From the sequence record MN850651.1: DNA of 64,000 nt; one strand, 5' to 3'. Positions 1 through 64,000 of the stretch are shown here, piece after piece. This stretch comes from Escherichia phage moskry. A program made the position numbers and the translations under genes. Below the pieces are notes generated by a model. It saw nothing but the letters and a program-made list of their open reading frames with translations, did no database searches and was not told the origin of the DNA. Positions within the stretch are counted from its first letter, which is position 1. Every line of letters starts with the position of its first letter.

Positions 1-927
1 ATGTCAGGTTATAATGCACAAAACCCTAAAGAATTAAAGGATGTAATATTACGTCGTTTAGGCGCTCCTATTGTAAATGTTGAATTAACTACAGACCAAA
101 TTTATGATTGTATTTCACGAGCGTTAGAACTTTATGGCGAATACCATTTTGACGGGTTGAATAAAGGTTTCCATGTATTTTTTGTTGATGACGAAGAAAA
201 ATACCGTCACGGCGTATTTGATATGCGTGGTTCTAACGTATTTGCTGTAACAAGAATTATAAGAACAAACGTTGGCTCTATTACTTCAATGGATGGTAAT
301 GCAACTTATCCATGGTTCACTGATTTCCTTTTAGGAATGGCAGGTGTTTCAGGTGGTATGGGTAGTAATTGTGGTAAATTCTACGGCCCGAACGCTTTTG
401 GCGCTGACCTCGGGTATTATTCTCAATTAGTATCTTATATGGGTATGCTTCAAGATATGATTGCTCCTCTTCCAGATTTTTGGTTTAACTCTGCAAACGA
501 GCAATTAAAAGTAATGGGTAACTTTAGACAGAAAGATGTCATTATCGTTGAATCGTACGTTCGCTCTTATATCGAGACCCATAAGATGGTAGGAAATACA
601 GTAGGGTACGGTCAGGTCGGTCCTCGTGATTCATGGTCTATTTCTGAACGTTATGATAATCCAGACCATAATTTGGTCGGACGTCGAGTTGGTGAAGATC
701 CTGCAACTAAACAAGGCGCATATAACAACCGCTGGGTTAAAGATTATGCAACTGCATTAGCTAAAGAGCTTAATGGACAAATTCTTGCTAAACATCAAGG
801 TATGATGTTACCGGGTGGCGTCACTGTTGATGGTGTTCGATTAATTGAAGAAGCTCGTTTAGAGAAAGAAGCTTTACGAGAAGAGTTATATTTACTGGAC
901 CCTCCTGCAGGTATTTTGGTAGGTTAA
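1..927 (+). CDS. 13: Neck protein gp13
   Basis: 308 aa ORF starting at window position 1; N-terminus [23 protein letters not shown] matches T4 gp13 (309 aa); synteny 13-14-15. Confidence 0.92.
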
Positions 928-928
928 T

Positions 929-1564
929 ATGGCAACATACTACAGATTGTATATTACAACATTTGAAACATCCACCGGTATAAAGATTTATGGTGGTAAA
1001 CACAAATCAGTTTACGAAGACCCTTCAAAAGACCCTTATACTGGGTCTGGTACCTTTATACGAAGGGCCAAAAGAAAATACGGTCCGTCTTGTATAAAAG
1101 AAATTATATGGTCTAAGCCATTTGAATCTAAAGCTCTAATGGATGAAGCTGAAGAGTTACTGGTAGATGAATTATCCATTTTAGAAAATTGCGCAAATCT
1201 TGTTAAAGGTGGTGCAGGCGGAAGGTCGTATATTAACCCAGAAGATAATCCATCTATAGGACAAAAACGTTCAGTCCAAACTAAAAAGAAAATGTCTGAC
1301 GCCGCAAAATCAAGAAAATGGACTGAAGAAGGGTTAAGAAAACGTAAAGAATCTACAGCAAGAATGTGGAAAGATTTCAAACATAGACATCCTGATTTTT
1401 CTGGTTCAAAAAATCCAGCAGCTCGAAAAGTTAGTGTAAATGGTAAAATATTTAACACCTGCAAAGAATGTGGTGAAGAATTTAATATCACATCAAGCGC
1501 GGTTATAGGCCGATGCAAAAACAACAAACCTAAATGGGCAGGATGGAATTATGTCGACGTATAA
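929..1564 (+). CDS. Free-standing homing endonuclease, GIY-YIG-like (seg-like) with NUMOD-like C-terminal DNA-binding repeats
   Basis: 211 aa ORF inserted between 13 and 14 (absent in T4); N-terminal YRLYIT...GIKIYGGKH resembles the GIY-(10-11)-YIG motif; basic C-terminus with NUMOD3-like [17 protein letters not shown] repeat; overlaps gene 14 start. Confidence 0.6.
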
Positions 1565-2315
1565 TTCAAATTTATTTGCAAAGTTAGAAAACCGAGAAGG
1601 CTATTCTAAAACTAATGAAACCGAGATTTTAAACAAATACGTGAACTTCAACAAATACGAAAATAGTCAGACATTAGCCGATGTTCTAGTGGCAGAAAGC
1701 ATACAGATGCGCGGTATTGAATGTTTTTATGTTCCACGTGAATATGTTGCCGTGGACCTTATCTTTGGTGAGGACCTTAAAAATAAATTTACTAAAGCAT
1801 GGAAATTTGCGGCATATCTGAACTCATTTGAAGGTTATGAAGGAGCGAAATCGTTCTTCAGCAACTTCGGAATGCAAGTTCAAGACGAAGTTACATTATC
1901 TATTAACCCGGGTCTTTTCAAACACCAGGTCAACAATCAGGAGCCCAAGGAAGGTGATTTAATATACTTCCCAATGGACAACAGTTTGTTTGAGATTAAC
2001 TGGGTTGAACCATATGACCCATTCTATCAAGTAGGTAAAAATGCGATTCGTAAAATTACTGCAGGCAAGTTTATTTACTCTGGCGAAGAAATCAATCCGG
2101 TGCTTCAGAAAAATGAAGGTATCAATATACCTGAATTTAGTGACTTGGAACTTAACCCTGTTAGAAATCTTGACGGTATCCATGACATTAATATCGATGA
2201 ATATTCTGAAGTTGAGCAAATCAATTCAGAGGCAAGTGAATACGTTGAGCCGTATGTAGTAGTTAACAACCGTGGTAGACAAAATTCACCATTTGACGAT
2301 GGGTTTATGAATTAA
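1551..2315 (+). CDS. 14: Neck protein gp14
   Basis: 254 aa; [20 protein letters not shown] matches T4 gp14 N-terminus; synteny. Confidence 0.9.
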
Positions 2316-2364
2316 TAAATAGATAAGATAAAGCAAACACCGGTCGAAAGGCCGGTTAGGAGAA

Positions 2365-3189
2365 ATGATGTTTGGTTATTTTTACAACTCGTCGTTCAGG
2401 CGATATATCACAATGATGGGCGATTTGTTTTCAAATATCCAAGTTAACCGTCAATTGTCTACAGGCAATAAATTAATTAGAGTTCCTATTACGTATGCAT
2501 CTAAAGAGCACTTTATGATGAAACTTAATAAATGGACCTCTATAAACTCACAAGAAGATGTGGCTAAAGTCGAAACTATTCTACCACGTATAAATCTCCA
2601 AATGGTAGATTTCGTTTATAACCCAACGTTTAAAACGAATATATTGAATAACTCTCTTTTGAGTAAATCGACTAAGGATATTGTAGACCAATACAACCCA
2701 TCACCAATTAAAATGATTTTTGAACTGAGCATCTTTACTCGTTATGAAGATGATATGTTCCAAATCGTTGAGCAAATTATTCCATATTTTCAGCCGCATT
2801 TTAATACGACTATGATTGAGCAATATGGGCAGGATATTCCATTTGAAAGGGATATTAAAGTCGTATGGATGGCAGCAGCAATGGATGAACAAATAGACGG
2901 TGATAATTTATCCCGTCGACGTTTAGAGTGGTCATTAACATTTGAAGTAAATGGATGGATGTATCCTCCGGTAGGCGCAGCTGAAGGCCTTATTAAAACG
3001 ACTTATCTTGATTTTCATGCTAATGAACGAGACCTTCAAACAGCCGCCAGTGTTTTTGAATCAGTTGATACAGAAATTAAACCGAGAGACGTTGAAGCAC
3101 AAGATTGGAATGGCGAAGTTGAACAAACTTATACTCATGATATTCCAATCCCGACTCCACCAACCCCTCCTGGTCCTAGAAAACAATAA
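2365..3189 (+). CDS. 15: Tail sheath stabilizer / tail completion protein gp15
   Basis: 274 aa; size and position match T4 gp15 (272 aa). Confidence 0.88.
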   Translation: MMFGYFYNSSFRRYITMMGDLFSNIQVNRQLSTGNKLIRVPITYASKEHFMMKLNKWTSINSQEDVAKVETILPRINLQMVDFVYNPTFKTNILNNSLLSKSTKDIVDQYNPSPIKMIFELSIFTRYEDDMFQIVEQIIPYFQPHFNTTMIEQYGQDIPFERDIKVVWMAAAMDEQIDGDNLSRRRLEWSLTFEVNGWMYPPVGAAEGLIKTTYLDFHANERDLQTAASVFESVDTEIKPRDVEAQDWNGEVEQTYTHDIPIPTPPTPPGPRKQ

Positions 3190-5515
<2,326 letters not shown>

Positions 5516-5542
5516 AAATAAAGCAAATTAAGAGGAATTAAA

Positions 5543-7525
5543 ATGGCACTTCTCTCTCCGGGCGTTGAGCTCAAAGAAACTACCGTACAGAGTACTGTAG
5601 TTAATAACTCCACTGGTACTGCTGCCCTGGCTGGAAAATTCCAATGGGGACCTGCATTCCAGATTAAACAAATCACTGATGAAGTTGCATTAGTTGATAT
5701 GTTTGGTACTCCTAATACGGATACAGCAGATTATTTCATGTCTGCTATGAACTTCCTTCAATATGGTAATGACCTTCGTGTTGTACGCGCAGTTGATCGT
5801 GATACTGCTAAGAACTCATCTCCTGTAGCAGGCAATATTGAATTCACAATCTCTGCTACTGGTAGTAACTATGCAGTTGGTGATAAAATTATCGTTAAGT
5901 ATTTGACCGAAACTGTTGAAGCAGATGGTTATGTCACTTCAGTTGATGTCGATGGTAAAATTCTTAACATTTATATCCCAACCGGTAAAATTATTGCTCG
6001 TGCAAAAGAAATTAATGAATATCCGGCATTGGGTTCTAACTGGACCGCCGAAGTTGCCAGTTCTTCTTCTGGTCTCTCTGGCGTTATTACAATTGGTTCT
6101 ATCGTAACCGATTCGGGTATTCTGTTAACTGAAGTTGAAACTTCTGAAGAAGCTATTACTTCTCTAACTTTCCAAGAATCTATTAAAAAATATGGTGTCC
6201 CAGGCGTAGTTGCTCTTTATCCTGGTGAACTTGGCGACCAGCTCGAAATTGAAATCGTATCTAAAGCAGACTATGACAAAGGTGCTTCAGCCCAGTTAAA
6301 AATTTATCCTGATGGTGGTACTCGTGCATCTACTGCTAAAGCAATCTTTGGGTATGGCCCACAAACTGATGACCAATATGCAATTATCGTTCGTCGTAAC
6401 GATGCTGTAGTTCAGAGCGTAGTTCTTTCTACTAAACGTGGTGAACGCGATATTTATGGTAGTAATATCTTTATTGATGATTTCTTTGCTAAAGGCGCAA
6501 GCAATTATATTTTCGCTACTGCACAAGGTTGGCCAAAAGGTTTCTCTGGCGTAATCAAACTGGGTGGTGGCTTATCATCTAATGAAACGGTTGACGCTGG
6601 TGATTTAATGGAAGCTTGGGATTTGTTTGCTGACCGTGAATCTGTTAATGCGCAGTTGTTTATTGCCGGTTCTTGTGCAGGTGAATCTTTAGAAGTTGCT
6701 TCTACAGTTCAGAAACATGTTGTAGCAATTGGTGATTCTCGCCAAGATTGCTTGGTTCTTTGCTCACCGCCACGTGCAACTATAGTCGGTATTCCTGTTA
6801 ATCGTGCAGTTGATAATCTGGTTGATTGGCGTACTGCGTCAGGAACTTACACCGATAATAACTTTAATGTAAGTTCTACTTATGCCGCTATTGACGGTAA
6901 CTATAAATATCAATATGACAAATATAATGATGTGAATCGTTGGGTTCCATTAGCCGCTGATATCGCTGGACTTTGTGCTCGTACAGACAATATTTCTCAG
7001 CCTTGGATGTCTCCAGCCGGTTATAACCGTGGACAAATTCTTAACGTTATTAAGCTTGCAATTGAAACTCGCCAAGCACAACGTGATCGTTTGTATCAGG
7101 AAGCTATTAACCCTGTTACTGGTACCGGTGGTGATGGATATGTTCTGTACGGTGATAAAACTGCCACTTCTGTTCCTTCGCCATTTGACCGTATTAACGT
7201 ACGTCGTTTGTTTAACATGGTTAAAACGAACATTGGTTCAGCATCTAAATATCGCCTGTTTGAATTGAACAACGCATTTACCCGTTCTTCTTTCCGTACA
7301 GAGACTTCTCAATATCTACAGGGTATTAAAGCTCTCGGTGGTGTATATAACTTTAAAGTTGTTTGTGATACTACCAATAACACTCCAGCAGTTATCGACC
7401 GTAATGAATTTGTAGCTACTTTCTACTTACAACCTGCCCGCTCGATAAATTATATTACGTTGAACTTTGTAGCAACAGCAACTGGTGCCGATTTCGACGA
7501 ACTAATTGGTGCTGTAGGTGGTTAA
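5543..7525 (+). CDS. 18: Tail sheath protein gp18
   Basis: 660 aa; MALLSPGVELKETTVQST... as in T4 gp18 (659 aa). Confidence 0.95.
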   Translation: MALLSPGVELKETTVQSTVVNNSTGTAALAGKFQWGPAFQIKQITDEVALVDMFGTPNTDTADYFMSAMNFLQYGNDLRVVRAVDRDTAKNSSPVAGNIEFTISATGSNYAVGDKIIVKYLTETVEADGYVTSVDVDGKILNIYIPTGKIIARAKEINEYPALGSNWTAEVASSSSGLSGVITIGSIVTDSGILLTEVETSEEAITSLTFQESIKKYGVPGVVALYPGELGDQLEIEIVSKADYDKGASAQLKIYPDGGTRASTAKAIFGYGPQTDDQYAIIVRRNDAVVQSVVLSTKRGERDIYGSNIFIDDFFAKGASNYIFATAQGWPKGFSGVIKLGGGLSSNETVDAGDLMEAWDLFADRESVNAQLFIAGSCAGESLEVASTVQKHVVAIGDSRQDCLVLCSPPRATIVGIPVNRAVDNLVDWRTASGTYTDNNFNVSSTYAAIDGNYKYQYDKYNDVNRWVPLAADIAGLCARTDNISQPWMSPAGYNRGQILNVIKLAIETRQAQRDRLYQEAINPVTGTGGDGYVLYGDKTATSVPSPFDRINVRRLFNMVKTNIGSASKYRLFELNNAFTRSSFRTETSQYLQGIKALGGVYNFKVVCDTTNNTPAVIDRNEFVATFYLQPARSINYITLNFVATATGADFDELIGAVGG

Positions 7526-7536
7526 TAAGACGCCTG

Positions 7537-7558
7537 ATGGGCTATTTCGGTAGCCCAT
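7537..7558 (+). terminator. Hairpin after gene 18 (terminator or RNA-stability element)
   Basis: ATGGGCTA-tttcgg-TAGCCCAT, 8-bp stem, immediately before the gene 19 late promoter. Confidence 0.5.
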
Positions 7559-7565
7559 ATAAATA
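7558..7565 (+). promoter_or_regulatory. Late promoter TATAAATA upstream of gene 19
   Basis: Exact TATAAATA in the 18-19 intergenic region, flanked by two hairpins. Confidence 0.65.
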
Positions 7566-7637
7566 TACTATATCGTTTAAAAATTAATTCTATGGGCATC
7601 CGGTTAATCCTAGGCCCATATTACTACAGAGGCTAAT

Positions 7638-8129
7638 ATGTTTGTAGATGACGTAACTCGTGCCTTCGAATCTGGTGATTTCGCTCGCCCTAACCTGTTC
7701 GAAGTAGAAATCTCTTATCTTGGGCAAAACTTTAGCTTCCAGTGTCGTGCTACGGCTCTTCCTGCTGCGATAGTTGAAAAGGTTCCTGTTTCTTATATGA
7801 ACCGTAAAATTAACGTGGCTGGTGATCGTACATTCGATGATTGGACTATTACAGTAATGAACGATGATGCTCATAGCATTCGTCAGAAATTTGTTGATTG
7901 GCAAGGTATTGCAGCAGGACAAGGTAATGAAATTACCGGTGGTAAACCTGCTGAATATAAAAAGTCTGCTATCGTTCGTCAATTTGCTCGTGATGCTAAA
8001 ACGGTCACTAAAGAAGTTGAAATTGTCGGCTTGTGGCCTACTAACGTTGGTGAAGTATCTCTTGATTGGGATTCTAATAACGAGATTGAAACGTTCGAAG
8101 TAACTCTTGCTCTTGATTGGTGGGAATAA
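7638..8129 (+). CDS. 19: Tail tube protein gp19
   Basis: 163 aa, same length as T4 gp19; MFVDDVTRAFESGDFARPNLFEVEI. Confidence 0.95.
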   Translation: MFVDDVTRAFESGDFARPNLFEVEISYLGQNFSFQCRATALPAAIVEKVPVSYMNRKINVAGDRTFDDWTITVMNDDAHSIRQKFVDWQGIAAGQGNEITGGKPAEYKKSAIVRQFARDAKTVTKEVEIVGLWPTNVGEVSLDWDSNNEIETFEVTLALDWWE

Positions 8130-8177
8130 TCTGGTTGGGGAGAAATCCCCAGCTTCCCGTGATGACGGAGAAGTCCA

Positions 8178-8185
8178 TATAAATA
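8178..8185 (+). promoter_or_regulatory. Late promoter TATAAATA upstream of gene 20
   Basis: Exact TATAAATA about 30 nt upstream of ATG. Confidence 0.7.
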
Positions 8186-8213
8186 TAACTATAATTCCCA
8201 TTCGGAGAATACA

Positions 8214-9785
8214 ATGAAATTTAATATCTTAAGTTTGTTTGCTCCATGGGCAAAAATGGACGAACGTGATTACAAAGACCAAGAAAAAGAAAATTTAGAA
8301 TCTATCACCACACCAAAATTAGACGACGGCGCTAAAGAATACGAAGTATCTGAAAATGAAGCACAGCAAACATATAATGCTATGTTTCAGAGAATGTTTG
8401 GTAGTCAAGAACCAGGGCTCAAATCAACCCGTGAATTAATCGATACGTATCGAAATTTGATGACGAACTATGAAGTGGATAACGCGGTCTCTGAAATAGT
8501 TTCTGATGCTATCGTGTATGAAGATGATACAGAAGTCGTTTCTATAAATTTAGACAACACAAAATTTAGTCCAAATATAAAATCAATGATGTTGGATGAA
8601 TTTAACGAAGTGTTGAATCATTTATCTTTCCAACGTAAAGGTTCAGACCATTTTAGGCGTTGGTATGTAGATTCTCGAATTTTCTTCCATAAAATTATTG
8701 ACCCTAAACGCCCTAAAGAAGGTATTAAAGAGCTTCGTCGTTTAGACCCACGTCAAGTTCAATATGTCCGTGAAGTTATTACAACCACTGAAGCCGGTGT
8801 TAAAATAGTCAAGGGTTATAAAGAATATTTCATTTATGACACATCACACGAATCTTATGCTTGTGATGGTCGCATATATGAAGCTGGCACAAAAATAAAA
8901 ATCCCTAAAGCCGCGATTGTTTACGCCCATTCTGGTTTAGTTGATTGTTGTGGTAAAAATATCATCGGTTATTTGCATCGGGCTATTAAGCCAGCGAACC
9001 AATTAAAACTTCTTGAAGATGCTGTCGTAATTTATCGTATTACTCGTGCTCCCGATCGTCGTGTATGGTACGTTGATACAGGTAATATGCCTTCAAGAAA
9101 AGCAGCAGAACATATGCAACATGTTATGAATACGATGAAAAACCGTATTGCATATGATGCTACTACAGGCAAGATTAAAAACCAGCAGCATATTATGTCG
9201 ATGACCGAAGATTATTGGTTACAACGACGTGATGGTAAAGCAGTAACAGAAGTTGATACATTACCAGGCGCAGATAATACCGGAAATATGGAAGATGTAC
9301 GTTGGTTCCGTAATGCGCTTTATATGGCTTTACGTATTCCTATTACCCGTATTCCAAGTGACCAAGGTGGTATACAGTTTGATGCTGGTACTTCTATTAC
9401 ACGAGATGAATTGTCATTTGGTAAATTTATTCGTGAGCTGCAACATAAATTTGAAGAGATATTCCTAGACCCGCTTAAAACCAATTTAATTCTTAAAGGA
9501 ATTATTACAGAAGATGAGTGGAATGATGAAATAAATAATATTAAGATAAAATTTCATCGGGATAGTTATTTCTCGGAATTAAAGGATGCTGAGATTCTGG
9601 AGCGTCGCATTAATATGCTTCAGATGGCCGAACCATTTATTGGTAAATATATTTCTCACAGAACAGCTATGAAAGATATTCTTCAGATGTCTGACGAGGA
9701 AATTGAACAAGAGGCTAAGCAAATTGAAGAAGAGTCGAAAGAGGCTCGTTTCCAAGACCCCGACCAAGAACAAGAGGATTTTTAA
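8214..9785 (+). CDS. 20: Portal vertex protein gp20
   Basis: 523 aa; T4 gp20 is 524 aa; synteny 19-20-67. Confidence 0.95.
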
Positions 9786-10021
9786 TGGACGATTTAATTC
9801 AAGCTATTAAATCAAACGACCTCGTTGCTACTCGAAAGTTTTTTGAAAGTGCAATGGCAGAAAAAACGGTTCGTTTGATTGAAGCACGCAAAGCAGAAAT
9901 CGCTTCTCAATTTTTGATTGAAGGCGAAGAACCTGAAGAAGAAAAGAAAGCTAAAGCTTCGGAAGACGACGCTGATGAAGGCGATGACGACGAAGACGAA
10001 GATGATGAGGACGATGAATAA
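9785..10021 (+). CDS. 67: Prohead core protein gp67
   Basis: 78 aa with acidic D/E-rich C-terminus; matches T4 gp67. Confidence 0.9.
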
Positions 10022-10446
10022 TGTATCTTATCCCTGAATCTTATGAATTGGTACTCGAAAATGTCGAAGCACTTATTCCTGAAGCACAGGGCCGAATCGA
10101 TGCATTGTCTTCTGCTCTCGATATTGACGATATAAATACTATTATCGAGAACATGCTTGAAACTGAAACGGATTTAGCTGTTGCAATGGCTTCCATTATT
10201 AATGAAGAACAGTTAAATGAGTTTATTGTTAAACATGTTTCTTCTCGTGGTGAAGTCACCCGCACTAAAGACCGTAAAACTCGTGAACGTAATGCGTTCC
10301 AAACCACTGGTCTTTCTAAAGCAAAACGTAGACAAATCGCTCGTAAGGTCGTTAAAGCTAAAAAAGCTAACCCTTCAGGCCAAGTTAAAGGCTTGCGTAA
10401 GCGTAAAAAGGCTCTTAAACGTCGTAAAGCATTAGGATTAAGCTAA
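10021..10446 (+). CDS. 68: Prohead core protein gp68
   Basis: 141 aa as in T4 gp68; basic C-terminal tail; synteny. Confidence 0.88.
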
Positions 10447-11087
10447 TGAATAAACCCGAGTTACTTATTGAAACTTGGGGTCAACCCGGTGAGATTATTG
10501 ATGGCGTTCCAATGTTGGAATCTCATGATGGAAAAGATTCTGGCTTAAAACCAGGGCTTTATATAGAAGGTATTTTTCTTCAGGCAGAGGTTGTTAACCG
10601 AAATAAACGTTTATATCCTAAACGCGTTTTGGAAAAAGCAGTAAGTGACTATATTAAAGAACAAGTCGCAACCAAACAAGCCCTTGGAGAATTAAACCAT
10701 CCACCTCGTGCAAATGTTGACCCTATGCAAGCCGCTATCATTATTGAAGATATGTGGTGGAAAGGAAACGATGTATATGGACGTGCTAGAATTATTGAAG
10801 GCGACCATGGTCCCGGCGATAAATTAGCTGCTAATATACGAGCTGGTTGGATTCCAGGTGTTTCCTCTCGTGGTCTTGGTTCTTTAACCGACACCAATAA
10901 AGGGTACCGTATCGTGAACGAAGGATTTAAATTAACCGTCGGCGTAGATGCCGTATGGGGACCTTCTGCTCCAGATGCTTGGGTTACTCCTAAACAAATA
11001 TCAGAATCAGAAAATTCGGTGGAAATCACCAAAAACAGTGCTGACGAAGCATTTAAAGCTCTCGCAGAGAGTTTAAAAGCATTATAA
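10446..11087 (+). CDS. 21: Prohead core scaffold protease gp21
   Basis: 213 aa; T4 gp21 is 212 aa; synteny. Confidence 0.93.
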   Translation: MNKPELLIETWGQPGEIIDGVPMLESHDGKDSGLKPGLYIEGIFLQAEVVNRNKRLYPKRVLEKAVSDYIKEQVATKQALGELNHPPRANVDPMQAAIIIEDMWWKGNDVYGRARIIEGDHGPGDKLAANIRAGWIPGVSSRGLGSLTDTNKGYRIVNEGFKLTVGVDAVWGPSAPDAWVTPKQISESENSVEITKNSADEAFKALAESLKAL

Positions 11088-11090
11088 ATA
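11083..11090 (+). promoter_or_regulatory. Late promoter TATAAATA upstream of gene 22
   Basis: Exact TATAAATA overlapping gene 21 stop. Confidence 0.7.
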
Positions 11091-11120
11091 ATAATGTAAT
11101 CTAAACCACAGGACACTAAA

Positions 11121-11933
11121 ATGATCAAAGAACAACTTTTGAAAGAAGCTCAGAACATCGAGACTTCAGTTGCTCTTAATAGTGTTTTCGAATCAGTAGA
11201 ACTGTCTCCGGACGTTAAAGCTAATTTCAGCACTGTATTCGAAGCCACCGTTAAGCAGGAAGCAGTCAAACTGGCTGAATCTCATATCAAAGCCATCGCC
11301 GAAAAGGCCGAAGAAGAAGTTGAAAAGGCTAAAGAAGATGCTGAAGAGAAAGCTGATAAAAAATTGGCTGAACAAGCTTCTAAATTCCTAGACCATCTTG
11401 CAAAAGAATGGCTCGCAGAAAACCAAATCGCAGTTGATAAAGGCATTAAAGCTGATTTGTTCGAATCCATGCTTGGTGGTCTGAAAGAACTGTTTGTTGA
11501 ACATAACGTTGTTGTTCCAGAAGAATCCGTAGATGTTGTAGCAGAAATGGAAGAAGAGCTGGCCGAACATAAAGAAGAAACCGCTCGTTTGTTCGAAGAA
11601 GTTACCAAACGTGATGCATATATCAATTACGTTCAGCGTGAAACCGCTATTAATGAAAGCGTAAAAGACCTGACTGAATCTCAGAAAGAAAAAGTTATTG
11701 GCCTGGTTGAAGGTATGGATTATTCTGACGCATTTGGTACTAAGTTAACTGCTATTGTAGAAATGGTTAAAGGTTCTACTAAAGAAGAAGCCGCTATTAC
11801 CGAAAGTATAAATACAGTTGACAATGACGCTGCCGGTCTTAATTTTGTTGCCGAAGCAGTTGACACTACCACAACTCAGGTAGAACAGAATTCTAATGTA
11901 AGTTTATATGCGAAAGTCGCATCTCGTTTCTAA
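11121..11933 (+). CDS. 22: Prohead scaffolding core protein gp22
   Basis: 270 aa, highly charged coiled-coil composition as in T4 gp22 (269 aa). Confidence 0.92.
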   Translation: MIKEQLLKEAQNIETSVALNSVFESVELSPDVKANFSTVFEATVKQEAVKLAESHIKAIAEKAEEEVEKAKEDAEEKADKKLAEQASKFLDHLAKEWLAENQIAVDKGIKADLFESMLGGLKELFVEHNVVVPEESVDVVAEMEEELAEHKEETARLFEEVTKRDAYINYVQRETAINESVKDLTESQKEKVIGLVEGMDYSDAFGTKLTAIVEMVKGSTKEEAAITESINTVDNDAAGLNFVAEAVDTTTTQVEQNSNVSLYAKVASRF

Positions 11934-11950
11934 TTTAAAGGTTAACACAA

Positions 11951-13519
11951 ATGACTACTATCAAAACTAAAGCTCAGCTCGTAGACAAATGGAAAGAACT
12001 GCTGGAAGGTGAAGGCCTGCCGGAAATCGCTAATAGCAAGCAGGCTATTATCGCTAAAATCTTCGAAAACCAGGAAAAAGATTTCGAAGTATCCCCTGAA
12101 TATAAAGACGAGAAAATCGCTCAGGCATTTGGTTCTTTCTTGACCGAAGCTGAAATTGGTGGTGACCATGGTTATAATGCTCAGAACATCGCAGCAGGTC
12201 AAACCTCTGGTGCAGTAACCCAAATTGGGCCGGCAGTTATGGGTATGGTTCGTCGTGCTATTCCTAATCTGATTGCTTTTGATATTTGTGGTGTTCAGCC
12301 TATGAACAGCCCGACCGGTCAGGTATTTGCTCTCCGTGCAGTATATGGTAAAGACCCTATCGCTGCTGGCGCTAAAGAAGCTTTCCATCCGATGTATGCC
12401 CCAGACGCGATGTTCTCTGGTCAGGGTGCTGCTAAGAAATTCCCAGCTCTGGCTGCTGACACTACTACTGTTGTAGGTGATATCTATACTCACTTCTTCC
12501 AAGAAACTGGTACCGTATATCTGCAAGCTTCTGCTATCGTAACACTTGATTCTAGTGCAACTGATGCAGCTAAATTAGATGCAGAAGTTAAGAAACAAAT
12601 GGAAGCTGGTGCACTGGTAGAAATCGCTGAAGGTATGGCTACTTCTATCGCTGAACTTCAGGAAGGTTTCAACGGTTCTACCGATAACCCATGGAATGAA
12701 ATGGGCTTCCGTATCGATAAACAAGTTATCGAAGCTAAATCTCGTCAGCTGAAAGCTGCTTACTCTATCGAATTAGCACAAGACCTCCGTGCAGTACACG
12801 GTATGGATGCTGATGCTGAACTGAGCGGTATTCTGGCTACAGAAATTATGCTAGAAATCAACCGTGAAGTTGTTGATTGGATTAACTACTCTGCACAGGT
12901 TGGTAAATCTGGTATGACCCTGACTCCGGGTTCTAAAGCTGGCGTATTTGACTTCCAGGACCCGATTGATATCCGTGGTGCTCGTTGGGCCGGTGAAAGC
13001 TTTAAATCTCTGTTGTTCCAGATTGATAAAGAAGCAGTTGAAATTGCTCGTCAAACCGGTCGTGGTGAAGGTAACTTCATTATCGCTTCCCGTAACGTAG
13101 TTAACGTACTGGCTTCAGTTGATACTGGTATTTCTTACGCTGCGCAGGGTCTGGCTTCTGGTTTTAATACCGACACTACTAAGTCTGTATTTGCCGGTGT
13201 ACTTGGTGGTAAATACCGCGTATACATCGACCAGTATGCTAAACAGGATTACTTCACCGTTGGTTACAAAGGCGCTAACGAAATGGATGCAGGTATTTAC
13301 TATGCTCCTTACGTTGCACTTACCCCGCTGCGTGGTTCCGATCCTAAGAACTTCCAGCCGGTAATGGGCTTCAAAACTCGTTACGGTATCGGTGTTAACC
13401 CGTTTGCTGAAAGTTCCCTGCAGGCTCCAGGTGCTCGCATCCAGTCCGGTATGCCGTCTATCCTGAACAGCCTTGGTAAGAACGCTTACTTCCGCCGTGT
13501 ATATGTAAAAGGCATCTAA
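11951..13519 (+). CDS. 23: Major capsid protein gp23
   Basis: 522 aa; MTTIKTKAQLVDKWKELLEGEG...; T4 gp23 is 521 aa. Confidence 0.97.
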   Translation: MTTIKTKAQLVDKWKELLEGEGLPEIANSKQAIIAKIFENQEKDFEVSPEYKDEKIAQAFGSFLTEAEIGGDHGYNAQNIAAGQTSGAVTQIGPAVMGMVRRAIPNLIAFDICGVQPMNSPTGQVFALRAVYGKDPIAAGAKEAFHPMYAPDAMFSGQGAAKKFPALAADTTTVVGDIYTHFFQETGTVYLQASAIVTLDSSATDAAKLDAEVKKQMEAGALVEIAEGMATSIAELQEGFNGSTDNPWNEMGFRIDKQVIEAKSRQLKAAYSIELAQDLRAVHGMDADAELSGILATEIMLEINREVVDWINYSAQVGKSGMTLTPGSKAGVFDFQDPIDIRGARWAGESFKSLLFQIDKEAVEIARQTGRGEGNFIIASRNVVNVLASVDTGISYAAQGLASGFNTDTTKSVFAGVLGGKYRVYIDQYAKQDYFTVGYKGANEMDAGIYYAPYVALTPLRGSDPKNFQPVMGFKTRYGIGVNPFAESSLQAPGARIQSGMPSILNSLGKNAYFRRVYVKGI

Positions 13520-13543
13520 TCTTAATTGATTAAATCTTATTTT

Positions 13544-13561
13544 GGGAGACTTCGGTCTCCC
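13544..13561 (+). terminator. Intrinsic terminator after gene 23
   Basis: GGGAGAC-TTCG-GTCTCCC followed by ATTTTTGGTTTT. Confidence 0.8.
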
Positions 13562-13571
13562 ATTTTTGGTT

Positions 13572-13841
13572 TTATTTCTGTGCAATTTTGATGTAAGTTT
13601 TCAAAATATTTTGCCAATTAGGCATACCTTCTTGGATATATGCTGGAGAACCGTCTTTGTTTTTGAATGATGCAAGTTTATCAGTGGCCCAATAACCTTT
13701 AGCTCGAGCTTCAGAATCAACTTTCATCCATACTTTGTTGAAGGCATTACCATTAACTTTTGCACCATATTTTTCTACTAACTTAACTGCTTCAGCTTCC
13801 AGAACTTTTAAAGTATCTCGTAAGAAACGTGCTTTAGTCAT
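13572..13841 (-). CDS. Hypothetical small early protein at the position of T4 segD
   Basis: 89 aa minus-strand ORF inside the plus-strand late block; ATG preceded by GAGGAG; own early-type promoter upstream and hairpin downstream; no recognisable motif. Confidence 0.7.
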   Translation of the reverse strand: MTKARFLRDTLKVLEAEAVKLVEKYGAKVNGNAFNKVWMKVDSEARAKGYWATDKLASFKNKDGSPAYIQEGMPNWQNILKTYIKIAQK

Positions 13842-13869
13842 TTTGTTTACTCCTCTGTAGTTGATAAGT

Positions 13870-13901
13870 CTATAGTATCATATACCAAATACGTTGTAAA
13901 C
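13870..13901 (-). promoter_or_regulatory. Early-type promoter (GTTTAC-N17/18-TACTATAG) for the small gene between 23 and 24
   Basis: Minus strand reads GTTTAC aacgtatttggtatatga TACTATAG; same architecture recurs at 8 other loci. Confidence 0.6.
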
Positions 13902-13907
13902 AATCTT

Positions 13908-13915
13908 TATAAATA
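13908..13915 (+). promoter_or_regulatory. Late promoter TATAAATA upstream of gene 24
   Basis: Exact TATAAATA about 28 nt upstream of ATG. Confidence 0.7.
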
Positions 13916-13942
13916 ATCTATATCACATAAGGAAAAAATGCA

Positions 13943-15226
13943 ATGAGTAAAATCCAAAAATTATTGCGTGAATCTACAACGTCTACTAGCAACTCAATTG
14001 GTCGCCCAAATCTCGTTGCTTTGACTCGCGCTACGACTAAATTAATATATTCTGACATTGTAGCAACACAAAGAACTAATCAACCTGTTGCTGCTTTTTA
14101 TGGTATCAAATATCTTAACCCAGATAACGAATTCACATTTAAAACTGGCGCTACTTATGCGGGTGAAGCTGGATACGTAGACCGAGAAAAAATTACTGAG
14201 CTCACAGAAGAATCAAAAGTCACACTAAATAAAGGCGATTTTTTCAAATATAATAATATCGTCTATAAAGTGTTAGAAGATACACCATTTGCAGATATTC
14301 AAGAAAGTGATCTAGAATTAGCTCTTCAGATTGCAGTCGTTCATTTAAAGGTACGGTTATTTTCAGATGCAGCGGTAACAAGCAAATTTGAAAGCTCTGA
14401 TAGCGAAATTTCTGATGCAAGATTCCAGATTAATAAATGGCAAACTTCAGTCAAATCTCGTAAACTTAAAACTGGTCTCACGGTTGAATTAGCGCAAGAT
14501 TTGGAAGCGAATGGATTTGATGCCCCTAACTTCTTAGAAGATTTGCTTGCTACTGAAATGGCAGATGAAATTAATAAAGATATTCTTCAGTCTTTAATTA
14601 CTGTATCGAAACGTTATAAAGTTACTGGAATTACTGACACTGGATTTATTGACTTGAGCTATGCGTCAGCTCCAGAAGCAGGTCGTTCATTATATCGAAT
14701 GGTGTGTGAAATGGTATCACACATTCAAAAAGAGACAACTTATACTGCAACGTTTTGTGTAGCCTCAGCTCGTGCAGCTGCTATTCTTGCTGCTTCTGGT
14801 TGGTTAAAACATAAGCCAGAAGATGACAAGTATCTTTCACAAAATGCTTATGGATTCTTGGCAAATGGATTACCTCTTTACTGCGATACCAACAGCCCGT
14901 TAGATTATGTTATTGTGGGTGTTGTAGAAAATCTCGGCGAAAAAGAAATTGTAGGGTCCATCTTTTATGCTCCATACACTGAAGGAGTAGATTTAGATGA
15001 CCCAGAACATGTCGGTGCTTTTAAAGTTGTAGTTGATCCAGAAAGCTTGCAACCGTCTATCGGATTATTGGTTAGATATGCTTTATCAGCAAATCCTTAC
15101 ACAGTAGCAAAAGACGAAAAAGAAGCGAGAATAATTGATGGTGGGGACATGGATAAAATGGCAGGACGTTCAGACTTGTCTGTTTTACTCGGTGTTAAAT
15201 TGCCTAAAATTATTATAGATGAATAA
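13943..15226 (+). CDS. 24: Capsid vertex protein gp24
   Basis: 427 aa, same length as T4 gp24; gp23-like fold region. Confidence 0.95.
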   Translation: MSKIQKLLRESTTSTSNSIGRPNLVALTRATTKLIYSDIVATQRTNQPVAAFYGIKYLNPDNEFTFKTGATYAGEAGYVDREKITELTEESKVTLNKGDFFKYNNIVYKVLEDTPFADIQESDLELALQIAVVHLKVRLFSDAAVTSKFESSDSEISDARFQINKWQTSVKSRKLKTGLTVELAQDLEANGFDAPNFLEDLLATEMADEINKDILQSLITVSKRYKVTGITDTGFIDLSYASAPEAGRSLYRMVCEMVSHIQKETTYTATFCVASARAAAILAASGWLKHKPEDDKYLSQNAYGFLANGLPLYCDTNSPLDYVIVGVVENLGEKEIVGSIFYAPYTEGVDLDDPEHVGAFKVVVDPESLQPSIGLLVRYALSANPYTVAKDEKEARIIDGGDMDKMAGRSDLSVLLGVKLPKIIIDE

Positions 15227-15238
15227 ACAAAAAAAAAA

Positions 15239-15254
15239 GGGACCTTACGGTCCC
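15239..15254. terminator. Bidirectional terminator between gene 24 (+) and rnlB (-)
   Basis: A10-GGGACC-ttac-GGTCCC-T5. Confidence 0.8.
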
Positions 15255-15261
15255 TTTTTCG

Positions 15262-16260
15262 TTATGATACTAATTCAATCCATGCAGGACGCAGAACATC
15301 TTGCACCATTCTGACTAATTCTTTCTTAACAAGATTCGGATTATCAGATGATGTTAATACAATACCTTCACGAGAAGTTTCTTCCAGAATATCTTGAACA
15401 GTCAATCCCATCACTTTGCCAAAATCTTTTGGCGTTACAGTCCCAATCTTAGAAATCACATTATTAATACGATTTAATGTAACATAACAAGCTAGAACAT
15501 CAAGCAAGTTTTTGTCAGTTTCGGTTAATGGAACCTGAGTTTTAATAGGCTTATCAGACTTTTTCTTTTCACTGAATTTAGAGTTCTTGCACTTAATAGC
15601 TACACGAGTACCGTTTGGCAGCCATTTAGGGAAACAGGGCTTCAGAACATAACCTTCTGCCGTATTATCGCCAATAACATTAGCATCAAATACGCAATTA
15701 TTTGCTTCGACAAGGTCTTCCGATGCCGTGGCGTTATAAGCGGCTAAGACGGAATCAAGGTCATTTGGAATCATGATAAGAGAATCAAATGTTCCACGTC
15801 CAAGCATTGGTGCCATTTTAAAACCGAATTCATTACAGAAATCTTGCATTTCGTAATCGGTCAAATACGTATTATCACCACTTTCTGTATTGATAAGGAT
15901 ATCGAACACGTAAAAATCTTTTTCACCGTAGTCAACACCTTTCTGGATTCCACCACCAGCGAATTCACCGAATACTTGATATGATACGGCTCGAGCTGTG
16001 TACATGAATTCCTGAACGGCTTTAATAGCTTTATCATACTTCTTGAGTATGATTTCATAACCATAAAAATCTTCTGCTGGAAGAATAGGGCCTGTGCGCT
16101 TGGCGCATGTGACGTTGTCACGTTCAATTATTAACGAGAAGTTAGTCCCATGGATTTTCTCACGTGCTACCCAAACACCAGTAGTCAAACCATTAGTGTA
16201 GAGTTTTTCAATAAACTTAGAGTTGTAGTGGTTTTCAAGACTGCTGTATTTCTTAAACAT
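15262..16260 (-). CDS. rnlB: RNA ligase 2 (Rnl2)
   Basis: 332 aa; [20 protein letters not shown] and KIHGTNFS ligase motif I; T4 RnlB 334 aa. Confidence 0.93.
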
Positions 16261-16379
16261 AAATCACCATTATAAATAATAATATCAAAATAATTAGCAG
16301 AGACTCTGTCTCCGACCAGATGTTTAATTTGAATGGATAGAACCTAGATTCATTATACCATCAAAAAATGTAAAGCATA

Positions 16380-16631
16380 TTAGAACTTGATTTCTATCCA
16401 ATGACCATCACGCTGGTCGTGATTAATTTTATACTGAAAGCCATTATCACGTAACCACTGCCCGACTTGCTCAGTGATAGTTAAATCATTCTTTGACGGA
16501 TAGTATGTAAATTGTGTCTGGCCTTTATCAGCGGCTTTCTCTGCCATCACAGAGAAGTTAGTAATAAAATCACTCAACAAATTAGCTTTAGTGGCCAGAG
16601 CCCTTTCTCTTAATTCCTGTGCAAAACTCAT
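16380..16631 (-). CDS. Hypothetical protein (T4 24.2/24.3 region)
   Basis: 83 aa ORF with ATG start, between rnlB and hoc as in T4. Confidence 0.7.
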   Translation of the reverse strand: MSFAQELRERALATKANLLSDFITNFSVMAEKAADKGQTQFTYYPSKNDLTITEQVGQWLRDNGFQYKINHDQRDGHWIEIKF

Positions 16632-16822
16632 TTCTTCACCTTTTTGTTAATCAAACGTTTACGGTATACAACTTTTTCTTTTGCTTTAAACTTTGACCGA
16701 GCTGTCTCGGCTTTAGTCCATAGTAATCCAACTTCTTTAGGTTGTAAACCGATTTTTTGAGCAATTTCTACGAATGAAAATCCCGCCTCATGTAATGTAT
16801 AAACTTCAACTTCAGCTCTCAT
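16628..16822 (-). CDS. Small putative HTH DNA-binding protein (T4 24.3 region)
   Basis: Track ORF begins with TTG at 16828; first ATG two codons in (16822); HTH-like EAGFSFVEIAQKIGL; basic C-terminus. Confidence 0.6.
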   Translation of the reverse strand: MRAEVEVYTLHEAGFSFVEIAQKIGLQPKEVGLLWTKAETARSKFKAKEKVVYRKRLINKKVKK

Positions 16823-16901
16823 AATCAATCCCGTATTATTTGGTTTGTGCCATTATATACATCAATCTCAAGATGTGTTTTGTATGCTTTAAAAACGAAG
16901 A

Positions 16902-16919
16902 AAGGGGCCGAAGCCCCTT
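16902..16919 (-). terminator. Terminator hairpin after hoc
   Basis: Minus sense AAGGGGC-UUCG-GCCCCUU followed by U-rich tract. Confidence 0.7.
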
Positions 16920-16921
16920 GA

Positions 16922-18340
16922 TTATGGATATGTATAGATGATACCAGTTTCCAAAGCAGTTTTATGGATGATGTATCCATTACGTGATTCTTGAACATCA
17001 ACTTCTGGATAATCTTTCATCATCTTCTGAAGAGTGTAACGATGCAGGTAGTATTTACTATCTGGATCTTCAGTTTTCCAATCTTTACCTTCTTCAGTCA
17101 TTTTTTGGATTTCATCCATAACCCACCATCCGCACCAGATGTAAGCTGAAGTACGATGTGGAAGAGGATGAACATAAGGTAATTCACCTTCTGGTTCTGG
17201 AGCAACTTTATCGGTTACCTGAACTTGACCTTCTGCTGTAATAGTTTTGCTATCGTAATCAGTTGCAGTAATAGTTGCAGTAACTTCAATAGTTTGACTT
17301 CCAATAGATGAGGTATCAACGGTATATACATTAGTTGACCCTTCTACAGGAGAAGAATCTTTCTTCCATGAATACTCAATTTGCGCTTCTTCTGGAGCAT
17401 CAGTGACATTAGCGGTAAATGTAGCCGAAGCATCTTGCTGAACGTTAATAGAAGGAGGAGTCAATGTAACCCGTGGATTCATTGTCTTCTTATTAACCGT
17501 TAATGATACTTCATTCGAAGTAACTTCCTTTGCATCATAATCTGTCGCGGTTACTTGGGCTACACATTTAATTCTTTTTACCCCGCTTGTAGTCGGAGTA
17601 TAGCTAAATGTAGAGTTAGTTTCTCCACCAACCTGTGAATCATCTACATACCACTGATACGTAGCAGACGCTCCAACCGGTTGAGAAGCTAAGGCAGCAG
17701 TAAATTGAACTGGGGTTCCAATTACTCCGGCTGAAGGACTATTGGGAGTTACTGCCAACGTAGTTGTCTGTGTCTTTTTATTAACAGTCAGTGACACTTC
17801 ATTAGAAGTAACGCTTAGTGCGTCATAATCTGTTGCGGTTACTTGAGCCACACACTTAATTCTTTTTACCCCGCTTTCGGCAGGAGTGTAATTGAACGTA
17901 GCGTTAGTTGCTTCACCAACAGGAGAATCATCTACATACCATTGATAAGTAGCGTTTGCGCCTGATGGCTGCGAAGCTAAAGCGGCAGTAAATTGAATAG
18001 CTGTTCCTATTACTCCAGCGTCAGGGCTATTAGGAGTTACAGCTAAGGTAGTCGTTTGTGTCTTGTTTTGAACTGTGATAGTTGTAGTAGCTTCTGCTGT
18101 TTCAGCTTCAGCTTCTGGAACTGTATTTGTTGCAACTACTTTAATAGTCTTTTGACCGGCAGGTCCTTTTAGTACATAACTAAAAGTTGCTTCAGCTCCA
18201 TCTTGTGGAACATCATCCACAGACCAAGCATATGTAATAGGTCCATCTCCAGTTTGACCACTGGGTGTAGCAGTAAACTGCTTAGTCTCATCTATAACTC
18301 CAGTAGGTGTTTTAGGAGTTATATCAACTGTAAAAGCCAT
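16922..18340 (-). CDS. hoc: Hoc highly immunogenic outer capsid protein, 4 Ig-like domains
   Basis: 472 aa; Ig-like repeat units; T4 Hoc is 376 aa (3 Ig domains + capsid-binding domain); here one extra 96-aa domain. Confidence 0.9.
   Translation of the reverse strand: MAFTVDITPKTPTGVIDETKQFTATPSGQTGDGPITYAWSVDDVPQDGAEATFSYVLKGPAGQKTIKVVATNTVPEAEAETAEATTTITVQNKTQTTTLAVTPNSPDAGVIGTAIQFTAALASQPSGANATYQWYVDDSPVGEATNATFNYTPAESGVKRIKCVAQVTATDYDALSVTSNEVSLTVNKKTQTTTLAVTPNSPSAGVIGTPVQFTAALASQPVGASATYQWYVDDSQVGGETNSTFSYTPTTSGVKRIKCVAQVTATDYDAKEVTSNEVSLTVNKKTMNPRVTLTPPSINVQQDASATFTANVTDAPEEAQIEYSWKKDSSPVEGSTNVYTVDTSSIGSQTIEVTATITATDYDSKTITAEGQVQVTDKVAPEPEGELPYVHPLPHRTSAYIWCGWWVMDEIQKMTEEGKDWKTEDPDSKYYLHRYTLQKMMKDYPEVDVQESRNGYIIHKTALETGIIYTYP
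17489..18064 (-). repeat. Tandem direct duplication (2 x approx. 288 bp) inside hoc, each encoding one Ig-like domain
   Basis: Protein residues approx. 93-188 and 189-284 are near-identical (KTQTTTLAVTPNSP...VSLTVNK); corresponding DNA segments clearly similar by eye. Confidence 0.85.
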
Positions 18341-18349
18341 AACTTATCC

Positions 18350-19018
18350 TTATTTTAATGTTACGAAAGAAGAATTACGAGTTTCACGAATTAGAACTGA
18401 TCCATCGCGATTAATATAATAAATTAAGCTAAATAATGTTTGGTGAGCAGAAGCATGCACAAAACTAGTTGGGCGAGATTTCCAATCTGGGGTTTCGGCT
18501 ATCCATTGATAAATCCACCAAGGAACAGTAACATATCCTGGGCCTTTGCCTAATTTAATGAGTGTAGGACTAAAATTTTCAGGCAGAACAAATTTTACTT
18601 CTTTATTTACCTCTGGTTCAGGCTCTTTTTCGGATTCAACAATCTGAGTAATTGCTTCTTCGAATTTATCATGGTCGAATTCTTTTTCTTGTTCGACAAC
18701 TTCTAATACTTCAACTTGTTCTGTTGGAGAATCAAACAACAGAATAGCTTCTTCTTTAACTTCTTCGTTGGTGAAATTAACACCGTCCACATCATCTGCG
18801 GCAGTAATTAAATCGGTGATAGATAATCCATCAGTTTCAGGTAATGGTTCATCAGCCAGTGCGTTAAGAGCTTCTTCGATATCAATAACAATATTATCGA
18901 ATGATTTTGTTTTCTTAACACTAATGCCAAATTGTTCCGCGTATTCAAACAGTTTAGCTTTGGCTTCCTTTTTATCAGAAAGAGCACGTAACTCTTCAAT
19001 ATAGTCTTTATCGATCAT
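18350..19018 (-). CDS. inh: Inh, inhibitor of prohead protease
   Basis: 222 aa; C-terminal FVHASAHQTLFSLIYYINRDGSVLIRETRNSSFVTLK; position upstream of hoc as in T4 (Inh 226 aa). Confidence 0.85.
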   Translation of the reverse strand: MIDKDYIEELRALSDKKEAKAKLFEYAEQFGISVKKTKSFDNIVIDIEEALNALADEPLPETDGLSITDLITAADDVDGVNFTNEEVKEEAILLFDSPTEQVEVLEVVEQEKEFDHDKFEEAITQIVESEKEPEPEVNKEVKFVLPENFSPTLIKLGKGPGYVTVPWWIYQWIAETPDWKSRPTSFVHASAHQTLFSLIYYINRDGSVLIRETRNSSFVTLK

Positions 19019-19031
19019 GGTATTTCCTCAT

Positions 19032-19039
19032 TATAAATA
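19032..19039 (+). promoter_or_regulatory. Late promoter TATAAATA upstream of uvsW
   Basis: Exact TATAAATA about 30 nt upstream of uvsW ATG in the divergent inh/uvsW intergenic region. Confidence 0.7.
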
Positions 19040-19068
19040 TAACTATATTTATTACATGGTAATTTGAC

Positions 19069-20583
19069 ATGACTGACATTAAAGTACATTTTCATGATTT
19101 TAGTCACGTGCGCATTGAATGCGACGAAAGTACGTTTTACGAACTTCGTGACTTTTTTAGCTTTGAAGCTGACGGGTATAAATTTAACCCAAAATATCGC
19201 TATGGGCAATGGGATGGTAGAATTCGACTTTTAGATTACAATCGTTTGTTACCATATGGACTTGTAGGTCAAATAAAAAAGTTCTGTAACAATATGAGTT
19301 ATTCTGTATGGATTGACCCTAAAATCTTTGAGACTGAAGACCTTACCAGGGAAGATTTTGACGCATGGCTTTCTAAACAAGAAATTTATTCTGGCAACGC
19401 CAAAATTGAACCACATTGGTATCAAAAAGATGCAGTATATGAAGGACTAGTTAATCGTCGTCGAATTTTAAACCTTCCAACATCAGCAGGTAAATCACTA
19501 ATCCAAGCACTTTTAGCTCGATATTATCTAGAGAACTATGAAGGTAAAATTCTCATTATCGTCCCTACAACGGCATTGACAACTCAGATGGCTAATGATT
19601 TTGTTGATTATCGCTTGTTTAGTCATTCGATGATTAAGAAAATTGGCGGTGGTGCTGATAAAGCGGACAGAGCTAAAAACGACGCTCCAATTATTGTTGG
19701 CACATGGCAAACGGTAGTTAAGCAGCCTAAAGAATGGTTCTCTCAGTTCGGTATGATGATGAACGATGAATGCCACTTAGCAACAGGCAAAAGTATTTCT
19801 TCAATCATCTCAGGATTAAATAATTGCATGTTTAAATTCGGTTTATCCGGCTCATTAAGAGACGGAAAAGCCAATGTAATGCAGTATGTAGGCATGTTCG
19901 GCGAAATCTTCCGTCCTGTTAGCACGTCTAAATTAATGGAAGATGGACAGGTAACTGAGCTTAAGATTAATAGTATTTTCCTTCGTTATCCAGATGAATT
20001 CGCCATTAAATTAAAAGGTAAAACATACCAAGAAGAAGTTAAAATTATTACCGGACTAAAACGTCGTACAAAGTGGATTGCTCAACTTTCAGTCAAATTG
20101 GCTAAGAAAGACGAGAACGCCTTTGTAATGTTTAAACACGTTACACACGGTAAAGAAATATTTGAAGCTATTAAAGAGCTTGGATACGAAAAAGTTTATT
20201 ACGTATCAGGTGAAGTTGATACTGAAACACGTAACGCGCTTAAAGTCATGGCAGAAAATGGTAAAGGCATTATTATTGTCGCATCATACGGAGTATTCTC
20301 TACTGGTATTTCAGTCAAGAATCTTCATCATGTTATTTTTGCTCATGGTGTTAAATCAAAAATTATCGTACTTCAAACCGTAGGTCGTGTGCTTCGTAAG
20401 CACGGTTCTAAAGCTGTTGCTACAGTTTGGGATCTCATAGATGACGCAGGTGTAAAACCTAAATCATTAAATACTAAAAAGAAGTATACTCATCTTAATT
20501 ACTTGTTAAAACACGGTATTGATCGTATCCAACGTTACGCTGATGAGAAATTTAACTATGTAATGAAAACAATTAATTTATAA
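19069..20583 (+). CDS. uvsW: UvsW RNA-DNA/DNA-DNA helicase
   Basis: 504 aa; SF2 helicase motifs (PTSAGKS, DECH); T4 UvsW 503 aa. Confidence 0.93.
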   Translation: MTDIKVHFHDFSHVRIECDESTFYELRDFFSFEADGYKFNPKYRYGQWDGRIRLLDYNRLLPYGLVGQIKKFCNNMSYSVWIDPKIFETEDLTREDFDAWLSKQEIYSGNAKIEPHWYQKDAVYEGLVNRRRILNLPTSAGKSLIQALLARYYLENYEGKILIIVPTTALTTQMANDFVDYRLFSHSMIKKIGGGADKADRAKNDAPIIVGTWQTVVKQPKEWFSQFGMMMNDECHLATGKSISSIISGLNNCMFKFGLSGSLRDGKANVMQYVGMFGEIFRPVSTSKLMEDGQVTELKINSIFLRYPDEFAIKLKGKTYQEEVKIITGLKRRTKWIAQLSVKLAKKDENAFVMFKHVTHGKEIFEAIKELGYEKVYYVSGEVDTETRNALKVMAENGKGIIIVASYGVFSTGISVKNLHHVIFAHGVKSKIIVLQTVGRVLRKHGSKAVATVWDLIDDAGVKPKSLNTKKKYTHLNYLLKHGIDRIQRYADEKFNYVMKTINL

Positions 20584-20597
20584 GGGCTTCGGCCCTT
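20582..20597 (+). terminator. Hairpin after uvsW (UUCG tetraloop), directly before the uvsW.1 RBS
   Basis: AAGGGC-TTCG-GCCCTT; no U-run, so more likely an RNA-stability or partial terminator element. Confidence 0.45.
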
Positions 20598-20608
20598 AGG
20601 AGATAAAA

Positions 20609-20839
20609 ATGGTACTTGAATTTAAACAATTTTTATACGAAGCATCTATTGACGAATTCATGGGTAAAATTGCTAGTTGTCATACCTTAGAAGGGCTTGA
20701 AGAATTGGAAGCTTATTATAAGAAACGTATAAAAGAAACGGAATTAAAAGATACAGATGATATTTCTGTCAGGGATGCCTTAGCAGGTAAGCGTGCCGAA
20801 CTTGAAGGCGATGATGAGGATGTGGAAGAAGACTTCTAA
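20609..20839 (+). CDS. uvsW.1: UvsW.1 helicase accessory protein
   Basis: 76 aa, same length as T4 UvsW.1; acidic C-terminus. Confidence 0.85.
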   Translation: MVLEFKQFLYEASIDEFMGKIASCHTLEGLEELEAYYKKRIKETELKDTDDISVRDALAGKRAELEGDDEDVEEDF

Positions 20840-20842
20840 TTA

Positions 20843-20876
20843 AAAAAAGGCCCGACCTTTTTGGAAGGGCCAAAAA
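20843..20876. terminator. Bidirectional terminator-like hairpin between uvsW.1 (+) and the uvsY.-2-like gene (-)
   Basis: A7-GGCCC...GGGCC-A5, flanked by A/T runs on both sides. Confidence 0.5.
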
Positions 20877-20897
20877 CCATAGGCAAAAAAGGTAACA

Positions 20898-21065
20898 CTA
20901 TAGTAAAAGTTGGGTTTCGTTCAATTGCTCTTCTGAACTTTCTGAAACCGGCAATTGTTGGACATAATTATAACAAGGACCAGGATGTGCTGGACCTTTG
21001 TCTGTTTCAACAACCAATGCAGAATCGATTGGAGTTTTACAGACAACACAAATCTTATCTGACAT
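20898..21065 (-). CDS. Small zinc-ribbon-like protein (uvsY.-2 position), 55 aa
   Basis: Not in ORF track (below 60 aa). ATG preceded by AGGAGG; MSDKICVVCKTPID...HPGPCYNY has CxxC...C pattern; opposite-strand track ORF 20861..21067 judged spurious. Confidence 0.7.
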   Translation of the reverse strand: MSDKICVVCKTPIDSALVVETDKGPAHPGPCYNYVQQLPVSESSEEQLNETQLLL

Positions 21066-21094
21066 GATTGCCTCCTAAGTTGAAATTACATATC

Positions 21095-21102
21095 TATTTA
21101 TA
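21095..21102 (-). promoter_or_regulatory. Late promoter (TATAAATA on minus strand) upstream of the small uvsY.-2-like gene
   Basis: Plus strand reads TATTTATA about 30 nt upstream (minus sense) of the AGGAGG-ATG. Confidence 0.55.
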
Positions 21103-21322
21103 CCACTCGCATGCACATATCGATACCCATATCTTTTGTATAAAAATACTCGTCGATGTACCCAGCAAACTTCCCTTTAATATAAAGGACGTCTTCGCCA
21201 CAAGGATGGTCTGCCAGGATACGAATATCCTGACGACGTAGACGATACTTTTCCATTAAGAATTTAATTTCAGTTTCAAATTCTTCATCATTATTAAAGG
21301 CATCTTCAATTGAATAACGCAT
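21098..21322 (-). CDS. Hypothetical protein (uvsY.-1 position)
   Basis: 74 aa ORF with ATG start, directly downstream of uvsY. Confidence 0.75.
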   Translation of the reverse strand: MRYSIEDAFNNDEEFETEIKFLMEKYRLRRQDIRILADHPCGEDVLYIKGKFAGYIDEYFYTKDMGIDMCMRVV

Positions 21323-21735
21323 TATTGCCCCGCTTCAAATTCTCGCATATCCTGGATATGTTTAAGTGCAAAACTACGAGATTTAACTGCGTCAAGTGCA
21401 CCACTACAGAACTCAAGTAAAATTCCCCAGTATTGTAAAGTAGTCTCTATTTTAAGCACATCTTTATCTGCAGCCAGGACAGTTTTCATTTCAGATTTCT
21501 CGTATCGGTCCATACTGAATTCATCACCATCACCTCGTCCCGAGTAGTAGTCTAATCTCGCTTTTAGAGCAGTTTTCTTCTGAGTCTCTATACGCAACAT
21601 TTCTTTACGAATAAATGAGTGCTTACGTAACCATTTGCTGTATAACTTAACATTATTCGCCGTCTCGTATTGCAACTTTGTCGTATCAATAACTAAGTCT
21701 GCGTCTAACTCTTCCTGTAAATCTTCCAGCTTCAT
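21322..21735 (-). CDS. uvsY: UvsY recombination mediator
   Basis: Track ORF is 164 aa; internal start MKLEDLQEEL gives 137 aa matching T4 UvsY length and N-terminus. Confidence 0.9.
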   Translation of the reverse strand: MKLEDLQEELDADLVIDTTKLQYETANNVKLYSKWLRKHSFIRKEMLRIETQKKTALKARLDYYSGRGDGDEFSMDRYEKSEMKTVLAADKDVLKIETTLQYWGILLEFCSGALDAVKSRSFALKHIQDMREFEAGQ

Positions 21736-21815
21736 AATATTCTCTCTTTTAACTAATAATCTCCCGGCTGTATCGGAAGGACCTAAAACCATTATACATA
21801 GGTTGCCTTGAAGCA

Positions 21816-22214
21816 TTACACTCTATTGCTTGATGCTAACTGAAGTTTGATTTGTTCGATATCATCAGGGTTATCTACGACCGAAAATCTAATCTCTACT
21901 ATAACTGTATAGTCATCATATACTGGCGTTACACTTACAGAAAGTTTGTCGATGCGCGGCTCATAGTTACGGACGGCTGCCTGGATATTACGCTCAATCG
22001 TATCGGCTGTAAGTGGTGACATGTTCTCGAAAAGTTCATCAACCAAATCGCATCCAAATTCAGGGTCGAAGGGGCGTGAGCCTTTTCTAGTTGTCACTAT
22101 GCCAAGAAGACTATTTTTAATAGAACGAAGTCCTACAGAACGAGCAACGTCCTTGTTCCAATCCATACGCATTTCTGGGTCGATATCTGAATAAAGTTTA
22201 TTGATATTAGACAT
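21816..22214 (-). CDS. 25: Baseplate wedge protein gp25
   Basis: 132 aa as in T4; MSNINKLYSDIDPEMRMDWNKDVARSVG. Confidence 0.95.
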   Translation of the reverse strand: MSNINKLYSDIDPEMRMDWNKDVARSVGLRSIKNSLLGIVTTRKGSRPFDPEFGCDLVDELFENMSPLTADTIERNIQAAVRNYEPRIDKLSVSVTPVYDDYTVIVEIRFSVVDNPDDIEQIKLQLASSNRV

Positions 22215-22840
22215 TATAGTAACTCAAAGAATTCTTTGAGGCCTCGTATTGTGTGAACGTGTGACGCCCCACATTTGGGACATTTAATAGGGGTTGCCAG
22301 ATAAATTGATGGCGACACCAAAAGATTTTTAATATTGATCATATCATCTTCTGTTATAAGGCCGTAAAGGTCGTTTATTTCTGCTTCAGTTAAATCTTCA
22401 ACAGCGATGGACTCTCCATTTACAAAAACGGCCTCAATACATGAAGCAATCATTAATGCGATATTTTTATCGTCAAATAATTTAGGTTGACGGAACTTAA
22501 TTTTAATACCACTAAACGAATACCAGGGATCGGCCTGTTCATCTAATTGAGTGTGCAATAAATTCATATAGACTTGAAATGAATGCCCACAGGAACAATT
22601 CCAGGTGTGTTCTTGATTCACTTCACCTAACGAATGTGCCCACAGATTTACCAACAATAACTCGGCTTCTTGTTTAGTCAAGTTTTTAGCGTTAGAGCAA
22701 TTAGTGATAATATTGTTCACTGCTGATTCAATAGTACCGGTAGCCCGCGCACCTATGAGTCCTAAATATTCTTTTAAAGTAAAGGCTCTACAATTCACTT
22801 CTTTATCGCCTAAACGTACGGTAAACGTATATTTGTACAT
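22214..22840 (-). CDS. 26: Baseplate hub protein gp26
   Basis: 208 aa as in T4 gp26; divergent from gene 51. Confidence 0.9.
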   Translation of the reverse strand: MYKYTFTVRLGDKEVNCRAFTLKEYLGLIGARATGTIESAVNNIITNCSNAKNLTKQEAELLLVNLWAHSLGEVNQEHTWNCSCGHSFQVYMNLLHTQLDEQADPWYSFSGIKIKFRQPKLFDDKNIALMIASCIEAVFVNGESIAVEDLTEAEINDLYGLITEDDMINIKNLLVSPSIYLATPIKCPKCGASHVHTIRGLKEFFELL

Positions 22841-22858
22841 GTTAACTCCTTTATTGTG

Positions 22859-22870
22859 TATTTATAAATA
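22859..22870. promoter_or_regulatory. Overlapping divergent late promoters between genes 26 and 51
   Basis: Palindrome TATTTATAAATA supplies TATAAATA on both strands, one toward gene 51 and one toward gene 26. Confidence 0.65.
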
Positions 22871-22887
22871 ATAGAAAAGGAGTAATT

Positions 22888-23640
22888 ATGGCTAATATAA
22901 TTCGTTGTAAATTACCGGATGGTGTTCATCGTTTTAAGCCGTTCACTGTGGCGGATTATAGAGACTTTTTACTAGTTAGAAATGATATCGAACATCGTTC
23001 GCCGCAAGAACAAAAAGAAATAATTGCTGATCTGATTGATGATTATTTTGGCGAGTACCCTAAAACATGGCAACCATTTATATTCCTGCAAGTTTTTGCA
23101 GGCTCTATAGGCAAAACAAAAGTTCCCGTTATTTTCACTTGCCCTAAATGCTCTAAAGAAAAAACTGCGCCATTTGAGATATATCAAAAAGAACTAGTCG
23201 AACCTGAACTTGATGTTGCTGGTATAAAAATACGGTTTTCTTTCCCTGAAAAGTTTTATGACAACAAGGCATTAATGATAAGTGAAAACATAAAAGAAAT
23301 ATACTATAATGATGAATGGTACCCATGGAATGATTTGACTGAAGAGAACCAAATCCAAGTAATAGAAGCAATAGACATTGACTCGCTCGAGAAGGTTATT
23401 GCTTCTATGAACCCTATTAATTTGACCCTTAGATTAGGTTGTTGTGAACGTCATGTTAAAACATATACCGATATCTTAGAGGTTTTTAAATTGTTAGTTA
23501 ACCCTGATGAGATTTTTACATTCTATCAGATAAACCATTCACTGGTAAAGAGTCAATACACATTGGATTCTATTATGCAAATGATTCCTGTTGAACGTGG
23601 TATTGCTTTAACATTAGTAGAAAAGGACCATAAAAAATGA
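22888..23640 (+). CDS. 51: Baseplate hub assembly catalyst gp51
   Basis: 250 aa; T4 gp51 249 aa; synteny 26/51/27. Confidence 0.9.
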
Positions 23641-24809
23641 CAGTATTCCAACGTCCAGGATATCCTAACTTAAGCGTTAAATTATACCAAGATTATTCGG
23701 CTTGGCAAGAAAATAGATACGTTGAACTCGCAGCAACAATAACAACTTTAACCATGCGAGATTCGTTATATGGAAGAAATGAAGGGATTCTTCAATTTTA
23801 TGACACTAAAAACATCCACACTAAAATGGACGGTAGACAGATAGTTCAAATCTCTGTTTCAAATTCAAACACACCTCTCCAAGTTAGAACTCGAATTTAT
23901 GGATGCAAACATTATTCTGTGTCTGTGGACTCAAAAGGTGACAATATTATTGCAATTGAGCTTGGAACAATACATTCTATAGAGAACCTTAAATTTGGGC
24001 GGCCATTCTTCCCGGACGCAGGAGAATCTATACGTGAAATGTTAGGTGTCATATACAAAGACCGTGCGTTAATTACTCCGCCAATAAACACTATTAATGC
24101 TTATGTTCCTGATATCCCTTGGACAAGCACATTTGATGATTATTTGGCATATGTCAGAGAATTAGGACTTGCTACAGCGAGTGATAAGTTCGTATTCGTA
24201 TGGCAAGATATTTTAGGCGTAAACATGATTGACTATGATACTCTTATTGGTCAGGAAGGCATTAAGATGATTGTAGGTGAGCCAAATACCGTAGGTCAGT
24301 ATATTCAAGAGCTTGAGTATCCATTAGTATGGGATTTCACCTGGATGACTAAAGCCAACCAATTTACAAGAGACCCTATTAAAAACGCCACAATATTCGC
24401 CCATTCATTTTTAGATACATCTATTCCGGTTATTGTTACAGGCGATGGTGATAATGCTATTGTTGTGTCAAGATCCGGTGGATATTCCGAAATGACCTAT
24501 CGTAATGGATTTGAAGAAGCAAGTCGTCTTCAGACAATGGCTCAATATGACGGATATGCTAAATGCACTACTACAGGTAATTTTAACATAACGCCTGCTA
24601 CTAAAATTATATTTGTTGACCAAAAGAACCAATTCAAATCCGAATTTTACGTAGATGAAGTTATTCATGAGTTATCAAATAACAACTCACAAACTCATCT
24701 GTACATGTTTACCAACTCAATGGTGTTAGAACCTGTTAACCCAGTTAAGGTTAAAAATGAACTTAAATCTGATTCTACCTCTAAAGAAAATAATTCTACC
24801 ACAGTCTAA
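23637..24809 (+). CDS. 27: Baseplate hub protein gp27
   Basis: 390 aa; T4 gp27 391 aa. Confidence 0.93.
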
Positions 24810-25290
24810 TAAAAATGTAATGATTCCCAAATTAGGGCTAAAACATTATAATCTTTTAAAGGACGTTAAAGGTCCTGATGAAAACATGAAAATCTTAGCT
24901 GATTCTATTTGTAAAAATATGAGTCCTGCAGATTTTGATTTTGCATGTCTACACATATTGGAATTTAATAACAAACTTAAGTCTGAAGTTGAAAAAGACG
25001 GATTCACGTATAAACTAGATGACGTCTATGTATGCCAACGAACAGAATTCCAATTCCAAGGCAATACTTTTTATTTTAGACCTCCAGGCAAATTTGAACA
25101 ATTCGCTACAATCAGTGAAATGCTATCAAATTGCTTAATAAAAGTTAATGACGAAGAGAAAGAAATTTCTTTCCTTGAGATGCCTGCTTTTGTAATCAAA
25201 TGGGCAGAAGACCTTTCGACAACTATTGCTATTCCAGGCCCTAATGGCCCTATTAAGGGTATAGCAGAAATTATTGGATTGCTTGAATGA
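24757..25290 (+). CDS. 28: Baseplate hub distal subunit gp28
   Basis: 177 aa as in T4 gp28; ATG start overlapping 3' end of gene 27. Confidence 0.85.
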
Positions 25291-27059
25291 AACCTGAAGA
25301 AATGAAATCCATGCGTAGAAATAAGGTCATTGCCGATAATAAACCACAAAAAGTAGCTGCAACAGCAGCTACCGATTCATTAGAAGCATTGAATGACATT
25401 TCAACAAAACTAGACGATGTCCAAGCCGCGTCTGAACTCACATCACAAAGTGTAGAAGATAAAGGCAATGGAATTATTGAATCAATTGGAGACTTAAAGA
25501 ATTCGACAGATAATACTGCTGAAGGCACAGAGCTTATCGCAGAAGTTATTGAAAAACAAACTGAAGTCACTAAAAGTATAAACGAAGTTTCTAGTGCAAT
25601 AAGCTCTAAGTTAGACCGATTAGCTACATTATTAGAGCAAAAATTACAAACATCTACCGCTATTCAAAATACAGGAGGCACCTCTCTTGAAGTAATTGAG
25701 AACGCAATACCTGTTAAAGTGGTTGAGAATGAAACTTCTGATGAGTTGTTTAAAGCATTACCTACACCTGAAAAGATTGATAATAAGCCAGACGAAGATT
25801 TCTTCCCAGCCCCGGTTCAAGAAAGTGCTAATTCTACTTCCGATTCTAAAGGCGGAATTAGCTTTAAATTGAGCGATAAAATTGCAATGCTCACCAAAAC
25901 AGTTCAAACCGGGTTTAATAAATCAATATCAATTTCAGACAGAATTGCTGGAATGCTTTTCAAATACACTATAACGGCTGCTATTGAAGCAGCAAAAATG
26001 GCCGCACTTATTCTTGGTATTGTTATCGGTATTGATTTATTGATAGTCCATTTCAAATATTGGACAGACAAGTTCACTTCTGCCTGGGATTTATTTGATG
26101 AAAACTTTACTAAATTCTCCGATGAAGCTAAAGAGTGGGGTAAATTCTTAAGTGATATATTCACTTCTATTGACTCGATAAAACAAATGTGGGAAGCTGG
26201 AGACTGGGGTGGTTTAACCGTTGCTATTGTCAAAGGTGTAGGAACAGCATTAATGAACTTAGGTGAACTAATTCAATTAGGAATGGCTAAACTCTCCGCG
26301 TCTATATTGCGTGCTATAGGTTTTGGTGATACCGCGGACGAAATAGAAGGACGTGCTTTGGAAGGATTCCAAGAAACTACTGGGAACAAATTAAAGAAAG
26401 AAGACCAAGAGAAAGTCGCTAAATATCAAATGAAGCGTGACGATGGGGAATTAGGAACCGTTTCTAAAGGTCTTGATATGTTACAACGCGGCAAAACATT
26501 CGTTACTAACTGGGTTCGTGGTAATGACAATAAAGAAGAGTTTAGTACAAGTGATGAGCGTGCTGCGGAATCAGCAAAATTAAAAGAGTTACCTGAAGAG
26601 GAGCGTAAAGAGGCGTATATAAAAGCTAATGAAACTCGTGCGGCACTGGTTAGATTTGAGGATTATATCGATAAAATCGATATGACTAATCCAGAAAATG
26701 CTAAAAACGTCGAGAAGTCTTATGCTGATTTAAGTAAACTTATTAAAGACCCTGAACTTAATAAAACTCCTGTTGTTAAAAAGGAAATAGATGCTAGATT
26801 TGAAAAGCTAAATAATAAAATGGCTGAAGCCAAAAAGGCTCAGACAACAGTTAAGCCTGAATCTTCGACTAAATCTCCGGAAGCAAAACAAGTTCAGTCA
26901 ATAGAGAAAGGACGTGCTTCTGAATCTAAACAACAGCAACCGGTAACGGCGATTAGTAACACAAATAATGTCGTCAAAAAGAATACCGTAGTCCAGAATA
27001 TGACCCCTGTAACAAGTACAACGGCTCCTGGAATTTTCCATGCCACCGGTGTTAATTAA
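25287..27059 (+). CDS. 29: Tail tube length tape-measure / baseplate hub protein gp29
   Basis: 590 aa, same length as T4 gp29; internal hydrophobic segment. Confidence 0.92.
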   Translation: MKPEEMKSMRRNKVIADNKPQKVAATAATDSLEALNDISTKLDDVQAASELTSQSVEDKGNGIIESIGDLKNSTDNTAEGTELIAEVIEKQTEVTKSINEVSSAISSKLDRLATLLEQKLQTSTAIQNTGGTSLEVIENAIPVKVVENETSDELFKALPTPEKIDNKPDEDFFPAPVQESANSTSDSKGGISFKLSDKIAMLTKTVQTGFNKSISISDRIAGMLFKYTITAAIEAAKMAALILGIVIGIDLLIVHFKYWTDKFTSAWDLFDENFTKFSDEAKEWGKFLSDIFTSIDSIKQMWEAGDWGGLTVAIVKGVGTALMNLGELIQLGMAKLSASILRAIGFGDTADEIEGRALEGFQETTGNKLKKEDQEKVAKYQMKRDDGELGTVSKGLDMLQRGKTFVTNWVRGNDNKEEFSTSDERAAESAKLKELPEEERKEAYIKANETRAALVRFEDYIDKIDMTNPENAKNVEKSYADLSKLIKDPELNKTPVVKKEIDARFEKLNNKMAEAKKAQTTVKPESSTKSPEAKQVQSIEKGRASESKQQQPVTAISNTNNVVKKNTVVQNMTPVTSTTAPGIFHATGVN

Positions 27060-27067
27060 GGATTATT

Positions 27068-28177
27068 ATGATTAGTGTAAAAGAAATAGTAGTAGATGCA
27101 AAGGATTTAAATAAAGCAATCCCAGTCTCAGAAAGTGCTGGGCAAAGCACTAAAACCGAAACAACTACTAAAACTTATGTTGCTCAATTTCCTACAGGAA
27201 GAGCAGCCGGAAATGACTCCACAGGAGACTTCCAGGTAACAGACCTTTATAAGAACGGATTATTATTTACCGCGTACAATATGTCTGCACGCGATTCAGG
27301 ATCCCTCAGGAATTTACGTCCGGCGTATGCCGGAACTTCATCTAATGGTATCATATCAGATTTAACTGATAATGTGAAAGATGCAGTGACTAAATTCTCT
27401 AATGGGTTGCTTCCTGCCGGAGCTAATAAATCTACTATAAATAAAACTCCTGTTGCTAATATACTTTTGCCACGTTCCAAATCTGACGTTGATACAACTT
27501 CACATCGTTTTAATGATATCGGTGATAGCCTTATTACTAAAGGTGGAGGTACTGCTACAGGTGTTTTAAGTAACATTGCTTCTACTGCAGTCTTTGGTGC
27601 ATTAGATTCTATTACTCAAGGGCTTATGGCTGATAACAACGAACAGATTTATACGACTTCTCGTAGTATGTATGGCGGTGCTGAGAACCGTACTAAAGTC
27701 TTTACATGGGATTTAACTCCACGTTCGACTGAAGACCTTATGGCTATTATAAACATTTACCAGTATTTTAACTATTTCTCATATGGCGAGACCGGTAAAT
27801 CACAGTACGCCCAAGAGATTAAAAGTTATTTAGACGAATGGTACCGTTCAACGTTTATTGAGCCTATGACGCCAGATGATGCAGTAAAAAATAAGACATT
27901 GTTTGAAAAGATTACTGCGTCATTAACAAACGTATTAGTTGTAAGCAACCCTACAATTTGGATGGTTAAAAACTTTGGTTATACATCTAAATTTGATGGA
28001 TTAACTGACGTATTTGGCCCATGTCAAATTCAAAGCGTACGTTTTGATAAAACTCCAAATGGACAATTTAATGGTCTCGCTGTTGCTCCTAACTTACCAT
28101 CAACATTTACGTTAGAGATAACAATGCGAGAAATTATTACATTAAACCGTTCTTCACTTTATGCGGGGACTTTCTAA
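27068..28177 (+). CDS. 48: Baseplate tail tube cap gp48
   Basis: 369 aa; T4 gp48 364 aa; synteny. Confidence 0.9.
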   Translation: MISVKEIVVDAKDLNKAIPVSESAGQSTKTETTTKTYVAQFPTGRAAGNDSTGDFQVTDLYKNGLLFTAYNMSARDSGSLRNLRPAYAGTSSNGIISDLTDNVKDAVTKFSNGLLPAGANKSTINKTPVANILLPRSKSDVDTTSHRFNDIGDSLITKGGGTATGVLSNIASTAVFGALDSITQGLMADNNEQIYTTSRSMYGGAENRTKVFTWDLTPRSTEDLMAIINIYQYFNYFSYGETGKSQYAQEIKSYLDEWYRSTFIEPMTPDDAVKNKTLFEKITASLTNVLVVSNPTIWMVKNFGYTSKFDGLTDVFGPCQIQSVRFDKTPNGQFNGLAVAPNLPSTFTLEITMREIITLNRSSLYAGTF

Positions 28178-29139
28178 TGTACTCTTTAGAAGAATTTAAT
28201 AACCACGCTATAAATGCGGATTTCCAACGAAACAATATGTTTAGTTGTGTATTTGCTACTACCCCATCGACTAAATCATCTTCACTAATTTCGTCAATTG
28301 GTAGTTTTGCTTATAATAACTTAGGGTTGGATTCAGATTGGCTAGGATTGTCTCAAGGTGATATCAATCAGGGCGTAACAACCCTGATTACAGCAGGAAC
28401 ACAGAAATTAATTCGAAAATCGGGTGCAAGTAAATATCTGATTGGAGCAATGAGTCAACGTACGGTACAAAGCTTGTTAGGTGAGTTCACAGTAGGAACT
28501 TATCTGATAGACTTCTTCAATATGGCATATAATAATACAGGTTTAATGATTTATTCTGTAAAAATGCCTGAGAACCGATTATCTTATGAAACGGATTTCA
28601 ACTATAACTCCCCGAACATCCGAATTACCGGTCGTGAAATGGACCCGTTAGTAATAAGCTTTAGAATGGATTCCGAAGCATCTAACTTTAGAGCAATGCA
28701 AGACTGGGTAAACTCAGTCCAAGACCCTGTAACAGGTCTTCGTGCTTTACCACAAGACGTCGAAGCAGATATTCAGGTTAATTTACACGCACGAAATGGT
28801 TTACCACATACCGCTGTCATGTTCACAGGATGTATTCCTGTTAGTGTCTCTTCTCCTGAGTTAACGTATGATGGTGATAATCAGATAACAGTTTTTGATG
28901 TAACATTTGCTTATCGCGTTATGCAATCAGGTGCTGTAAATAGACAGGCTGCTTTAGAATGGCTGGAATCAGGACTTATTAGTAGTGTTTCAGGAATGTT
29001 TGGAAATAATCAGAATGATTCTGGACTAGGAAGTGTAGTATCAAGACTTTCTAGATTAGGTGGGACTGCTGGTGGTGTGTCTAATATAAACACATTGACA
29101 GGTGTGGTGAATTCTGCGTCAAGAGTTTTAGGACTATAA
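28177..29139 (+). CDS. 54: Baseplate tail tube initiator gp54
   Basis: 320 aa as in T4 gp54. Confidence 0.92.
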   Translation: MYSLEEFNNHAINADFQRNNMFSCVFATTPSTKSSSLISSIGSFAYNNLGLDSDWLGLSQGDINQGVTTLITAGTQKLIRKSGASKYLIGAMSQRTVQSLLGEFTVGTYLIDFFNMAYNNTGLMIYSVKMPENRLSYETDFNYNSPNIRITGREMDPLVISFRMDSEASNFRAMQDWVNSVQDPVTGLRALPQDVEADIQVNLHARNGLPHTAVMFTGCIPVSVSSPELTYDGDNQITVFDVTFAYRVMQSGAVNRQAALEWLESGLISSVSGMFGNNQNDSGLGSVVSRLSRLGGTAGGVSNINTLTGVVNSASRVLGL

Positions 29140-29145
29140 GAAAAA

Positions 29146-29163
29146 GGGAGACAACGTCTCCCT
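29146..29163. terminator. Bidirectional terminator between gene 54 (+) and the alt-region genes (-)
   Basis: AAAAA-GGGAGAC-aacg-GTCTCCC-TTTA. Confidence 0.7.
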
Positions 29164-29171
29164 TTATGGGT

Positions 29172-29465
29172 TTATTTACGGAATGAAAGGAATGCTGGTG
29201 CTCGGAATGGAGTATCATCTTTAGAGTATTTAACTAATACGACCATTGGTACCTCTGTTTCTAAATGACCTGTCACTACACCGATAAAAATTTGATCAGT
29301 GTGCTCAGGGTCACGAAAGTTTTTAAGAGGTTCCATAGCAATATGGAATGCACCTGGGAATACTCGATTCAATTCGTCAATCACAGCTTCGTTAAAAGCA
29401 TCATCCGCTGGGATAGCATCTTCAACTACTAGTTCTTGACCATTAAAGCGAAGCATAGATTTCAT
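29172..29465 (-). CDS. Hypothetical early protein (alt.-1 region)
   Basis: Track ORF starts with TTG at 29537 overlapping alt; in-frame ATG at 29465 has GAGGAAAA SD and lies just downstream of an early-type promoter; about 97 aa. Confidence 0.65.
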   Translation of the reverse strand: MKSMLRFNGQELVVEDAIPADDAFNEAVIDELNRVFPGAFHIAMEPLKNFRDPEHTDQIFIGVVTGHLETEVPMVVLVKYSKDDTPFRAPAFLSFRK

Positions 29466-29492
29466 AACGTTTTCCTCATGTTGTTGATGGGA

Positions 29493-29524
29493 TGATAGTA
29501 TCACACATCCATGTGTTTGTAAAC
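29493..29524 (-). promoter_or_regulatory. Early-type promoter upstream of the alt.-1-like gene
   Basis: GTTTAC-N18-TACTATC on minus strand, overlapping the 3' end of alt. Confidence 0.55.
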
Positions 29525-31611
29525 TATCCTTGGACAAATTTAAACGGAACTGATTCTAAATCCATTAAAGATGCTAACAATTTCAATCCTTTAGGTGCAC
29601 TAGTTTTTTCTACAAATGAAGAGAACGATACCGGCTCATCCGATTCGATTTCACCCGTCATAGCAACCACCTCGCCTGTTTCCATGAGAACATCACCATC
29701 ATAAATGACAGCTTCGTCCAACTGGTCCGAGGACATGACTTCAGCTTGAATAAATTTAAGGTTGGATTCTAAACCTGCACCAGTGTCAGATGACGCATCT
29801 GTAATTTTATTTATTTGCAAGAGAATGCCTCTAGGCAAAATAATTTCTTGCTCATTAGGGTGATTACTCAACTGTCCTGGATAAATCACGTTAACTTTAT
29901 GAGCGCCATCAATAGCCCATCCAACGTTAACACGGATTTGTTCTGGCGCATGCATAGCTGTTCTTACTTGACTAGGAGAAATAGTAACACCTTCATCATT
30001 ATTGTCAATGTTAAGCTCTTTGCGAACTTCTTCAGGAGCAAGTCCAAGGGCAACGTTCTCTTTAAACCCACCGAAAATAATAGGAGCTAGTGAAGTGGAA
30101 ACATAGTTTCTGAAGTAGAATACCTTATTTTTAACCATTGCTTCGTAAATAGGCATTCTGATAGACTGAGCTCTATATAACGTTAGTCCTTCAGGTAAAC
30201 GGTCTCCATTTAAAAACGCTGAATCAAGACCATCGATAGCGCGTTTAACTTCATCTTCATCTGCAACATCGTAAAAATCTGGTTTATAACGACCTAACAA
30301 CATATTATTGATATCGGTATACGCAGAAGAGGCATATTCGCGAATAGCTCGTTTTTCAGCAACAGAGTATTGTTTAGGGTCCCGATTCATTGTTATATTA
30401 AAGGTGCCTCTAGCCGATTCTCGTGCATAAGTATACATCACATTAGACAAGAACGCTGATTTACGTTGTTTCCAAGTTTTTTCAGATACTTCAGCTAAAA
30501 CGTCGTCAGCCAGTTGGAAATTATCTCGTCTAAAATCTTCAAACCATTCGTCTTTAATAGAGTCTGCAATTTCATTTGCAGCTTCAACAAAAGCAGCTAA
30601 TGCTTTAACAGATGTTGTTTTTTCAGTTTTAATTTTCTTAGCAAACTTTTCTAAAGTTGGCTTAATAACACTACCATAAGAAACTTCATCGGCAAATCTA
30701 AAGGATTCATCAATACGATTATAAATCTTATTTTCGATATCAGCAACTAAAGTGCCTTTTGCTGTGGACGATGCTTGGGCTAGTACGATTTCATATGCTT
30801 CAGGAAGTAATTCGGCTGTAGCTGGGCCACTAACTTCTTTAGCAGAATTTTCGTATTTCTGGAATAACTCGCCTTCTTGGCGGTCAGCTTCTAAAGATTG
30901 ACTTGCTGCAATAGCACGACGAGAAATTTTGGTGCGAGCAATAACCGGCTTATCTTTACGTTTTTCTTCTACCGCGGCAATAGAACCAGCGATAGCCGTT
31001 TCTTTGGTGACCTTTTCACCGGTCTTTTTACTCACATAAACTTCGCCAACATCAGAATCTACTTTCGTGTACAACTCTGTGTTAATGTTAGGGATGCCTT
31101 TAATATCCTCAATGTTGGCATTTTTACGAACCATCATCACATAGGTGTGTTTACCTGTGAATTGATACATTGCCGACAATACTTTAAAACGACCACCGGT
31201 TTTAGTAGAAACTAAACGAGCAAGAAGAGTTTGAAGTTGTTGTCCGCGTCCTTTCAATTTCTTGGTAGGGAATCGGAACAGAACTGCATCCATACGAAGA
31301 GCTTTAACCTGTTCATATACTGTATTGAAAATGGTGTTGATTGCATCAATAGGAGCAGGACCAAGGCCGTTTTTCAATTCAGCGAGATTACCCTTTTCAG
31401 ACAGACTCATAATAACAACATGAGCGTATTTGTCGCCAAGTTTAACTTGTTTTACAGCGTCGCCTTCGGAAAGGTAAGAGAATAAACGAACTACAATATT
31501 TGTATCAACATCACCAATTTTCCAGACTTGTGGAACTTTAGCTTTAGGGTTCAAATTGACGACAGGAAGACTGCCTTCAGATTCAAACACTTCATTTAAT
31601 TGTTCAGACAT
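29524..31611 (-). CDS. alt: Alt ADP-ribosyltransferase (packaged, modifies host RNA polymerase)
   Basis: 695 aa; T4 Alt 682 aa; position between 54 and 30 on minus strand. Confidence 0.9.
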   Translation of the reverse strand: MSEQLNEVFESEGSLPVVNLNPKAKVPQVWKIGDVDTNIVVRLFSYLSEGDAVKQVKLGDKYAHVVIMSLSEKGNLAELKNGLGPAPIDAINTIFNTVYEQVKALRMDAVLFRFPTKKLKGRGQQLQTLLARLVSTKTGGRFKVLSAMYQFTGKHTYVMMVRKNANIEDIKGIPNINTELYTKVDSDVGEVYVSKKTGEKVTKETAIAGSIAAVEEKRKDKPVIARTKISRRAIAASQSLEADRQEGELFQKYENSAKEVSGPATAELLPEAYEIVLAQASSTAKGTLVADIENKIYNRIDESFRFADEVSYGSVIKPTLEKFAKKIKTEKTTSVKALAAFVEAANEIADSIKDEWFEDFRRDNFQLADDVLAEVSEKTWKQRKSAFLSNVMYTYARESARGTFNITMNRDPKQYSVAEKRAIREYASSAYTDINNMLLGRYKPDFYDVADEDEVKRAIDGLDSAFLNGDRLPEGLTLYRAQSIRMPIYEAMVKNKVFYFRNYVSTSLAPIIFGGFKENVALGLAPEEVRKELNIDNNDEGVTISPSQVRTAMHAPEQIRVNVGWAIDGAHKVNVIYPGQLSNHPNEQEIILPRGILLQINKITDASSDTGAGLESNLKFIQAEVMSSDQLDEAVIYDGDVLMETGEVVAMTGEIESDEPVSFSSFVEKTSAPKGLKLLASLMDLESVPFKFVQG

Positions 31612-31650
31612 AGAGTTTTCCTTTTAGTAATAATTTATATTTATGCCAAA

Positions 31651-31668
31651 AAGAGCCCGAAGGCTCTT
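31651..31668 (-). terminator. Terminator hairpin overlapping the alt.1 stop
   Basis: Minus sense AAGAGCC-UUCG-GGCUCUU followed by UUUUGGC. Confidence 0.65.
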
Positions 31669-31876
31669 AATCCACAATCGGGAGCAAAGTACGATAAACT
31701 TCAAAATTAGGGCCTTTTTCGTACGTATCAAAATTGTCCATAAAAATATTATAGGAATCGTTATTAGGAAAATCTAATATAATCTGAGAGCAAGAGGTGG
31801 AAACATCACCACCGTCTTTATTAGCGACAACTACTGTTTCTAAATAAGCTTTCATTATAAACCTGTCTGGGACCAC
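31667..31876 (-). CDS. Hypothetical protein (alt.1 position)
   Basis: 69 aa ORF between ligase and alt; start codon appears to be GTG. Confidence 0.6.
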   Translation of the reverse strand: MVPDRFIMKAYLETVVVANKDGGDVSTSCSQIILDFPNNDSYNIFMDNFDTYEKGPNFEVYRTLLPIVD

Positions 31877-33348
31877 GGTCCAAATACGTCTTCAAATGAA
31901 TCCGCTTCTGTTTTATCAAAACGGAACCCTTTAATAATTGGAAGGAAAATACCTACAGTACCTTCACGGCCTTTAGAATGAACCCAACCGTTACATTCAC
32001 AATCAGCGATACGTCCAATTAATTTACCTTCACGAGCTTCGGTCATTAATCGTTCACGGTCTAAATCATGACGCTCGTCTAAAGGAATAAGAACCTTTAC
32101 ACCGTCAACTGTTTTATGAGTTGTATCTTTAAAACCTGAACCACAATCGGTTGTAATACGACGACAACGTGATACGAGTTCGACACCACCTAATTTGTTA
32201 GGGTCTTTAGAGTGTTCATAGTATCCTACAACTTCTAAAGCGATATCAATAACTTCTTTAAATTTAATTAGGTTCTTAGAGCGTTTGTTTTCCCAATATG
32301 AATCACGGTTTTTAAGGATAATACCTTCAAGACCTTGGTCAACATATTTTTTATAAACCACTTTAGCTTCGTCAAGATTACGAACTAACTGATTTTCAAT
32401 TGGCTCAATTCGCTTAAAGCCTTCAGCCATATTTTCAAGAGCAGCAAAACGAACATCGTATTTCTGACCTTTAATTTTGCCATCAGAATAGACTTCATCT
32501 AAAGGAACATAGTCCCAGGCTTGAAGAACCATACCTTCCGCTTCTTTAGGAGAAATAGTCCCTTGAAGAGATTTATTTGCTAAACCATTTGAAGTGCTAC
32601 GGTCTGCAACCTGTACTTCTTCGGATTCTTCATTATCACCAAATAAGAACGACAGGTCATTTCCTGAGCTCACGGCCTTTTTAATATCAAATGAATGATA
32701 AACTAATTCACCGTCGATTAAAACCCCATTAGGGTGTCTTTCACGAGCTTCTTTAGTCATTTCCATTAGTTCATCCGCTAATAGAGTAAGACCATGGTAT
32801 TCATTACCAGCACGAGAAAAGAATTGAACACCATCATCGCGAACTTCAGCGAAACAACGAGCACCATCGGCTTTTAATTGAGCAAATGCAGGCCATTTAA
32901 TATTTTTAGTAATCAATTTCTCATCATATGCAGATGCTAACATCTGTGGTTGCAATTGAATAAGACCAGGCCATACCTTATTCGCGATAGACACTGAAGC
33001 ACCTACTTCAAGGTCTCGCATCATTACACGGCGTAGTACTTCAACATCATCAGGTTTACCGTCGGCGATATAACCCATGAGCTCTTTAATTGCTGCATTA
33101 CCAGTGAGTTTACGAGTGGCCAATGTGAACTCAATAAAATCCAACATGTCATCTAATTCAAGAAGGCCATACGCTTGAGACCTTTCACCTGGCCCAGGCC
33201 ATTTCTTAATATAATACTGAATGCCACGTGCATACGTTAAACGATATACACGTTCAAGTAATTTGTTGTCCTTATTTTTCTTAAGGATTTCCTGTTTTGT
33301 TTTAGTAGAACCGATCGCAGCTATTTGGTTTAAAATATCTAAAATCAT
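31855..33348 (-). CDS. 30: ATP-dependent DNA ligase gp30
   Basis: 497 aa; adenylation motif KADGARC; T4 ligase 487 aa. Confidence 0.96.
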   Translation of the reverse strand: MILDILNQIAAIGSTKTKQEILKKNKDNKLLERVYRLTYARGIQYYIKKWPGPGERSQAYGLLELDDMLDFIEFTLATRKLTGNAAIKELMGYIADGKPDDVEVLRRVMMRDLEVGASVSIANKVWPGLIQLQPQMLASAYDEKLITKNIKWPAFAQLKADGARCFAEVRDDGVQFFSRAGNEYHGLTLLADELMEMTKEARERHPNGVLIDGELVYHSFDIKKAVSSGNDLSFLFGDNEESEEVQVADRSTSNGLANKSLQGTISPKEAEGMVLQAWDYVPLDEVYSDGKIKGQKYDVRFAALENMAEGFKRIEPIENQLVRNLDEAKVVYKKYVDQGLEGIILKNRDSYWENKRSKNLIKFKEVIDIALEVVGYYEHSKDPNKLGGVELVSRCRRITTDCGSGFKDTTHKTVDGVKVLIPLDERHDLDRERLMTEAREGKLIGRIADCECNGWVHSKGREGTVGIFLPIIKGFRFDKTEADSFEDVFGPWSQTGL

Positions 33349-33614
33349 TTGATATCCTCGATTTTGGTTACGGTTCTATTATAAGCCACTTCATCTAGAA
33401 GCGATTTCAGCGTTTTCTGATAAGTGGTAATCCATTTACCGAGTCCTTCAACATAATATTCTGAAATGTAGATGAACCCTTGTTCAACACACTCTTTAAA
33501 TATTTCTGCGTCTTTTACTGAACGAAACACCGGCCAGTCTCGAAAGAACATGTTAACATGACCGTAGTCACGCGTTGTGTTTTTGCCATCTGTAATATCA
33601 TGAACTACAAACAT
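33345..33614 (-). CDS. Hypothetical protein (30.1 position)
   Basis: 89 aa ORF, start overlaps upstream gene stop. Confidence 0.7.
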   Translation of the reverse strand: MFVVHDITDGKNTTRDYGHVNMFFRDWPVFRSVKDAEIFKECVEQGFIYISEYYVEGLGKWITTYQKTLKSLLDEVAYNRTVTKIEDIK

Positions 33615-33623
33615 AATTAGCCC

Positions 33624-34439
33624 TTAACAATTTATAGACCAAGTCCATTTAGACGAATCTAAAGGAAAGTTTTGAATCGTCCACCATGGCTGCATATCGG
33701 TTGGTCCTGGGGTTCGCCAGGTATACGGATTCGACGGAGCGCCGATTTGATTAGGCCATGCGCCTGGACTTGTTGCACCAGATTCTTTAAGCAAATCTGC
33801 CAATCGTTTTAAAAGGTCTTCACGATCTGAATCTGAATTATGCTCTGGCGGAACCAATCGAGATTCAATATCATCCCACGTGTGTACACGTTGTGCAGTA
33901 CGAGGAATGGCATCACGTTCACCACGAGCCAACCAATAAATTGGTACATTAAGAATTTCTGCTGCATGGTCACAGTGATGAGCTAAATCGTCAACGTAAC
34001 AAATCACGTTATATTTTGTTTTAGCTAGTTCAAATAATTGTTCCTTTGAAGAATCATGACCACACATCATTACTTCAGAGAAAGCGCCTGGGAACAAAGC
34101 ATTCAAATTAAATTGTCTATTCAATCTAGCATCAATTGAATCACCTAGCGCCGTCACGGCTACAAAATTATAGTCTTCTTTTAGTTTATTGATAACTCGA
34201 AGAGCATCCGAATAAGGCGCTAAGTAACGAATAAAATCAGAGCTATTATATTTTTCTATTAATTGTTTACCAAGGTTATCGTCGGTATTGAACAGTTTAC
34301 CAGGAGAAATAAATTTTTCGTCCTGAATCATTTTTAAAATATGTTCTAATGGAAGATTATATTTTTGGGCAAAATAAGGAAGTCCAGATTGCCAGCTTAA
34401 ACATACACCATCAATATCAGTCAAAATAGTAGGCTTCAT
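33624..34439 (-). CDS. HAD-superfamily hydrolase-like protein (30.2 position)
   Basis: 271 aa; N-terminal DIDGV matches HAD motif I (DxDG[TV]); Trp-rich C-terminal tail; stop overlaps gene 30. Confidence 0.7.
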   Translation of the reverse strand: MKPTILTDIDGVCLSWQSGLPYFAQKYNLPLEHILKMIQDEKFISPGKLFNTDDNLGKQLIEKYNSSDFIRYLAPYSDALRVINKLKEDYNFVAVTALGDSIDARLNRQFNLNALFPGAFSEVMMCGHDSSKEQLFELAKTKYNVICYVDDLAHHCDHAAEILNVPIYWLARGERDAIPRTAQRVHTWDDIESRLVPPEHNSDSDREDLLKRLADLLKESGATSPGAWPNQIGAPSNPYTWRTPGPTDMQPWWTIQNFPLDSSKWTWSINC

Positions 34440-34903
34440 AAAGAGTCTCTTAATAGGTTTAACACATCAATAAATTCAGCTTCGGTTAATATTGTATCAT
34501 CTTTTGTTAGGTGGCTGGCCATGCTGTGCTTCAAAATTTTTCCTTTCGAAGCCTGTAATGCATCACGAAAGCCTTTGTTTTGGATCGCGGCTTCAAAATA
34601 TGCATTTGTGTATAATTCTTTCCACGCTTCAGAGTATCTTGAAAATGGAACTCCTAACCAGAAGAGAGTCCCATGGTCCTGAGCTCTTGCATAAGACCTT
34701 CCGGCTTGCTGTGCGGCCAGTCCTGACAGCCCAAATATACGTCTTTGTTGTTCAACATTTTTCACCTTACATCCTTGGAGAAATCCTTCAAGACCTCCGA
34801 ATTGAATACCATCCATAACGAAAGGCCACTGGGCAAAATTACTTAATGCACATGACGGCCATCTAAAATTGCTTCTAATCTCTAACTCAGACATCTTTAA
34901 CAC
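34436..34903 (-). CDS. NADAR / YbiA-like domain protein (30.3 position)
   Basis: 155 aa; LSNFAQWPFVMDGIQF...LEGFLQGCK parallels E. coli YbiA FSNFAAWPIKVDGKTW...SEHYFQAQK; ATGA overlap with the HAD gene. Confidence 0.75.
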   Translation of the reverse strand: MLKMSELEIRSNFRWPSCALSNFAQWPFVMDGIQFGGLEGFLQGCKVKNVEQQRRIFGLSGLAAQQAGRSYARAQDHGTLFWLGVPFSRYSEAWKELYTNAYFEAAIQNKGFRDALQASKGKILKHSMASHLTKDDTILTEAEFIDVLNLLRDSL

Positions 34904-35099
34904 TTATAATTTCAACATCAGCCCAATGTCCATAAGCCGGTAGACGGTCTTTGATAGATAATCCACCGTCATATTTCAGCATTTTAATTGTTTTAGTATA
35001 TGGTTCAACTTTTCGGGCCCATGGGCTTACATCAGTCACACGATACGTAACTTCAATCATTTCCATACCAAACAATTTCTGGATTAATTTATTCAACAT
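34887..35099 (-). CDS. Hypothetical early protein
   Basis: 70 aa ORF in compact minus-strand array. Confidence 0.6.
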   Translation of the reverse strand: MLNKLIQKLFGMEMIEVTYRVTDVSPWARKVEPYTKTIKMLKYDGGLSIKDRLPAYGHWADVEIISVKDV

Positions 35100-35286
35100 G
35101 TTTCAACCCTTTAATAGGAGATAACTCTTTACCCATACGTATGTCAGAAGTCCAATCAACCCATTGAACAGCATACGCTTCATTGATAATTCCAGCGGCG
35201 GTTTTAAATTCAGGGAGAACTTTAAAAATCACCCCAGGAATTCCAACACCTTTTAATTGGACTGTTTGTGCTATTAAAAATTTCAT
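35089..35286 (-). CDS. Hypothetical early protein
   Basis: 65 aa ORF in compact minus-strand array. Confidence 0.6.
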   Translation of the reverse strand: MKFLIAQTVQLKGVGIPGVIFKVLPEFKTAAGIINEAYAVQWVDWTSDIRMGKELSPIKGLKHVE

Positions 35287-35340
35287 ATTTTTCCACTTAC
35301 TAAAGAAATCGTTATACTCTAATCCGTTCTTGGATGTAAA

Positions 35341-35955
35341 CTACTTAACGAAATTAATTTCTACCGGATGAACAACAGGTTGAGCAGTGATATATTGAGT
35401 AATTGCTTTCATGACTAGAGCTTCAGAACCAGGATTTTTCTCAACGAATTCACGTGCTTGGTTATGGGCTTCAAGTTCACTTAGTAAACCGGAACGTTGG
35501 CATCCACGGTCTTGAGTACCCTGTTCAGATAAAAAGACGACTATGTATTTTTCATCGTCATACGGTTTAGACGGTTGAGCAAATGTTCCTTTACTTCCAA
35601 AAGGAGAGTTATGACGCCACATCACGCCGTGAGGAGTTTCAACCTTCGTATATTCGTGCGGGCCATTTTTCTTAGTTTCTTGATGTGGAACTTCGTGGAC
35701 CTTAGGGTTAGGACATTCAATAAAATGCTCATCTAAATCGGTCGAGAATATTAAAGTAAAACAATTACTAAATTTACCAACACCTGCCTGATAAATTTTA
35801 CCTTCAGAAGTTCTAATTTCACAAACTGAGCCAGCATCAGTAACTTCTAAAACTTCAAAAGGCTCGATAAGGTCATATGAGAACATGTTTTTAAGGCGTG
35901 GAGTAATATCCCCATTTTTAAAATTCATTTTATAAAAAGTATTAACTTTAAACAT
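35341..35955 (-). CDS. Hypothetical early protein, 204 aa
   Basis: Long ORF with ATG start; hairpin upstream; no recognised motif. Confidence 0.75.
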   Translation of the reverse strand: MFKVNTFYKMNFKNGDITPRLKNMFSYDLIEPFEVLEVTDAGSVCEIRTSEGKIYQAGVGKFSNCFTLIFSTDLDEHFIECPNPKVHEVPHQETKKNGPHEYTKVETPHGVMWRHNSPFGSKGTFAQPSKPYDDEKYIVVFLSEQGTQDRGCQRSGLLSELEAHNQAREFVEKNPGSEALVMKAITQYITAQPVVHPVEINFVK

Positions 35956-35966
35956 AATTTCCTCAA

Positions 35967-35984
35967 TGGGAGCCGAAGCTCCCA
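35967..35984 (-). terminator. Intergenic hairpin (UUCG tetraloop) between two hypothetical early genes
   Basis: TGGGAGC-cgaa-GCTCCCA on plus strand; terminator or RNA processing/stability element. Confidence 0.5.
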
Positions 35985-35990
35985 GTTAAA

Positions 35991-36356
35991 TTAGATATCA
36001 AATTCGTTAAGAACTACATCAAAGATTGCTTCGAGATGTTCAGGTTTAGCTCGGTTACTCAGGATATGACGAATCCAAGTTTTAACCAGAAGTTTACGAT
36101 TAACACCATTCCAGCAAGGATGAGTACCTAAATCACGTTGACGGAAATCATCATCTAATGCAATTTTGAAGTTGGAACCTTCCATTGTGATTGAAACCGT
36201 GATGCCATTTTCAAATCGCATATAAACATAATTAGGAGTCATATACTGCTCAATTTCACATACTGAACCATTTTTATGCTTCCACAAACAAACCATATCG
36301 ATAGAACCAGCGATACCGTTAGAAACATATTTGCGTTCGAAGTTGGTGTAGTTCAT
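35991..36356 (-). CDS. Hypothetical early protein, 121 aa
   Basis: ORF with its own early-type promoter (about 36396-36426). Confidence 0.75.
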   Translation of the reverse strand: MNYTNFERKYVSNGIAGSIDMVCLWKHKNGSVCEIEQYMTPNYVYMRFENGITVSITMEGSNFKIALDDDFRQRDLGTHPCWNGVNRKLLVKTWIRHILSNRAKPEHLEAIFDVVLNEFDI

Positions 36357-36395
36357 TTTATTCTCCAGATGTTTAAGTTGTTTGTTGGTACAGGT

Positions 36396-36426
36396 CTATA
36401 ATAACATAACCTGTACCAAAGTAAAC
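36396..36426 (-). promoter_or_regulatory. Early-type promoter upstream of the 121-aa hypothetical gene
   Basis: GTTTAC-N17-TATTATAG on minus strand. Confidence 0.55.
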
Positions 36427-36430
36427 TGTT

Positions 36431-36799
36431 TTATGCAACTTTAATCCAATTGTCTAAATTTAAAACACCTTTGGCTTTCATTTTTTCGATCAGGTTATCT
36501 GCTGTAATGCGTCCATTTTGATACCATGTAACATCTTCAGAGTAACCAGTTTCTTCGTCAACATATGTTTCTGAACGAATTTTACCGGTAATAATAGTTT
36601 TTAATTCGTATGTGTCGCCTGTGAAAAAGTTTGCTAACACAATTTTCCAAGAGAAATCATCAGAAGGACCTTCAGGGGTCATACAACCTACGAACTCAAA
36701 TTGCTCTTTGTATAACATCCACTGGAATTCTTTAATTTCGATAGCTTTATAACCGTCATGGTCTTTACATTTGATGTATGAGTTCAGATTGATTTTCAT
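36431..36799 (-). CDS. Hypothetical early protein, 122 aa
   Basis: ORF with its own early-type promoter (about 36838-36869). Confidence 0.75.
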   Translation of the reverse strand: MKINLNSYIKCKDHDGYKAIEIKEFQWMLYKEQFEFVGCMTPEGPSDDFSWKIVLANFFTGDTYELKTIITGKIRSETYVDEETGYSEDVTWYQNGRITADNLIEKMKAKGVLNLDNWIKVA

Positions 36800-36837
36800 T
36801 TTATTCTCCGATTGTTTTATTGATTAGGTGGTACAAG

Positions 36838-36869
36838 TCTATAGTAACACCATCCTACAGGATAGTAAA
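36838..36869 (-). promoter_or_regulatory. Early-type promoter upstream of the 122-aa hypothetical gene
   Basis: GTTTAC-N18-TACTATAG on minus strand. Confidence 0.6.
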
Positions 36870-36907
36870 CATCTTTTTTAAACTTTTTCTGCCCTAAACG
36901 CACAAAA

Positions 36908-36925
36908 GGGAGACCGAAGTCTCCC
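36908..36925 (-). terminator. Intrinsic terminator after the 59-aa basic ORF
   Basis: Minus sense GGGAGAC-UUCG-GUCUCCC followed by UUUUGUG. Confidence 0.75.
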
Positions 36926-36930
36926 TAAAA

Positions 36931-37110
36931 TTATGCAACAACCTTTCCAAAACGAGAAGCATCATCTCGAAGAACTGCACGTGCTCTGCGCATGATCTTC
37001 TCAACTGTTTGATTAATACGAGAGTTCGACCCACGCTTGTATCCAGCGCGTTTAGAGGTACCATCAACTTTCTTTTCAACTGCTTTCTTTGCTTTAGCTT
37101 GTTTTGCCAT
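36931..37110 (-). CDS. Small highly basic protein, 59 aa (not in ORF track)
   Basis: Translated by hand: MAKQAKAKKAVEKKVDGTSKRAGYKRGSNSRINQTVEKIMRRARAVLRDDASRFGKVVA; followed by GGGAGAC-UUCG-GUCUCCC terminator hairpin; overlapping track ORFs 36894..37079(-) and 37009..37242(+) judged spurious; coordinates +/-2 nt. Confidence 0.6.
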   Translation of the reverse strand: MAKQAKAKKAVEKKVDGTSKRAGYKRGSNSRINQTVEKIMRRARAVLRDDASRFGKVVA

Positions 37111-37406
37111 TATAAATTCTCTTTAAATGAAAATGCAGGACTTATTGACATTGCCTGCGCAAGCCCTCAAGGGGAACATAGGTTTTGGATATTTAACGAC
37201 AGGATAACCATAAACCTCGTCATCATACCAACCACGACTTAGACAGATAACCTTTTTCTGACGCGTGATAGTATAAAATACATTCAAGAGGTACACCGTA
37301 AAACTGCCGGGGTCTTAAAACTATAATGATTCGCAAATCATTAATCAGACAGTTCGACGGCTCCTCGATTTTCTAGCCGCACTTAAGGTAGCGAATCACC
37401 TAAAAC

Positions 37407-37655
37407 TTATTTAAGGGTGATAACAAAATGACGTACTGCTTTACGAGCTGCAGAAGCCAAAGGCTTAGCATATTTCAGTTCATCTTTTGCTTCCAGTTCA
37501 GAAGCCAAAGCTGCCTGTACCGGGTTCAGATGTTTGAAATATCGCAGGATTTCAAGAGCTTCGGCTTCAACATCAATAGATGCGCCATAGTTTTCGTGGC
37601 CGTTATTCCATGCGTTTCGTTGCAGTTCAAGAGCGTGTTGTAATTGTTTAATCAT
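37407..37655 (-). CDS. rIII: rIII lysis inhibition accessory protein
   Basis: 82 aa, same length as T4 RIII; MIKQLQHALELQRNAWNNGHENYGASIDVEAEALEILRYFKHL. Confidence 0.95.
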   Translation of the reverse strand: MIKQLQHALELQRNAWNNGHENYGASIDVEAEALEILRYFKHLNPVQAALASELEAKDELKYAKPLASAARKAVRHFVITLK

Positions 37656-37771
37656 TTTAAATTCTCAATTCGAGATAATATTTAGTAGCCACGTTCGTCT
37701 GAATTTCACTTCCTTTCGACAAGTCTCTCAGTTGTAGGCTACCGCTTAGAAGAGTGTTCTCTTCATATAGT

Positions 37772-37779
37772 TATTTATA
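37772..37779 (-). promoter_or_regulatory. Late promoter (TATAAATA on minus strand) between 31 and rIII
   Basis: Plus strand TATTTATA immediately downstream of gene 31 stop. Confidence 0.5.
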
Positions 37780-38112
37780 TCACTTATAAAGACACGGAAT
37801 AGCTTTATAGTGGCATGTTACGAATTTCTGTTTAATTTCTTTAGGATGTTTAAGTCCCAAAGCCACAAATGGATGTGGAACATTTCGAATTTGTCCAACT
37901 GGTAGTGGAGTCAAATCACCGACTTCAACAAAACCTTTAGGAACATCAGGACCTACAGAATGAACTACACATAGTTCAGGAACTTCACCTTGAACACGTT
38001 TACCAATCACAAGTCCTGATTCGGTAACTTCTTCATCACCTGCTTGAGCGGGTTCAGAAACCAGAATAACATATTCACCAACAGCACGAATTGGGAGTTG
38101 TACTTCAGACAT
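37780..38112 (-). CDS. 31: Co-chaperonin gp31 (GroES analogue for capsid folding)
   Basis: 110 aa; [29 protein letters not shown] matches T4 gp31 (111 aa). Confidence 0.95.
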
Positions 38113-38140
38113 CTTATTTCCTTGTTGTTTGACGATAGAT

Positions 38141-38169
38141 TAATAATACCATACTATTCGTAAAGCATA
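38141..38169 (-). promoter_or_regulatory. Candidate MotA-dependent middle promoter upstream of gene 31
   Basis: Minus strand has ATGCTTTA (MotA-box-like) followed about 12 nt later by TATTAT. Confidence 0.4.
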
Positions 38170-38466
38170 TTACATAAGAAGCAAACGTTCTACTGGAGTA
38201 CCATCAACCGAAATTACTTTATCAAGGCGGAAAGAACGCCACTGACCTAACTCGGTATCGAATGCTCGAACTGATTCACGAGGTTCAGAACGAACTTCTG
38301 TTGATGGGTTACTATTTTCATATTTGACTTCAAGTTCATCGCGGGAGGCAAACATCGTACGAACATCACCGTTAGCCTTTTCAAATACAACACAATGAAC
38401 GCCTACAGACAGAATAGTTTTAATACGTTCACGAAGAACCATAGTTTCTCGTTCAGTTAAAATCAT
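38170..38466 (-). CDS. Hypothetical protein downstream of cd
   Basis: Track start 38478 is GTG overlapping cd; in-frame ATG at 38466 just after cd stop; about 98 aa. Confidence 0.65.
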   Translation of the reverse strand: MILTERETMVLRERIKTILSVGVHCVVFEKANGDVRTMFASRDELEVKYENSNPSTEVRSEPRESVRAFDTELGQWRSFRLDKVISVDGTPVERLLLM

Positions 38467-38467
38467 A

Positions 38468-39049
38468 TTATTCACCACAAAAGTTTCGGATTTGTTCCCA
38501 ATTCAGAGAACGAAGATTATTACGAGAGTACTGAATTACTTCAATACCGGCTTGTTTTAGAATGTCGGCCCAATTTTCAGGAGATCTGTCATATAATTCC
38601 GCGTATACAACCTTTTTAATACCTGACTGCGTAATAGCTTTAGTGCAATCAGGACACGGAGAAAGCGTAGTATATAACGTAGCACCTTCAATAGAATTAC
38701 CTTTACGAGCTGCAAACAAAATTGCGTTCAGTTCCGCATGGATTTCGTTATTAGCAGACCATGCACTATGAGCGGCCCGATGTTCTTTAGCCAAAACAAA
38801 ATTATCCACCCGTCCAAATGCTGTAGTGCCTTCTTTATGCCCAGCAACGATGACCGGGCTTGGTTTATTCTTCAACCAACCGTTTTCGGATGCATGTTCA
38901 CAACAGTTAACACCACCGGCCGGGCTACCGTTATACCCAGTAGAAATAATGCGCCCATCTTTTTCAATGACGGCACCAACTTTCCATGAACAACATTTTG
39001 ATTCTTGAGAAATCAGATATGCAATCTGAAGGTATGTGCTAGCTTTCAT
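38468..39049 (-). CDS. cd: dCMP deaminase
   Basis: 193 aa as in T4 Cd; MKASTYLQIAYLISQESKCCSWKVGAVIEK; zinc-binding HAE...PCxxC deaminase motifs. Confidence 0.95.
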   Translation of the reverse strand: MKASTYLQIAYLISQESKCCSWKVGAVIEKDGRIISTGYNGSPAGGVNCCEHASENGWLKNKPSPVIVAGHKEGTTAFGRVDNFVLAKEHRAAHSAWSANNEIHAELNAILFAARKGNSIEGATLYTTLSPCPDCTKAITQSGIKKVVYAELYDRSPENWADILKQAGIEVIQYSRNNLRSLNWEQIRNFCGE

Positions 39050-40041
39050 TATTGAACCTTATTAATATAAGTTAACAGCTCTTTAGTTTGTTCCCAACTG
39101 ATGCACGCATCGGTAACGGAAACGCCATAGGACATATTATCAGAAATTTTTTGATTTCCTTCATGTAGGAATGATTCTATCATAATTCCTTTGACCAAAT
39201 CATTAGCTGCTAAATTTTTACCAATACCAATTTGATTGCTATAATGCCCATCAGCGTTTGCATGGCTACAGTCAACCATTACATAATGATTCAGACCTAC
39301 TGCACTTGCTTTGTTAGAAGCTTCTTGAATATCAGAAGAATGATAGTTCGGGCCGTTGGTCCCGCCACGCAATACGATATGCGTATTCTGATTACCTTCA
39401 GCTTCAACAATGCCTACAGTACCATCGACGTCCATACCCATATACCGATGAGGCCAGGCGGCACTATACATCGCGTCTGTAGCTACTTTAATAGAACCAT
39501 TGGTTGCGTTCTTGAAGCCTACGCACATCGGTAGACCTGAAGCAATTTCACGATGTGTCTGACTTTCAGTCGTACGGGCGCCAATAGCAACCCATGAGAA
39601 AATACCAGAAAGATACTTAATCGTGAATGGGTCTAATACTTCAGTTGCTAATGGAAGTCCCATACGTAGAAGTTTACGACACAATGTTCGTGCAACTATA
39701 AGACCGTGGTTCATATCAAAACTTCCGTCAAGATATGGATCATTTACAAGACCTTTCCAACCTACGGTAGTTCGAGGCTTTTCAAAATAAACGCGCATCA
39801 CTAACAGAACATTAGGAAGACGAGTTTGAAGTTCAGCCAAACGTTTGCCGTATTCAACAGCAGCAATAGGGTCATGAATTGAACAAGGACCTACAACAAT
39901 AAGTTTGCGTGGGTCTTCACCGTTCATAATCGAATTAACTTGTTCGCGATGAGAAGCCACTTGTGATGCGTAAGCTTCCGACAAAGGAATAATCTCAGCC
40001 AGTTCTTTTGGAGAAATAAGTTTTCCGACGACAGGTAACAT
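39049..40041 (-). CDS. 3-deoxy-D-arabino-heptulosonate-7-phosphate (DAHP) synthase, class I (AroG/AroF/AroH family)
   Basis: 330 aa; near-identical blocks to E. coli AroG: LIVVGPCSIHDP, MRVYFEKPRTTVGWKGL, AIGARTTESQ, VGFKN, HIVLRGG, DCSHAN, MIESFLHEGNQ, SVTDACI; metal-binding Cys/His/Glu/Asp all present; AAGGA SD before ATG; not present in T4. Confidence 0.88.
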   Translation of the reverse strand: MLPVVGKLISPKELAEIIPLSEAYASQVASHREQVNSIMNGEDPRKLIVVGPCSIHDPIAAVEYGKRLAELQTRLPNVLLVMRVYFEKPRTTVGWKGLVNDPYLDGSFDMNHGLIVARTLCRKLLRMGLPLATEVLDPFTIKYLSGIFSWVAIGARTTESQTHREIASGLPMCVGFKNATNGSIKVATDAMYSAAWPHRYMGMDVDGTVGIVEAEGNQNTHIVLRGGTNGPNYHSSDIQEASNKASAVGLNHYVMVDCSHANADGHYSNQIGIGKNLAANDLVKGIMIESFLHEGNQKISDNMSYGVSVTDACISWEQTKELLTYINKVQ

Positions 40042-40161
40042 AACAATCCTTAGGAGATATAAACAGATTCTGATTCAACAATACCTTTAACCGGATTAGA
40101 CAGGCTAAGTTGGTAGTGCTCAGATTTATGACCATTCTCGATAGTAATGAGATAGCTCTCA

Positions 40162-40398
40162 TTATAGTGTTCCATATACTCGAGTTGCTTCAACAAGACC
40201 ATCACTGCCTAATTTAAGATTAGTAATTTGGTCGCCATCTTTAGGATTTACAATTATGAGAAAAGAACGTGGAGATTCTTGAATAACTCGTAATGTTGCA
40301 TCCTGGAAACGTTCAGACACTTTATTTATGAGTGCTTGAGCAAATTCTTTTACTTTAATCTGAAATTCGTGCACTGTAATTGGGTTTTCACTTAGCAT
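40162..40398 (-). CDS. Hypothetical early protein (cd.x-like)
   Basis: 78 aa ORF with early-type promoter upstream (about 40426-40457). Confidence 0.65.
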   Translation of the reverse strand: MLSENPITVHEFQIKVKEFAQALINKVSERFQDATLRVIQESPRSFLIIVNPKDGDQITNLKLGSDGLVEATRVYGTL

Positions 40399-40425
40399 TC
40401 TGTTTTCCTCATTGTGTTGGTAGAG

Positions 40426-40457
40426 TTATAGTATCACAACTCTACCATGTTGTAAAC
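40426..40457 (-). promoter_or_regulatory. Early-type promoter upstream of the 78-aa cd.x-like gene
   Basis: GTTTAC-N18-TACTATAA on minus strand. Confidence 0.55.
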
Positions 40458-40459
40458 CA

Positions 40460-40735
40460 TTAAATTGCTTTGCATTCAATTTTTTGTGTACCGAAATTGA
40501 TATCACATTGGATAACTAAATCGCCGTCAAGATCAAATACCACGATGACGTGTGCAGACCCAGGGAGAAGAGTAATAGCAATAGAATCTACTTGGTTTGG
40601 GAGCAAAGCATTGAGTACATGAGTTACTTGAGCATGAACTCTGAGTTCGGCTGCATTATCAAGCACTTCAAACATATTATTAGCAATAATCTGACTGAAG
40701 ACTACCTTTACAATTTCAGAATAAGTTGGGAACAT
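40460..40735 (-). CDS. Hypothetical early protein (cd.x-like)
   Basis: 91 aa ORF in compact array between pseT and cd. Confidence 0.65.
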   Translation of the reverse strand: MFPTYSEIVKVVFSQIIANNMFEVLDNAAELRVHAQVTHVLNALLPNQVDSIAITLLPGSAHVIVVFDLDGDLVIQCDINFGTQKIECKAI

Positions 40736-40742
40736 AATTACC

Positions 40743-40967
40743 TCAGTGCACAGTATTTACTTTAACTCGAACAACAAATCGCTCGGTTGGTTCACCTACA
40801 GGAACAAACTCTACATGATATTCGCCTTTGTAACGAGTATTCAGATCATTACGAATTCCTGCGAGTTTGTTGATTAATGTAGGACTCATATTAAGTCCCA
40901 CTAGTTTACGAAGCATTTTGTATGCTTCATCTTCGATTTCATGATGTTTATCGTACATAGTTTTCAT
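40743..40967 (-). CDS. Hypothetical early protein (cd.x-like)
   Basis: 74 aa ORF in compact array. Confidence 0.65.
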   Translation of the reverse strand: MKTMYDKHHEIEDEAYKMLRKLVGLNMSPTLINKLAGIRNDLNTRYKGEYHVEFVPVGEPTERFVVRVKVNTVH

Positions 40968-41138
40968 TTAACCATTCAATTGCCTGGTCGACGTTATCAA
41001 ATATACCACCGTCCAACCATTCTTCATGTTCATAGTCCAGCACATCAATACCGAACCGTCCATTTACTAAAGGCCATACTACAAACAAATATTCTTTATG
41101 CTGTTCGATGACCTCAATCACTTCATATAATCGTTTCA

Positions 41139-41139
<1 letters not shown>
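40948..41139 (-). CDS. Hypothetical early protein (cd.x-like)
   Basis: 63 aa ORF immediately downstream of pseT. Confidence 0.6.
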
Positions 41140-42225
<1,086 letters not shown>

Positions 42226-42226
<1 letters not shown>

Positions 42227-42525
42227 TATTTGATTCCTAAGAAAGCTTCAAGAATACGAATGTTGAGTTCGCGCCGGTCTTTATTAATTTCAGCAACGTT
42301 TTTATTAATTGACGTACTTCTAACGTTTGAAGAAATAAATTTAATCATATGACTTTTGAGTTGTTGCAAATCCAACCCTTTTTCTTTAGCAGCTTTACGA
42401 AGAGCTTTACCTGCTTCATCTAGTGCTTTTGCCGCATCTTTATCATAATTGCCAAGTGACATTCCGCGGCAGATATCAATATACTCATCAGACCGTTTGA
42501 TGTAATTCTCTAGTAATGTTTTCAT
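42226..42525 (-). CDS. Hypothetical protein
   Basis: 99 aa ORF. Confidence 0.65.
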
Positions 42526-42582
42526 TTAGATTTCCTCAATTATCCATAGGAGCATTATACTCTGCTCCCGAGAGTTTGTAAA

Positions 42583-42807
42583 CTATTTTACTAAAGATTC
42601 AATATACTCATGAAGAGCTTTAGTCGCTACTGCCCACTTATTCTGATATTCATTTTTCAGATTAGCACGAGACTGAACTAACAAGCGGTCATTAGTCGGA
42701 GGCAAAGATTCTAATCGTTGAATCTGGCGTCCATAAATCATAGCCGCCATTTCAGATTCATAGATAAGCCCTTTAATGTATTCATGCTGTTCTTTAGTCA
42801 TTGGCAT
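42583..42807 (-). CDS. Hypothetical protein
   Basis: 74 aa ORF. Confidence 0.65.
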   Translation of the reverse strand: MPMTKEQHEYIKGLIYESEMAAMIYGRQIQRLESLPPTNDRLLVQSRANLKNEYQNKWAVATKALHEYIESLVK

Positions 42808-43088
42808 TTTTCCTCTTTTAAACCACTACGATAATAACATAACATAGTCTTCTGGTCATGTATATATCTTTTTACGTCGTTTAACCAGATACGAAATTCT
42901 TGAGAGTCTTCAAATGGCATTCCAACCCACGGATTACCATCAATAACCTTTACTTGCCATTTCTGGTTGTATTCGGAAATAGGCGTAGGCCATGAAGGAT
43001 GTAAAGTTTCTTTAGGGCTTACTGGCACATCCTGAGTACATCCAACTAGGAGACCAATAGATAATACAGCCACAGTTAATTTAATCAT
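42798..43088 (-). CDS. Outer-membrane spanin subunit (o-spanin lipoprotein)
   Basis: 96 aa; signal peptide with lipobox LLVGC; C-terminal Cys; immediately downstream of and overlapping the i-spanin gene. Confidence 0.8.
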   Translation of the reverse strand: MIKLTVAVLSIGLLVGCTQDVPVSPKETLHPSWPTPISEYNQKWQVKVIDGNPWVGMPFEDSQEFRIWLNDVKRYIHDQKTMLCYYRSGLKEEKCQ

Positions 43089-43441
43089 TCTGAGAGCTTC
43101 CTGAGGTCTTCTGCAAAGGAATCGAAGGACCTGTTGATTTGTTTTTCGACCAATCCTGGCTTACTTGCCACCACGTTCTTCTTCTTCGAATCCTTACGGA
43201 GCTTTTCATTTTCAGCCTTAAGTTGGTCAACTAAAACACGGTTCTTATAAGTCATTTCTTCGATTGACTGATATTGAATCTTGAAGTCGTCTAATACTTT
43301 AGCATTGTTTTTAGCAGTCTCTTTAACAGAAGCCAATTCAGTATTCAGCGAATCGACTTTATGGTTCAGAAATGCTATTGTTACAGTAGCAACAACTGCA
43401 AAAGCTGCCACTACAATATATGATGCATTTACTTTAAGCAT
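43085..43441 (-). CDS. Inner-membrane spanin subunit (i-spanin)
   Basis: 118 aa; N-terminal transmembrane helix YIVVAAFAVVATVTIAFL then coiled-coil-like periplasmic domain; two-component spanin architecture. Confidence 0.8.
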   Translation of the reverse strand: MLKVNASYIVVAAFAVVATVTIAFLNHKVDSLNTELASVKETAKNNAKVLDDFKIQYQSIEEMTYKNRVLVDQLKAENEKLRKDSKKKNVVASKPGLVEKQINRSFDSFAEDLRKLSE

Positions 43442-43929
43442 GTTTGAATAATCTCAATGATTTCGTCTCGGGATAATCCATTGATAAGAACTGTTTTAGG
43501 CCCGTCAGTTTGGATTTTGTATGATTCAAACAATACACACAACTCTTCTGCTGTATGATATGGGCTTGAGATTCCGAGACGGTTGAATTTGTCGGTAAGA
43601 GGGTCGCAAATAATATAGAATTTGATACCTGCGATATGTACGTTTGGTTGACTAATATTAATGAACACATTAGCGTCATATTTAGTCAAATTGTTTTGAA
43701 GAAATTCTACCATAGCATTAACTGCTTCTGGCATCGCTTCGCGTTTCTCTTCAGCGTATCGGGTTGAATACTCTTTTTGTTTTACTTTCTTTTTAAGATT
43801 TTTGGCCAGTGTAACACGTAGGTCAGTAAGATAACCAACTGGACGTCCTTTCTTAAAGACCCGGATTCCGTCAGTTGTGTCTCCAAAAGCGTTTACGACC
43901 ATATCGTTAGTAATCAATTGCATATTCAT
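43429..43929 (-). CDS. alc: Alc, inhibitor of host transcription on dC-containing DNA
   Basis: Track ORF 180 aa; internal start MNMQLITNDMVVNAFGDTTDGIR with GAGGAG SD; early promoter lies downstream of the track start, supporting the shorter form (about 166 aa; T4 Alc 167 aa). Confidence 0.85.
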   Translation of the reverse strand: MNMQLITNDMVVNAFGDTTDGIRVFKKGRPVGYLTDLRVTLAKNLKKKVKQKEYSTRYAEEKREAMPEAVNAMVEFLQNNLTKYDANVFINISQPNVHIAGIKFYIICDPLTDKFNRLGISSPYHTAEELCVLFESYKIQTDGPKTVLINGLSRDEIIEIIQTCLK

Positions 43930-43956
43930 AATTTTCTCCTCGTGTTGTTGATAAAC

Positions 43957-43988
43957 CCATAGTATCACCATCCTTGGTGTTTGTAAAC
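43957..43988 (-). promoter_or_regulatory. Early-type promoter upstream of alc
   Basis: GTTTAC-N18-TACTATGG on minus strand between rnlA and alc. Confidence 0.6.
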
Positions 43989-43990
43989 CG

Positions 43991-45124
<1,134 letters not shown>

Positions 45125-45141
45125 TCAGTTAGTTTTTTTAA

Positions 45142-45171
45142 ATTGTACCACAATCCTTGTGGTATGTAAAC
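45142..45171 (-). promoter_or_regulatory. Early-type promoter upstream of rnlA with a hairpin in the spacer
   Basis: GTTTAC-N18-TACAAT on minus strand; spacer contains inverted repeat TACCACA...TGTGGTA. Confidence 0.55.
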
Positions 45172-45581
45172 TACTTTTTCTTATGTTGGATATTCCAAGG
45201 CGGGTTGAACTTTTTGATAAAAAGTGGTTCTTCAAGGTCCATTGTTGCGATGGTCATTGAACCAAGTTCGTTGGTGACTGAAAGGTCAAAACATTGGCGG
45301 GCCCAGAATTCAACCTTTTTGCCTTGCATTAAGGCATCCAAAATCATAAGTGATTTTCTTGAATCTGAAGTCTGGTCTTTTCGATTTATGGCTGTTCGAT
45401 AATAGTTAATGCGTTTCTTTAAATTCTTGGTTTTACCAATATACACAAGTTCGTCATCTATAGCAATAGCGTATATGACATTTTTCTTATTAGGGACATC
45501 AACTGTTTTAATTGTTGCATCTTCTAATAGCTCCAATTCTGTATATTTAATAAAGGAATATTCGGCGGCAATATCTTTCAT
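45171..45581 (-). CDS. denA: Endonuclease II
   Basis: 136 aa as in T4 DenA; YAIAIDDELVYIGKTKNLKKRINYYRT...FNPPWNIQHKKK. Confidence 0.95.
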   Translation of the reverse strand: MKDIAAEYSFIKYTELELLEDATIKTVDVPNKKNVIYAIAIDDELVYIGKTKNLKKRINYYRTAINRKDQTSDSRKSLMILDALMQGKKVEFWARQCFDLSVTNELGSMTIATMDLEEPLFIKKFNPPWNIQHKKK

Positions 45582-45587
45582 AATAAA

Positions 45588-45603
45588 GTGGGACCGAAGT
45601 CCC
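45588..45603 (-). terminator. Hairpin between nrdB and denA (UUCG tetraloop)
   Basis: GGGAC-cgaa-GTCCC on plus strand; short stem. Confidence 0.45.
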
Positions 45604-45607
45604 GTCC

Positions 45608-46786
45608 TTAGAAATATTTTTTGTATGAATTGATTACATTTTGGTCTACATCATTATCAATTTGTGCGACAAGATAAGAACTGATTTCAACTTCCTGAGG
45701 AGCTGCTTGAACTAAATCAGAGTTCAGATATTCACGAATCCAAGGATACGGATGCTTGGTCGGAGCATCAGTGATTGGGCATGGCAAACCACACTGTTTC
45801 ATACGAGACACAGTCAAGTAATCAACAAAAGCACACATACTCTGCGTATTGATACCTGGACATGTACCATCTTTAAAGAGGTGTGCAGCCCATTCCTTCT
45901 CTTGACTATTTACTTCCATAAAAATGTCAACTGCTTCTTGTTCACATTCTTTAGCAATTTGAACCCACTCATCACCGTCAGTACCAGATTGAAGTTGACG
46001 GATAATGTACTGAGTACCCTTGAGATGGAGTTGTTCGTCACGAGCAATGAACTTCATAATCTTTGCATTGCCTTCCATAATTTCCATATTTTTATGGAAG
46101 TTGAAAGTACATGCAAATGATACATAAAAACGAATAGCTTCTAAGGCGTTGATAACATGCAAACAGAGATAAAGAGACTTCATTAGGTCATGTTTACATT
46201 CTTCCATGTGCATAAGACTATTTGAATACGCATCTAAATCATATTCATTTTCGGAAAAACATTTAAAAATTTCTTTAGCATTTTCCCATTCACGGGTTTT
46301 AATCAGAACGTCATCATAATAACGTCCAATGGATTCAGCTCGTTTCATAATAGCTTCATCTAATACAATTTCATCAAATACCTTCGATGGATCGGTATAA
46401 AGATTTCGCATAATATGAGTATACGAACGAGAGTGAATAGTTTCACTGAATGTCCATGTTGCGACCCATGTATCTAATGAAGGGTCAGAAATCAGTGCCA
46501 TAAGTACCGCAGATGGGGCCCTGCCTTGGATAGAATCTAATAATGATTGATACTTAAGATTGTTTGTAAAGATGTCCTGTTGGAACTGAGGAAGCTTATT
46601 GAACTGTGCAGAGTCCAACATCAAGTTTACCTCTTCTGGGCGCCAGAAAAATGACAAGGATTTTTCTATAAGTTCTTCGAAAACTTTATGACGCTGAATA
46701 TCATACCGTGCGAGGCCAAGACCAGAACCAAAGAACATCGGTTCATTCAAAACATCGACTTGTTGCGTGTTAAAAACTGTACTCAT
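45608..46786 (-). CDS. nrdB: Aerobic ribonucleotide reductase beta subunit
   Basis: 392 aa uninterrupted ORF (no group I intron, unlike T4 nrdB); di-iron/tyrosyl radical protein family. Confidence 0.93.
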   Translation of the reverse strand: MSTVFNTQQVDVLNEPMFFGSGLGLARYDIQRHKVFEELIEKSLSFFWRPEEVNLMLDSAQFNKLPQFQQDIFTNNLKYQSLLDSIQGRAPSAVLMALISDPSLDTWVATWTFSETIHSRSYTHIMRNLYTDPSKVFDEIVLDEAIMKRAESIGRYYDDVLIKTREWENAKEIFKCFSENEYDLDAYSNSLMHMEECKHDLMKSLYLCLHVINALEAIRFYVSFACTFNFHKNMEIMEGNAKIMKFIARDEQLHLKGTQYIIRQLQSGTDGDEWVQIAKECEQEAVDIFMEVNSQEKEWAAHLFKDGTCPGINTQSMCAFVDYLTVSRMKQCGLPCPITDAPTKHPYPWIREYLNSDLVQAAPQEVEISSYLVAQIDNDVDQNVINSYKKYF

Positions 46787-46841
46787 TATATTTTCTCACT
46801 TAGTTATTAACTCATCCATGAGTAAATTATAATCAAAAGTC

Positions 46842-49097
46842 TTAAAGCTTACAAGCAGAACAATCTTCAGCTTTAGGTGTTTCTAATTCATAGTCATCTG
46901 TACCTGACCCATCACGAGTGTTATGATAGTAGAGGTTTTTTCCGCCAAAGTACCAGAAGTAAAGCAGATCGTCAAGCATTACAGACATTGGCACTTTGCC
47001 TTTCTCAAAGACTGAAGGGTCGTAGTATGTATTAGCAGAAGCAGATTGGCACACCCATTTTAACATGATAACAACTTGTGTCAGATAAGGCTTATTACCT
47101 TTCTTAGCGAGTTTCCACGCATAGTCATAAAGACCCATGTTGTGTTCAATATTAGGAACTACTTGACGGAAATTACCTTCTTTAGATTCTTTAATACTTA
47201 CTGGGCCACGAGGTGGTTCAATACCATTTGTGCTATTTGAGACCTGGCTGCTTGATTCGCATGGCATGAGAGCACTGAGTGTACTGTTACGAATCCCGTG
47301 TTCTTTAAGTTCGGCTCGTAGTTCTTCCCAATCACATACATAGTTTGGGGCTGCGATTTGGTCAATTTTTTTATTGTACCAGTCGATAGGTAATTCGCCT
47401 CGAGACCATTTAGTGTCTGAATAATACTCGCAACGTCCTTTTTCTTTGGCGAGTTTGATTGATGCTTTGATAAGGCCATATTGCAATCTCTCAAACAATT
47501 CATGAGTCAAATCGTTAGCGTCTTCATATGAAGCGAAGTTAGAAGCTAACCATGCAGCATAGTTCGTAACACCAACACCAAGATTACGACGCTTTTTGGC
47601 TTTTAAAGCTTCTGGAACCGGATAATCTTGATAGTCTAACAGGTTATCAAGTGCACGTACTTGTACTTCGGCAAGTTCATTAATTTTATCTTGGTCTTGC
47701 CAATCAAATTTATCTAACACGAATGCAGATAATGTGCATAAACCAATTTCAGCATCAGGACCATTCACATCATTAGTTGGAATAGCGATTTCACAACATA
47801 AGTTACTCTGACGAATTGGAGCTTTTTCACGAATAAACGGAGTGTAGTTATTCGTGTTATCAACAAACTGTGGATAAATTCGAGCAGTACCAGAGCGTTC
47901 AGTCATGAACAATTCAAAGAGTTCTAGTGCTTTGATTCTTTTCTTTCTGATTGTTGGGTCTTTTTCAGCTTTCTCATAAAGCTCACGGAATTTATCTTGA
48001 TCTTCAAAGAACGAGTAATATAGTTCGCCTGACATTTCGTGAGGGCTAAATAAAGTAATATAATCATTTTTGCCAAGGCGTTCCATCATAAGGTCATTAA
48101 TCTGAATTCCGTAGTCCATATGACGAATACGGTTTTCATCCACACCTTTGTTATTTTTCAGAACTAATAGGTTCTCTACTTCTAAGTGCCACATCGGATA
48201 ATACGCTGTAGCAGCACCACCACGAATACCACCTTGAGAACAAGATTTTACTGCAGTTTGGAAATGTTTCCAGAATGGAATAACACCCGTATGTCGAACT
48301 TCACCCATACCGATCTTAGAACCTTCTGCACGAAGCATACCAACGTTGATACCAATACCAGCTCGTTTAGAAATATATTCAATAATCGATGCTGAAGTTT
48401 TGTTAATAGATTTTAACGAATCACCGGCTTCAATAACTACACAACTAGAGAACTGGCGAGTTGGAGTACGAGCACCTGCCATAATTGGGGTTGGCAATGA
48501 AACTTGATGAGTAGAAACGGCATCATAAAAACGAATAATATGTTTCAAACGGTCATGAGTTTCGTTTTGGTGTAAGGCCATGCCAATAGCCATGATAGCA
48601 AACTGGGGAGTTTCATAAATCTTCCCAGTTGTTTTATCTTTAACTAGATATTTTTCTTTAAGCTGCATAGCACCAGCATAAGTCAGGTCAAAGTCTCGTT
48701 CATGTTTAATCTGTGAATCGAGATAAATGATTTCTTCTGCTGAATATTGAGACAACAGCTCAGGGTCATATTTGCCTTCATTAACACAATAAGAAATATG
48801 GTCGATAAAAGCAGGCGGTTCAAACTGCCCATATACATCTTTACGAAGTGCAAACATTAGCCCTTTGGCGGCGACATACTGATAATCAGGTTCTTCGACA
48901 GAAATCGAGTTAGCTGCAACTTTAATACAAATCTTCTGGATATCTTTGGTGCTCATCCCGTCGACAAGATGGGTCTTAATTTCTTCGTACAATTCATATG
49001 GGTCAATTTGTGTTCCTTCACATTGCCAGGTCAGAACTTGGATAATTTTCTGTGCATCAAAATTTTGGGATACGCCACTGCTCTTAGTTACTTGCAT
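46842..49097 (-). CDS. nrdA: Aerobic ribonucleotide reductase alpha subunit
   Basis: 751 aa; T4 NrdA 754 aa; C-terminal CxxC; adjacent to nrdB with no mobE in between. Confidence 0.95.
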   Translation of the reverse strand: MQVTKSSGVSQNFDAQKIIQVLTWQCEGTQIDPYELYEEIKTHLVDGMSTKDIQKICIKVAANSISVEEPDYQYVAAKGLMFALRKDVYGQFEPPAFIDHISYCVNEGKYDPELLSQYSAEEIIYLDSQIKHERDFDLTYAGAMQLKEKYLVKDKTTGKIYETPQFAIMAIGMALHQNETHDRLKHIIRFYDAVSTHQVSLPTPIMAGARTPTRQFSSCVVIEAGDSLKSINKTSASIIEYISKRAGIGINVGMLRAEGSKIGMGEVRHTGVIPFWKHFQTAVKSCSQGGIRGGAATAYYPMWHLEVENLLVLKNNKGVDENRIRHMDYGIQINDLMMERLGKNDYITLFSPHEMSGELYYSFFEDQDKFRELYEKAEKDPTIRKKRIKALELFELFMTERSGTARIYPQFVDNTNNYTPFIREKAPIRQSNLCCEIAIPTNDVNGPDAEIGLCTLSAFVLDKFDWQDQDKINELAEVQVRALDNLLDYQDYPVPEALKAKKRRNLGVGVTNYAAWLASNFASYEDANDLTHELFERLQYGLIKASIKLAKEKGRCEYYSDTKWSRGELPIDWYNKKIDQIAAPNYVCDWEELRAELKEHGIRNSTLSALMPCESSSQVSNSTNGIEPPRGPVSIKESKEGNFRQVVPNIEHNMGLYDYAWKLAKKGNKPYLTQVVIMLKWVCQSASANTYYDPSVFEKGKVPMSVMLDDLLYFWYFGGKNLYYHNTRDGSGTDDYELETPKAEDCSACKL

Positions 49098-49393
49098 ATG
49101 TCCTCTATATTAAATTCGTCTTTAAAAAGTTTATTAACCACTAGAGCTATTATATCACCATGACAGGCTTTTGGTTTACATGTGCATCCCAGACGCATAC
49201 CACGTAAAGGTTCTAGATGAGCTTTTGTGATTTCTCCACACTTAATTCTCTTAATAAAATCCTTTTTGAAAAGCTCAATAGCTTCTTCTCGGGAAGAGGC
49301 ATCCTTGCCTACATAATTTCCCCAGAATGTGCCACGATGAATATTAACATCAAAATCGGATTTATATTTATTCACAACGCGGCACATTTTCAT
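49088..49393 (-). CDS. Hypothetical protein (nrdA.1 position)
   Basis: 101 aa ORF, Cys-rich (CGE...CTCKPKACHGD). Confidence 0.7.
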   Translation of the reverse strand: MKMCRVVNKYKSDFDVNIHRGTFWGNYVGKDASSREEAIELFKKDFIKRIKCGEITKAHLEPLRGMRLGCTCKPKACHGDIIALVVNKLFKDEFNIEDICK

Positions 49394-49647
49394 TACATGT
49401 CCTCTGCAATAATTTCTTCGTATTCTTTAGGAGTCAAGACCGTGATATTAAAATAAACCAACGGTTCTTTTTCTATACCGAATCCACCACAGAATTCACG
49501 ATATTCATAAATTCGTTCATGTGAATAACAAATGAATCGTTCACCTTTAACTGTGATTTCACTATTTGGTGAAGGGATATCCAGTTCACTTGGATTTTTC
49601 ATTTCAAAAATTGTGGTGCCATATGAATTAATAAAACGTAAAATCAT
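49393..49647 (-). CDS. Hypothetical protein (nrdA.2 position)
   Basis: 84 aa ORF between td and nrdA.1. Confidence 0.7.
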   Translation of the reverse strand: MILRFINSYGTTIFEMKNPSELDIPSPNSEITVKGERFICYSHERIYEYREFCGGFGIEKEPLVYFNITVLTPKEYEEIIAEDM

Positions 49648-49648
49648 T

Positions 49649-50509
49649 TTATACCGCCATTTTAGCTTTGATAGCTGGATGAGATTCGTAATTTTTAAGA
49701 ACGAAATCAGAATGTGTCATCGTTCCAGTAACCCAGTCCATTTGGATTTTTGTAGGCCAATTCTCAAAATTACTAGGCCAATTAATTTCAAGAGAACATA
49801 ACTCTTTAGGTTCACGACGAAGAACTTCTTTGCATTGTTCTACATGATTGCTGTAGATATGCGTGTTGCCGCCTGAGAACACTAAATCACCTGGGATAAG
49901 GTTACACATCTTCGCTACAATATGCGTCAAGGCAGCGTACGAGGCAATGTTGAACGGCAGGCCCAAGAAAACATCTACACTGCGTTGATACCATTGTAAA
50001 TCAAGATGCCCATTACGCACATTAAATTGATAGAACATATGACAAGGAGGAAGAGCCATTTGGTCAATTTCGGCAGGGTTCCATGCAGAAACTATTTGAC
50101 GACGATCATTAGGAAGAGCTTTAATACGGTCGATAGTTTTGACCAATTGGTCTACACCACCAAAATCACGCCATTGCTTACCATAAATAGGACCAAGTTC
50201 GCCGCTATGATATCCAAGGTCTTTTGCCTGATTTTCATAGTTGTCGTCCCAAATAGTTTTACCTTGAATAAGACTACCATGAGTACGAATACGCAAATCA
50301 TTAACATTGGTAGAACCAGACATGAACCACAGTAACTCGGCAATACAAGCTTTCCATGCAAGCTTCTTGGTTGTTACTGCAGGAAATCCTTTAGTAAGGT
50401 CCCAACGCAATTTAGTTCCGAATAGAGCAATTGTTCCTGTGCCTGTTCGGTCGTCTGTTTCGTAGCCATTTTCTAAGATATCTTTAATCAGGTATTGGTA
50501 TTGTTTCAT
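49649..50509 (-). CDS. td: Thymidylate synthase (intron-less)
   Basis: 286 aa continuous ORF, same length as spliced T4 TS; motifs LPPCH and DRRQIVSAWNP; no intron or I-TevI. Confidence 0.96.
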   Translation of the reverse strand: MKQYQYLIKDILENGYETDDRTGTGTIALFGTKLRWDLTKGFPAVTTKKLAWKACIAELLWFMSGSTNVNDLRIRTHGSLIQGKTIWDDNYENQAKDLGYHSGELGPIYGKQWRDFGGVDQLVKTIDRIKALPNDRRQIVSAWNPAEIDQMALPPCHMFYQFNVRNGHLDLQWYQRSVDVFLGLPFNIASYAALTHIVAKMCNLIPGDLVFSGGNTHIYSNHVEQCKEVLRREPKELCSLEINWPSNFENWPTKIQMDWVTGTMTHSDFVLKNYESHPAIKAKMAV

Positions 50510-51093
50510 TTATAAACGCTCTCAGTAATTTCGGTGAGTTCATCGATTCTGTAGTAATGAGATTCTACCATAGAACGTTGAAGCATAATATCTTGGATGA
50601 AATCTTTATCAAGTTGAACGTCTGAATTAACACGAGATTTCTTAATGATTTTAGTCATCACGATTTCATCGGCATAAGGCAGTGCTTGTTTCAACAGAGC
50701 TGGACCGCCAATAACCGAGACATCAACATGTTCAGTAGAAAGTTTAAACGGTACGTCAGTTGCAGGGCTAAACAGGTTAATTTCACCACCTGTTACCAAG
50801 GTAATAAATTCAGATTGGGTGATATAGAACCGTGCAAGTTCATCAGTTTTAGTCCTAGGCAGTTTTCTGGCCATATCAGTGACAACCACATGAGTACGAT
50901 CTGGGAGTAGACGAGGTAATGATGCAAAAGTCTTAGCACCCATAACCATTACAGTGTTTTTAGTGCGAGCAACAAAGTTACTCATATCTTGTTTGATATG
51001 CTTCCATGGAAGTCCATCACCTAATCCAAAAGCATATTCCAGTTTATCATCAACTGTTTTAGACGGTGCGCATGCGAATACTAATTTAAGCAT
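50506..51093 (-). CDS. frd: Dihydrofolate reductase
   Basis: 195 aa; T4 Frd 193 aa; td-frd overlap as in T4. Confidence 0.93.
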   Translation of the reverse strand: MLKLVFACAPSKTVDDKLEYAFGLGDGLPWKHIKQDMSNFVARTKNTVMVMGAKTFASLPRLLPDRTHVVVTDMARKLPRTKTDELARFYITQSEFITLVTGGEINLFSPATDVPFKLSTEHVDVSVIGGPALLKQALPYADEIVMTKIIKKSRVNSDVQLDKDFIQDIMLQRSMVESHYYRIDELTEITESVYK

Positions 51094-51095
51094 TT

Positions 51096-51344
51096 TTATT
51101 TCCTCAGATTTTTCTTAACAACTTTCCAATCAGCTTTAAATGATTCAACATCAGAGTGGTGAATCCAGAATCCTGCGCTTTCACCATCTTCGTAGAGTGG
51201 ACATCCATCACATTCTTCGTTCCAACCCATTTCACGTAAAGCTTCTTCAGCTTGTTCAAGGAGTTCAGCGTCTTTACCGACGATGTTGAAGTACCATTTA
51301 CCTCTAACTTCTGAATCTTTGATGCTCTGGCGTTGCAATCTCAT
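51096..51344 (-). CDS. Hypothetical protein (frd.1 position)
   Basis: 82 aa ORF. Confidence 0.7.
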   Translation of the reverse strand: MRLQRQSIKDSEVRGKWYFNIVGKDAELLEQAEEALREMGWNEECDGCPLYEDGESAGFWIHHSDVESFKADWKVVKKNLRK

Positions 51345-51407
51345 TTTATTCTCCTCTTCACTTTTATTTTATAGGGCTACTATAACATAGCCCTATCTTG
51401 TTATAAA

Positions 51408-51800
51408 CTACTTTTTAAAAGTTTTTTGCAAAAGTTTGATGATTTCGTCGACGTTAGTTTCATCCACGATACAATGGATTTTTGTTACACCTAAAGTTAT
51501 ACCTTCGTTAGTAGGTTGAGGCTTTACTAAATCTACCTCAGTAAAGTATTTGAACTCGTCAGGATAAATCTCAAAATAAGTTTCAATTTCACCACCGGCA
51601 GAACATACAGTACCATCTTCCATAGTTACACTTACTACGTTTGACGTATCGCTATCATAATCAGGTTCCATTCCGTTTACAACAAAACTAGGCCCGTGGA
51701 GTTCAATCAATTTTAACATCTTAGCGTTATTGTGTGGTGCTTCTTGAACAAAGTCGTCTTTAAATAAAGGGTTAATGATATAAGATTTTCCGATTTCCAT
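51408..51800 (-). CDS. Hypothetical protein (frd.2 position)
   Basis: Track ORF 163 aa overlaps upstream gene; internal ATG (MEIGKSYII...) preceded by GAGGAAA and following the upstream stop gives about 130 aa. Confidence 0.65.
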   Translation of the reverse strand: MEIGKSYIINPLFKDDFVQEAPHNNAKMLKLIELHGPSFVVNGMEPDYDSDTSNVVSVTMEDGTVCSAGGEIETYFEIYPDEFKYFTEVDLVKPQPTNEGITLGVTKIHCIVDETNVDEIIKLLQKTFKK

Positions 51801-51810
51801 TTTGATTTCC

Positions 51811-52062
51811 TCATTTGTTGATGTGTTGTAATAAAGATTCTGCAAACGTCTCATATGATTCCAGGTGTTCTTCTTTAATGCGAACTGCATGATTATCACC
51901 CGAAGAATAGAACATCTGTACGATAAGAGCTTCGTAATCAGACGAAATACATGCTACGTTTTCCGACTTCAGGCATTCATTGTATGTCGCAACTGGGTCA
52001 GTGAAAGCTGCAACGTTTTTGCTACCGCAGTAATCCATACTTCTTTGAATAATAAAAATCAT
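51811..52062 (-). CDS. Hypothetical protein (frd.3 position)
   Basis: 83 aa ORF, first gene after an early-type promoter below gene 32. Confidence 0.7.
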   Translation of the reverse strand: MIFIIQRSMDYCGSKNVAAFTDPVATYNECLKSENVACISSDYEALIVQMFYSSGDNHAVRIKEEHLESYETFAESLLQHINK

Positions 52063-52090
52063 TTTATTTTCCTCTCATTTGTCGATAAGT

Positions 52091-52121
52091 CTATAGTATC
52101 ATGTTTAAAGGAAAAGTAAAC
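52091..52121 (-). promoter_or_regulatory. Early-type promoter downstream of gene 32, driving the frd.3-frd-td operon
   Basis: GTTTAC-N17-TACTATAG on minus strand. Confidence 0.6.
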
Positions 52122-52152
52122 AACTTTTTCGGCAATTTACAGATACTCAAAA

Positions 52153-52170
52153 GGGAGACCGAAGTCTCCC
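52153..52170 (-). terminator. Intrinsic terminator after gene 32
   Basis: Minus sense GGGAGAC-UUCG-GUCUCCC followed by UUUUGAG. Confidence 0.8.
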
Positions 52171-52176
52171 AATTTA

Positions 52177-53076
52177 TTATAGACCAGCTAACAGGTCATC
52201 GAGGTCGCCATCGTCAGAAGACGAGGAACTCATGAAGTCATCTTCAGTTTTTGCAGAACCAAAGGCTTCCATGTCTTTATCAAAATCATCAAGGTCAGAA
52301 GCAACTTTATCTGCAACAGAAGCTGCTGCGGCTGCTGCACCACCAAGAGCGGCAGTACCAAGAACTTGATTAAATTTAGTATTCAATTCTTCAAACGATT
52401 TGAACTTATCTTTAGAAGTCATTTCAGAAAGGTCGACCATTTGTTCGAACAATTCTTTTTGGAAAGATTCATCATCAATGTTTGGAATCGCAGATTGATT
52501 CAGGAATTTAGATTCATCGTAGTTACTGAAACCAGAAACCTGTTTAACTTTCAGCACAAAGTTAGCACCTTCCCATGGGCAAGTTACATCAACAGGAGTT
52601 TCACCCATTTCAGTATCGACTGCAATCATTGCATTGATTTTGTCCCAAATCTTTTTACCGAAACGATATTTGAATACTTTACCTTCATTATCTGGAGCTT
52701 GTGGGTCTTTAACAACCAGAATATTAGCCCAATAAGAAGTTTTACGTTTCAGTTGAGAATATTCAGTTTTGTTGGTATTGTACAGGTCATTTTTACTAAT
52801 GTACTGACATACAGGACAAGAGTCATAATCGCCGTGTGTAGATGAACAGGTTTCAATATACCATTTACCATTTTTCTTGAACCCGTGGTTAACAAGAATT
52901 GTAAACGGAAGTGCGTCATCTGTTTTTGCCGGCAGGAAACGAATTACCGCTTGACCATTACCGGATGCATCGAGTTTCAGCTTCCATTCACCTTTATCTT
53001 CTGAAGAGAAACCTTTGTTACCATTCAGTTTAGCCATCTGAGCTGCGAGGTCTGCGGTACTTTTACGTTTAAACAT
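52177..53076 (-). CDS. 32: Single-stranded DNA-binding protein gp32
   Basis: 299 aa; [36 protein letters not shown]; acidic C-terminus; T4 gp32 301 aa. Confidence 0.97.
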
Positions 53077-53146
53077 TTTATTTGCCTTTATTTAGATTAT
53101 TAATTAAATTTTACAGTTGGTTGCTACGACACTTATACCTCGTAGC
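53077..53146 (-). promoter_or_regulatory. Gene 32 leader: A/U-rich unstructured segment plus upstream hairpin (candidate autogenous translational operator)
   Basis: mRNA sense ...GCUACGA-loop-UCGUAGC...AAAAUUUAAUUAAUAAUCUAAAUAAAGGCAAAUAAA-AUG; resembles the T4 gene 32 operator. Confidence 0.55.
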
Positions 53147-53193
53147 TGGTATGTTTTATTTATATGGTAATTCTAACACAGATAAAATAAAGC

Positions 53194-53847
53194 TTAATAC
53201 TTACATGATTTTATTGTTTCTATGAACAATTTCTTAGCAGCATTTACATCGATTTGAAGTATTTTTCGATATGCCTTTAATTTGGTAGAATAATTTTGCC
53301 AGACTAAATTGTCAGTGAGTTCGTCGTGCTTATCTATAATATTCAAAAATGAGTCCAACAATAAGAAAGTCTCAAATGAAATTATATTGCTTTGTAGCAA
53401 TTTGAATATGTAGCTCGACTGAACGTTGTTATTATAATCAAATATCTCTTGAAGCGCACTAACTTCAACTTTCTTACTGAAATAGTAGATGTTACGTACG
53501 TCTTCAGCAAACGTCTCTTTAGCTTGTTTGAGACGTCCAATATATTCCCTATAGAAAACTAATGCATCAGCGTCTGATATCTCACCAATCCATGCGTCTT
53601 GGTTAGCAACTAAGTTGCTTATGAATATCAAGGTGAGTTCCTTCAATTTATATTTCTCTGCTAGTTTTTCAAAGAAATATTTATCTCGGCGTTTTTGATA
53701 CGCATTATCCGAAACACGCATGCACCAGTTATATTTGATTACGTCATACCGACCATTAAAATGTTGTTTGCACATCAAGTATAGTTTGTATACCGATTTT
53801 CCGTTAATATAACGTTCTCCATCAGGAGGCATGCGTATTTTAATCAT
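53194..53847 (-). CDS. 59: Helicase loader gp59
   Basis: 217 aa as in T4 gp59; MIKIRMPPDGERYINGKSVYKLYLM; no segG between 32 and 59. Confidence 0.93.
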   Translation of the reverse strand: MIKIRMPPDGERYINGKSVYKLYLMCKQHFNGRYDVIKYNWCMRVSDNAYQKRRDKYFFEKLAEKYKLKELTLIFISNLVANQDAWIGEISDADALVFYREYIGRLKQAKETFAEDVRNIYYFSKKVEVSALQEIFDYNNNVQSSYIFKLLQSNIISFETFLLLDSFLNIIDKHDELTDNLVWQNYSTKLKAYRKILQIDVNAAKKLFIETIKSCKY

Positions 53848-54182
53848 AATAAGAAATCTAACGTATTAGTTTTTTCACCACGAGCAACTGACGGGCGAAG
53901 CATGTTTTCGTCAATTGCTTCGCTTGTAATTTTTTCAACAATTCCTGTAGGAATAAATTTAGCAAATTGTGTTTCTGGAATAGAATTTTCTTCCAAGAAA
54001 GCAGTTGTTGCTTCTAAATAAGACATACCAAATTGTTCAACCATAGATTCGATAATGAATCCGTTTTCTTGACGGTCAAGCAATTTAGCGATATCATCTT
54101 TATCATGTTTTACTGCTAATTCTTGTTCAGATAAACCGGCCTCATCAACCGGTTTAATATCACTTAGTGAAAACTGTGTCAT
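53844..54182 (-). CDS. 33: Late transcription co-activator gp33
   Basis: 112 aa as in T4 gp33; synteny 59-33-dsbA. Confidence 0.9.
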   Translation of the reverse strand: MTQFSLSDIKPVDEAGLSEQELAVKHDKDDIAKLLDRQENGFIIESMVEQFGMSYLEATTAFLEENSIPETQFAKFIPTGIVEKITSEAIDENMLRPSVARGEKTNTLDFLL

Positions 54183-54429
54183 AAAGCTCGACTACCTCTT
54201 CATTTTCAGCTTCAAATTGGTCACGAGCGTCTTTATGATAAAGAGCTAACAAACGATTAAACATTTTTCCATCAACGCCAAGCTCTTCTTTAGCACGAGT
54301 ACGAATGTCTTTAATCAGTTCATTATAACCAGAAATTTTAAGTTTGTTATCGGAAGCTTCCTTGACTAGTTTAGCCAGTTCTTCACCATGCACATCTTGA
54401 TTAAATTCAACTGCTTCTTTCTTAGCCAT
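54160..54429 (-). CDS. dsbA: DsbA double-stranded DNA-binding protein (late transcription enhancer)
   Basis: Track ORF 95 aa; start at MAKKEAVEF gives 89 aa as in T4 DsbA, has GAGG SD and avoids overlap with rnh. Confidence 0.88.
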   Translation of the reverse strand: MAKKEAVEFNQDVHGEELAKLVKEASDNKLKISGYNELIKDIRTRAKEELGVDGKMFNRLLALYHKDARDQFEAENEEVVELYDTVFTK

Positions 54430-54436
54430 GTTTACC

Positions 54437-55354
54437 TCAGAATTCATTAATTACACTTGTTAATTTAGAAAGACCAGATTTTACAAAGTATGAATAAATC
54501 TTGCCTTTAGGTTGTTGTTTATATGAGTTATAATACTCTATAATGGTTGAAGCAATATTATCAGGGATATAATCAAAATCAATGAGAACCAAATTTTCTT
54601 GATACCGTTTATATTCTTCTGCACTTAATAATACTTCAGCTTGAGAACGGTCATTAGCAATTGCTTCAATAATTGATGTTTTCATGCTTGGAGTTCGTTC
54701 ACCTTCAACTCGAGTAAACCAGAAGTCACCACGAACTCGAACAGATGCAACACCATCCTTACGGTCGCCTTTAAGAATTTTAGTCATGCAATCAATTTCA
54801 GCAGAACCATTCTTAATTTTAACCCATTTTTTCTGTGGTGGCGACCACTGTTTAACGTTAGGATATTTGTGTAATTGTGTAAAGTCACCATCTGATGCAA
54901 CAATACATACTTTATGTCCAGCTAATGACAAATATTTAGTTAATACACCGATATGGTCGTCCGCTTCATACTTGTCAATATCCATTACAACGTATGGCAT
55001 GTATTTCTTAATCTCATCAACAACTTGATGGAGTGCAGTAAAATATCCTTCCCAATCCCACTTTGAAGCTTCACGATCGGTTTTACGATTTTTCTTGTAA
55101 TAGTAAGCAAAGTCACGACGCCAATAACCTGAAGTAGCATTATCCATACACAATACAAATTTTGTATAGCCTTGCTTACGGAACATCACTACGTTTTTAC
55201 GAATTGAATTCAAGATTACATGTCGAACCATTGGAACAGTAATTTTATCACCGTCTTCAAAGTTGTTTAATGCGGCTGCCAACGCAATGTTACTAAAGTC
55301 GGCAAGTGCAATACCTTCTTTGTAATCTTCATCCAACATCATTTCTAAATCCAT
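54437..55354 (-). CDS. rnh: RNase H / 5'-3' exonuclease (FEN family)
   Basis: 305 aa as in T4 Rnh. Confidence 0.93.
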   Translation of the reverse strand: MDLEMMLDEDYKEGIALADFSNIALAAALNNFEDGDKITVPMVRHVILNSIRKNVVMFRKQGYTKFVLCMDNATSGYWRRDFAYYYKKNRKTDREASKWDWEGYFTALHQVVDEIKKYMPYVVMDIDKYEADDHIGVLTKYLSLAGHKVCIVASDGDFTQLHKYPNVKQWSPPQKKWVKIKNGSAEIDCMTKILKGDRKDGVASVRVRGDFWFTRVEGERTPSMKTSIIEAIANDRSQAEVLLSAEEYKRYQENLVLIDFDYIPDNIASTIIEYYNSYKQQPKGKIYSYFVKSGLSKLTSVINEF

Positions 55355-55384
55355 ATGAACCTCTTGTTCAGTTAGTCAACTTGT

Positions 55385-55416
55385 CTATAGTAACACACTC
55401 ATTTGAAAGCGTAAAC
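55385..55416 (-). promoter_or_regulatory. Early-type promoter upstream of rnh
   Basis: GTTTAC-N18-TACTATAG on minus strand in the rnh/34 divergent intergenic region. Confidence 0.6.
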
Positions 55417-55419
55417 TGG

Positions 55420-55427
55420 TATAAATA
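55420..55427 (+). promoter_or_regulatory. Late promoter TATAAATA upstream of gene 34
   Basis: Exact TATAAATA about 30 nt upstream of gene 34 ATG. Confidence 0.7.
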
Positions 55428-55457
55428 AGTATTATTGAAACAATAAAGGAAAAACGA

Positions 55458-58400
55458 ATGGCCGACATCAAACGTAAGTTCAGAGCCGAAGACGGTCTGG
55501 ACGCCGGTGGCGACAAGATTGTTAACGTAGCATTAGCCGACCGTACAGTAGGTACTGATGGCGTAAACGTTGACTTCCTGGTACAAGAAAACACCGTTCA
55601 AGTATATGATTCTACGCGTGGATATAACAAAGGATTTGTTGTTCTTTATGACAACCGTTTATATCAAGCAATAAATGATATCGTGTCTCCTTCCGGGGCA
55701 TTTAACCTTTTACAATGGCGTGCAGTTCGTACCGATGCACAATGGATAACTGTAGCTTCTGGGACTTATCAACTTTCTTCAGGTGAATCGATTTCGGTTA
55801 ACACCGGTGCCGGCAATGATATGGTTTTCACGTTGCCAAATGCGCCGGTTGATGGTGACACTATTGTTTTGGCTGATATTGGTGGAAGAACCGGGGCAGT
55901 TAAAGTACAGATTAACGCGTCTGTGCAGAGTATTTTAAACTTTAGAGGCGAACAAGTTCGTACAGTTTTAATGACGCGTCCGCGTTCACAACTAGTGTTT
56001 GTGTTTAGTAATCGTTTGTGGCAGATGTATATCATTGATTACGGTAAAGAATCAATCACTGTTACACCTGCTACACCATATCAAGCGCAAGCAAACGATT
56101 TTATTGTTCTTCGTTTTACTAGTGCAGCACCAATCAACATTACACTTCCACGTAATGCTAACAATGGTGATATAATCAGCCTAGTTGATTTAGATAAATT
56201 AAACCCACTGTATCATACGATTATTAAAACATTTGATGATACAACGTCTATTGGCGAAGTCGGGACTCATATCGTCGAAGGCAGAACTTCTTCTGACGCG
56301 TTTTTTGTTTTTGATGCTGCAAATAGTTTATGGCGTATATGGGAAGGCGACCAGAAATCACGTCTTCGTATTATCCGTACAGATTCAAATATTCGCCCAA
56401 ATGAAGAAGTTCTTATTTTTGGTACAAATAACGCTACAGCAGAAACTATTAACCTTACGCTTCCTACAGGAATTTTGACCGGTGACACTGTTAAAATTTC
56501 AATGAACTACATGCGTAAAGGCCAAACAGTAAAAATTAAAGCTGCCGAAGGTGATACAATTGCTTCTTCTGTCGCATTACTTCAGTTCCCTAAACGTTCT
56601 GAATATCCACCTGATGCTCAATGGGTCTCTGTTACTGAACTAGAATTCAATGGCACTACTTCATATGTTCCTGTATTAGAATTAGCGTATATCGAAGACA
56701 CCGATTCTGACACTCATTATTGGGTTGTGCAACAGAATGTCCCTACGGTAGAACGTGTTGATGCTGGAACTGATGCTACACGAGCTCGTTTAGGTGTTAT
56801 TGCTCTTGCTACTCAAGCGCAAGCAAATGTTGATTTAGAGAATACTCCAGCTAAAGAAGTGGCTATTACTCCTGAAACGTTGGCAAATCGTACAGCAACT
56901 GAAGCTCGACGTGGTATCGCTAAAATTGCTACAACAGCACAAGTTAACCAGAATTCCACAGCATCATTTGTGGACGATACCGTTGTTACGCCTAAAAAAC
57001 TAAATGAGCGTACAGCAACTGAAACTCGTCGTGGTCTTGCTGAAATTGCTACTCAGGCTGAAACTGATGCCGGTCTTGATGACACAACAATTATTACACC
57101 TAAGAAATTGCAGGCACGTCAGGGTTCTGAAACACTATCTGGTATAGTTAAATATGTATCAACTACTTCTGCTACACCTGCCGCGACTCGTGGAGCTGCA
57201 GGCACTAATGTTTATAATAAAGACACAACCACGTTAACTATTTCTCCTAAAGCCCTTGACCAATATAAAGCAACTTATGCTCAACAAGGTGCAGTAATTT
57301 TAGCTGTCGATAGTGAAGTAATTGCTGGACAATCTCAAGCAGGTTATTCTCATGCTGTAGTAACTCCTGAAACACTACATAAGAAAACTTCTACTGATGG
57401 ACGTATTGGTTTAATTGAAATTGCTACGCAAGCAGAAACTAATGCTGGGACTGATTATACGCGGGCAGTAACGCCTAAGACGTTAAATGATAGGAAAGCT
57501 ACGGAAGGATTATCCGGCATAGCCGAACTTGCTACGCAAGTTGAATTTGATACTGGAACTGATGATACTCGTATCTCGACTCCACTGAAAATTAAAACTC
57601 ATTTTGATTCTTCTGACCGTACCAGTGTTAATTCTGATTCCGGACTTATTGAAGAAGGAACCTTGTGGAACCATTATACTCTTGATATTTCTAAAGCAAA
57701 TGAAACACAACGTGGTACACTTCGCGTAGCGACTCAGGCAGAATCTAATGCAGGAACTTTAGATGATGTTCTTATTACTCCTAAAAAGCTTTTAGGGACT
57801 AAGTCCACTGAAACGTCTGAAGGTGTAATTAAGGTTGCTACTCGGGCTGAAACTGTAACAGGAACTTCTGCTAATACTGCTGTATCGCCTAAGAATTTAA
57901 AATGGATTGTCCAGAATGAACCAACATGGGCTGCTACTACGGCAATTCGTGGATTCGTTAAAACTTCATCCGGTTCTATTACATTCGTTGGTAATGATAC
58001 AGTTGGTTCAACACAACCTTTAGAATCATATGAAAAAAATAGCTATGCTATATCTCCATATGAATTAAACCGTGTACTTGCTAACTATTTGCCATTAAAA
58101 GCAAAAGCTGCTGACGCAAATTTATTAGATGGCATAGATTCATCTCAGTTCATTCGTAGGGATATTGCACAGACGGTTAATGGTTCACTAACCTTAACGA
58201 AACAAACTAATCTGAGTGCCCCTCTTGTATCATCTAGTACTGCTACGTTTGGTGGGTCAGTTTCGGCAAATAGTACATTAACTATTTCTAATACTGGAAC
58301 GGCAACTCGTCTGATTTTTGAGAAAGGACCTCAAACTGGAACTAATCCAGCACAGACGATGACTATCAGAGTTTGGGGAAATCAGTTTGGTGGCGGATCA

Positions 58401-59333
58401 GATACAACACGTTCCACTGTATTTGAAGTTGGTGATGAAACGTCTAATCATTTTTATTCTCAACGTAATAAAGATGGGAATATAGCGTTTAGCATTAATG
58501 GTACTGTGATGCCAATAAACATTAATGCTTCCGGTTTGATGAATGTTAATGGCGTTGCAACATTCGGTCGTTCAGTTACTGCTAATGGCGAATTCATTAG
58601 TAAGTCTGCAAATGCTTTCAGAGCAATTAGTGGTGATTACGGATTCTTTATTCGTAATGACGCTGCTAATACCTATTTTATGCTCACTGCATCAGGCGAT
58701 CAGACTGGCGGATTTAATGGATTACGTCCTTTAGCTATTAATAATGCATCCGGCCAAGTAACGATTGGTGAAGGCTTAATCATTGCCAAAGGTGCTACTA
58801 TAAATTCAGATGGTTTGACTGTTAACTCTAGAATTCGTTCTCAGGGTACTAAAACATCTGACTTATATACTCGTGCGCCAACATCCGATACTGTAGGATT
58901 CTGGTCAATTGATATTAATGATTCAGCCACTTATAACCAGTTCCCTGGTTATTTTAAAATGGTTGAAAAAACTAATGAAGTGTCTGGACTTCCATACTTA
59001 GAACGTGGTGAAGAAGTTAAATCTCCTGGTACTTTGACTCAATTTGGCAATACTCTTGATTCACTTTACCAAGATTGGATTACTTATCCAACAACTCCAG
59101 ACGCACGTACCACTCGCTGGACACGTACATGGCAGAAAACTAAAAATTCTTGGTCAAGTTTTGTTCAAGTATTTGATGGCGGAAACCCTCCTCAACCTTC
59201 TGATATTGGTGCTTTACCTTCTGATAATGCAACAATCGGAAACTTGACAATACGGGATTTCTTAAGGATTGGTAATGTCCGCGTTATTCCAGACCCTGTG
59301 AATAAATCTGTTAAATTCGAGTGGATTGAATAA
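55458..59333 (+). CDS. 34: Long tail fibre proximal subunit gp34
   Basis: 1291 aa; T4 gp34 1289 aa; late promoter upstream. Confidence 0.95.
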   Translation: MADIKRKFRAEDGLDAGGDKIVNVALADRTVGTDGVNVDFLVQENTVQVYDSTRGYNKGFVVLYDNRLYQAINDIVSPSGAFNLLQWRAVRTDAQWITVASGTYQLSSGESISVNTGAGNDMVFTLPNAPVDGDTIVLADIGGRTGAVKVQINASVQSILNFRGEQVRTVLMTRPRSQLVFVFSNRLWQMYIIDYGKESITVTPATPYQAQANDFIVLRFTSAAPINITLPRNANNGDIISLVDLDKLNPLYHTIIKTFDDTTSIGEVGTHIVEGRTSSDAFFVFDAANSLWRIWEGDQKSRLRIIRTDSNIRPNEEVLIFGTNNATAETINLTLPTGILTGDTVKISMNYMRKGQTVKIKAAEGDTIASSVALLQFPKRSEYPPDAQWVSVTELEFNGTTSYVPVLELAYIEDTDSDTHYWVVQQNVPTVERVDAGTDATRARLGVIALATQAQANVDLENTPAKEVAITPETLANRTATEARRGIAKIATTAQVNQNSTASFVDDTVVTPKKLNERTATETRRGLAEIATQAETDAGLDDTTIITPKKLQARQGSETLSGIVKYVSTTSATPAATRGAAGTNVYNKDTTTLTISPKALDQYKATYAQQGAVILAVDSEVIAGQSQAGYSHAVVTPETLHKKTSTDGRIGLIEIATQAETNAGTDYTRAVTPKTLNDRKATEGLSGIAELATQVEFDTGTDDTRISTPLKIKTHFDSSDRTSVNSDSGLIEEGTLWNHYTLDISKANETQRGTLRVATQAESNAGTLDDVLITPKKLLGTKSTETSEGVIKVATRAETVTGTSANTAVSPKNLKWIVQNEPTWAATTAIRGFVKTSSGSITFVGNDTVGSTQPLESYEKNSYAISPYELNRVLANYLPLKAKAADANLLDGIDSSQFIRRDIAQTVNGSLTLTKQTNLSAPLVSSSTATFGGSVSANSTLTISNTGTATRLIFEKGPQTGTNPAQTMTIRVWGNQFGGGSDTTRSTVFEVGDETSNHFYSQRNKDGNIAFSINGTVMPININASGLMNVNGVATFGRSVTANGEFISKSANAFRAISGDYGFFIRNDAANTYFMLTASGDQTGGFNGLRPLAINNASGQVTIGEGLIIAKGATINSDGLTVNSRIRSQGTKTSDLYTRAPTSDTVGFWSIDINDSATYNQFPGYFKMVEKTNEVSGLPYLERGEEVKSPGTLTQFGNTLDSLYQDWITYPTTPDARTTRWTRTWQKTKNSWSSFVQVFDGGNPPQPSDIGALPSDNATIGNLTIRDFLRIGNVRVIPDPVNKSVKFEWIE

Positions 59334-59341
59334 GAGGTATT

Positions 59342-60469
59342 ATGGAAAAATTTATGGCTAAGTTTGGACAAGGATACGTCCAAACGCCATTTTTATCGGA
59401 AAGCAATTCGGTACGATTTAAATTAAGCATAGCGGGCTCTTGTCCGCTATCAACATCTCCTGCTTATATTAAGTTCCAAGATAATCCACTTGGGTCCCAG
59501 GTTTTTTCTGTTGGATTAAACGTTCGTGTAATAAATCCTACAACAGGTGCAGTAGTTGAATCTAAGTCATATAATTTCTCTACTGAAAACGACGCCACGT
59601 CAAGTGCATTTGTTACTTTCATGGACGCATATGCTTCAAATTTTATATTTGCTCTTGTTACTAACGCTAAAACAAACTTTCCACCCGAAGTTCTTACATG
59701 GTTTAATAAAGCCGGAAGTTCTGCTATTCCATTAGCTCAACAAGTTTTAAATATAGTGGACATTTCTTATTCTGCGTTTTATATTTCTGGTAAGAATGCT
59801 ATAGCACTAGAACATATTAAGTATAGTAATAAGAAAACTTCAACCGACTATAGTACACCACTTGATGTTGTGTACGACACGATCGATGATATTGGTGCTA
59901 CCGGCTTCCCTAGACGTACGTACGAATCGACAGACACATTTTTATCTGCTGTTGGAGGTGCTAATAATGAAATTAAAAGGATGCCTACAACGTCCGTTAT
60001 TACACCTCTCACTGGGTATAAATTGAAGCCTGGAGATTTCCTTTATATGAAATTCCAACTAATGGCCGATGCCGATTTGTTAGCACAAGGGACGACGCGA
60101 CTTTCTATTCGTTTCTTTAAATCTCCTTCTACTTCACCTATTTCATCTAAGGATATAAACTTTGATGGGGCCGCAGGTGAATGGAAGATATATGAAGACT
60201 ACATAGAAATTCCTGCTGGTGCTGACGGGTTCACGATTTATTGTTATCGTACAGCTCCAGTCGGGCAAGGTGGATTAAGAAACGTTATATTCACTGAAGT
60301 ATCATGTAATGGAAGCGTTTCAAAACCTGCCGAGTTTGGTATAAATGGTATTCGTGTAAATTATGTTTCAGAATCTTTAAGTGCCCCAGACATAATGACA
60401 TTACCTACTCAATCTTCAACTGATACTGGTAAGGTATTTGGACAAGAATTTAAAGAAGCATCAGAATAA
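59342..60469 (+). CDS. 35: Long tail fibre hinge protein gp35
   Basis: 375 aa; T4 gp35 372 aa. Confidence 0.92.
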   Translation: MEKFMAKFGQGYVQTPFLSESNSVRFKLSIAGSCPLSTSPAYIKFQDNPLGSQVFSVGLNVRVINPTTGAVVESKSYNFSTENDATSSAFVTFMDAYASNFIFALVTNAKTNFPPEVLTWFNKAGSSAIPLAQQVLNIVDISYSAFYISGKNAIALEHIKYSNKKTSTDYSTPLDVVYDTIDDIGATGFPRRTYESTDTFLSAVGGANNEIKRMPTTSVITPLTGYKLKPGDFLYMKFQLMADADLLAQGTTRLSIRFFKSPSTSPISSKDINFDGAAGEWKIYEDYIEIPAGADGFTIYCYRTAPVGQGGLRNVIFTEVSCNGSVSKPAEFGINGIRVNYVSESLSAPDIMTLPTQSSTDTGKVFGQEFKEASE

Positions 60470-60474
60470 ATTTA

Positions 60475-60492
60475 GGGAGACTTCGGTCTCCC
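60475..60492 (+). terminator. Intrinsic terminator after gene 35
   Basis: GGGAGAC-TTCG-GTCTCCC followed by ATTTTTG. Confidence 0.8.
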
Positions 60493-60499
60493 ATTTTTG

Positions 60500-60507
60500 T
60501 ATAAATA
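60500..60507 (+). promoter_or_regulatory. Late promoter TATAAATA upstream of gene 36
   Basis: Exact TATAAATA directly after the gene 35 terminator hairpin. Confidence 0.7.
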
Positions 60508-60531
60508 TGGTATACATATAAGGAGACAACT

Positions 60532-61197
60532 ATGGCCGATTTAAAAGCTGGTAGTACAACTGGCGGTGCTGTCATATGGCATCAAGGTAATTTCCCTTTA
60601 ATGCCAGCAGGTGATGACGTCCTGTATAAAACGTTTAAACTCTATTCAGAATATAATAAACCACAAGCGGCTGATAACGATTTCGTTTCTAAAGCAAATG
60701 GTGGTACGTATGCCGCTCGAGTAACATTTAATAATGGTGTGCAAGTACCTTATGCCGTAAATAACACAAATCAAAGTGGTATTTATCCTGGCAATGGCGA
60801 TGCTGCTACTTTTGATACAGCAAATATTGATATTGTTTCATGGTATGGCATTGGTTTTAAATCATCACAAGGATCTGCAGGTAGAACTGTTGTTGTTAAC
60901 ACTCGTACTGGTGATATCAGCACTAAAGGTGGTATTTATGCAACTGGTCCTGTCCGTTCTAACGCTACTGCTCCGGTTGCAGCAAATGATCTCACAAGAA
61001 AAGATTATGTTGATGGACGAATAAATATTGTTACGGATAACGCAAATTCCCGTGTATTGCGTAAAGGCGATACCATGACTGGTACTTTAACAGCACCAAA
61101 CTTTTTCTCACAGAATCCGGCGTCTGAGGCTAATCATGTTCCTCGTTTCGACCAGATTGTAATTAAAGATTCTGTTCAAGATTTCGGCTATTATTAA
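60532..61197 (+). CDS. 36: Long tail fibre distal connector gp36
   Basis: 221 aa as in T4 gp36; [21 protein letters not shown]. Confidence 0.93.
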
Positions 61198-61205
61198 GAG
61201 GACTT

Positions 61206-64000
61206 ATGGCTACATTAAAACAGATACAATTTAAAAGAAGCAAAGTAGCAGGAGTTAATCCTACTGCAGCACAATTAGCCGAAGGCGAATTAGCGATAAA
61301 CTTAAAAGATCGAACTCTTTTTACTAAAGATGACCTCGGTAATATTATTAGCCTAGGCTTTGCTAAGGGTGGGGATATTAACGGTAATGTAACTCAAACT
61401 GGCGATTATTTACAAAACGGCACGTATAATCTCAATGGAAATCAGTTTGTTTATGCAGGAAAATACATTGAATTTTTACCTAAAACCACTGGAAATGGCG
61501 CTTGGGCTAACCAACATTCGAATAAAGCCCCTATCTTTACAGATTTAAGTTCAACTACTTCTGTTTCAGAATACCATCCACTGATTAAACAACGCTATAA
61601 AGATGGAACTTTTTCTGCTGGTACATTAGTAAACGAAGGTAGTTTTAAATTCCATTATATTGATGAAACCGGGACTTCAAAATACTGGACTTTTAATCGA
61701 AACGGTAATTTTCAAGTTGATTCTGGAAGTTTATTAGTATCTAATGGATATTTAGTTACTCAAAGTAATATTGAAACTAAAGCTGGTTCTTTAATTGGTC
61801 CTAAAGTTATTACCAAAAATATCAATGTGAGCACTAAATCTTGGGACACTAATATTGATACTGCATATGATTTAGTTTCATTACCGACTTGGCAGTATAC
61901 TCCAACCGAAACGGATTTGGATACTAACGGTATAAACTACCTTCGTAAATTCCGCGGACATGTTTCTTCTGCTATTTTCCATGAAGTTGCTGATGCTCGT
62001 TCAGGTAAACCACAGAATATTTCGTATTGGACGGGACGTAATGCTGAAGTTTATCAATGGTCTTATACCACAGATGGGCGTATGTCCGTTGCTAATTCGA
62101 TAGGTATAGGTCTTGCTGATGTTGGTGACCAAGGACGTTATCCATTGGTTTCGTTTGGTAAAGGTATTGCAATTGGTGACAATGATACTGGTATTAAATG
62201 GGTTCGTGACGGGGTTATCGATTTAGTTGCGAATGGTATTTCTGCCGGCACTATTCTTAATAACGGTATTAACAGCACTAAGAAATTGATGGTCGGTTAT
62301 AGTCGAGATTCTGGTTCTACTTGGGATTACCCAAATAACAACCAAGCAATGTTTACTGCGCGTACCGATGTTGATGGTAATAATAACGGTGACGGTCAGA
62401 CTCATATTGGTTATAGTAGCAATGCCAAGATGTATCACTATTTCCGTGGCACTGGTCGTATGTCCGTTAGTATGGGTGATGGGCTTCTTGTTGAGCCTGG
62501 CATTTTAGATATTAAAACCAGTTCAAATAGGGTTGCTATTAGAGCAGATGGTACATTTGACTCAACCCAACGTATTTCAATGCGTACTGGGTTATTTTTA
62601 TCAGGTGATGACAATACCAATGCTTTGACATTTAAAGCGCCTACAGGCGTTGACGGGACAAAAACCATTAACTGGGATGCAGGTACTCGTAATGGACAGA
62701 ATAAAAATACTGTAACCATTAAAGCATGGGGTAACTCATTTAACGCTGAAAAGGGTAATAGAGAAACTGTATTTGAAGTATCAGATTCACAAGGTTATTA
62801 TTTTTATGCTCAACGTACCAACCCGGCTTCTGGTGAAACAGTAGGTCCGGTTAACTTTAAATTTAACGGAACTGTCGAAACAGGCCATATCATAGGCCTT
62901 GGTAATATAAGTGCCTCCGGTACAGGTTCTTTTGGTGGCAATGTTACCATGACTAATGGCCTGTTTGTCCAAGGTGGTTCTTCTATTACCGGTCAAGTTA
63001 AAATCGGCGGAACAGCTGATGCATTAAGAATTTGGAATGCTGAATACGGGGCTATTTTCCGTCGTTCTGAAGATAAGCTTTATATTATTCCAACTCCACA
63101 GAATGCTGGTGAATCAGGTGGTATTTCTAATTTACGTCCGTTCTATATTACATTAAGTAATGGTAAAGTTTCCATGGATCATGATGTAGATATCGGTGGA
63201 GGTAGATTTAAAGTAGAAGTGGCTGGAACTACTGCTAGTCAACGCATAACAGTAAATATGGCATCAGATGCTATTAGAATAAATGCTCCAACACAAGAGT
63301 CTTCTAACTTCATCCAAGGACGTAAAGCAGATGTTCCGAAATGGTATTTAGGTATTGGCGATGGCGGAAACGTCGTTCGTATGCATAGTTACACCTATTC
63401 CCATGGTATTGCATTAAACTCTGATACGGTTGATATAGCTAAACCTCTTAGAATAGGTTCAACCCAGATTGGTACTGACGGTAACATCACAGGTGGTTCT
63501 GGTAATTTTGCTAACTTGAATACCACAATAAATAACCTTAAGACAGATATTGTCTCAAGTTATCCTATTGGTGCTCCGATTCCTTGGCCTACTGATACAC
63601 CTCCTGAAGGTTATGCCATAATGGAAGGTCAAACATTTGATGTTGACTTGTATCCTAAGTTAGCTGAGGTGTATCCTTCCGGTGCTCTGCCTGATATGCG
63701 TGGTCAAACTATCAAGGGTAAACCATCTGGGCGTGCTGTATTAAGTACAGAAGAAGATGGTGTTAAGTCACATAGCCATAGTGCAAGTGCATCAAGCACA
63801 GATTTGGGTACTAAGACCACTTCTAGTTTTGATTACGGTAGCAAAACGACTTCAAGCTTTGATTATGGTACTAAGACCAGTAATACCACTGGTAACCATA
63901 ACCATACAGTGAGTGGTAATACTAGTGCCGCTGGTAACCACCAGCACTCACAGACAGGCCCAAGAGGACCTAGTAACCAACCGACCGGGATATTTCCTAA
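61206..64000 (+). CDS. 37: Long tail fibre distal subunit gp37, 3'-truncated by window end
   Basis: Open frame from ATG (AAGAGG SD) to window end, about 931 codons; [43 protein letters not shown] matches T4 gp37; C-terminal part has His-x-His boxes as in the T4-type tip. Confidence 0.93.

What the first reader, a model, noticed from the sequence alone, without database searches (positions are those of the whole stretch)
33624..34903. Translationally coupled NADAR/YbiA-like and HAD-like hydrolase genes downstream of DNA ligase
The 155-aa ORF has the NADAR signature (LSNFAQWPF...DG...LEGFLQGCK, compare E. coli YbiA FSNFAAWPIKVDGKTW...SEHYFQAQK). NADAR proteins are reported to hydrolyse ADP-ribose from guanine in DNA, reversing DarT-type toxin modification, so this may be an anti-defence enzyme. 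It overlaps (ATGA) a 271-aa protein with an HAD motif I (DIDGV) N-terminus and an unusual Trp-rich C-terminal tail. The coupling suggests a two-step pathway; the second step is speculative.
Basis: partly seen in the sequence, partly recalled or inferred. Interest (0 to 1): 0.55.

Follow-up and report, generated by a model that had tools for sequence, protein, structure and literature searches.

The report
Known phage anti-DarT enzyme AdfN
This is an intact copy of adfN (T4 gene 30.3), an already characterised phage enzyme that strips ADP-ribose off phage DNA to defeat the bacterial DarTG1 defence; the phosphatase-like gene overlapping it (30.2) is uncharacterised and published data show it is not needed for that job.

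Summary
Two minus-strand genes lie at 33624-34903 and share an ATGA stop/start overlap. The window is an RB69-like (Mosigvirus) T-even phage, and the genes are 30.3 and 30.2.

Gene 30.2 is a confident HAD-fold phosphatase with all four motifs, closest to 5'(3')-deoxyribonucleotidases (NT5C). Its Trp/Pro-rich tail is predicted disordered and is variable across relatives.

The proposed two-step pathway is not supported. In published T4 transposon sequencing under DarTG1, 30.3 collapses (log2FC -7.25) while 30.2 is unaffected (-0.12, p=0.61). The two genes are unlinked in about half of T4-like lineages, and 30.2's constant neighbour is the DNA ligase. Overlapping junctions are routine in this cluster.

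Verdict: already known; low interest.

The parts
34436..34894 (-). adfN (T4 gene 30.3): 152-aa NADAR-fold DNA ADP-ribosylglycohydrolase, full-length allele. Key codons: S18-N19-F20 at 34835-34843, E36 at 34787-34789, K43 at 34766-34768, H123 at 34526-34528. The C-terminal helix (residues 138-152) lies at 34439-34483.
34895..34903 (-). Probably not translated as part of the protein.
   Evidence: T4 has GCA at the GTG position; both the T4 and RB69 annotations start at the ATG
34484..34484 (-). Site (nt 411 of adfN) where RB69 carries an extra T that frameshifts and truncates its AdfN. The window reads AACCGAAG, i.e. the intact allele.
   Evidence: DNA alignment; PMC11257639
34436..34439 (-). 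ATGA junction: the 30.2 start codon overlaps the adfN stop codon.
   Evidence: same junction in T4 and in 15 of 16 overlapping viral loci
33855..34439 (-). Gene 30.2 catalytic core (residues 1-195): HAD-fold phosphatase with a C1-type helical cap. Motif I D8/D10 at 34410-34418, W16 at 34392-34394, motif II T96 at 34152-34154, motif III K132 at 34044-34046, motif IV D150-D151 at 33987-33992.
33765..33854 (-). Gene 30.2 residues 196-225: acidic linker plus one predicted helix (203-219).
33624..33764 (-). Gene 30.2 C-terminal tail (residues 226-271 plus stop): Trp/Pro-rich and predicted disordered.
   Evidence: pLDDT <50; 6 W and 7 P in 46 residues; tail absent in 19 of 52 homologs and poorly conserved
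34887..35099 (-). Gene 30.4 (70 aa, function unknown). Its stop overlaps the adfN start by 8 nt (ATGTCTGA).
   Evidence: the T4 orthologue is the only other gene depleted under DarTG1 (log2FC -1.79, q=0.014)
33345..33614 (-). Gene 30.1 (DUF3045), 9 nt downstream of 30.2, sharing an ATGA overlap with the ligase gene.
   Evidence: PF11243 E=1.1e-26
31855..33348 (-). Gene 30, ATP-dependent DNA ligase: the conserved downstream neighbour of 30.2.
   Evidence: PF01068; ligase lies within 600 nt downstream of 30.2 in 68 of 77 viral loci

Best explanation
The locus is the 30.4-30.3-30.2-30.1-30 early-gene cluster of an RB69-like T-even phage. Gene 30.3 is adfN, a single-domain NADAR enzyme. During infection of a host carrying DarTG1, the DarT1 toxin ADP-ribosylates guanines in phage DNA and blocks replication; AdfN hydrolyses the guanine-ADP-ribose bond and restores the DNA. 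The mechanism is shown for T4 AdfN and inferred here from 97% identity, intact catalytic residues and an intact C-terminal helix. Unlike RB69's frameshifted copy, this allele should be functional, so this phage is predicted to resist DarTG1. Gene 30.2 is a separate enzyme: a Mg-dependent HAD phosphomonoesterase with a small-molecule (C1) cap, most like 5'(3')-deoxyribonucleotidases, so it most likely dephosphorylates a (deoxy)nucleoside monophosphate or a similar small phosphate ester. This is inferred and the substrate is unknown. Its Trp/Pro-rich tail is a disordered, lineage-variable appendage. The ATGA overlap reflects the tight packing typical of T4 early operons and may couple translation, but it does not indicate a shared pathway.
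Against: No experiment has been done on this exact allele. It differs from T4 AdfN at 5 positions (R77H, P92E, V119I, I124M, G127H in T4 numbering), none of them at invariant columns. Mosigvirus DNA carries arabinosyl-hmC rather than glucosyl-hmC, so substrate context differs, although the paper reports that full-length Mosigvirus relatives Bas46/47 are DarTG1-resistant. PF08719 does not hit the window protein directly. For gp30.2, no curated HAD or NT5C model passes its threshold on this protein (best HAD_2 E=0.013), so the subfamily call rests on fold and transitive hits. T4 30.2 has no phenotype in LB, M9 or under DarTG1, so there is no functional read-out for it at all. The published authors suggest that T-evens encode 'another factor' needed for full AdfN activity; redundancy could mask a contribution from gp30.2.
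Confidence: 0.85

Rival explanations
1. One reading: AdfN and the HAD protein form a two-step pathway. AdfN releases ADP-ribose from DNA and gp30.2 processes the product or a phosphorylated intermediate, and the ATGA coupling ensures co-expression.
For: ATGA overlap conserved in T4 and in 15 close or moderately divergent loci, including one with only 43-47% identical proteins. Both genes are quasi-core in T4-like phages, with near-identical host distributions: 1510 vs 1439 GenBank records. The published suggestion that T-evens encode another factor needed for full AdfN activity.
Against: T4 Tn-seq under DarTG1: 71 insertion sites in 30.2, log2FC -0.12, p=0.61, whereas 30.3 gives -7.25. Ectopic AdfN alone rescues RB69, and purified AdfN alone clears ADP-ribose from DNA in vitro. 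36 of 73 gp30.2 loci lack a nearby 30.3, and in at least 10 complete genomes the genes are about 55-60 kb apart. In RB69 the frameshift has already uncoupled them. Overlapping junctions are routine here. No HAD enzyme acting on free ADP-ribose is known to me (my own knowledge).
Confidence: 0.04
2. gp30.2 is a DNA-end-healing 3'-phosphatase that prepares nicks for the adjacent DNA ligase.
Against: The model has a roughly 75-residue helical C1 cap over the active site; from general HAD knowledge, such caps go with small-molecule rather than macromolecular substrates. NT5C is by far the commonest specific family among relatives, 34 vs 1 for HAD_PNKP. T4 already has PseT. T4-like genomes are strongly syntenic, so adjacency may be purely historical. 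30.2 is non-essential while the ligase is essential.
Confidence: 0.07
3. The window's AdfN allele is inactive or has a different specificity from T4 AdfN, so it does not protect against DarTG1.
For: Five substitutions relative to T4. The host phage has a different DNA hypermodification. AdfN activity is known to depend on context: it gives no rescue in uninfected cells or for T5/Bas25.
Against: All family-invariant and mutagenesis-validated residues are present. The C-terminal helix is intact. The paper reports that every T-even with a full-length allele, including RB69's closest relatives, resists DarTG1, and that T4 AdfN works in RB69 infections.
Confidence: 0.04

Closest known systems
AdfN (anti-DarT factor NADAR) = T4 gp30.3, Pfam PF08010 Phage_30_3
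   Same: 97% identical over the same 152 residues. Same gene position (between 30.4 and 30.2) and same 8-nt and 4-nt overlaps. It has E36, K43, the clade-specific H123 and the C-terminal helix.
   Different: Five conservative or surface substitutions. The host phage is a Mosigvirus (arabinosyl-hmC DNA) rather than a Tequatrovirus. Unlike the type Mosigvirus RB69, the gene is not frameshifted.
DarG1 / BC4488-type NADAR antitoxins (e.g. Geobacter lovleyi NADAR, 8bat) and eukaryotic PnNADAR (8bau)
   Different: No N-terminal extension. Not encoded next to a DarT toxin (an orphan). His replaces the Asp/Glu in the last strand. T4 AdfN cannot neutralise DarT1 in uninfected cells.
E. coli YbiA (2b3w; PF08719, YbiA subfamily)
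   Different: YbiA has Glu in the last strand. It is a housekeeping protein linked to riboflavin-intermediate N-glycosidase activity and swarming. About 21% identity.
5'(3')-deoxyribonucleotidases cdN/mdN and bacterial relatives (Pfam NT5C PF06941; 2jao, 2i7d, 1mh9, 3bwv), for gp30.2
   Same: HAD core with a C1 cap. Motif I is DxDGV followed by an aromatic residue eight positions after the nucleophile (W16 aligned to Phe in 2jao). Top Foldseek hit and the best target-normalised TM-scores (0.63-0.70).
   Different: Only 15-20% identity. No curated model passes its threshold on the window protein. The cap is larger. There is an extra helix and a 46-residue Trp/Pro-rich disordered tail. The substrate is untested.

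Membership tests
AdfN / Phage_30_3 (PF08010) | Hit to PF08010 above the gathering score | tested here: met
   231.7 bits vs cutoff 36, E=2.7e-69, covering model positions 1-138 of 138
AdfN / Phage_30_3 (PF08010) | Full-length protein with the C-terminal helix that is lost in the inactive RB69 allele | tested here: met
   Residues 138-152 (EAEFIDVLNLLRDSL) are identical to T4, with no extra T at nt 411; predicted helix at 138-151
AdfN / Phage_30_3 (PF08010) | Protects phage replication against DarTG1 during infection | not testable with these tools
   Shown for T4/T2 orthologues (PMC11825919; HIDEN-SEQ Data S6). Inferred here from 97% identity.
NADAR superfamily | Hit to the Pfam NADAR model PF08719 | tested here: not met
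   No hit for the window protein even at E<=10. However, 22 of 61 family members hit it on their own (best 1.5e-07), and the family profile hits YbiA at E=0.0044.
NADAR superfamily | YbiA fold (helical core flanked by two small sheets) | tested here: met
NADAR superfamily | Catalytic Glu and Lys of the E-x-x-x-Q-x-x-K segment, plus a charged or His residue in the last strand | tested here: met
   E36, Q40, K43 and H123 are invariant in 61 relatives. E36A and K43A inactivate T4 AdfN. His is the phage-clade replacement of Glu/Asp.
NADAR superfamily | Hydrolysis of ADP-ribose from guanine in DNA | not testable with these tools
   Published in vitro for the T4 protein
HAD superfamily (gp30.2) | Four catalytic motifs: DxD, S/T, K, DD | tested here: met
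   D8, D10 and K132 are invariant; T96, D150 and D151 are >=90% conserved in 52 homologs
HAD superfamily (gp30.2) | Rossmann-like HAD fold | tested here: met
HAD superfamily (gp30.2) | Curated HAD profile above threshold | tested here: not met
   HAD_2 at 16 bits vs cutoff 23.8, E=0.013; NCBIfam hits only far below their cutoffs
NT5C 5'(3')-deoxyribonucleotidase family (gp30.2) | Hit to PF06941 | tested here: inconclusive
   No hit for the window protein. 10 of 52 close homologs hit it (best 0.002), and 34 of 82 distant relatives hit it (best 4.2e-10), making it the commonest family.
NT5C 5'(3')-deoxyribonucleotidase family (gp30.2) | Structural similarity including the cap, and a base-stacking aromatic residue eight positions after the nucleophile | tested here: met
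   Foldseek top hit 2jao at E=5.9e-08; TMt 0.63-0.70 for cdN/mdN/3bwv vs roughly 0.50-0.60 for most other HADs. W16 aligns to the Phe of 2jao and is >=90% conserved in distant relatives. The base-stacking role of that Phe comes from my own knowledge.
NT5C 5'(3')-deoxyribonucleotidase family (gp30.2) | dNMP phosphatase activity | not testable with these tools
   No biochemical data found; 'gp30.2' returns no papers
Functionally coupled two-gene module (30.3 + 30.2) | Both genes required for the same phenotype | tested here: not met
   From published T4 Tn-seq: 30.3 log2FC -7.25 (q=0) vs 30.2 -0.12 (p=0.61) under DarTG1
Functionally coupled two-gene module (30.3 + 30.2) | Adjacency conserved across divergent relatives | tested here: not met
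   Of 73 informative gp30.2 loci: 16 overlapping, 6 adjacent, 15 separated by other ORFs, 36 with no 30.3 in the flank

The most novel reading that the evidence does not exclude
gp30.2 is not a housekeeping nucleotidase. Instead it is a counter-defence or pool-sanitising enzyme of T4-like phages: an NT5C-like phosphatase that destroys a defence-derived or toxic nucleotide (for example a chain-terminating or deaminated dNMP, or a nucleotide signal). Its Trp/Pro-rich disordered tail would dock it onto a phage or host partner. Its phenotype would appear only on hosts carrying the matching defence, which would explain why it is quasi-core yet dispensable in K-12 in LB, in M9 and under DarTG1. A weaker variant is that it is a redundant helper of AdfN, the 'another factor' postulated in the Nat Commun paper.
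Probability: 0.1. Interest if true: 0.6.

Novelty: already known. Interest (0 to 1): 0.15.

Why it matters
For the main claim, nothing new is learned. AdfN's fold, activity and anti-DarTG1 role were published in 2023-2025, and this window simply carries an intact orthologue. Three smaller points have practical value. First, the allele here is the functional type, unlike the reference Mosigvirus RB69, so this phage should resist DarTG1. Second, automated annotation based on PF08719 alone will miss AdfN, because it is captured by PF08010. Third, gp30.2 remains an uncharacterised enzyme found in about 1,400 sequenced phages. It can now be described as an NT5C-like HAD phosphatase that always travels with the DNA ligase, and it can be set aside as the missing AdfN co-factor.

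Tried and rejected
1. A direct PF08719/NADAR hit on the window protein: none at E<=10. phmmer against PDB: none.
2. gp30.2 profile against PDB sequences: only marginal hits (EngB at 0.038, probably spurious; 2jao at 0.46). NCBIfam: nothing useful.
3. Promoter and terminator scans of 31.5-38.2 kb: promoter-like sites at chance level (23 found vs 20.8 expected) and no minus-strand terminators, so nothing can be said about transcription units beyond 'no obvious break'.
4. gp30.4 as a conserved NADAR partner, prompted by its depletion in the DarTG1 Tn-seq: jackhmmer finds it upstream of gp30.3 only in 14 close T-even loci and in none of the divergent loci. A polar or coupling effect is therefore the simpler reading.
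5. Literature on gp30.2: one badly chosen search returned noise, and 'gp30.2' as a term returns zero papers.
7. The RB69-type frameshift allele in IMG/VR: 0 exact matches vs 4 for the intact allele. The numbers are too small to estimate a frequency.
8. T4's annotated internal ORF 30.3' is interrupted by a stop codon in the window, so I did not treat it as part of the feature.
9. LB vs M9 Tn-seq for a metabolic phenotype of 30.2: none (log2FC -0.10, p=0.61).

Full report
**What is at the coordinates.** The stretch 33624-34903 holds two minus-strand ORFs. The first runs 34436-34903, 155 aa from a GTG. The conserved start is the ATG at 34894, giving 152 aa. T4 has no start codon at the GTG position, and both the T4 and RB69 annotations begin at the ATG. 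The second ORF runs 33624-34439 (271 aa). On the minus strand, 34436-34439 reads ATGA, so the second gene's start codon overlaps the first gene's stop codon. The YbiA string it quoted matches the sequence of PDB 2b3w. The tail of the second protein is Trp-rich: 6 of the last 46 residues, against a 1.3% background in the window's ORFs (P = 3e-5), and it is also 15% Pro.

**Genomic setting.** The surrounding genes are an Alt-type ADP-ribosyltransferase, an ATP-dependent DNA ligase, a DUF3045 protein, a GroES-like gp31 and dCMP deaminase. The DNA is 96-97% identical to many RB69-like (Mosigvirus) coliphages. Gene order matches T4 and RB69: 30.4, 30.3, 30.2, 30.1, 30. The two ORFs are therefore genes 30.3 and 30.2.

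**Gene 30.3 is AdfN, which is already known.** Johannesman et al. (bioRxiv 2024, PMC11257639; Nat Commun 2025;16:1598, PMC11825919) mapped DarTG1 resistance of T-even phages to gene 30.3 and renamed it adfN.
- Deleting it from T4 or T2 makes the phage DarTG1-sensitive by about four logs.
- Ectopic AdfN fully rescues RB69.
- The E36A and K43A mutants are dead.
- Purified AdfN removes ADP-ribose from DarT1-modified DNA.
- RB69 is sensitive because an extra T at nt 411 truncates its protein by 15 residues.

Other work agrees. An independent study showed guanine-ADP-ribose hydrolysis in vitro by the T4 phage NADAR (PMC11125620). Schuller et al. 2023 had already listed phage NADARs as a clade with His in place of the last-strand Glu/Asp. 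A T4 transposon-sequencing study found 30.3 insertions lost under DarTG1.

**The window's allele.** It is 97% identical to T4 AdfN across all 152 residues. It carries AACCGAAG where RB69 has AACTTGAAG, so it is not frameshifted and keeps the C-terminal helix. S18-N19-F20, E36, Q40, K43 and H123 are invariant in an alignment of 61 relatives that includes the window protein. I infer that the allele is active and that this phage resists DarTG1.

**Independent test of NADAR membership.** That model does not hit this protein even at E<=10; PF08010 (Phage_30_3) hits at 2.7e-69.
- A profile built from 61 relatives hits E. coli YbiA (2b3w) at E=0.0044, over exactly the SNF...DG...E-x-[FY]-x-Q-x-x-K segment.
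- 22 of the 61 relatives hit PF08719 individually, best 1.5e-07.

Fold, motif and transitive homology all agree with the published assignment.

Several lines point to the 5'(3')-deoxyribonucleotidase (NT5C) branch:
- The only sequence-level PDB hit is 2jao, and it aligns DIDGVCLSWQSGL to NMDGVLADFESGL.
- Foldseek ranks 2jao first (E=5.9e-08). It gives deoxyribonucleotidases the highest target-normalised TM-scores, 0.63-0.70.
- 10 of 52 close homologs weakly hit PF06941.
- In an exhaustive profile search (1,081 cluster representatives at E<=1e-3), 34 of 82 distant relatives hit PF06941, best 4.2e-10. That is twice as many as hit any generic HAD model.
- The Trp eight residues after the nucleophile is >=90% conserved in those relatives. 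From my own knowledge, it aligns with the base-stacking Phe of cdN/mdN.

My best reading is a Mg-dependent phosphatase acting on a (deoxy)nucleoside monophosphate or a similar small molecule. The substrate is inferred, not shown.

**The tail.** It is predicted to be disordered. It diverges with indels between T4 and the window and is absent in 19 of 52 homologs. Where it is present it is Pro- and aromatic-rich. Many lineages carry a GIEYL..QPT motif that the window and RB69 versions lack. It is an accessory appendage whose role is unknown.

**Is there a two-step pathway?** Four lines of evidence say no.

1. Genetics. In the HIDEN-SEQ T4 data set (supplementary file 7, sheet Data S6, control vs DarTG1), exactly two genes are significant. 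They are 30.3 (mean 261.0 to 0.7, log2FC -7.25, q=0) and 30.4 (-1.79, q=0.014). Gene 30.2, with 71 insertion sites, goes from 271.5 to 249.8 (log2FC -0.12, p=0.61). 30.2 is also non-essential on K-12 (72 of 72 sites hit) and neutral in LB vs M9.
2. Sufficiency. AdfN alone works in trans and in vitro.
3. Comparative genomics. The table below gives the position of 30.3 in 73 informative loci encoding gp30.2 relatives. At least 10 complete T4-like genomes carry the NADAR gene about 55-60 kb from 30.2. By contrast, 30.2 sits within 600 nt upstream of the ligase in 68 of 77 loci. Both genes occur in about 1,450-1,500 GenBank phages with the same host spectrum, so co-presence only reflects that both are quasi-core in this phage family.
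4. Overlaps are routine here. ATGA also joins 30.1 to the ligase, 30.4/30.3 overlap by 8 nt and 30.5/30.4 by 11 nt. About 13 of 24 junctions in the homologous T4 stretch overlap.

| Position of 30.3 relative to 30.2 | Loci (of 73) |
|---|---|
| Overlapping (15 of these via ATGA) | 16 |
| Adjacent, within 150 nt | 6 |
| 150-1,500 nt upstream, with other ORFs between | 15 |
| No 30.3 in the flank | 36 |

The overlap may well couple translation, but it is not evidence of shared function.

**A lead that did not hold up.** The Nat Commun Discussion proposes that T-evens encode 'another factor' needed for full AdfN activity, and 30.4 is the only other DarTG1 hit. I asked whether a gp30.4 homolog follows the NADAR gene in divergent phages. 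It does so only in the 14 close T-even loci. A polar or coupling effect of insertions just upstream of adfN is the simpler explanation, though a lineage-specific helper role is not excluded.

**Verdict.** The window adds an intact Mosigvirus allele. The HAD partner is real and still uncharacterised. It is probably an NT5C-like nucleotidase, and it is not part of the anti-DarT mechanism as far as published genetics and synteny can tell. Novelty: already known. Interest: low.

Noticed in passing
window 34887-35099 (-), gene 30.4: In published T4 transposon sequencing under DarTG1, 30.4 is the only significant gene besides adfN (log2FC -1.79, q=0.014). It overlaps the adfN start by 8 nt (ATGTCTGA). 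This may be a polar effect, or it may be the 'another factor' postulated for AdfN. A gp30.4 homolog accompanies the NADAR gene only in close T-even relatives.
   Followed up: partly
window 34520-34758 (-): T4's annotated out-of-frame internal ORF 30.3' (75 aa) is interrupted by a stop after 34 codons in this phage, so it is not conserved and may not be a real gene.
   Followed up: yes
window 35341-35955 (-): A 204-aa ORF occupies the slot where T4 and RB69 carry the unrelated 95-aa gene 30.6. It has no Pfam hit (PHROG 17531, function unknown) and is found in about 120 GenBank phages, almost all RB69-like. The slot is variable and could hold an accessory or anti-defence gene.
   Followed up: partly
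proteins P0107, P0112-P0116, P0150, P0199: Public data contain many truncated gp30.3 proteins (83-126 aa). Some are chimeras carrying Pfam domains of gp30.7 (PF06919), gp30.8 (PF06019) or PF11097. This indicates recurrent deletions across the 30.3-30.8 region and repeated loss of adfN in nature.
   Followed up: no
loci L032, L035, L054, L060, L062, L065, L066, L075-L077 vs L143, L130, L154, L103, L109, L098, L117, L102, L100, L101: In at least ten complete T4-like genomes (Klebsiella/Enterobacter/Serratia/Erwinia-type, 162-176 kb), the NADAR gene lies about 55-60 kb from the 30.2-ligase block. The adfN gene has therefore been relocated, or acquired separately, during the evolution of this phage family.
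   Followed up: partly
window 33345-33348, 34436-34439, 34887-34894, 35089-35099: Four consecutive gene junctions in the cluster are start/stop overlaps: ATGA, ATGA, 8 nt and 11 nt. No minus-strand terminator-like site lies between 31.5 and 38.2 kb. This is consistent with one tightly packed polycistronic unit.
   Followed up: yes
window 29524-31611 (-), alt: A 695-aa Alt-type ADP-ribosyltransferase (PF03496, E=6e-28) lies about 3 kb from the ADP-ribose-removing AdfN. The proximity is shared with T4 and RB69, and nothing suggests a functional link.
   Followed up: no
alignment A4, C-terminal columns: Many gp30.2 tails in other lineages end with a conserved G-[IV]-E-Y-L-x-x-x-P-T motif. T4 has it, but the window and RB69 versions lack it. 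It could be a short linear interaction motif.
   Followed up: no

Follow-up and report, generated by a model that had tools for sequence, protein, structure and literature searches.

The 30.4-to-30.8 segment of the gene 30-rIII accessory region in a Mosigvirus-like T4-type phage, and a proposed relationship of 30.6A to the GoF family

INTRODUCTION

In phage T4 (NC_000866), the genes 30.4, 30.5, 30.7 and 30.8 (T4p207, T4p208, T4p210 and T4p211, respectively) are flanked by 30.3 (adfN) on one side and by 30.9 and rIII on the other. The product of 30.3, AdfN, is a NADAR-type DNA ADP-ribosylglycohydrolase that counters DarTG1. The T4 30.5 protein binds the host polyphosphate kinase (Ppk) and activates the defence protein bNACHT11, as co-immunoprecipitation, mass spectrometry and a toxicity assay with co-expression showed, and deletion of 30.5 contributes to evasion (bioRxiv 10.1101/2024.12.17.629029). 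The early mRNA of T4 30.7 is a known substrate of RegB, which cuts it at a GGAG within the Shine-Dalgarno sequence (PMC9409239); except for this site, a literature search by gene number, accession and Pfam identifier gave nothing on 30.4, 30.6A, 30.7 or 30.8. Among the five genes considered here, a published function exists only for 30.5.

Gene 30.6A was first named in phage TuIa (AJ621579), where its product (CAF21717) is listed with the function "unknown" and the gene lies in a slot flanked by 30.7 and 30.5. Neither T4 nor RB69 carries it; in these two phages, an unrelated 95-aa gene, 30.6, holds the same slot. A Tevenvirinae family of LSm-like proteins, comprising GoF and Frd.2 as well as MotB.1, was published in 2025; its members are tied to RNA metabolism, not to immunity, and 30.6A is not mentioned in that study (PMC12152347).

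RESULTS

The window, by which we mean the whole 64,000-nt stretch of DNA that was analysed, derives from a Mosigvirus-like phage of the T4 type and shows 98% identity to Escherichia phage 308Ecol101PP. All five minus-strand open reading frames (ORFs) that the initial annotation had placed in this segment are present as it described them, and dN/dS values and the conserved ends of 30.4 indicate that they are genuine genes:

34887-35099, minus strand, 30.4 orthologue, 70 aa
35089-35286, minus strand, 30.5 orthologue, 65 aa
35341-35955, minus strand, 30.6A, 204 aa
35991-36356, minus strand, 30.7 orthologue, 121 aa
36431-36799, minus strand, 30.8 orthologue, 122 aa

Comparison with T4 by blastp recognised orthologues of 30.4, 30.5, 30.7 and 30.8, which are syntenic and have the same strand and the same flanking genes as in T4. 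The order 30.9-30.8-30.7-slot-30.5-30.4-30.3 is common to the annotations of T4, RB69, SP18, NBG1 and TuIa, and the gene order from 30.9 to 30.3 is also kept in 15 IMG/VR loci. The fifth ORF is 98% identical over 204 aa to TuIa gp30.6A, which lies in the same slot with the same hairpin and promoter annotations and does not differ materially from it. Judged by sequence and position, the five ORFs are the long-catalogued T4-type accessory genes 30.4, 30.5, 30.6A, 30.7 and 30.8. Relative to T4, the window has a 122-aa allele of 30.8 instead of the 110-aa allele, a diverged centre in 30.4 and a putative additional promoter before 30.5, and it lacks gene 30.6.

All five genes are under purifying selection. 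The dN/dS ratio against relatives is 0.04 to 0.27 for 30.5, 30.6A, 30.7 and 30.8, and both ends of 30.4 are conserved among relatives, which supports its coding status. Homologues of each gene occur in 120 to 1,037 phage records, and all five products match PHROG families, with 30.7 and 30.8 also matching Pfam families far above threshold. The database records label every product "hypothetical protein" and annotate a function for none. No relationship among the five families and T4 30.6 was detected by hhalign (every probability ≤1.2%); a PDB sequence search with the five proteins and a profile search with four family profiles returned only chance-level matches, PADLOC and NCBIfam gave no meaningful match for the five products, and Rfam gave a single chance match below threshold (20 bits, where the gathering score is 382). 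A 57-aa ORF between rIII and 30.9 was rejected as a gene since relatives do not preserve its reading frame.

At the downstream end of the segment, the start and stop codons of 30.5, 30.4 and 30.3 overlap: 30.5 and 30.4 share 11 nt where the former ends and the latter starts, and the stop codon of 30.4 overlaps the ATG of adfN. The 30.4 product is 47% identical to T4 30.4 (E = 2e-20), matches phrog_2042 (1.4e-34) and is present in 721 phage records; its sequence and its overlaps with the 30.5 stop and the 30.3 start both point to orthology with T4 30.4. Its N and C termini are conserved, the latter with the sequence RLPxYGHWxD, whereas its centre is hypervariable (pN/pS of about 0.9, versus about 0.1 at the ends). 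The 65-aa product matches phrog_1690 and is 64% identical to T4 30.5 across 64 of its 65 residues (E = 5e-27). It is assignable as the T4 30.5 orthologue, at the same position between the 30.6 slot and 30.4. Gene 30.5 is present in 735 phage records, with a dN/dS ratio of 0.18 to 0.27 and the invariant residues G15, I16, P17, G18, Y38, W42 and D44, and is missing from RB69. The adjoining AdfN, 96% identical to T4 gp30.3 and translationally coupled to 30.4, belongs to the same early accessory region and follows directly downstream, outside the five ORFs; neither a NADAR nor any other enzymatic signature was found in the five.

At the upstream end, 30.7 is the most strongly conserved of the five, with 95% identity to T4 30.7 and a dN/dS ratio against T4 of 0.04. 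It matches PF06919 (Phage_T4_Gp30_7) with 176.5 bits (cut-off, 27; E = 1.8e-52; residues 1 to 120 of 121). It is present in 996 phage records and 54 protein clusters, none of which contains a domain fusion except a deletion chimera (cluster P0055); a natural 30.7::30.3 fusion exists in which 30.6 through 30.4 have been lost. The 30.8 product matches PF06019 (Phage_30_8) over its full length with 149.2 bits (cut-off, 25; E = 6.7e-44). It is the long, 122-aa allele, 37% identical to the 110-aa allele of T4, and both alleles segregate among close relatives; 30.8 is present in 1,037 phage records and has a dN/dS ratio of 0.05 to 0.06. Pfam matches of 30.8 to the VbhA antitoxin (E = 0.072) and of 30.7 to DUF4222 (E = 0.11) were dismissed as chance.

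Transcription signals were sought with a T4-specific early-promoter pattern, GTTTAC-N16-18-TAnnnT, which was substituted for a generic sigma-70 and terminator scan that had proved uninformative (11 sites against 10.5 expected). The T4 pattern occurs 14 times in the window, compared with 3.0 expected and with none of 100 shuffles reaching 14, and 13 of the 14 matches are on the minus strand. The signals around the five genes are as follows:

36904-36925, minus strand, intrinsic-terminator-like hairpin just downstream of 30.9 (GGGAGAC-UUCG-GUCUCCC, then UUUU)
36841-36870, minus strand, early promoter of 30.8, by pattern match (GTTTAC at 36870-36865, TACTAT at 36846-36841)
36809-36806, minus strand, GGAG Shine-Dalgarno sequence of 30.8, by sequence reading
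36398-36426, minus strand, early promoter of 30.7, by pattern match (GTTTAC at 36426-36421, TATTAT at 36403-36398)
36385-36426, minus strand, region of the 30.7 promoter together with the conserved inverted repeat that encloses it (GGTACAGGT at 36417-36409, ACCTGTACC at 36395-36387)
36363-36366, minus strand, GGAG Shine-Dalgarno sequence of 30.7, a RegB endoribonuclease target motif, by sequence reading
35968-35983, minus strand, hairpin between 30.7 and 30.6A (GGGAGC-UUCG-GCUCCC, no U-run)
35311-35341, minus strand, putative early promoter of 30.5, 30.4, 30.3 and downstream genes, by sequence reading (GTTTAC at 35341-35336, TATAAC at 35316-35311)

The early-promoter pattern lies directly upstream of both the 121-aa and the 122-aa ORFs, in agreement with the earlier proposal that at least two of the genes have a private early-type promoter. 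The early promoters, the inverted repeat at the 30.7 promoter, hairpins of the UUCG type and the GGAG Shine-Dalgarno sequences are common to T4 and the window: T4 has the equivalent of the 30.8 promoter and its GGAG, as well as the same 30.7 promoter within the same inverted repeat. Hairpins had also been said to separate the ORFs, and three could be confirmed. The hairpin after 30.9 (-19.2 kcal/mol, z = -4.8), which has an equivalent in T4 and is annotated as a terminator in NBG1, forms the upstream boundary of the block; the inverted repeat folds in the gap that separates 30.8 from 30.7 (z = -4.5); and the hairpin between 30.7 and 30.6A (-14.1 kcal/mol, z = -3.0) is a stem_loop in the TuIa annotation and has the T4 counterpart GGGGC-UUCA-GCCCC. 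The spacer that separates 30.6A from 30.5 contains no significant hairpin (z = -1.1). Gene 30.6A is located behind the UUCG hairpin, on the transcript read from the early promoter of 30.7.

The putative promoter before 30.5 has a noncanonical 19-nt gap, does not match the strict pattern and is weaker than the 30.7 and 30.8 promoters. At this site the NBG1 record marks a promoter and the TuIa record marks -35 and -10 signals; T4 lacks the promoter, and T4 30.6 and 30.5 overlap there. The atypical spacing and the TATAAC -10 element speak against this promoter.

Comparison of the window with T4 by blastn gave homology blocks at 33870-35286 and 35949-36426, with none between them, which delimits the following feature:

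35287-35948, minus strand, replacement cassette relative to T4, comprising the body of 30.6A and the putative 30.5 promoter

The cassette is bounded by an ATGTTTA start that 30.6 and 30.6A share and by the start codon of 30.5. Between 30.6A and T4 30.6 there was no blastp match at E ≤ 10 and no DNA similarity over 35287-35948, and the 30.6A N-terminal domain aligned with the 30.6 family with an hhalign probability of 0.37%. The content of the slot is polymorphic even inside one genus. Full-length copies of 30.6A occur in about 113 Mosigvirus-type genomes; its product matches phrog_17531 (4e-146), and dN/dS is 0.15 to 0.19. The 30.6A family is very small: a word-indexed search returned 2 clusters, a profile search returned 6 matches, and an exhaustive HMMER search of 1.84 billion representatives returned 8 matches.

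Sequence profiles suggest that the N-terminal ~90 residues of 30.6A belong to the GoF/Frd.2/MotB.1 family and, more weakly, are related to PinA; this is the new result of the study. Residues 1 to 101 of 30.6A match phrog_622 (E = 2.4e-5), of which T4 GoF and Frd.2 are full-length members (4.6e-38 and 4.1e-46, respectively). A profile of the 30.6A-type family finds T4 GoF among 617 T4 ORFs (E = 5e-7), and hhalign between this family and GoF gives a probability of 79% (E = 1.5e-5), which falls to 22% when the query is limited to 30.6A and one relative; a profile made without 30.6A still recovers 30.6A (E = 9e-6). The GoF N-terminal domain and 30.6A share F-x-V-N-x-[WF]-Y, EPF-x-[IV]-L-[DE], an "ST" and an "E-x-x-NP" end, as well as the same architecture, in which a beta-barrel N-terminal domain (predicted in 30.6A) is followed by a linker and a variable C-terminal domain. 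The 204-aa gene thus appears, from its profile relation to GoF and Frd.2, to be an unrecognised relative of the T4 GoF family. The matches that make up this link are of moderate strength.

The N-terminal ~80 residues of T4 PinA, an inhibitor of the host Lon protease (PF10465), also align with the 30.6A-type profile (hmmsearch E = 5e-4 among T4 ORFs; hhalign probability, 68%), and PinA and a phrog_8920 member both weakly match phrog_10788. Support is weaker for PinA than for GoF; 30.6A has no PF10465 match, and no counterpart of the Lon-inhibiting region was detected.

AlphaFold2 models of 30.6A had a mean pLDDT of 35 (single sequence) or 49 (7-sequence alignment), too low for a usable fold; at this confidence, beta-strands were placed at residues 33-38, 44-49 and 54-56, and also at 65-70 in the single-sequence run. 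A Foldseek search of the PDB with the low-confidence model gave no match at E ≤ 0.001. The C-terminal domain of 30.6A (residues about 95 to 199) is rare; Cys152 is invariant in it, and it contains an NPG motif. It has no relative in T4, and its only relatives are P0003-P0006. Genes related to 30.6A occupy the same 30.9-30.5 interval in other T4-like phages, and the 30.6A-type family is highly diversified, with up to four tandem copies in Citrobacter phage CkP1.

DISCUSSION

We have very little doubt about the identity and organisation of the genes in the 30.4-to-30.8 segment of the gene 30-rIII accessory region, and we consider it highly probable that this segment, in a Mosigvirus-like T4-type phage, is the best overall explanation of the locus. 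The five are known accessory genes, probably early and non-essential; their dispensability is supported by RB69, which lacks 30.5, and by the 30.7::30.3 fusion, which lacks 30.6 through 30.4. The description of the interval between gene 30 and rIII as a modular, plastic and early-transcribed accessory region was correct. The initial annotation had also allowed that all five might match T4 30.x proteins of known function; this holds for 30.5 only, and the others match 30.x genes without an assigned function.

By analogy with the T4 literature, the five genes would be transcribed during the first minutes after infection, RegB would then inactivate their mRNAs by cutting at GGAG, and their products would be small and dispensable proteins that work through binding to host components. 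We regard this generic mechanism, in which the genes supply early host-factor-binding accessory proteins, as somewhat more probable than its negation. The 65-aa protein most likely binds the host polyphosphate kinase as T4 30.5 does and would therefore also be potentially able to trigger immunity of the bNACHT11 type. What is said here of early transcription, RegB cleavage and Ppk binding is transferred from T4, with which the 30.5 protein shares 64% identity.

For 30.6A, we envisage a protein of two modules: an LSm/SH3-like beta-barrel N terminus of the GoF/Frd.2/MotB.1 type, which by analogy may bind RNA or a host protein, and a rare C-terminal domain with an invariant cysteine. The gene is probably early and non-essential, as the GoF family genes are; its place on the 30.7 early transcript and its absence from T4 and RB69 are indirect indications of this. 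The gene may belong to a rapidly diversifying family that fills the 30.9-30.5 interval of other T4-like phages. We tentatively suggest, as a possibility that we rate below even, that 30.6A represents an undescribed branch of the GoF/Frd.2/MotB.1 LSm-like proteins, possibly including PinA, that has expanded and diversified in the 30.9-30.5 interval in particular, with a shared N-terminal barrel and exchangeable C-modules. In this reading, 30.6A looks like a recombinant between a slot gene of the P0008 type, which has the N-domain plus a short C-module, and a gene of the type found in the 30.9-30.8 interval, which has an HxYT...WxHNSPxG segment and a Cys-containing C-domain. Should the shared barrel serve as a scaffold for docking or RNA binding, with the C-modules as effectors, the family would amount to a polymorphic toolkit for host manipulation, subject to arms-race selection.

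An alternative reading is that the block is a dedicated anti-defence island, in which each product specifically inhibits an immune system and allelic diversity reflects an arms race. The expectation that host-interaction and anti-defence genes gather here is borne out by 30.3, which encodes AdfN, and by T4 30.5, which binds host Ppk and is itself sensed by bNACHT11. The block adjoins adfN, the slot varies within a single genus, 30.8 alleles at 37% identity co-occur among close relatives, the centre of 30.4 is hypervariable (pN/pS of about 0.9), and the 30.6A-type family is highly diversified, with tandem duplicates in CkP1. However, no similarity to a characterised anti-defence protein or domain was detected in Pfam, NCBIfam, PHROGs or the PDB; 30.7 is nearly invariant; members of the GoF family are tied to RNA metabolism rather than to immunity; and the sole functional data point in the opposite direction, since T4 30.5 binds a metabolic kinase and triggers a defence system. 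We therefore consider a dedicated island unlikely.

It was also proposed that the 121-aa and 122-aa proteins are distant paralogues, which would have arisen by tandem duplication. They are adjacent and similar in size, each has a similar promoter and GGAG Shine-Dalgarno module, and the K-x-x-[DN]-G-x(3,4)-EI string on which the proposal drew is literally present in both 30.7 and 30.8 (positions 26 and 12). That string lies within a segment that is deleted in, and so is absent from, T4-type 30.8 alleles. Pairwise blastp gave no alignment at E ≤ 100, neither protein matched the other's Pfam model at E ≤ 1, hhalign between the family alignments gave a probability of 0.13%, and shared 3-mers were at chance level, with 43% of shuffles equal or better. 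Paralogy, as far as sequence can reveal it, is close to refuted and very improbable. The view that the five ORFs have no relatives and are true orphans or chance ORFs, a view for which the uniform label "hypothetical protein" and the want of any annotated function might be cited, is already refuted, and with it the earlier description of the genes as orphans without recognisable motifs, by their assignment to T4 30.4, 30.5, 30.7 and 30.8 and TuIa gp30.6A, by homologues in 120 to 1,037 phage genomes, by matches to Pfam (two products) and PHROG families (all five) and by purifying selection.

These assignments of early accessory genes allow the five "hypothetical proteins" to be named 30.4, 30.5, 30.6A, 30.7 and 30.8, and the 65-aa product could be marked as probably binding Ppk and triggering bNACHT11. 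The region shows T4-type phages exchanging whole genes at exact ORF boundaries while the scaffold of promoters, hairpins and Shine-Dalgarno sequences is kept. The five genes are already known, and what is new is the link between 30.6A and the GoF family; this assignment enlarges a family described only in 2025, and it provides natural domain-swap variants for finding what the LSm-like barrel binds. Gene 30.7, almost invariant across the Tevenvirinae yet functionally blank, is a reasonable target for directed study; its conservation (95% identity to T4, dN/dS of 0.04) is more in keeping with a fixed target of a housekeeping kind than with a role in an arms race.

Gene identities in the gene 30-rIII interval

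The five minus-strand ORFs of 70, 65, 204, 121, and 122 aa at 34887-36799, regarded as orphans in the initial annotation, are all present, and the mislabelled block is a known and ordinary feature of T4-type genomes. The genes and their neighbors were identified as follows.

Genes of the block and its flanks
34887-35099, minus strand: 30.4, 70 aa; 47% identity to T4 (blastp, E = 2e-20)
35089-35286, minus strand: 30.5, 65 aa; 64% identity to T4 (blastp, E = 5e-27)
35341-35955, minus strand: 30.6A, 204 aa; 98% identity to gp30.6A of phage TuIa (AJ621579)
35991-36356, minus strand: 30.7, 121 aa; 95% identity to T4 (blastp)
36431-36799, minus strand: 30.8, 122 aa; 37% identity to T4 (blastp, E = 7e-18)
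36931-37110: 30.9, upstream in gene order
37407-37655: rIII, upstream in gene order
34436-34903: 30.3, downstream
271-aa ORF matching T4 30.2, downstream
89-aa DUF3045 ORF in the 30.1 position, downstream
31855-33348: DNA ligase, downstream

The T4 orthologues, TuIa gp30.6A, and homologues in 120 to 1,037 phage records refute the orphan label. In tblastn searches of 50,697 phage records, homologues were found in 721 records for 30.4, 735 for 30.5, 996 for 30.7, 1,037 for 30.8, and 120 for 30.6A (113 full length, all at least 95% identical). Identity of the region to Escherichia phage 308Ecol101PP is 98.1%, and many Mosigvirus genomes (e.g., HX01, JS09, and NBG1) are 95 to 98% identical to it. 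The 204-aa protein gave no blastp match at E <= 10 to T4 proteins, including the 95-aa T4 30.6; in TuIa, gp30.6A lies between 30.7 and 30.5, with a stem-loop and promoter annotated as in the window. The absence of recognizable motifs was likewise not upheld, since the 121-aa protein matched Pfam family PF06919 (176.5 bits; cut-off, 27), the 122-aa protein matched PF06019 (149.2 bits; cut-off, 25), and all five ORFs matched PHROG families.

Homologues of gp30.8 and gp30.7 (31 to 41% identity) also occur in phages of 141 to 149 kb and one of 288 kb, sizes that are atypical of T4-type phages; examples are Escherichia phages Antha (145 kb) and JLBYU50 (141 kb), Klebsiella phage KaOmega (149 kb), and a 288-kb Klebsiella phage. 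On the basis of these genome sizes, the two families may extend past classical T4-like genomes.

The 121- and 122-aa proteins had been proposed as distant paralogues, and this proposal was rejected. The two proteins gave no blastp alignment at E <= 100, neither matched the Pfam model of the other at E <= 1, profile-profile comparison of the family alignments returned a probability of 0.13%, and 3-mer sharing was at chance level. The K-x-x-[DN]-G...EI string is indeed found in both, but in a part of 30.8 that is missing from the T4-type alleles. No other pair among 30.4, 30.5, 30.6, the 30.6A N-domain, 30.7, and 30.8 was related.

Selection and expression signals

The gene identities are accompanied by purifying selection and by a scaffold of promoters, hairpins, and Shine-Dalgarno sequences conserved with T4. 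In Nei-Gojobori comparisons with relatives, dN/dS was 0.18 to 0.27 for 30.5, 0.15 to 0.19 for 30.6A, 0.05 to 0.06 for 30.8, and 0.04 to 0.17 for 30.7 (0.04 against T4, at a dS of 0.73). In 30.4, the termini are conserved (pN/pS, ~0.1), and the center (codons ~26 to 52) is indel rich and hypervariable (pN/pS, ~0.9) relative to NBG1 and SP18. The exact 30.4 allele of the window is rare, with at least 90% identity in only 16 records by tblastn, and the gene is only 81% identical to NBG1 at the nucleotide level, versus 96% for the surrounding 5.5 kb. The hypervariable center and this low identity indicate local allele exchange or diversifying selection.

The window contains 14 matches (13 on the minus strand) to the T4 early-promoter pattern GTTTAC-N16-18-TAnnnT versus 3.0 expected, and none of 100 shuffles reached 14. 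Private early-type promoters had been claimed for at least two ORFs, and both 30.7 and 30.8 have one directly upstream, together with a GGAG Shine-Dalgarno sequence, at 36363-36366 for 30.7 and at 36806-36809 for 30.8.

36398-36426, minus strand: early promoter of 30.7
36841-36870, minus strand: early promoter of 30.8

A weaker candidate promoter, GTTTAC...TATAAC with a 19-nt gap, precedes 30.5 and is also annotated in the NBG1 and TuIa records; it lies in a spacer that is absent from T4, where 30.6 and 30.5 overlap. The hairpins noted previously were confirmed, and each of the three found has a counterpart in T4. One, after 30.9, is terminator-like, with a UUCG loop and a U-run (z = -4.8); another is formed by a conserved inverted repeat that covers the -10 element in the promoter of 30.7 (z = -4.5); and the third, also with a UUCG loop, separates 30.7 from 30.6A (z = -3.0). 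The early mRNA of T4 30.7 is an established RegB substrate, cut at the GGAG of its Shine-Dalgarno sequence (PMC9409239). By analogy with T4, the genes of the block would be transcribed immediately early and their transcripts would be shut off by RegB. Furthermore, the last 11 nt of 30.5 are shared with the start of 30.4, whose stop in turn overlaps an ATG of 30.3; the arrangement points to translational coupling into adfN (30.3).

In the 30.7 promoter repeat (36385-36426; ~5885-5925 in the T4 locus, L002), 9-bp arms, GGTACAGGT and ACCTGTACC, enclose the -10 element; the arms are kept between T4 and the window phage, and the loop is variable. The repeat could be a 3' stabilizer of 30.8 mRNA or a protein-binding operator. 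The rIII-30.9 spacer (37111-37406; ~300 bp) has no annotated gene and holds a 57-aa ORF (37123-37296) that recurs in relatives. This ORF was rejected as a gene because its reading frame is broken in two compared loci (L008 and L017), and the spacer is more likely conserved noncoding or regulatory DNA.

Probable relationship of 30.6A to the GoF family

The one modest new annotation lead is 30.6A as a GoF-family member. Its N-domain weakly matched PHROGs 8920, 622, 5804, and 3710, and variable ORFs from the same interval of other phages belong to those or linked PHROGs. These ORFs, from Citrobacter phage CkP1 (143, 179, and 163 aa) and loci L020 (173 and 155 aa), L023 (169 and 156 aa), and L025 (162 and 164 aa), are collinear with 30.6A; like it, they have a beta-rich domain at the N terminus and the module T.EEA..A..F...P.G.A.I.K at the C terminus. 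A profile built without 30.6A recovered it at E = 9e-6 (hhalign probability, 51%; E = 1.5e-4). Among 617 T4 ORFs, the 30.6A-type family profile matched GoF (E = 5e-7) and PinA (E = 5e-4), with hhalign probabilities of 79% and 68%, respectively, and T4 GoF and Frd.2 are full-length phrog_622 members (4.6e-38 and 4.1e-46).

Members of the GoF/Frd.2/MotB.1 family have an N-terminal LSm/SH3-like barrel, a linker, and variable C-terminal domains; they are nonessential, and the GoF(D25Y) mutant stabilizes mRNA (Kim et al., PMC12152347). That study mentions neither 30.6A nor PinA. Based on the profile and PHROG links to GoF and Frd.2, we place the 30.6A N-domain in this family with moderate confidence, as a sequence-based assignment. 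AlphaFold2 models of 30.6A reached mean pLDDT values of only 35 and 49, and a Foldseek search of the PDB found nothing at E <= 0.001.

The C-terminal domain is rare. Exhaustive HMMER searching of 1.84 billion representative proteins gave only eight matches to 30.6A, and a profile search added nothing to these. Small proteins P0003 to P0006 (118 to 152 aa) matched residues ~92 to 195, and one protein, P0008 (146 aa), matched residues 1 to 84. The genes for all of these map to the gene 30-rIII region of T4-like phages, where P0008 occupies the 30.6 slot and the C-domain proteins are encoded between 30.9 and 30.8. The C-domain core, YxVVxLxEAGTQDRGCQRSGL...EA..A.EF...NPGGEAIIMKA, has Cys152, Ala163, Ala167, Asn174, and Pro175 as invariant residues and no relative in T4. 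30.6A would combine a GoF-type barrel with a rare domain containing Cys and would belong to a diversifying family that fills this interval.

CkP1 (L003, 2402-4439) has a run of four adjacent genes (152, 143, 179, and 163 aa) in the interval from 30.9 to 30.7. This run is a tandem expansion, all members being of the 30.6A/GoF-like superfamily or carrying its C-terminal module.

Plasticity of the region and function

The modular layout proposed for the region was borne out. A constant scaffold, 30.9-30.8-30.7-[slot]-30.5-30.4-30.3, is shared by 15 IMG/VR loci and several GenBank genomes, and the content of the slot between 30.7 and 30.5 varies.

Slot content among the compared genomes
T4-type 30.6: most genomes
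30.6A: window and L010
146-aa allele: L021
T4-type 30.6 plus an additional 100- to 102-aa ORF: L011 and L019
Other genes: more distant phages

DNA homology between the window and T4 covers 33870-35286 and 35949-36426 and is absent across 35287-35948 (30.6A and the putative 30.5 promoter) and 36427-36942 (the allele of 30.8 with its control region). The 30.6A cassette is delimited by a shared ATGTTTA start on one side and the 30.5 start codon on the other. Within the genus of the window phage, RB69 has T4-type 30.6 and no 30.5 gene at all. Genomes that are otherwise close differ in whether they encode the 110- or the 122-aa allele of 30.8, and metagenomic protein P0055 (154 aa, six member sequences) is an in-frame 30.7::30.3 fusion without 30.6, 30.5, and 30.4. 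Together with the variable slot, these observations argue that genes 30.4 to 30.8 are probably dispensable. In P0055, gp30.7 residues 1 to 78 are joined to the C-terminal half of gp30.3 (compare window 34436-36356), with loss of the AdfN N terminus, apparently via shared R-D-x-G-T microhomology.

Literature data were found for only two genes of the region, 30.3 and 30.5; the flanking T4 30.3 is AdfN. That the block has no known function largely holds, the exception being T4 30.5, which is among the three activators that T4 encodes for the NLR-related defense protein bNACHT11; host polyphosphate kinase copurifies with the 30.5 protein, as confirmed by reciprocal immunoprecipitation, and T4 escapes bNACHT11 when 30.5 is deleted together with two others (bioRxiv 10.1101/2024.12.17.629029). 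By extension from T4, the 65-aa protein would bind Ppk. It is unlikely that the whole block is a pure anti-defense island: no match to a known anti-defense protein was found in Pfam, NCBIfam, PHROGs, or the PDB, the near invariance of 30.7 fits poorly, and 30.5 triggers defense rather than inhibiting it. Literature searches on 30.4, 30.6A, 30.7, and 30.8 returned no functional data, and 30.7 stands out as a conspicuous functional blank.

In a 173-kb metagenomic T4-like contig (L023, 4382-4930), 30.9 is separated from the 30.6A-like gene by an inserted gene for a 182-aa protein with a RyR (ryanodine-receptor repeat, PF02026) domain. In the window, a 330-aa minus-strand ORF (39049-40041) immediately downstream of dCMP deaminase occupies the place of T4 cd.1 and cd.2; its NBG1 equivalent is annotated as DAHP synthase (2-keto-3-deoxy-D-arabino-heptulosonate-7-phosphate synthase), an auxiliary gene of the aromatic amino acid pathway.

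Follow-up and report, generated by a model that had tools for sequence, protein, structure and literature searches.

The gene examined here lies in a window of 64,000 nucleotides from Escherichia phage moskry (MN850651.1), the window being the whole stretch of DNA that was analysed. The locus comprises genes 31, rIII, 30.9, and 30.8, which follow one another in that order on the minus strand, a long spacer with several predicted hairpins between rIII and 30.9, and a stem-loop with an early promoter between 30.9 and 30.8 (Table 1). The same gene order is found in T4, AV110, ATK47, JS98, STP4-a, and KLB8, and synteny with rIII is retained even by a distant homologue (L048). A dCMP deaminase gene lies further upstream.

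Table 1. Features of the 30.9 locus, in the direction of transcription
Feature	Positions	Strand	Basis or remark
Gene 31 (gp31 co-chaperonin)	37780-38112	-	
Late-promoter consensus TATAAATA	37772-37779	-	just upstream of rIII
UACAAC/AMGAACGUG rIII-leader hairpin	37681-37745	-	upstream of rIII in window, T4, JS98
rIII, 82 aa	37407..37655	-	phrog_1457, E = 3.8e-43; annotated rIII in relatives; putative preceding cistron of the 30.9 unit
rIII-30.9 spacer, 296 nt	37111..37406	-	read as structured leader of 30.9
M0 hairpin	37373-37401	-	
Spacer block A	37280-37371	-	
Variable segment of spacer	37228-37279	-	
P1 hairpin element	37181-37227	-	covariation
P2	37164-37174	-	
P3	37135-37158	-	
SD hairpin, AUUUUC/GAGAAU	37116-37134	-	UUUUC-GAGAA pairing in MFE and centroid folds
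Shine-Dalgarno-like AAGAG	37119..37123	-	GAG ends 8 nt before ATG; in 3′ arm of small hairpin
Gene 30.9 CDS	36931..37110	-	ORF translation, phrog_1427, codon score, annotated in relatives
Intrinsic terminator	36896..36926	-	7 G-C-rich pairs (8 with flanking A-U), UUCG loop, U-run
Early promoter for 30.8, TTTACT-N17-TACTAT	36841..36869	-	sequence TTTACTATCCTGTAGGATGGTGTTACTAT; exact consensus match
Gene 30.8	36431-36799	-	Pfam Phage_30_8 (PF06019), E = 6.7e-44

The minus strand of the reading frame runs ATG GCA AAA CAA ... GTT GCA TAA, comprising 59 codons plus TAA, and gives exactly the 59-residue protein quoted in the initial annotation of this DNA. The 751 bases around it are 99.9% identical to Escherichia phage AV110, a Mosigvirus, and match 790 phage records; by sequence similarity, the window belongs to a T4-type phage, a Mosigvirus resembling RB69 and AV110. 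The frame is T4 gene 30.9 (synonym 31.-2) of such a phage. AV110 annotates it as CDS WPK33888, the ATK47 annotation carries the note '30.9 ... T4 gene synonym 31.-2', T4 has it as NP_049823 at 130364-130540, and it is also annotated as a CDS in JS98. The protein matches phrog_1427 over nearly its full length (E = 2.4e-31; residues 1-57 against profile positions 11-66 of 75), and clusters named gp30.9 are present among its homologues.

The initial annotation had presented this as an unlisted ORF, which is right insofar as a real coding gene lies below the 60-aa display cutoff and is missing from the ORF track for that reason. It is not an overlooked gene, since T4, ATK47, AV110, and JS98, among others, annotate it; the observation was correct, and the gene call, being that of an already catalogued gene, is not new. 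Gene 30.9 has stood on the T4 map since the 1990s. Its omission from the track is a reminder that T4-type genomes contain many real genes shorter than 60 aa.

The length of the frame is not significant in itself, as the AT-rich window holds many ORFs of 30-77 aa, and the case for coding comes from other properties. A log-odds codon score trained on 48 long ORFs of the window places 30.9 at +0.54 bits/codon, within the distribution of real genes: the score is 0.44 ± 0.18 for genuine 59-codon windows and -0.23 ± 0.22 for off-frame ones, of which only 0.12% reach +0.54. Two longer ORFs overlap the gene, 36894..37079 (-, 61 aa) and 37009..37242 (+, 77 aa), both with TTG starts, and the initial annotation had considered them probably spurious. 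Their negative scores (-0.36 and -0.35 bits/codon, respectively) and the lack of any PHROG family match for either bear out that view, and both were rejected as genes.

The pattern of substitution points the same way. Among 35 distinct coding sequences drawn from 47 loci, variable sites, counted as extra nucleotide states, number 49, 39, and 99 at codon positions 1, 2, and 3, a twofold third-position excess, and pairwise dN/dS ranges from 0.15 to 0.67, below 1 for all tested pairs. The frame is conserved in related genomes: a tblastn search for homologues, one of the checks that had been proposed, had matches in 1006 phage records, with identity falling as low as about 55-65% and with numerous synonymous changes, in phages of Escherichia, Klebsiella, Serratia, Yersinia, Salmonella, and Pseudomonas. 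The homologues group in 65 protein clusters. A profile search of 1.84 billion representatives returned 18 proteins (representatives at 50% identity), of which 17 are small and the other, a repetitive 617-aa protein, was judged a spurious match. Both the start ATG-GCx-AAA (MAK...) and the Shine-Dalgarno sequence are conserved among relatives, and extended versions of 63-102 aa found in some databases, among them the 97-aa UniProt entry for T4, were set aside because their upstream ATGs lose frame in other phages.

Because codon usage, substitutions, distribution, and start codon agree, conservation purely at the RNA level is very unlikely. The supposition that the ORF is untranslated, so that an RNA or DNA element is what has been conserved or one of the overlapping ORFs is the real gene, could appeal to the protein's absence from the T4 proteome, to the richness of the surrounding spacer in RNA structure, and to codons 19-31, which are synonymously frozen (about 5% minority codons versus about 24% in the helix that follows). 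Set against the gene-like codon score, the third-position excess, the dN/dS values, the amino-acid conservation, the conserved translation start, and the poor showing of both alternative ORFs, this supposition is barely credible. Coding signal, conservation, and the covariation of the terminator described below all lie far beyond chance, and 30.9 is a genuine protein-coding gene that is conserved across the Tevenvirinae and can still be recognised in T4-like phages at a greater distance.

The stop codon of 30.9 is followed by 5 nt (TTTTA), GGGAGAC at 36919-36925, TTCG at 36915-36918, GTCTCCC at 36908-36914, and then TTTTGTGCGTTT. Sequence and fold agree with the terminator GGGAGAC-UUCG-GUCUCCC proposed at this distance from the end of the ORF, and the stem of 7-8 bp, the UUCG loop, and the UUUUGUGCGUUU tail are those of a rho-independent terminator. 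A 56-nt segment containing it has a folding energy of -20 kcal/mol (z = -3.4), and no shuffle out of 200 was equally stable. In each of the Tevenvirinae loci examined, a terminator hairpin lies directly 3′ of the stop codon, its stem occurring as GGGAGAC/GUCUCCC, GGGACUCC/GGAGUCCC, GGGAACC/GGUUCCC, and GGGGCUCC/GGAGCCCC, and the consensus fold carries compensatory (double) changes at 4 of 8 pairs. The ATK47 annotation includes the 30.9 terminator as predicted with ARNold. A simple promoter/terminator scanner did not report it, while direct folding shows a real hairpin; the miss probably arose because the extra A-U pair lengthens the stem and leaves 4 T in the 8-nt tail window. As far as sequence and fold can tell, this is a genuine, conserved intrinsic terminator.

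Downstream of the stem-loop is the exact-consensus early promoter for 30.8. The motif TTTACW-N17-TAYWAT, which is the T4/PST-type early-promoter consensus of PeSL cassettes (PMC4122927), has 11 matches in the window versus 0.86 expected, and GTTTAC follows the terminator in most relatives. No strict-consensus early promoter was found between rIII and 30.9, the next upstream on the same strand being at 40428-40456. The P1 loop TATGGT and other spacer hexamers were considered by eye as sigma-70, MotA, or late promoters and were rejected, as neither spacing nor sequence is conserved. The earlier claim that the ORF has its own terminator therefore holds for the terminator, which is genuine and conserved, and fails for a transcription unit of its own. 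Since the spacer is devoid of a strict promoter and a terminator follows the gene, 30.9 is probably the last cistron of the rIII-containing unit or units, closed by its terminator, and is probably translated from its own Shine-Dalgarno sequence and AUG, located where the long structured spacer ends. In T4, rIII is reportedly transcribed from early, middle, and late promoters (PMC9409239), and in vivo expression of rIII and 30.9 is the subject of Driukas & Nivinskas 2003, so far as its citation in PMC9409239 conveys.

Published T4 surveys class the 30.9 transcript as early and list its protein as undetected (Class_P = NA; both PMC9697503, Table S2). The non-detection is weak as negative evidence, because a Lys/Arg-rich 58-mer would be expected to yield few usable tryptic peptides. 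Knock-down of T4 30.9 by dCas13d CRISPRi-ART left fitness unaffected (score 0.04, p = 0.26, labelled 'Not Fit'); gene 31 scores 4.1 in the same screen (PMC11879866, supplementary file 15). The literature searched contained no functional statement on 30.9, one review mentions neither 30.9 nor rIII (PMC3014915), and the title of UniProt P17310 is 'uncharacterized 11.1 kDa protein in Gp30-rIII intergenic region'.

The unusually long spacer upstream of 30.9 has blocks that are nearly identical between Mosigvirus, T4, and JS98. Single-nucleotide indels in T4 break any reading frame through it and leave the hairpin intact. A spacer peptide, whether from the ORF at 37123..37296 or from the T4 97-aa extension, was rejected on account of these indels, an early stop in one relative (L017), and the lack of an ATG in another (L033); the codon score of the ORF at 37123..37296 is 0.03. 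At the position of the SD hairpin, relatives have CUCC...GGAAG or CCUC...GAGG (by eye). The folding energy of the whole leader is unremarkable (z = +0.98), so support for its structure comes from covariation and not from stability.

Covariation is seen in several modules. The P1 element has the form UAUGAUG-stem-GUUUAUGGUUAUC-stem-CGUUAAAUAUCCAAAACC, and both variable pairs at its base hold in all of the 21 distinct sequences, each occurring as three pair types; 84% of P1 cells are paired, compared with 65% in shuffles and 26-51% with slid partners. With a P1 covariance model, each of 22 Tevenvirinae loci yields a single copy (22/22), always between rIII and 30.9, the 64-kb window yields one significant match, and three distant loci yield none. 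Among Klebsiella-type and other relatives, the leader of 30.9 includes a longer hairpin whose internal loop, UACAAC / AMGAACGUG, is conserved, and the hairpin that precedes rIII in the window bears the same loop. Four outer pairs of this rIII-leader hairpin covary (2-4 pair types, no breaks), and its covariance model gives 85.8 bits for the single significant match in the window. A scan of the collection with TACAAC-N(10-40)-AMGAACGTG was abandoned as too unspecific, hitting more than 120 unrelated contigs. Many relatives also have a 135-nt module that is missing from the window, with 39 predicted pairs, 18 of which show compensatory changes; G-U pairs indicate that the sense strand is the structured one. 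Its reverse complement is T-arm-like, and a tRNA search of the module found none.

An Rfam search of the window region and 20 related loci left the leader modules unmatched, with only sub-threshold noise around the terminator. From genus to genus, hairpin modules change places between the leader of rIII and that of 30.9. Within the gene, the frozen core codons may hold a local mRNA hairpin (CGCGCU...AGCGUG, by eye), in a stretch where variation is scarce. The unannotated conserved RNA modules of the 30.9 leader merit a separate look.

The encoded protein, gp30.9, is small (6.6 kDa) and strongly basic (pI 11.35). It had been described as very Lys/Arg-rich, and its 10 K and 8 R against 3 D and 2 E give a net charge of +13. 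The charge per residue of +0.22 is more than 5 SD above that of other window proteins, the reference being 64 window ORFs of at least 100 aa with a mean of -0.012 ± 0.042 and a maximum of 0.10. In the alignment, the N-terminal tail is Lys/Ala-rich, with variable sequence and conserved composition, and is followed by an almost invariant segment, S19-K-R-A-G/K-Y-K-R-x-S/T-N-x-R31. The C-terminal part is an amphipathic helix, ...I-N-Q-x-x-E/D-K-I/L-x-x-R-A-R-x-V-L-R..., terminating in F-G-K. Invariant columns are S19, K20, R21, A22, Y24, K25, R26, S28, N29, R42, V46, F54, and G55. The core, defined as the invariant segment followed by the helix ...R-A-R-x-V-L/I, is present in the window protein and is kept in all 35 unique coding sequences, three of which have T for S28; most of the distant representatives also keep it, some varying at S19, K20, or A22.

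An AlphaFold2 model of modest confidence (mean pLDDT 67) has helices at residues 2-15 and 30-54, with pLDDT of 52-56 over the invariant segment and 82-87 in the helix that follows. No match was found for gp30.9 in Pfam at E <= 0.1 or for its model in a Foldseek search of the PDB, and Pfam and NCBIfam returned only sub-threshold noise for gp30.9 and its distant homologues, so that neither ribosomal proteins nor any other known family of small basic RNA-binding proteins gave a significant match. Among PDB sequences, the profile does best with a single helix of SlmA, residues 122-146 (25 residues, 12 of them identical to the window protein, E = 0.14), and P0074 against TetR_C_12 gives E = 0.014, below the cut-off. 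This likeness to SlmA and TetR_C is put down to chance or to one helix's worth of similarity, as a 59-aa protein cannot form a TetR C-domain.

A DNA-binding, histone-like, or nucleoid-directed role, in which tail and core would coat or bend host or phage DNA early in infection, is unlikely, though worth taking seriously. The extreme positive charge, the AKAKKA-type N-terminus, and the early transcript class would all suit it, as would the position of the gene in a region of DNA metabolism, a distant contig (L049) having its 30.9 homologue directly after DNA ligase. Distant homologues, moreover, combine the core with extra H1-like or Hlp-like tails rich in KA and PK (PKKAK, KAAKAAKK, KPKAKKA, and, for example, ...PKKAKSRKPSATKAAKAAKKI). 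The window protein has just one short AKAKKA stretch, and the longer KA-rich tails are restricted to some distant homologues, so that gp30.9 lacks (A/P)KKA repeats over most of its length. Several findings speak against this role: Pfam, NCBIfam, and Foldseek turned up neither an HU/IHF or HTH domain nor a DNA-binding domain of another kind, the invariant segment is rich in glycine with a non-helical prediction, and the gene is dispensable in the laboratory; binding of DNA and of RNA is inseparable computationally.

The best explanation, favored on balance and with restrained confidence, joins the product of 30.9, its transcription unit, and binding to a polyanion or RNA. gp30.9 probably binds nucleic acid, most plausibly RNA. 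It would dock on a polyanion by means of its charge, K/A tail, basic segment, and amphipathic helix, which are typical of such proteins; the glycine-interrupted segment SKRAGYKRxSNxR, disordered alone, would become ordered on nucleic acid, and the C-terminal helix could supply self-association or a second contact. RNA is favored over DNA as the target because searches detected no DNA-binding fold, because the gene, which is early and dispensable, is syntenic with rIII, whose product binds ribosomal protein S1 (PMC9409239), and because its surroundings are rich in RNA structure. Since T4 30.9 is dispensable under laboratory conditions, its role is most likely modulatory: gp30.9 may modulate host or phage RNA or translation, or counter a host-specific condition, in place of any core function.

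A small protein this basic can just as well bind an acidic protein, which weighs against this account and opens another in which SKRAGYKRxSNxR is a short linear motif, a pseudo-substrate or docking sequence that blocks or redirects an acidic host protein such as a defence or stress factor that only some hosts possess. The most conserved residues do fall in a segment predicted to be disordered, as is typical of linear motifs, the family is confined to T4-like phages, and, as is common among phage counter-defence genes, the gene is expressed early and can be spared on laboratory E. coli. With no family match, however, gp30.9 has no similarity to known anti-defence proteins, and its variable, compositionally conserved K/A-rich tails favor non-specific electrostatic binding of a polyanion, so that the linear-motif account is given a minor share of belief and nucleic-acid binding remains the preferred reading.

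A more specific form of RNA binding, a long shot at present, would make gp30.9 the partner or regulator of the covarying hairpins of the rIII-30.9 spacer, that is, of P1, the UACAAC/AMGAACGUG hairpin, and the 135-nt module. If so, the locus would be a small phage RNA-protein circuit, possibly one of autogenous translational control of 30.9, and perhaps of rIII, via contact between an Arg/Lys-rich peptide and a hairpin, or possibly a small ribonucleoprotein acting with S1-binding RIII on host translation. A functional link between the protein and the RNA modules would add a new element of post-transcriptional control to the best-studied family of phages. Whatever its partner, gp30.9 is, for a small early 'hypothetical' protein of the Tevenvirinae, one of the more strongly conserved, with an almost invariant 13-residue basic motif and no laboratory phenotype.

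The closest known system is T4 gp30.9 itself (NP_049823; UniProt P17310; phrog_1427), an orthologue about 96% identical over residues 1-56, which also lies between rIII and 30.8 and shares the terminator architecture and the start. The two differ in the C-terminal four residues (KQKA in T4, KVVA here) and by one extra residue in the K-rich tail, and the 97-aa UniProt form of the T4 protein differs by an upstream extension whose frame is not conserved.

Arginine-rich-motif peptides that bind RNA include lambda N, P22 N, and HIV Tat and Rev, and comparable basic extensions occur on ribosomal proteins. By analogy, gp30.9 would resemble these in its very small size, in a short invariant basic segment, seemingly unstructured alone, beside a helix, and in a neighbourhood rich in conserved RNA hairpins; it differs in having no sequence similarity to them, in a motif of mixed Lys and Arg interrupted by Gly, and in that its hairpin target is only putative. 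Small nucleic-acid-binding proteins of T4 such as RegA, gp32, and gp43 are regulated autogenously, and ribosomal-protein leaders provide further cases. The conserved structured leader of 30.9, its SD-containing hairpin, and the basic protein encoded downstream would be analogous to these, whereas the folding energy of the leader is not exceptional and binding of gp30.9 to it is putative. Finally, the stem-loop and promoter downstream of 30.9, which lie within about 40 nt of each other, resemble the PeSL cassettes of T4-type phages (Arbiol et al. 2010, PMC2839356; Comeau et al. 2014, PMC4122927), with the difference that the cassette at this locus bounds a widely conserved gene and not a variable ORFan.

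The spacer between rIII and 30.9, the gene for the small basic protein gp30.9, carries a conserved RNA hairpin element, P1, which is present as one copy per Tevenvirinae locus in 22 of 22 loci and gives only one significant match within the 64-kb window. The pairs at its base covary (UA/AU/GC and CG/GC/UA) and remain intact in all 21 distinct sequences, and both the loop, GUUUAUGGUUAUC, and the 3′ tail, CGUUAAAUAUCCAAAACC, are conserved. A search of Rfam with P1 returned no match.

Further upstream in the same spacer are block A and M0, both identified by eye only. The block A hairpin, UAAUGAUU-UGCG-AAUCAUUA, appears to have a compensatory variant in L034, one of the corresponding loci of related T4-like phages, and the M0 stem varies among phages as CGC/GCG, CAC/GUG, AGC/GCU, and UGC/GCA. 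In many T4-like phages, the spacer also contains an inserted structured RNA module of ∼135 nt, which is absent from the window and lies before or after P1 depending on lineage. Compensatory changes occur at 18 of its 39 predicted pairs, G-U pairs point to the sense strand as the structured one, and an unpaired stretch, CCCGGAMCC...GCUAACGGUGUGCAACAGAUAAGAG, is highly conserved. Neither Rfam nor tRNA searches produced a match for this module.

Another hairpin, with the conserved internal loop UACAAC / A(A/C)GAACGUG, is followed by a hairpin containing an SD. Covariation is strong in the outer stem, the covariance model scores 85.8 bits at the window copy, and Rfam was searched for it with no match. 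In the window, T4, and JS98, the motif precedes rIII rather than 30.9, whereas in Klebsiella-type and other T4-like phages it is found ∼25 nt upstream of the 30.9 start, as in L007. In ATK47, the annotators placed an "ori type 2 repeat" 10 nt before the start of 30.9.

The window holds 11 matches to the T4-type early promoter pattern TTTACW-N16-18-TAYWAT versus 0.86 expected, and 10 of the 11 are on the minus strand.

Coordinates of features in the window and in loci of related T4-like phages (L004, L007, L047)
Feature	Position	Strand	Basis
Early promoter pattern ahead of 30.7	36398-36425	-	
Early promoter pattern ahead of 30.8	36841-36869	-	
gp30.9 helix RINQTVEKIMRRARAVLRDDASRFG, residues 30-54	36949-37023	-	
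30.9 codons 19-31, invariant core	37018-37056	-	codon counts
P1, rIII-30.9 spacer	37181-37227	-	covariation, covariance model
Block A, 92 nt	37280-37371	-	near-identity across Mosigvirus, T4, JS98
Hairpin inside block A	37324-37343	-	by eye
M0, small hairpin, loop UACCUUAAGU	37373-37401	-	by eye
UACAAC / A(A/C)GAACGUG hairpin upstream of rIII	37681-37745	-	covariance model
T4 late-promoter consensus TATAAATA, directly 3′ of gene 31, ahead of rIII	37772-37779	-	
UACAAC / A(A/C)GAACGUG motif ahead of 30.9, example	L007 1071-1135		
∼135-nt module, examples	L004 925-1059; L007 914-1048; L047 1183-1318		

Within 30.9, the invariant core shows hardly any synonymous variation: minority codons are used there by ∼5% of sequences, compared with ∼24% at the invariant codons in the C-terminal helix, and 35 of 35 sequences encode Arg26 with CGT. 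The core codons may be under an additional nucleotide-level constraint, such as a local hairpin, CGCGCU...AGCGUG.

Several public phage records, including AV116, vB_EcoM_P8, and PMBT63, label the 59-aa protein "1,4-alpha-glucan branching enzyme", others over-extend it N-terminally to 63-102 aa, including the 97-aa UniProt entry for T4, and the 31.1 homologue carries the label "tail fibers protein". These divergent names and lengths of gp30.9, and the label of the 31.1 homologue, are annotation noise. The gp30.9 helix is identical to residues 122-146 of SlmA at 12 of 25 positions (E = 0.14), and a distant gp30.9 homologue weakly matches the TetR_C_12 domain family, below the cut-off (E = 0.014); this likeness to SlmA and TetR_C_12 is probably due to chance.

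What the first reader, a model, noticed from the sequence alone, without database searches (positions are those of the whole stretch)
37111..37406. Approx. 300 bp non-coding, hairpin-rich gap downstream of rIII
In a genome where genes typically abut or overlap, roughly 296 bp between rIII and the 59-aa ORF contain no ORF longer than about 19 codons on the transcribed strand. The stretch holds several perfect short hairpins (AATGATT-cgca-AATCATT; ATCACC...GGTGAT directly after the rIII stop; GCAGG...CCTGC). It could encode a small RNA, a long structured leader for the basic ORF, or be the scar of a deleted gene or mobile element.
Basis: seen in the sequence. Interest (0 to 1): 0.5.

Follow-up and report, generated by a model that had tools for sequence, protein, structure and literature searches.

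The report
Phage copy of ToxI antitoxin RNA
The 296-base gap after the T4-type lysis gene rIII is non-coding structured RNA whose first 35 bases copy ToxI, the bacterial RNA that restrains the suicide nuclease ToxN, so it is probably a phage counter-defence decoy, apparently not reported before in T4-like phages.

Summary
The gap (37111-37406, transcribed on the - strand) is real. It occurs in all 58 relatives that keep rIII and 30.9 (120-687 nt). It encodes no conserved protein: the 57-codon GTG ORF that one GenBank record annotates is broken in T4, T2 and others. The gap is a mosaic of small RNA modules that are better conserved than rIII itself and whose order differs between phages.

Module S (37401-37367) is a single unit of ToxI, the 36-nt antitoxin RNA of type III ToxIN abortive-infection systems. 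It matches 32 of 35 positions of the pECA1039 unit and keeps all six core pseudoknot pairs. It also keeps the C27-U28-A29 triplet required for ToxN binding, and a ToxN cleavage motif (AAAU) lies on each side.

S units in different T4-like phages match different plasmid toxI classes. One Serratia T4-like phage carries two tandem units at this same locus.

The other window modules have covariation support but no database match or known function: a roughly 79-nt stem-loop (A) and an H-type pseudoknot (B, 37223-37177, found in about 52 of 56 distinct gaps).

Best reading: a non-coding RNA that includes a ToxI mimic. This is a new member of a known kind, previously described for phage phiTE. Anti-ToxN activity is inferred, not shown.

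The parts
37367..37401 (-). Module S: a single ToxI-like (pseudo-ToxI) unit, AGGUGAUUCGCUACCUUAAGUGCGGCUAGAAAAUC. In ToxI numbering A1 = 37401, pairs are 2:15, 3:14, 4:13 and 9:25, 10:24, 11:23, and C27-U28-A29 = 37376-37374.
   Evidence: blastn against plasmids finds 75 records, all four inspected lying directly upstream of ToxN/AbiQ toxin genes, including pECA1039. The toxI repeat units were read with TRF. Pseudoknot pairs are 95.6% kept, 3 of 6 with double changes. Identity is 32/35 to the pECA1039 unit.
37409..37412 (-). AAAU motif (ToxN AA^AU cleavage motif) 5' of S, overlapping the rIII stop codon.
   Evidence: Pattern scan. The cleavage specificity is taken from PMC5086642.
37368..37371 (-). 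AAAU motif at the 3' end of S, with one extra A compared with ToxI, as in the phiTE pseudo-ToxI.
37288..37366 (-). Module A: extended stem (GAGG-A-GCCGU-C-GAACUGUC ... GGCAGUUU-U-ACGGU-GUA-CCUC) capped by hairpin UAAUGAUU-UGCG-AAUCAUUA (37343-37324).
   Evidence: 15 distinct sequences, 98.9% of cells paired, 5 pairs with changes on both sides, 0/500 shuffles reach the score, and slid controls are far lower. G-U pairs are invariant at 11:82 and 17:76, and 23:70 is U-G in 10 of 15 sequences. Identity to T4 is 98.9%, against 70.7% at rIII third-codon positions.
37244..37260 (-). Module M: hairpin CAGA-AAAAGGUUA-UCUG inside a 40-50-nt block that is absent from T4.
   Evidence: The block is present or absent as a unit and sits at different places in relatives. 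One compensatory variant is seen (CAGC/GCUG in L004 and L021).
37172..37230 (-). Module B: H-type pseudoknot. Stem 1 is 37223-37215 with 37203-37196, stem 2 is 37213-37206 with 37184-37177, and the A-rich loop 3 is 37195-37185.
   Evidence: 26 distinct sequences, covariation 0.343 against 0.144 for shuffles (0/500), slid controls at most 0.133, and pairs 13:35, 14:34, 21:56 and 24:53 show several pair types. The covariance model finds exactly one copy in the 64-kb window. A regex finds B in about 52 of 56 distinct gaps.
37164..37174 (-). H1: small G+C hairpin CCCC-UUGA-GGG followed by CUUG.
   Evidence: It recurs in relatives with stem variants (CCU/AGG, CCUCU/AGAGG), before or after B. Covariation was judged by eye only.
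37125..37158 (-). H2: hairpin GCAGG-14 nt-CCUGC, then the U-rich run AUUUUCAUUU, which can pair with the Shine-Dalgarno region.
   Evidence: Most relatives fold a hairpin plus U-rich run at this position, with unrelated sequences. The terminator scan does not call it.
37111..37124 (-). Ribosome-binding region of gene 30.9 (AAAGAG, then an 8-nt spacer before the ATG at 37110).
   Evidence: Sequence.

Best explanation
The gap is transcribed, non-coding RNA made of self-contained structured modules. It lies between rIII and 30.9 on transcripts that start upstream, including the late promoter TATAAATA at 37779-37772.

Its first module, S, is a phage-borne copy of ToxI. ToxI is the 36-nt pseudoknot RNA that holds the endoribonuclease ToxN inactive in type III toxin-antitoxin abortive-infection systems.

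Inferred mechanism: phage shut-off of host transcription lets the unstable host ToxI decay and frees ToxN. The phage transcript then supplies a ToxI look-alike. ToxN can cut it out at the flanking AA^AU motifs (predicted product 37410-37370, 41 nt). The product re-occupies ToxN's RNA-binding groove, so the phage is not aborted.

The remaining modules (A, M, B, H1, H2) are structured RNAs that are conserved and shuffled independently of one another. Their role is not established. B's distance to both flanking genes varies. It is therefore more likely an autonomous RNA element (a stabiliser, a protein-binding site or another decoy) than a fixed-distance riboswitch.

Shown: homology of S to toxI, conservation of the fold and contact bases, non-coding status, and structure of A and B. 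Inferred: transcription through the gap, processing, and anti-ToxN activity.
For: Homology of S to toxI.
- S hits 75 plasmid records with several places per record. All four inspected sites lie directly upstream of a ToxN/AbiQ-family toxin gene, in the same orientation as phage transcription. The pECA1039 toxin was confirmed as AbiQ/ToxN.
- The pECA1039 toxI consensus is AGGTGATTTGCTACCTTTAAGTGCAGCTAGAAATTC. S matches 32 of 35 positions.

Fold and contact bases.
- All six core pseudoknot pairs are kept. Compensatory changes occur across 15 toxI and phage units.
- S keeps C27-U28-A29. Mutations C27G or U28A abolish antitoxin activity (PMC3475682).
- Only three AAAU motifs occur in the gap region, and two of them bracket S.

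Signs of ongoing selection.
- Phage S variants track different bacterial toxI classes. L041 matches E. coli pRHB30 32/32, L035 and L036 match the Enterobacter class 30/31 and 31/33, and 92A1 unit 1 matches the Lelliottia/phiTE class 33/34.
- Serratia T4-like phage 92A1 has two tandem units at the same locus.
- phiTE's annotated pseudo-ToxI differs from S essentially by the 27-29 triplet.
- ToxN homologues are common on E. coli, Salmonella, Klebsiella and Enterobacter plasmids.

Non-coding status and structure of the rest.
Against: - S is a single copy. Wild-type phiTE, with 1.5 repeats, is still aborted and needed expansion to escape. There, however, the phasing gives no complete unit and positions 27-29 are GAC.
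- The 5' AAAU lies 9 nt upstream of A1, against 4 nt in ToxI, so the 5' tail of the predicted product would be longer than in ToxI.
- T4 is blocked by an E. coli toxIN and escapes through the protein TifA rather than through an RNA (PMC9391042). The T4 S unit is therefore at best insufficient against that system. T4's unit is also the most diverged one (27/32 to its nearest class).
- No plasmid toxI in the collection is identical to the window unit, which is a chimera of classes.
- S is absent from many relatives (for example L011-L014 and L020-L023), so it is dispensable.
- Only 35 of the 296 nt are explained by this mechanism.
Confidence: 0.6

Rival explanations
1. The whole gap is only a cis-acting leader of gene 30.9, or the 3' UTR of rIII. 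Pseudoknot B, H1, H2 and the hairpin that sequesters the Shine-Dalgarno site would control translation, read-through or mRNA stability. An example would be autoregulation by the basic 59-aa product, as gp32 does with its leader pseudoknot. S would be a non-functional fossil of a past recombination with a toxIN plasmid.
For: - B, H1 and H2 lie directly upstream of the 30.9 start in the window, and a U-rich run can pair with the Shine-Dalgarno region.
- B is missing where 30.9 is missing (L038) or where 30.9 has its own early promoter (L059). B precedes a gene with a 30.9-like N-terminus in L028.
- No promoter consensus was found inside the gap, so 30.9 must be read from upstream.
- T4 gene 32 provides a precedent for a leader pseudoknot (PMC3014915).
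Against: - B's distance to the 30.9 ATG ranges from about 60 to about 270 nt. In 13 gaps B abuts the rIII stop with S, X, H1 and H2 in between, and 18 different module orders exist.
- S shows compensatory evolution, keeps the ToxN-contact bases and matches specific toxI classes in different phages. None of this is expected of a fossil.
- Tandem duplication of S occurs in phage 92A1.
Confidence: 0.25
2. The gap encodes a small protein: the 57-codon GTG ORF at 37123-37296 annotated in PQ516281, or another micro-ORF.
For: The ORF exists and is annotated in one record. It is kept in the closest relatives L006, L011-L013 and L019.
Against: - Single-base indels inside it shift the frame in T4, T2, L004, L008 and L009, while the nucleotide sequence stays nearly identical.
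- It has no Pfam or PHROG family.
- GenBank records annotate different, mutually incompatible micro-ORFs here.
- Substitutions follow base-pairing rather than codon positions.
Confidence: 0.02
3. It is a DNA-level regulatory cassette, a terminator plus an early or middle promoter as in the PeSL elements of T4-type phages, or the scar of a lost gene or mobile element.
For: - Module presence and order vary as in hyperplastic regions.
- A relaxed early-promoter match, TTTACG-N16-TATTTT, lies at 37302-37275.
- Relatives such as L038 do carry a terminator plus an early promoter at this position.
Against: - No match to the PST/T4 PeSL promoter TTTACW-N17-TAYWAT, to a MotA box or to a late promoter inside the gap.
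- The weak -10 element is deleted in T4.
- The sigma-70 and terminator scan finds nothing in the gap.
- Conserved G-U pairs and compensatory changes point to RNA of one strand.
- No gene remnant is found in any relative.
Confidence: 0.05

Closest known systems
ToxI, the RNA antitoxin of the type III toxin-antitoxin / abortive-infection system ToxIN (Pectobacterium atrosepticum pECA1039, with homologues on Enterobacterales plasmids)
   Same: The same 36-nt unit: 32/35 identical to pECA1039, and 32/36 and 32/35 to the Lelliottia and Enterobacter classes. The same pseudoknot pairs, the same C27-U28-A29, an AAAU motif at the 3' end, and the same orientation relative to transcription.
   Different: One copy rather than 3-9 tandem repeats. 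No toxN gene next to it. It lies in a phage mRNA spacer rather than behind its own promoter. The 5' cleavage motif is displaced by 5 nt. Its sequence is a chimera of plasmid classes, with no identical plasmid unit found.
pseudo-ToxI of Pectobacterium phage phiTE (Blower et al. 2012, PMC3475682; annotated as an ncRNA in NC_020201)
   Same: A phage-encoded ToxI look-alike in an intergenic region. It shares the U9C/A25G pair, the UU (2T) loop and the extra 3' A. The units are identical over the first 26 nt and differ at the 27-29 triplet and the last base (32 of 36 aligned positions).
   Different: phiTE is an rv5-like phage (Vequintavirinae), not a T4-like one. Its triplet 27-29 is GAC, where the window has CUA. 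Wild-type phiTE has 1.5 out-of-phase repeats, whereas the window has one complete unit. Function was shown experimentally for expanded phiTE arrays and has not been tested for this element.
TifA (T4 gene 61.4), the protein inhibitor of ToxN in T4-like phages (PMC9391042, PMC10853763)
   Same: The same target system (ToxIN) and the same group of phages.
   Different: TifA is a protein that traps ToxN on cellular RNA. S is an RNA mimic of the antitoxin. Neither TifA paper mentions a toxI-like RNA in T4-like phages.
T4 gene 32 leader pseudoknot and preQ1-I type H-type pseudoknots (comparison for module B only)
   Same: B has the same architecture: two stems, a 1-2-nt loop 1 and an A-rich loop 3, and it lies upstream of a gene start (PMC3014915).
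   Different: No sequence similarity. No Rfam match even with permissive thresholds. B's distance to the start codon is not conserved. Neither a ligand nor a binding protein is known.

Membership tests
ToxI / pseudo-ToxI (type III antitoxin RNA) | Sequence homology to the 36-nt toxI repeat unit | tested here: met
   blastn E-values of 9e-6 to 4e-4 in 7.3 Gb of plasmids (listed rows; 75 records at the E<=10 cut-off). Identity is 32/35 to the pECA1039 unit read by TRF.
ToxI / pseudo-ToxI (type III antitoxin RNA) | Core pseudoknot base pairs (2:15, 3:14, 4:13; 9:25, 10:24, 11:23) | tested here: met
   All six pairs form in the window unit. Across 15 toxI and phage units, 95.6% of cells are paired and 3 pairs show double changes; 0/500 shuffles reach the score. 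The U9:A25 pair is stated in PMC3475682. The other pairs were inferred from complementarity.
ToxI / pseudo-ToxI (type III antitoxin RNA) | ToxN-contact nucleotides C27 and U28 (C27G or U28A abolish activity against ToxN of pECA1039) | tested here: met
   The window has C27-U28-A29 at 37376-37374. The requirement is taken from PMC3475682.
ToxI / pseudo-ToxI (type III antitoxin RNA) | Unit bounded by ToxN cleavage motifs (AA^AU) | tested here: inconclusive
   The 3' motif is in place with one extra A, as in phiTE. The 5' motif exists but lies 9 nt upstream of A1 rather than 4 nt.
ToxI / pseudo-ToxI (type III antitoxin RNA) | Tandem repetition of the unit | tested here: not met
   The window and about 125 phage records have a single copy. 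Two tandem units occur at the same locus in Serratia phage 92A1. Single units also occur in unrelated phages such as Kuravirus XT32.
ToxI / pseudo-ToxI (type III antitoxin RNA) | Neutralises a ToxN-family toxin | not testable with these tools
   This needs co-expression and plating experiments.
Canonical toxIN locus | A toxN gene directly downstream of the repeats | tested here: not met
   The downstream gene is 30.9, which has no PADLOC hit and falls in phrog_1427 of unknown function. This is expected for a phage mimic, so S is filed as a pseudo-ToxI and not as a TA locus.
Any Rfam 15 family | Covariance-model match | tested here: not met
   No match in the gap at E <= 10. The authentic toxI array of pECA1039 is not matched either, so Rfam holds no usable ToxI model.
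PeSL promoter-terminator cassette of T4-type phages | Stem-loop followed by an early promoter TTTACW-N17-TAYWAT | tested here: not met
   The consensus is taken from PMC4122927. No match was found in the gap on either strand.
preQ1-I or other pseudoknot riboswitches (module B) | Match to the family model, and an aptamer at a fixed position next to an expression platform | tested here: not met
   No Rfam hit. The distance from B to the start codon varies from about 60 to about 270 nt.
Protein-coding gene | Reading frame conserved among relatives | tested here: not met
   Frames are broken by indels in T4, T2, L004, L008 and L009. There is no Pfam or PHROG family.

The most novel reading that the evidence does not exclude
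The rIII-30.9 spacer of T4-like phages would be an 'RNA counter-defence island'. It would be a shuffled array of autonomous decoy or inhibitor RNAs of which the ToxI mimic is only the recognisable one. The near-universal pseudoknot B, stem-loop A and, in relatives, the 140-nt multi-helix RNA X would each neutralise a different host RNA-binding defence or nuclease. X is at least 90% identical in 386 of 407 matching records, which span Klebsiella, Escherichia, Enterobacter, Yersinia and Edwardsiella phages. S units would be exchanged to follow the toxI specificity classes circulating on host plasmids.
Probability: 0.15. Interest if true: 0.9.

Novelty: new member of a known kind. Interest (0 to 1): 0.72.

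Why it matters
ToxIN against T4 is a current model for toxin-antitoxin phage defence. The published counter-measure in T4-like phages is the protein TifA, and RNA mimicry of ToxI has been shown only for phiTE.

A conserved, class-matched ToxI-like unit in hundreds of T4-like genomes, T4 and T2 included, would have two consequences if it is active. RNA antitoxin mimicry would be a widespread natural strategy rather than a laboratory escape route. It could also help predict which phages overcome which toxIN plasmids, which bears on host range and on the choice of therapeutic phages.

The locus also yields three covariation-supported RNA structures (A, B and X). None of them is in Rfam. A 2010 review stated that no riboswitch or trans-acting regulatory RNA had been functionally characterised in T4 (PMC3014915).

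Finally, the analysis corrects spurious micro-ORF annotations in many GenBank records.

Tried and rejected
- Rfam scans of the window region, of six relatives and of the gap alone returned nothing relevant. A control showed that Rfam does not detect authentic toxI either.
- The thermodynamic fold z-score is not significant on the transcribed strand.
- The sigma-70 and terminator scan and custom T4 early, middle, late and PeSL promoter patterns found no conserved promoter or terminator in the gap.
- Self-comparison found no second copy of any module in the 64-kb window.
- I tested whether B, A, M, H1-H2 or X are sequence mimics of bacterial RNAs. blastn gave no meaningful match: WIN B against plasmids, A-M-B-H1-H2 against E. 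coli genomes, X against plasmids and E. coli genomes, and seven divergent B variants against plasmids. Mimicry of another type III antitoxin family (CptI, TenpI) could not be tested because I had no reference sequences.
- The coding hypothesis for the 57-aa ORF was rejected.
- I considered that A is a shortened homologue of X. Covariation in A instead favours a long-range helix that X lacks, so I left this open.
- For gp30.9, the only PDB match is non-significant (E = 1.1, RNA-binding protein 45) and there is no PADLOC hit.
- Literature searches for a T4 non-coding RNA or toxI-like element at rIII/30.9 found none. Miller et al. 2003 is not held in the library.

Full report
**Setting**

The window is a T4-like (Mosigvirus-type) coliphage. 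The queried 801-nt stretch (36900-37700) is 100% identical to Escherichia phage vB_EQ1 and 98% identical to vB_EcoM_WFbE185.

Genes here run on the - strand:
- cd, 38468-39049
- gene 31, 37780-38112
- rIII, 37407-37655 (phrog_1457)
- the gap, 37111-37406
- the 59-aa homologue of T4 gene 30.9, 36931-37110 (phrog_1427, function unknown)
- a strong terminator hairpin, GGGAGAC-UUCG-GUCUCCC-UUUU, at 36925-36904

These assignments rest. A late promoter, TATAAATA, lies at 37779-37772 upstream of rIII.

**Checking the observation**

The coordinates, the 296-nt length and the three hairpins are correct. Two statements need correction.

First, the transcribed strand does hold a 57-codon GTG ORF (37123-37296) and a 37-codon TTG ORF. 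The limit of 19 codons holds only for ATG starts.

Second, the region is not unusually foldable. Its MFE is -73.6 kcal/mol against -71.3 +/- 5.1 for shuffles, z = -0.45. Evidence for structure therefore has to come from comparison with relatives.

**The gap is conserved and non-coding**

T4 has a 244-nt gap and T2 a 288-nt gap at the same place, with nothing annotated in them.

I collected 40 viral-contig loci and 19 metagenome loci that carry rIII, plus GenBank records. All 58 that keep both genes have a gap of 120-687 nt, giving 56 distinct sequences.

The 57-codon ORF survives only in the nearest relatives. Single-base indels shift its frame in T4, T2, L004, L008 and L009, while the surrounding nucleotides stay almost identical. 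It has no Pfam or PHROG family. GenBank records fill the gap with different, mutually incompatible micro-ORFs.

Between the window and T4, conservation is as follows:

| Region | Identity |
|---|---|
| rIII, all positions | 87.4% |
| rIII, third-codon positions | 70.7% |
| Module A | 98.9% |
| Last 63 nt (H1-H2-RBS) | 98.4% |

Selection therefore acts on the nucleotide sequence itself.

**Modular anatomy**

Alignments show discrete blocks that are present or absent as units and occur in different orders.

- The window reads S-A-M-B-H1-H2.
- T4 reads S-A-B-H1-H2.
- Many Klebsiella, Enterobacter and Citrobacter phages read B-S-X-H1-H2.
- In all, 18 arrangements occur among the 56 distinct gaps.

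No module recurs elsewhere in the 64-kb window.

**Module B (37230-37172)**

B is present in about 52 of the 56 distinct gaps. On 26 distinct sequences an H-type pseudoknot is supported:
- Covariation is 0.343 against 0.144 for shuffles (0/500), and slid controls reach at most 0.133.
- Pair 13:35 is UA in 14, AU in 11 and GC in 1 sequence.
- Pair 14:34 is CG in 18, GC in 5 and UA in 3.
- Pair 24:53 is GC in 18 and AU in 8.
- A conserved U-G at 11:37 exists only on the transcribed strand.

In the window, stem 1 is 37223-37215 with 37203-37196 and stem 2 is 37213-37206 with 37184-37177. An A-rich loop 3 lies between them. In the window/T4 clade stem 2 is weaker: GGUU/AACC, then a bulge.

**Module A (helix 37366-37288)**

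On 15 distinct sequences:
- 98.9% of cells pair.
- Five pairs change on both sides.
- No shuffle reaches the observed score.
- G-U pairs at 11:82 and 17:76 are invariant, and 23:70 is U-G in 10 of 15 sequences.

The phylogenetic depth is shallow, so this is good but not deep evidence.

**H2 and module X**

H2 (GCAGG...CCUGC) followed by a U-rich run is replaced in most relatives by an unrelated hairpin at the same position.

Module X is absent from the window. It is a 140-nt RNA with 42 predicted pairs, 19 of them covarying. It occurs once per genome in 407 phage records, at 90% identity or more in 386 of them, which span several host genera. It has no Rfam match.

**Module S is ToxI**

The 35 nt that follow the rIII stop, AGGUGAUUCGCUACCUUAAGUGCGGCUAGAAAAUC (37401-37367), looked to me like the ToxI antitoxin repeat. 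The tools confirmed this.

- blastn of 37362-37406(-) against 72,556 plasmids finds 75 records, most with several adjacent places.
[quoted passage not shown] They are co-oriented with it. PADLOC confirms AbiQ for the pECA1039 toxin.
- Tandem Repeats Finder gives the pECA1039 unit as 5.6 copies of AGGTGATTTGCTACCTTTAAGTGCAGCTAGAAATTC.

Blower et al. 2012 (PMC3475682) number this unit so that U9 pairs with A25, U16-U18 form a loop and C27-U28-A29 contact ToxN. They report that C27G or U28A alone abolishes antitoxin activity.

The window unit compares as follows:
- It has C9:G25, the same compensatory pair as phiTE's pseudo-ToxI.
- It has the UU loop variant.
- It has the extra 3' A.
- Unlike phiTE, which has GAC, it keeps C27-U28-A29.

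Across 15 toxI and phage units, the six core pairs are 95.6% kept and three of them show double changes.

ToxN of pECA1039 cuts AA^AU (PMC5086642). Only three AAAU motifs occur in the gap region, and two of them bracket S, at 37412-37409 and 37371-37368.

Rfam's silence means nothing here, because it does not detect the authentic toxI array either.

**S units track toxI classes**

I read the repeats upstream of more distant ToxN homologues. Together with the earlier loci, this gave several toxI classes:
- Pa (pECA1039; the first three of the five repeats of an E. coli cattle plasmid differ only at the last base)
- Ec/Lelliottia (equal to phiTE unit 1)
- Enterobacter
- Klebsiella
- E. coli pRHB30

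Different phage S units match different classes:

| Phage S unit | Best-matching toxI class | Identity |
|---|---|---|
| L041 | E. coli pRHB30 repeat 1 | 32/32 |
| L035 | Enterobacter | 30/31 |
| L036 | Enterobacter | 31/33 |
| 92A1 unit 1 | Lelliottia/phiTE | 33/34 |
| 92A1 unit 2 | Enterobacter repeat 3 | 33/35 |
| T4 | pRHB30 | 27/32 |
| T2 | pRHB30 | 28/33 |
| Window | Pa; Lelliottia; Enterobacter repeat 3 | 32/35; 32/36; 32/35 |

The window unit is thus a chimera: an Ec-type backbone with the Pa-type CUA triplet.

Serratia T4-like phage 92A1 carries two tandem units at this very locus, in the order B-S-S-H1-H2-30.9.

Single ToxI-like units occur in about 125-200 phage records. These include unrelated phages such as Kuravirus XT32 (between the terminase and portal genes), Salmonella phage 7-11 and Vibrio phages JSF10 and JSF12. 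Only phiTE's unit is annotated.

**Mechanism**

The following are shown: homology of S to toxI, conservation of fold and contact bases, sense orientation, and class matching.

The following are inferred. Transcripts from the upstream promoters cross the gap. ToxN, freed when host ToxI decays, cuts the unit out at the flanking AA^AU motifs. The product binds ToxN and blocks abortive infection, as shown for expanded phiTE arrays.

Four caveats apply:
- S is a single copy.
- The 5' tail of the predicted product is longer than in ToxI.
- No plasmid unit is identical to the window unit.
- T4 is blocked by one E. coli toxIN and escapes through the protein TifA (PMC9391042), so at least T4's diverged unit does not suffice against that system.

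**The other modules**

Modules A, M, B, H1-H2 and X have no blastn counterpart. I ran WIN B against plasmids, A-M-B-H1-H2 against E. coli genomes, X against both collections, and seven divergent B variants against plasmids. Their function is open.

B is absent where 30.9 is absent (L038) or where 30.9 has its own promoter (L059). That fits a leader role. However, B's distance to both neighbouring genes varies widely. That fits an autonomous RNA better.

**Literature**

A 2010 review states that no riboswitch or trans-acting regulatory RNA had been functionally characterised in T4 (PMC3014915).

Papers on ToxIN and T4-like phages do not mention a toxI-like sequence in these phages: PMC5449768, PMC9391042, PMC10853763 and the review PMC5086642.

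Within the searchable library the element appears to be unreported. Subscription-only papers could not be checked.

**Verdict**

The gap is a real, conserved, non-coding structured RNA. Its first module is a new member of the pseudo-ToxI kind. The rest consists of structured RNA modules that are supported by covariation but not yet characterised.

Noticed in passing
Relatives only, e.g. L024:2340-2480, L005, L022 (absent from the window): Module X is a roughly 140-nt RNA with 42 predicted pairs, 19 of them covarying, and a GNRA-capped hairpin. It occurs once per genome in 407 phage records, 386 of them at 90% identity or more. It has no Rfam, plasmid or E. coli match and is often annotated as a 'hypothetical protein'.
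   Followed up: partly
L042 and L043, about 1800-2500: This is a rearranged locus. The complete leader S-A-B-H1-H2 with its ribosome-binding site is fused to the last 38 codons of rIII. After the rIII stop and the first bases of an S unit (GGAGATT) come what look like tRNA genes, although no tRNA scan was run. The junction lies inside S, which suggests that S is a recombination site.
   Followed up: no
L071:540-720 (Serratia phage 92A1, OR088902): Two tandem ToxI-like units of different classes sit side by side at the rIII-30.9 locus. The 3' end of B (GAAACCUC) repeats the junction between the two units (CUAAACCUC).
   Followed up: partly
L069:480-560 (Escherichia phage vB-EcoP-XT32, Kuravirus): A single complete Pa-class ToxI-like unit, with the GAAAUUC 5' junction, lies between the large terminase and portal genes and is flanked by hairpins. 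It is unannotated. Similar units occur in Salmonella phage 7-11 and Vibrio phages JSF10 and JSF12.
   Followed up: partly
window 37123-37296 (-) and the same gap in PQ516281, MK373778 and PQ569697: Public records annotate different small 'hypothetical proteins' inside this non-coding gap: 57 aa, 37 aa, or three ORFs of 31-38 aa. They are very probably spurious.
   Followed up: yes
L028:2407-3033; L059:1561-2046: In L028 the leader precedes a 208-aa ORF whose first 15 or so residues resemble gp30.9. In L059 a 161-aa ORF is inserted between rIII and a longer (88-aa) 30.9 homologue that has its own early-type promoter and no module B.
   Followed up: no
window 36904-36925 (-): A strong intrinsic terminator, GGGAGAC-UUCG-GUCUCCC-UUUU, lies directly after 30.9. 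It is annotated by ARNOLD in MK373778 but missed by the simple terminator scan.
   Followed up: no
window 37111-37117 (+): TATAAAT, a near-match to the T4 late promoter TATAAATA, lies on the opposite strand, overlaps the 30.9 start and points into the gap. It is conserved in T4 and T2 but not in L011-type relatives.
   Followed up: no
window 37361-37364 (-): The only GGAG (RegB endoribonuclease motif) in the gap lies in the invariant 5' strand of module A, right after S. Since RIII is reported to inhibit S1-dependent RegB activation (PMC9409239), a link with processing here might be worth testing.
   Followed up: no
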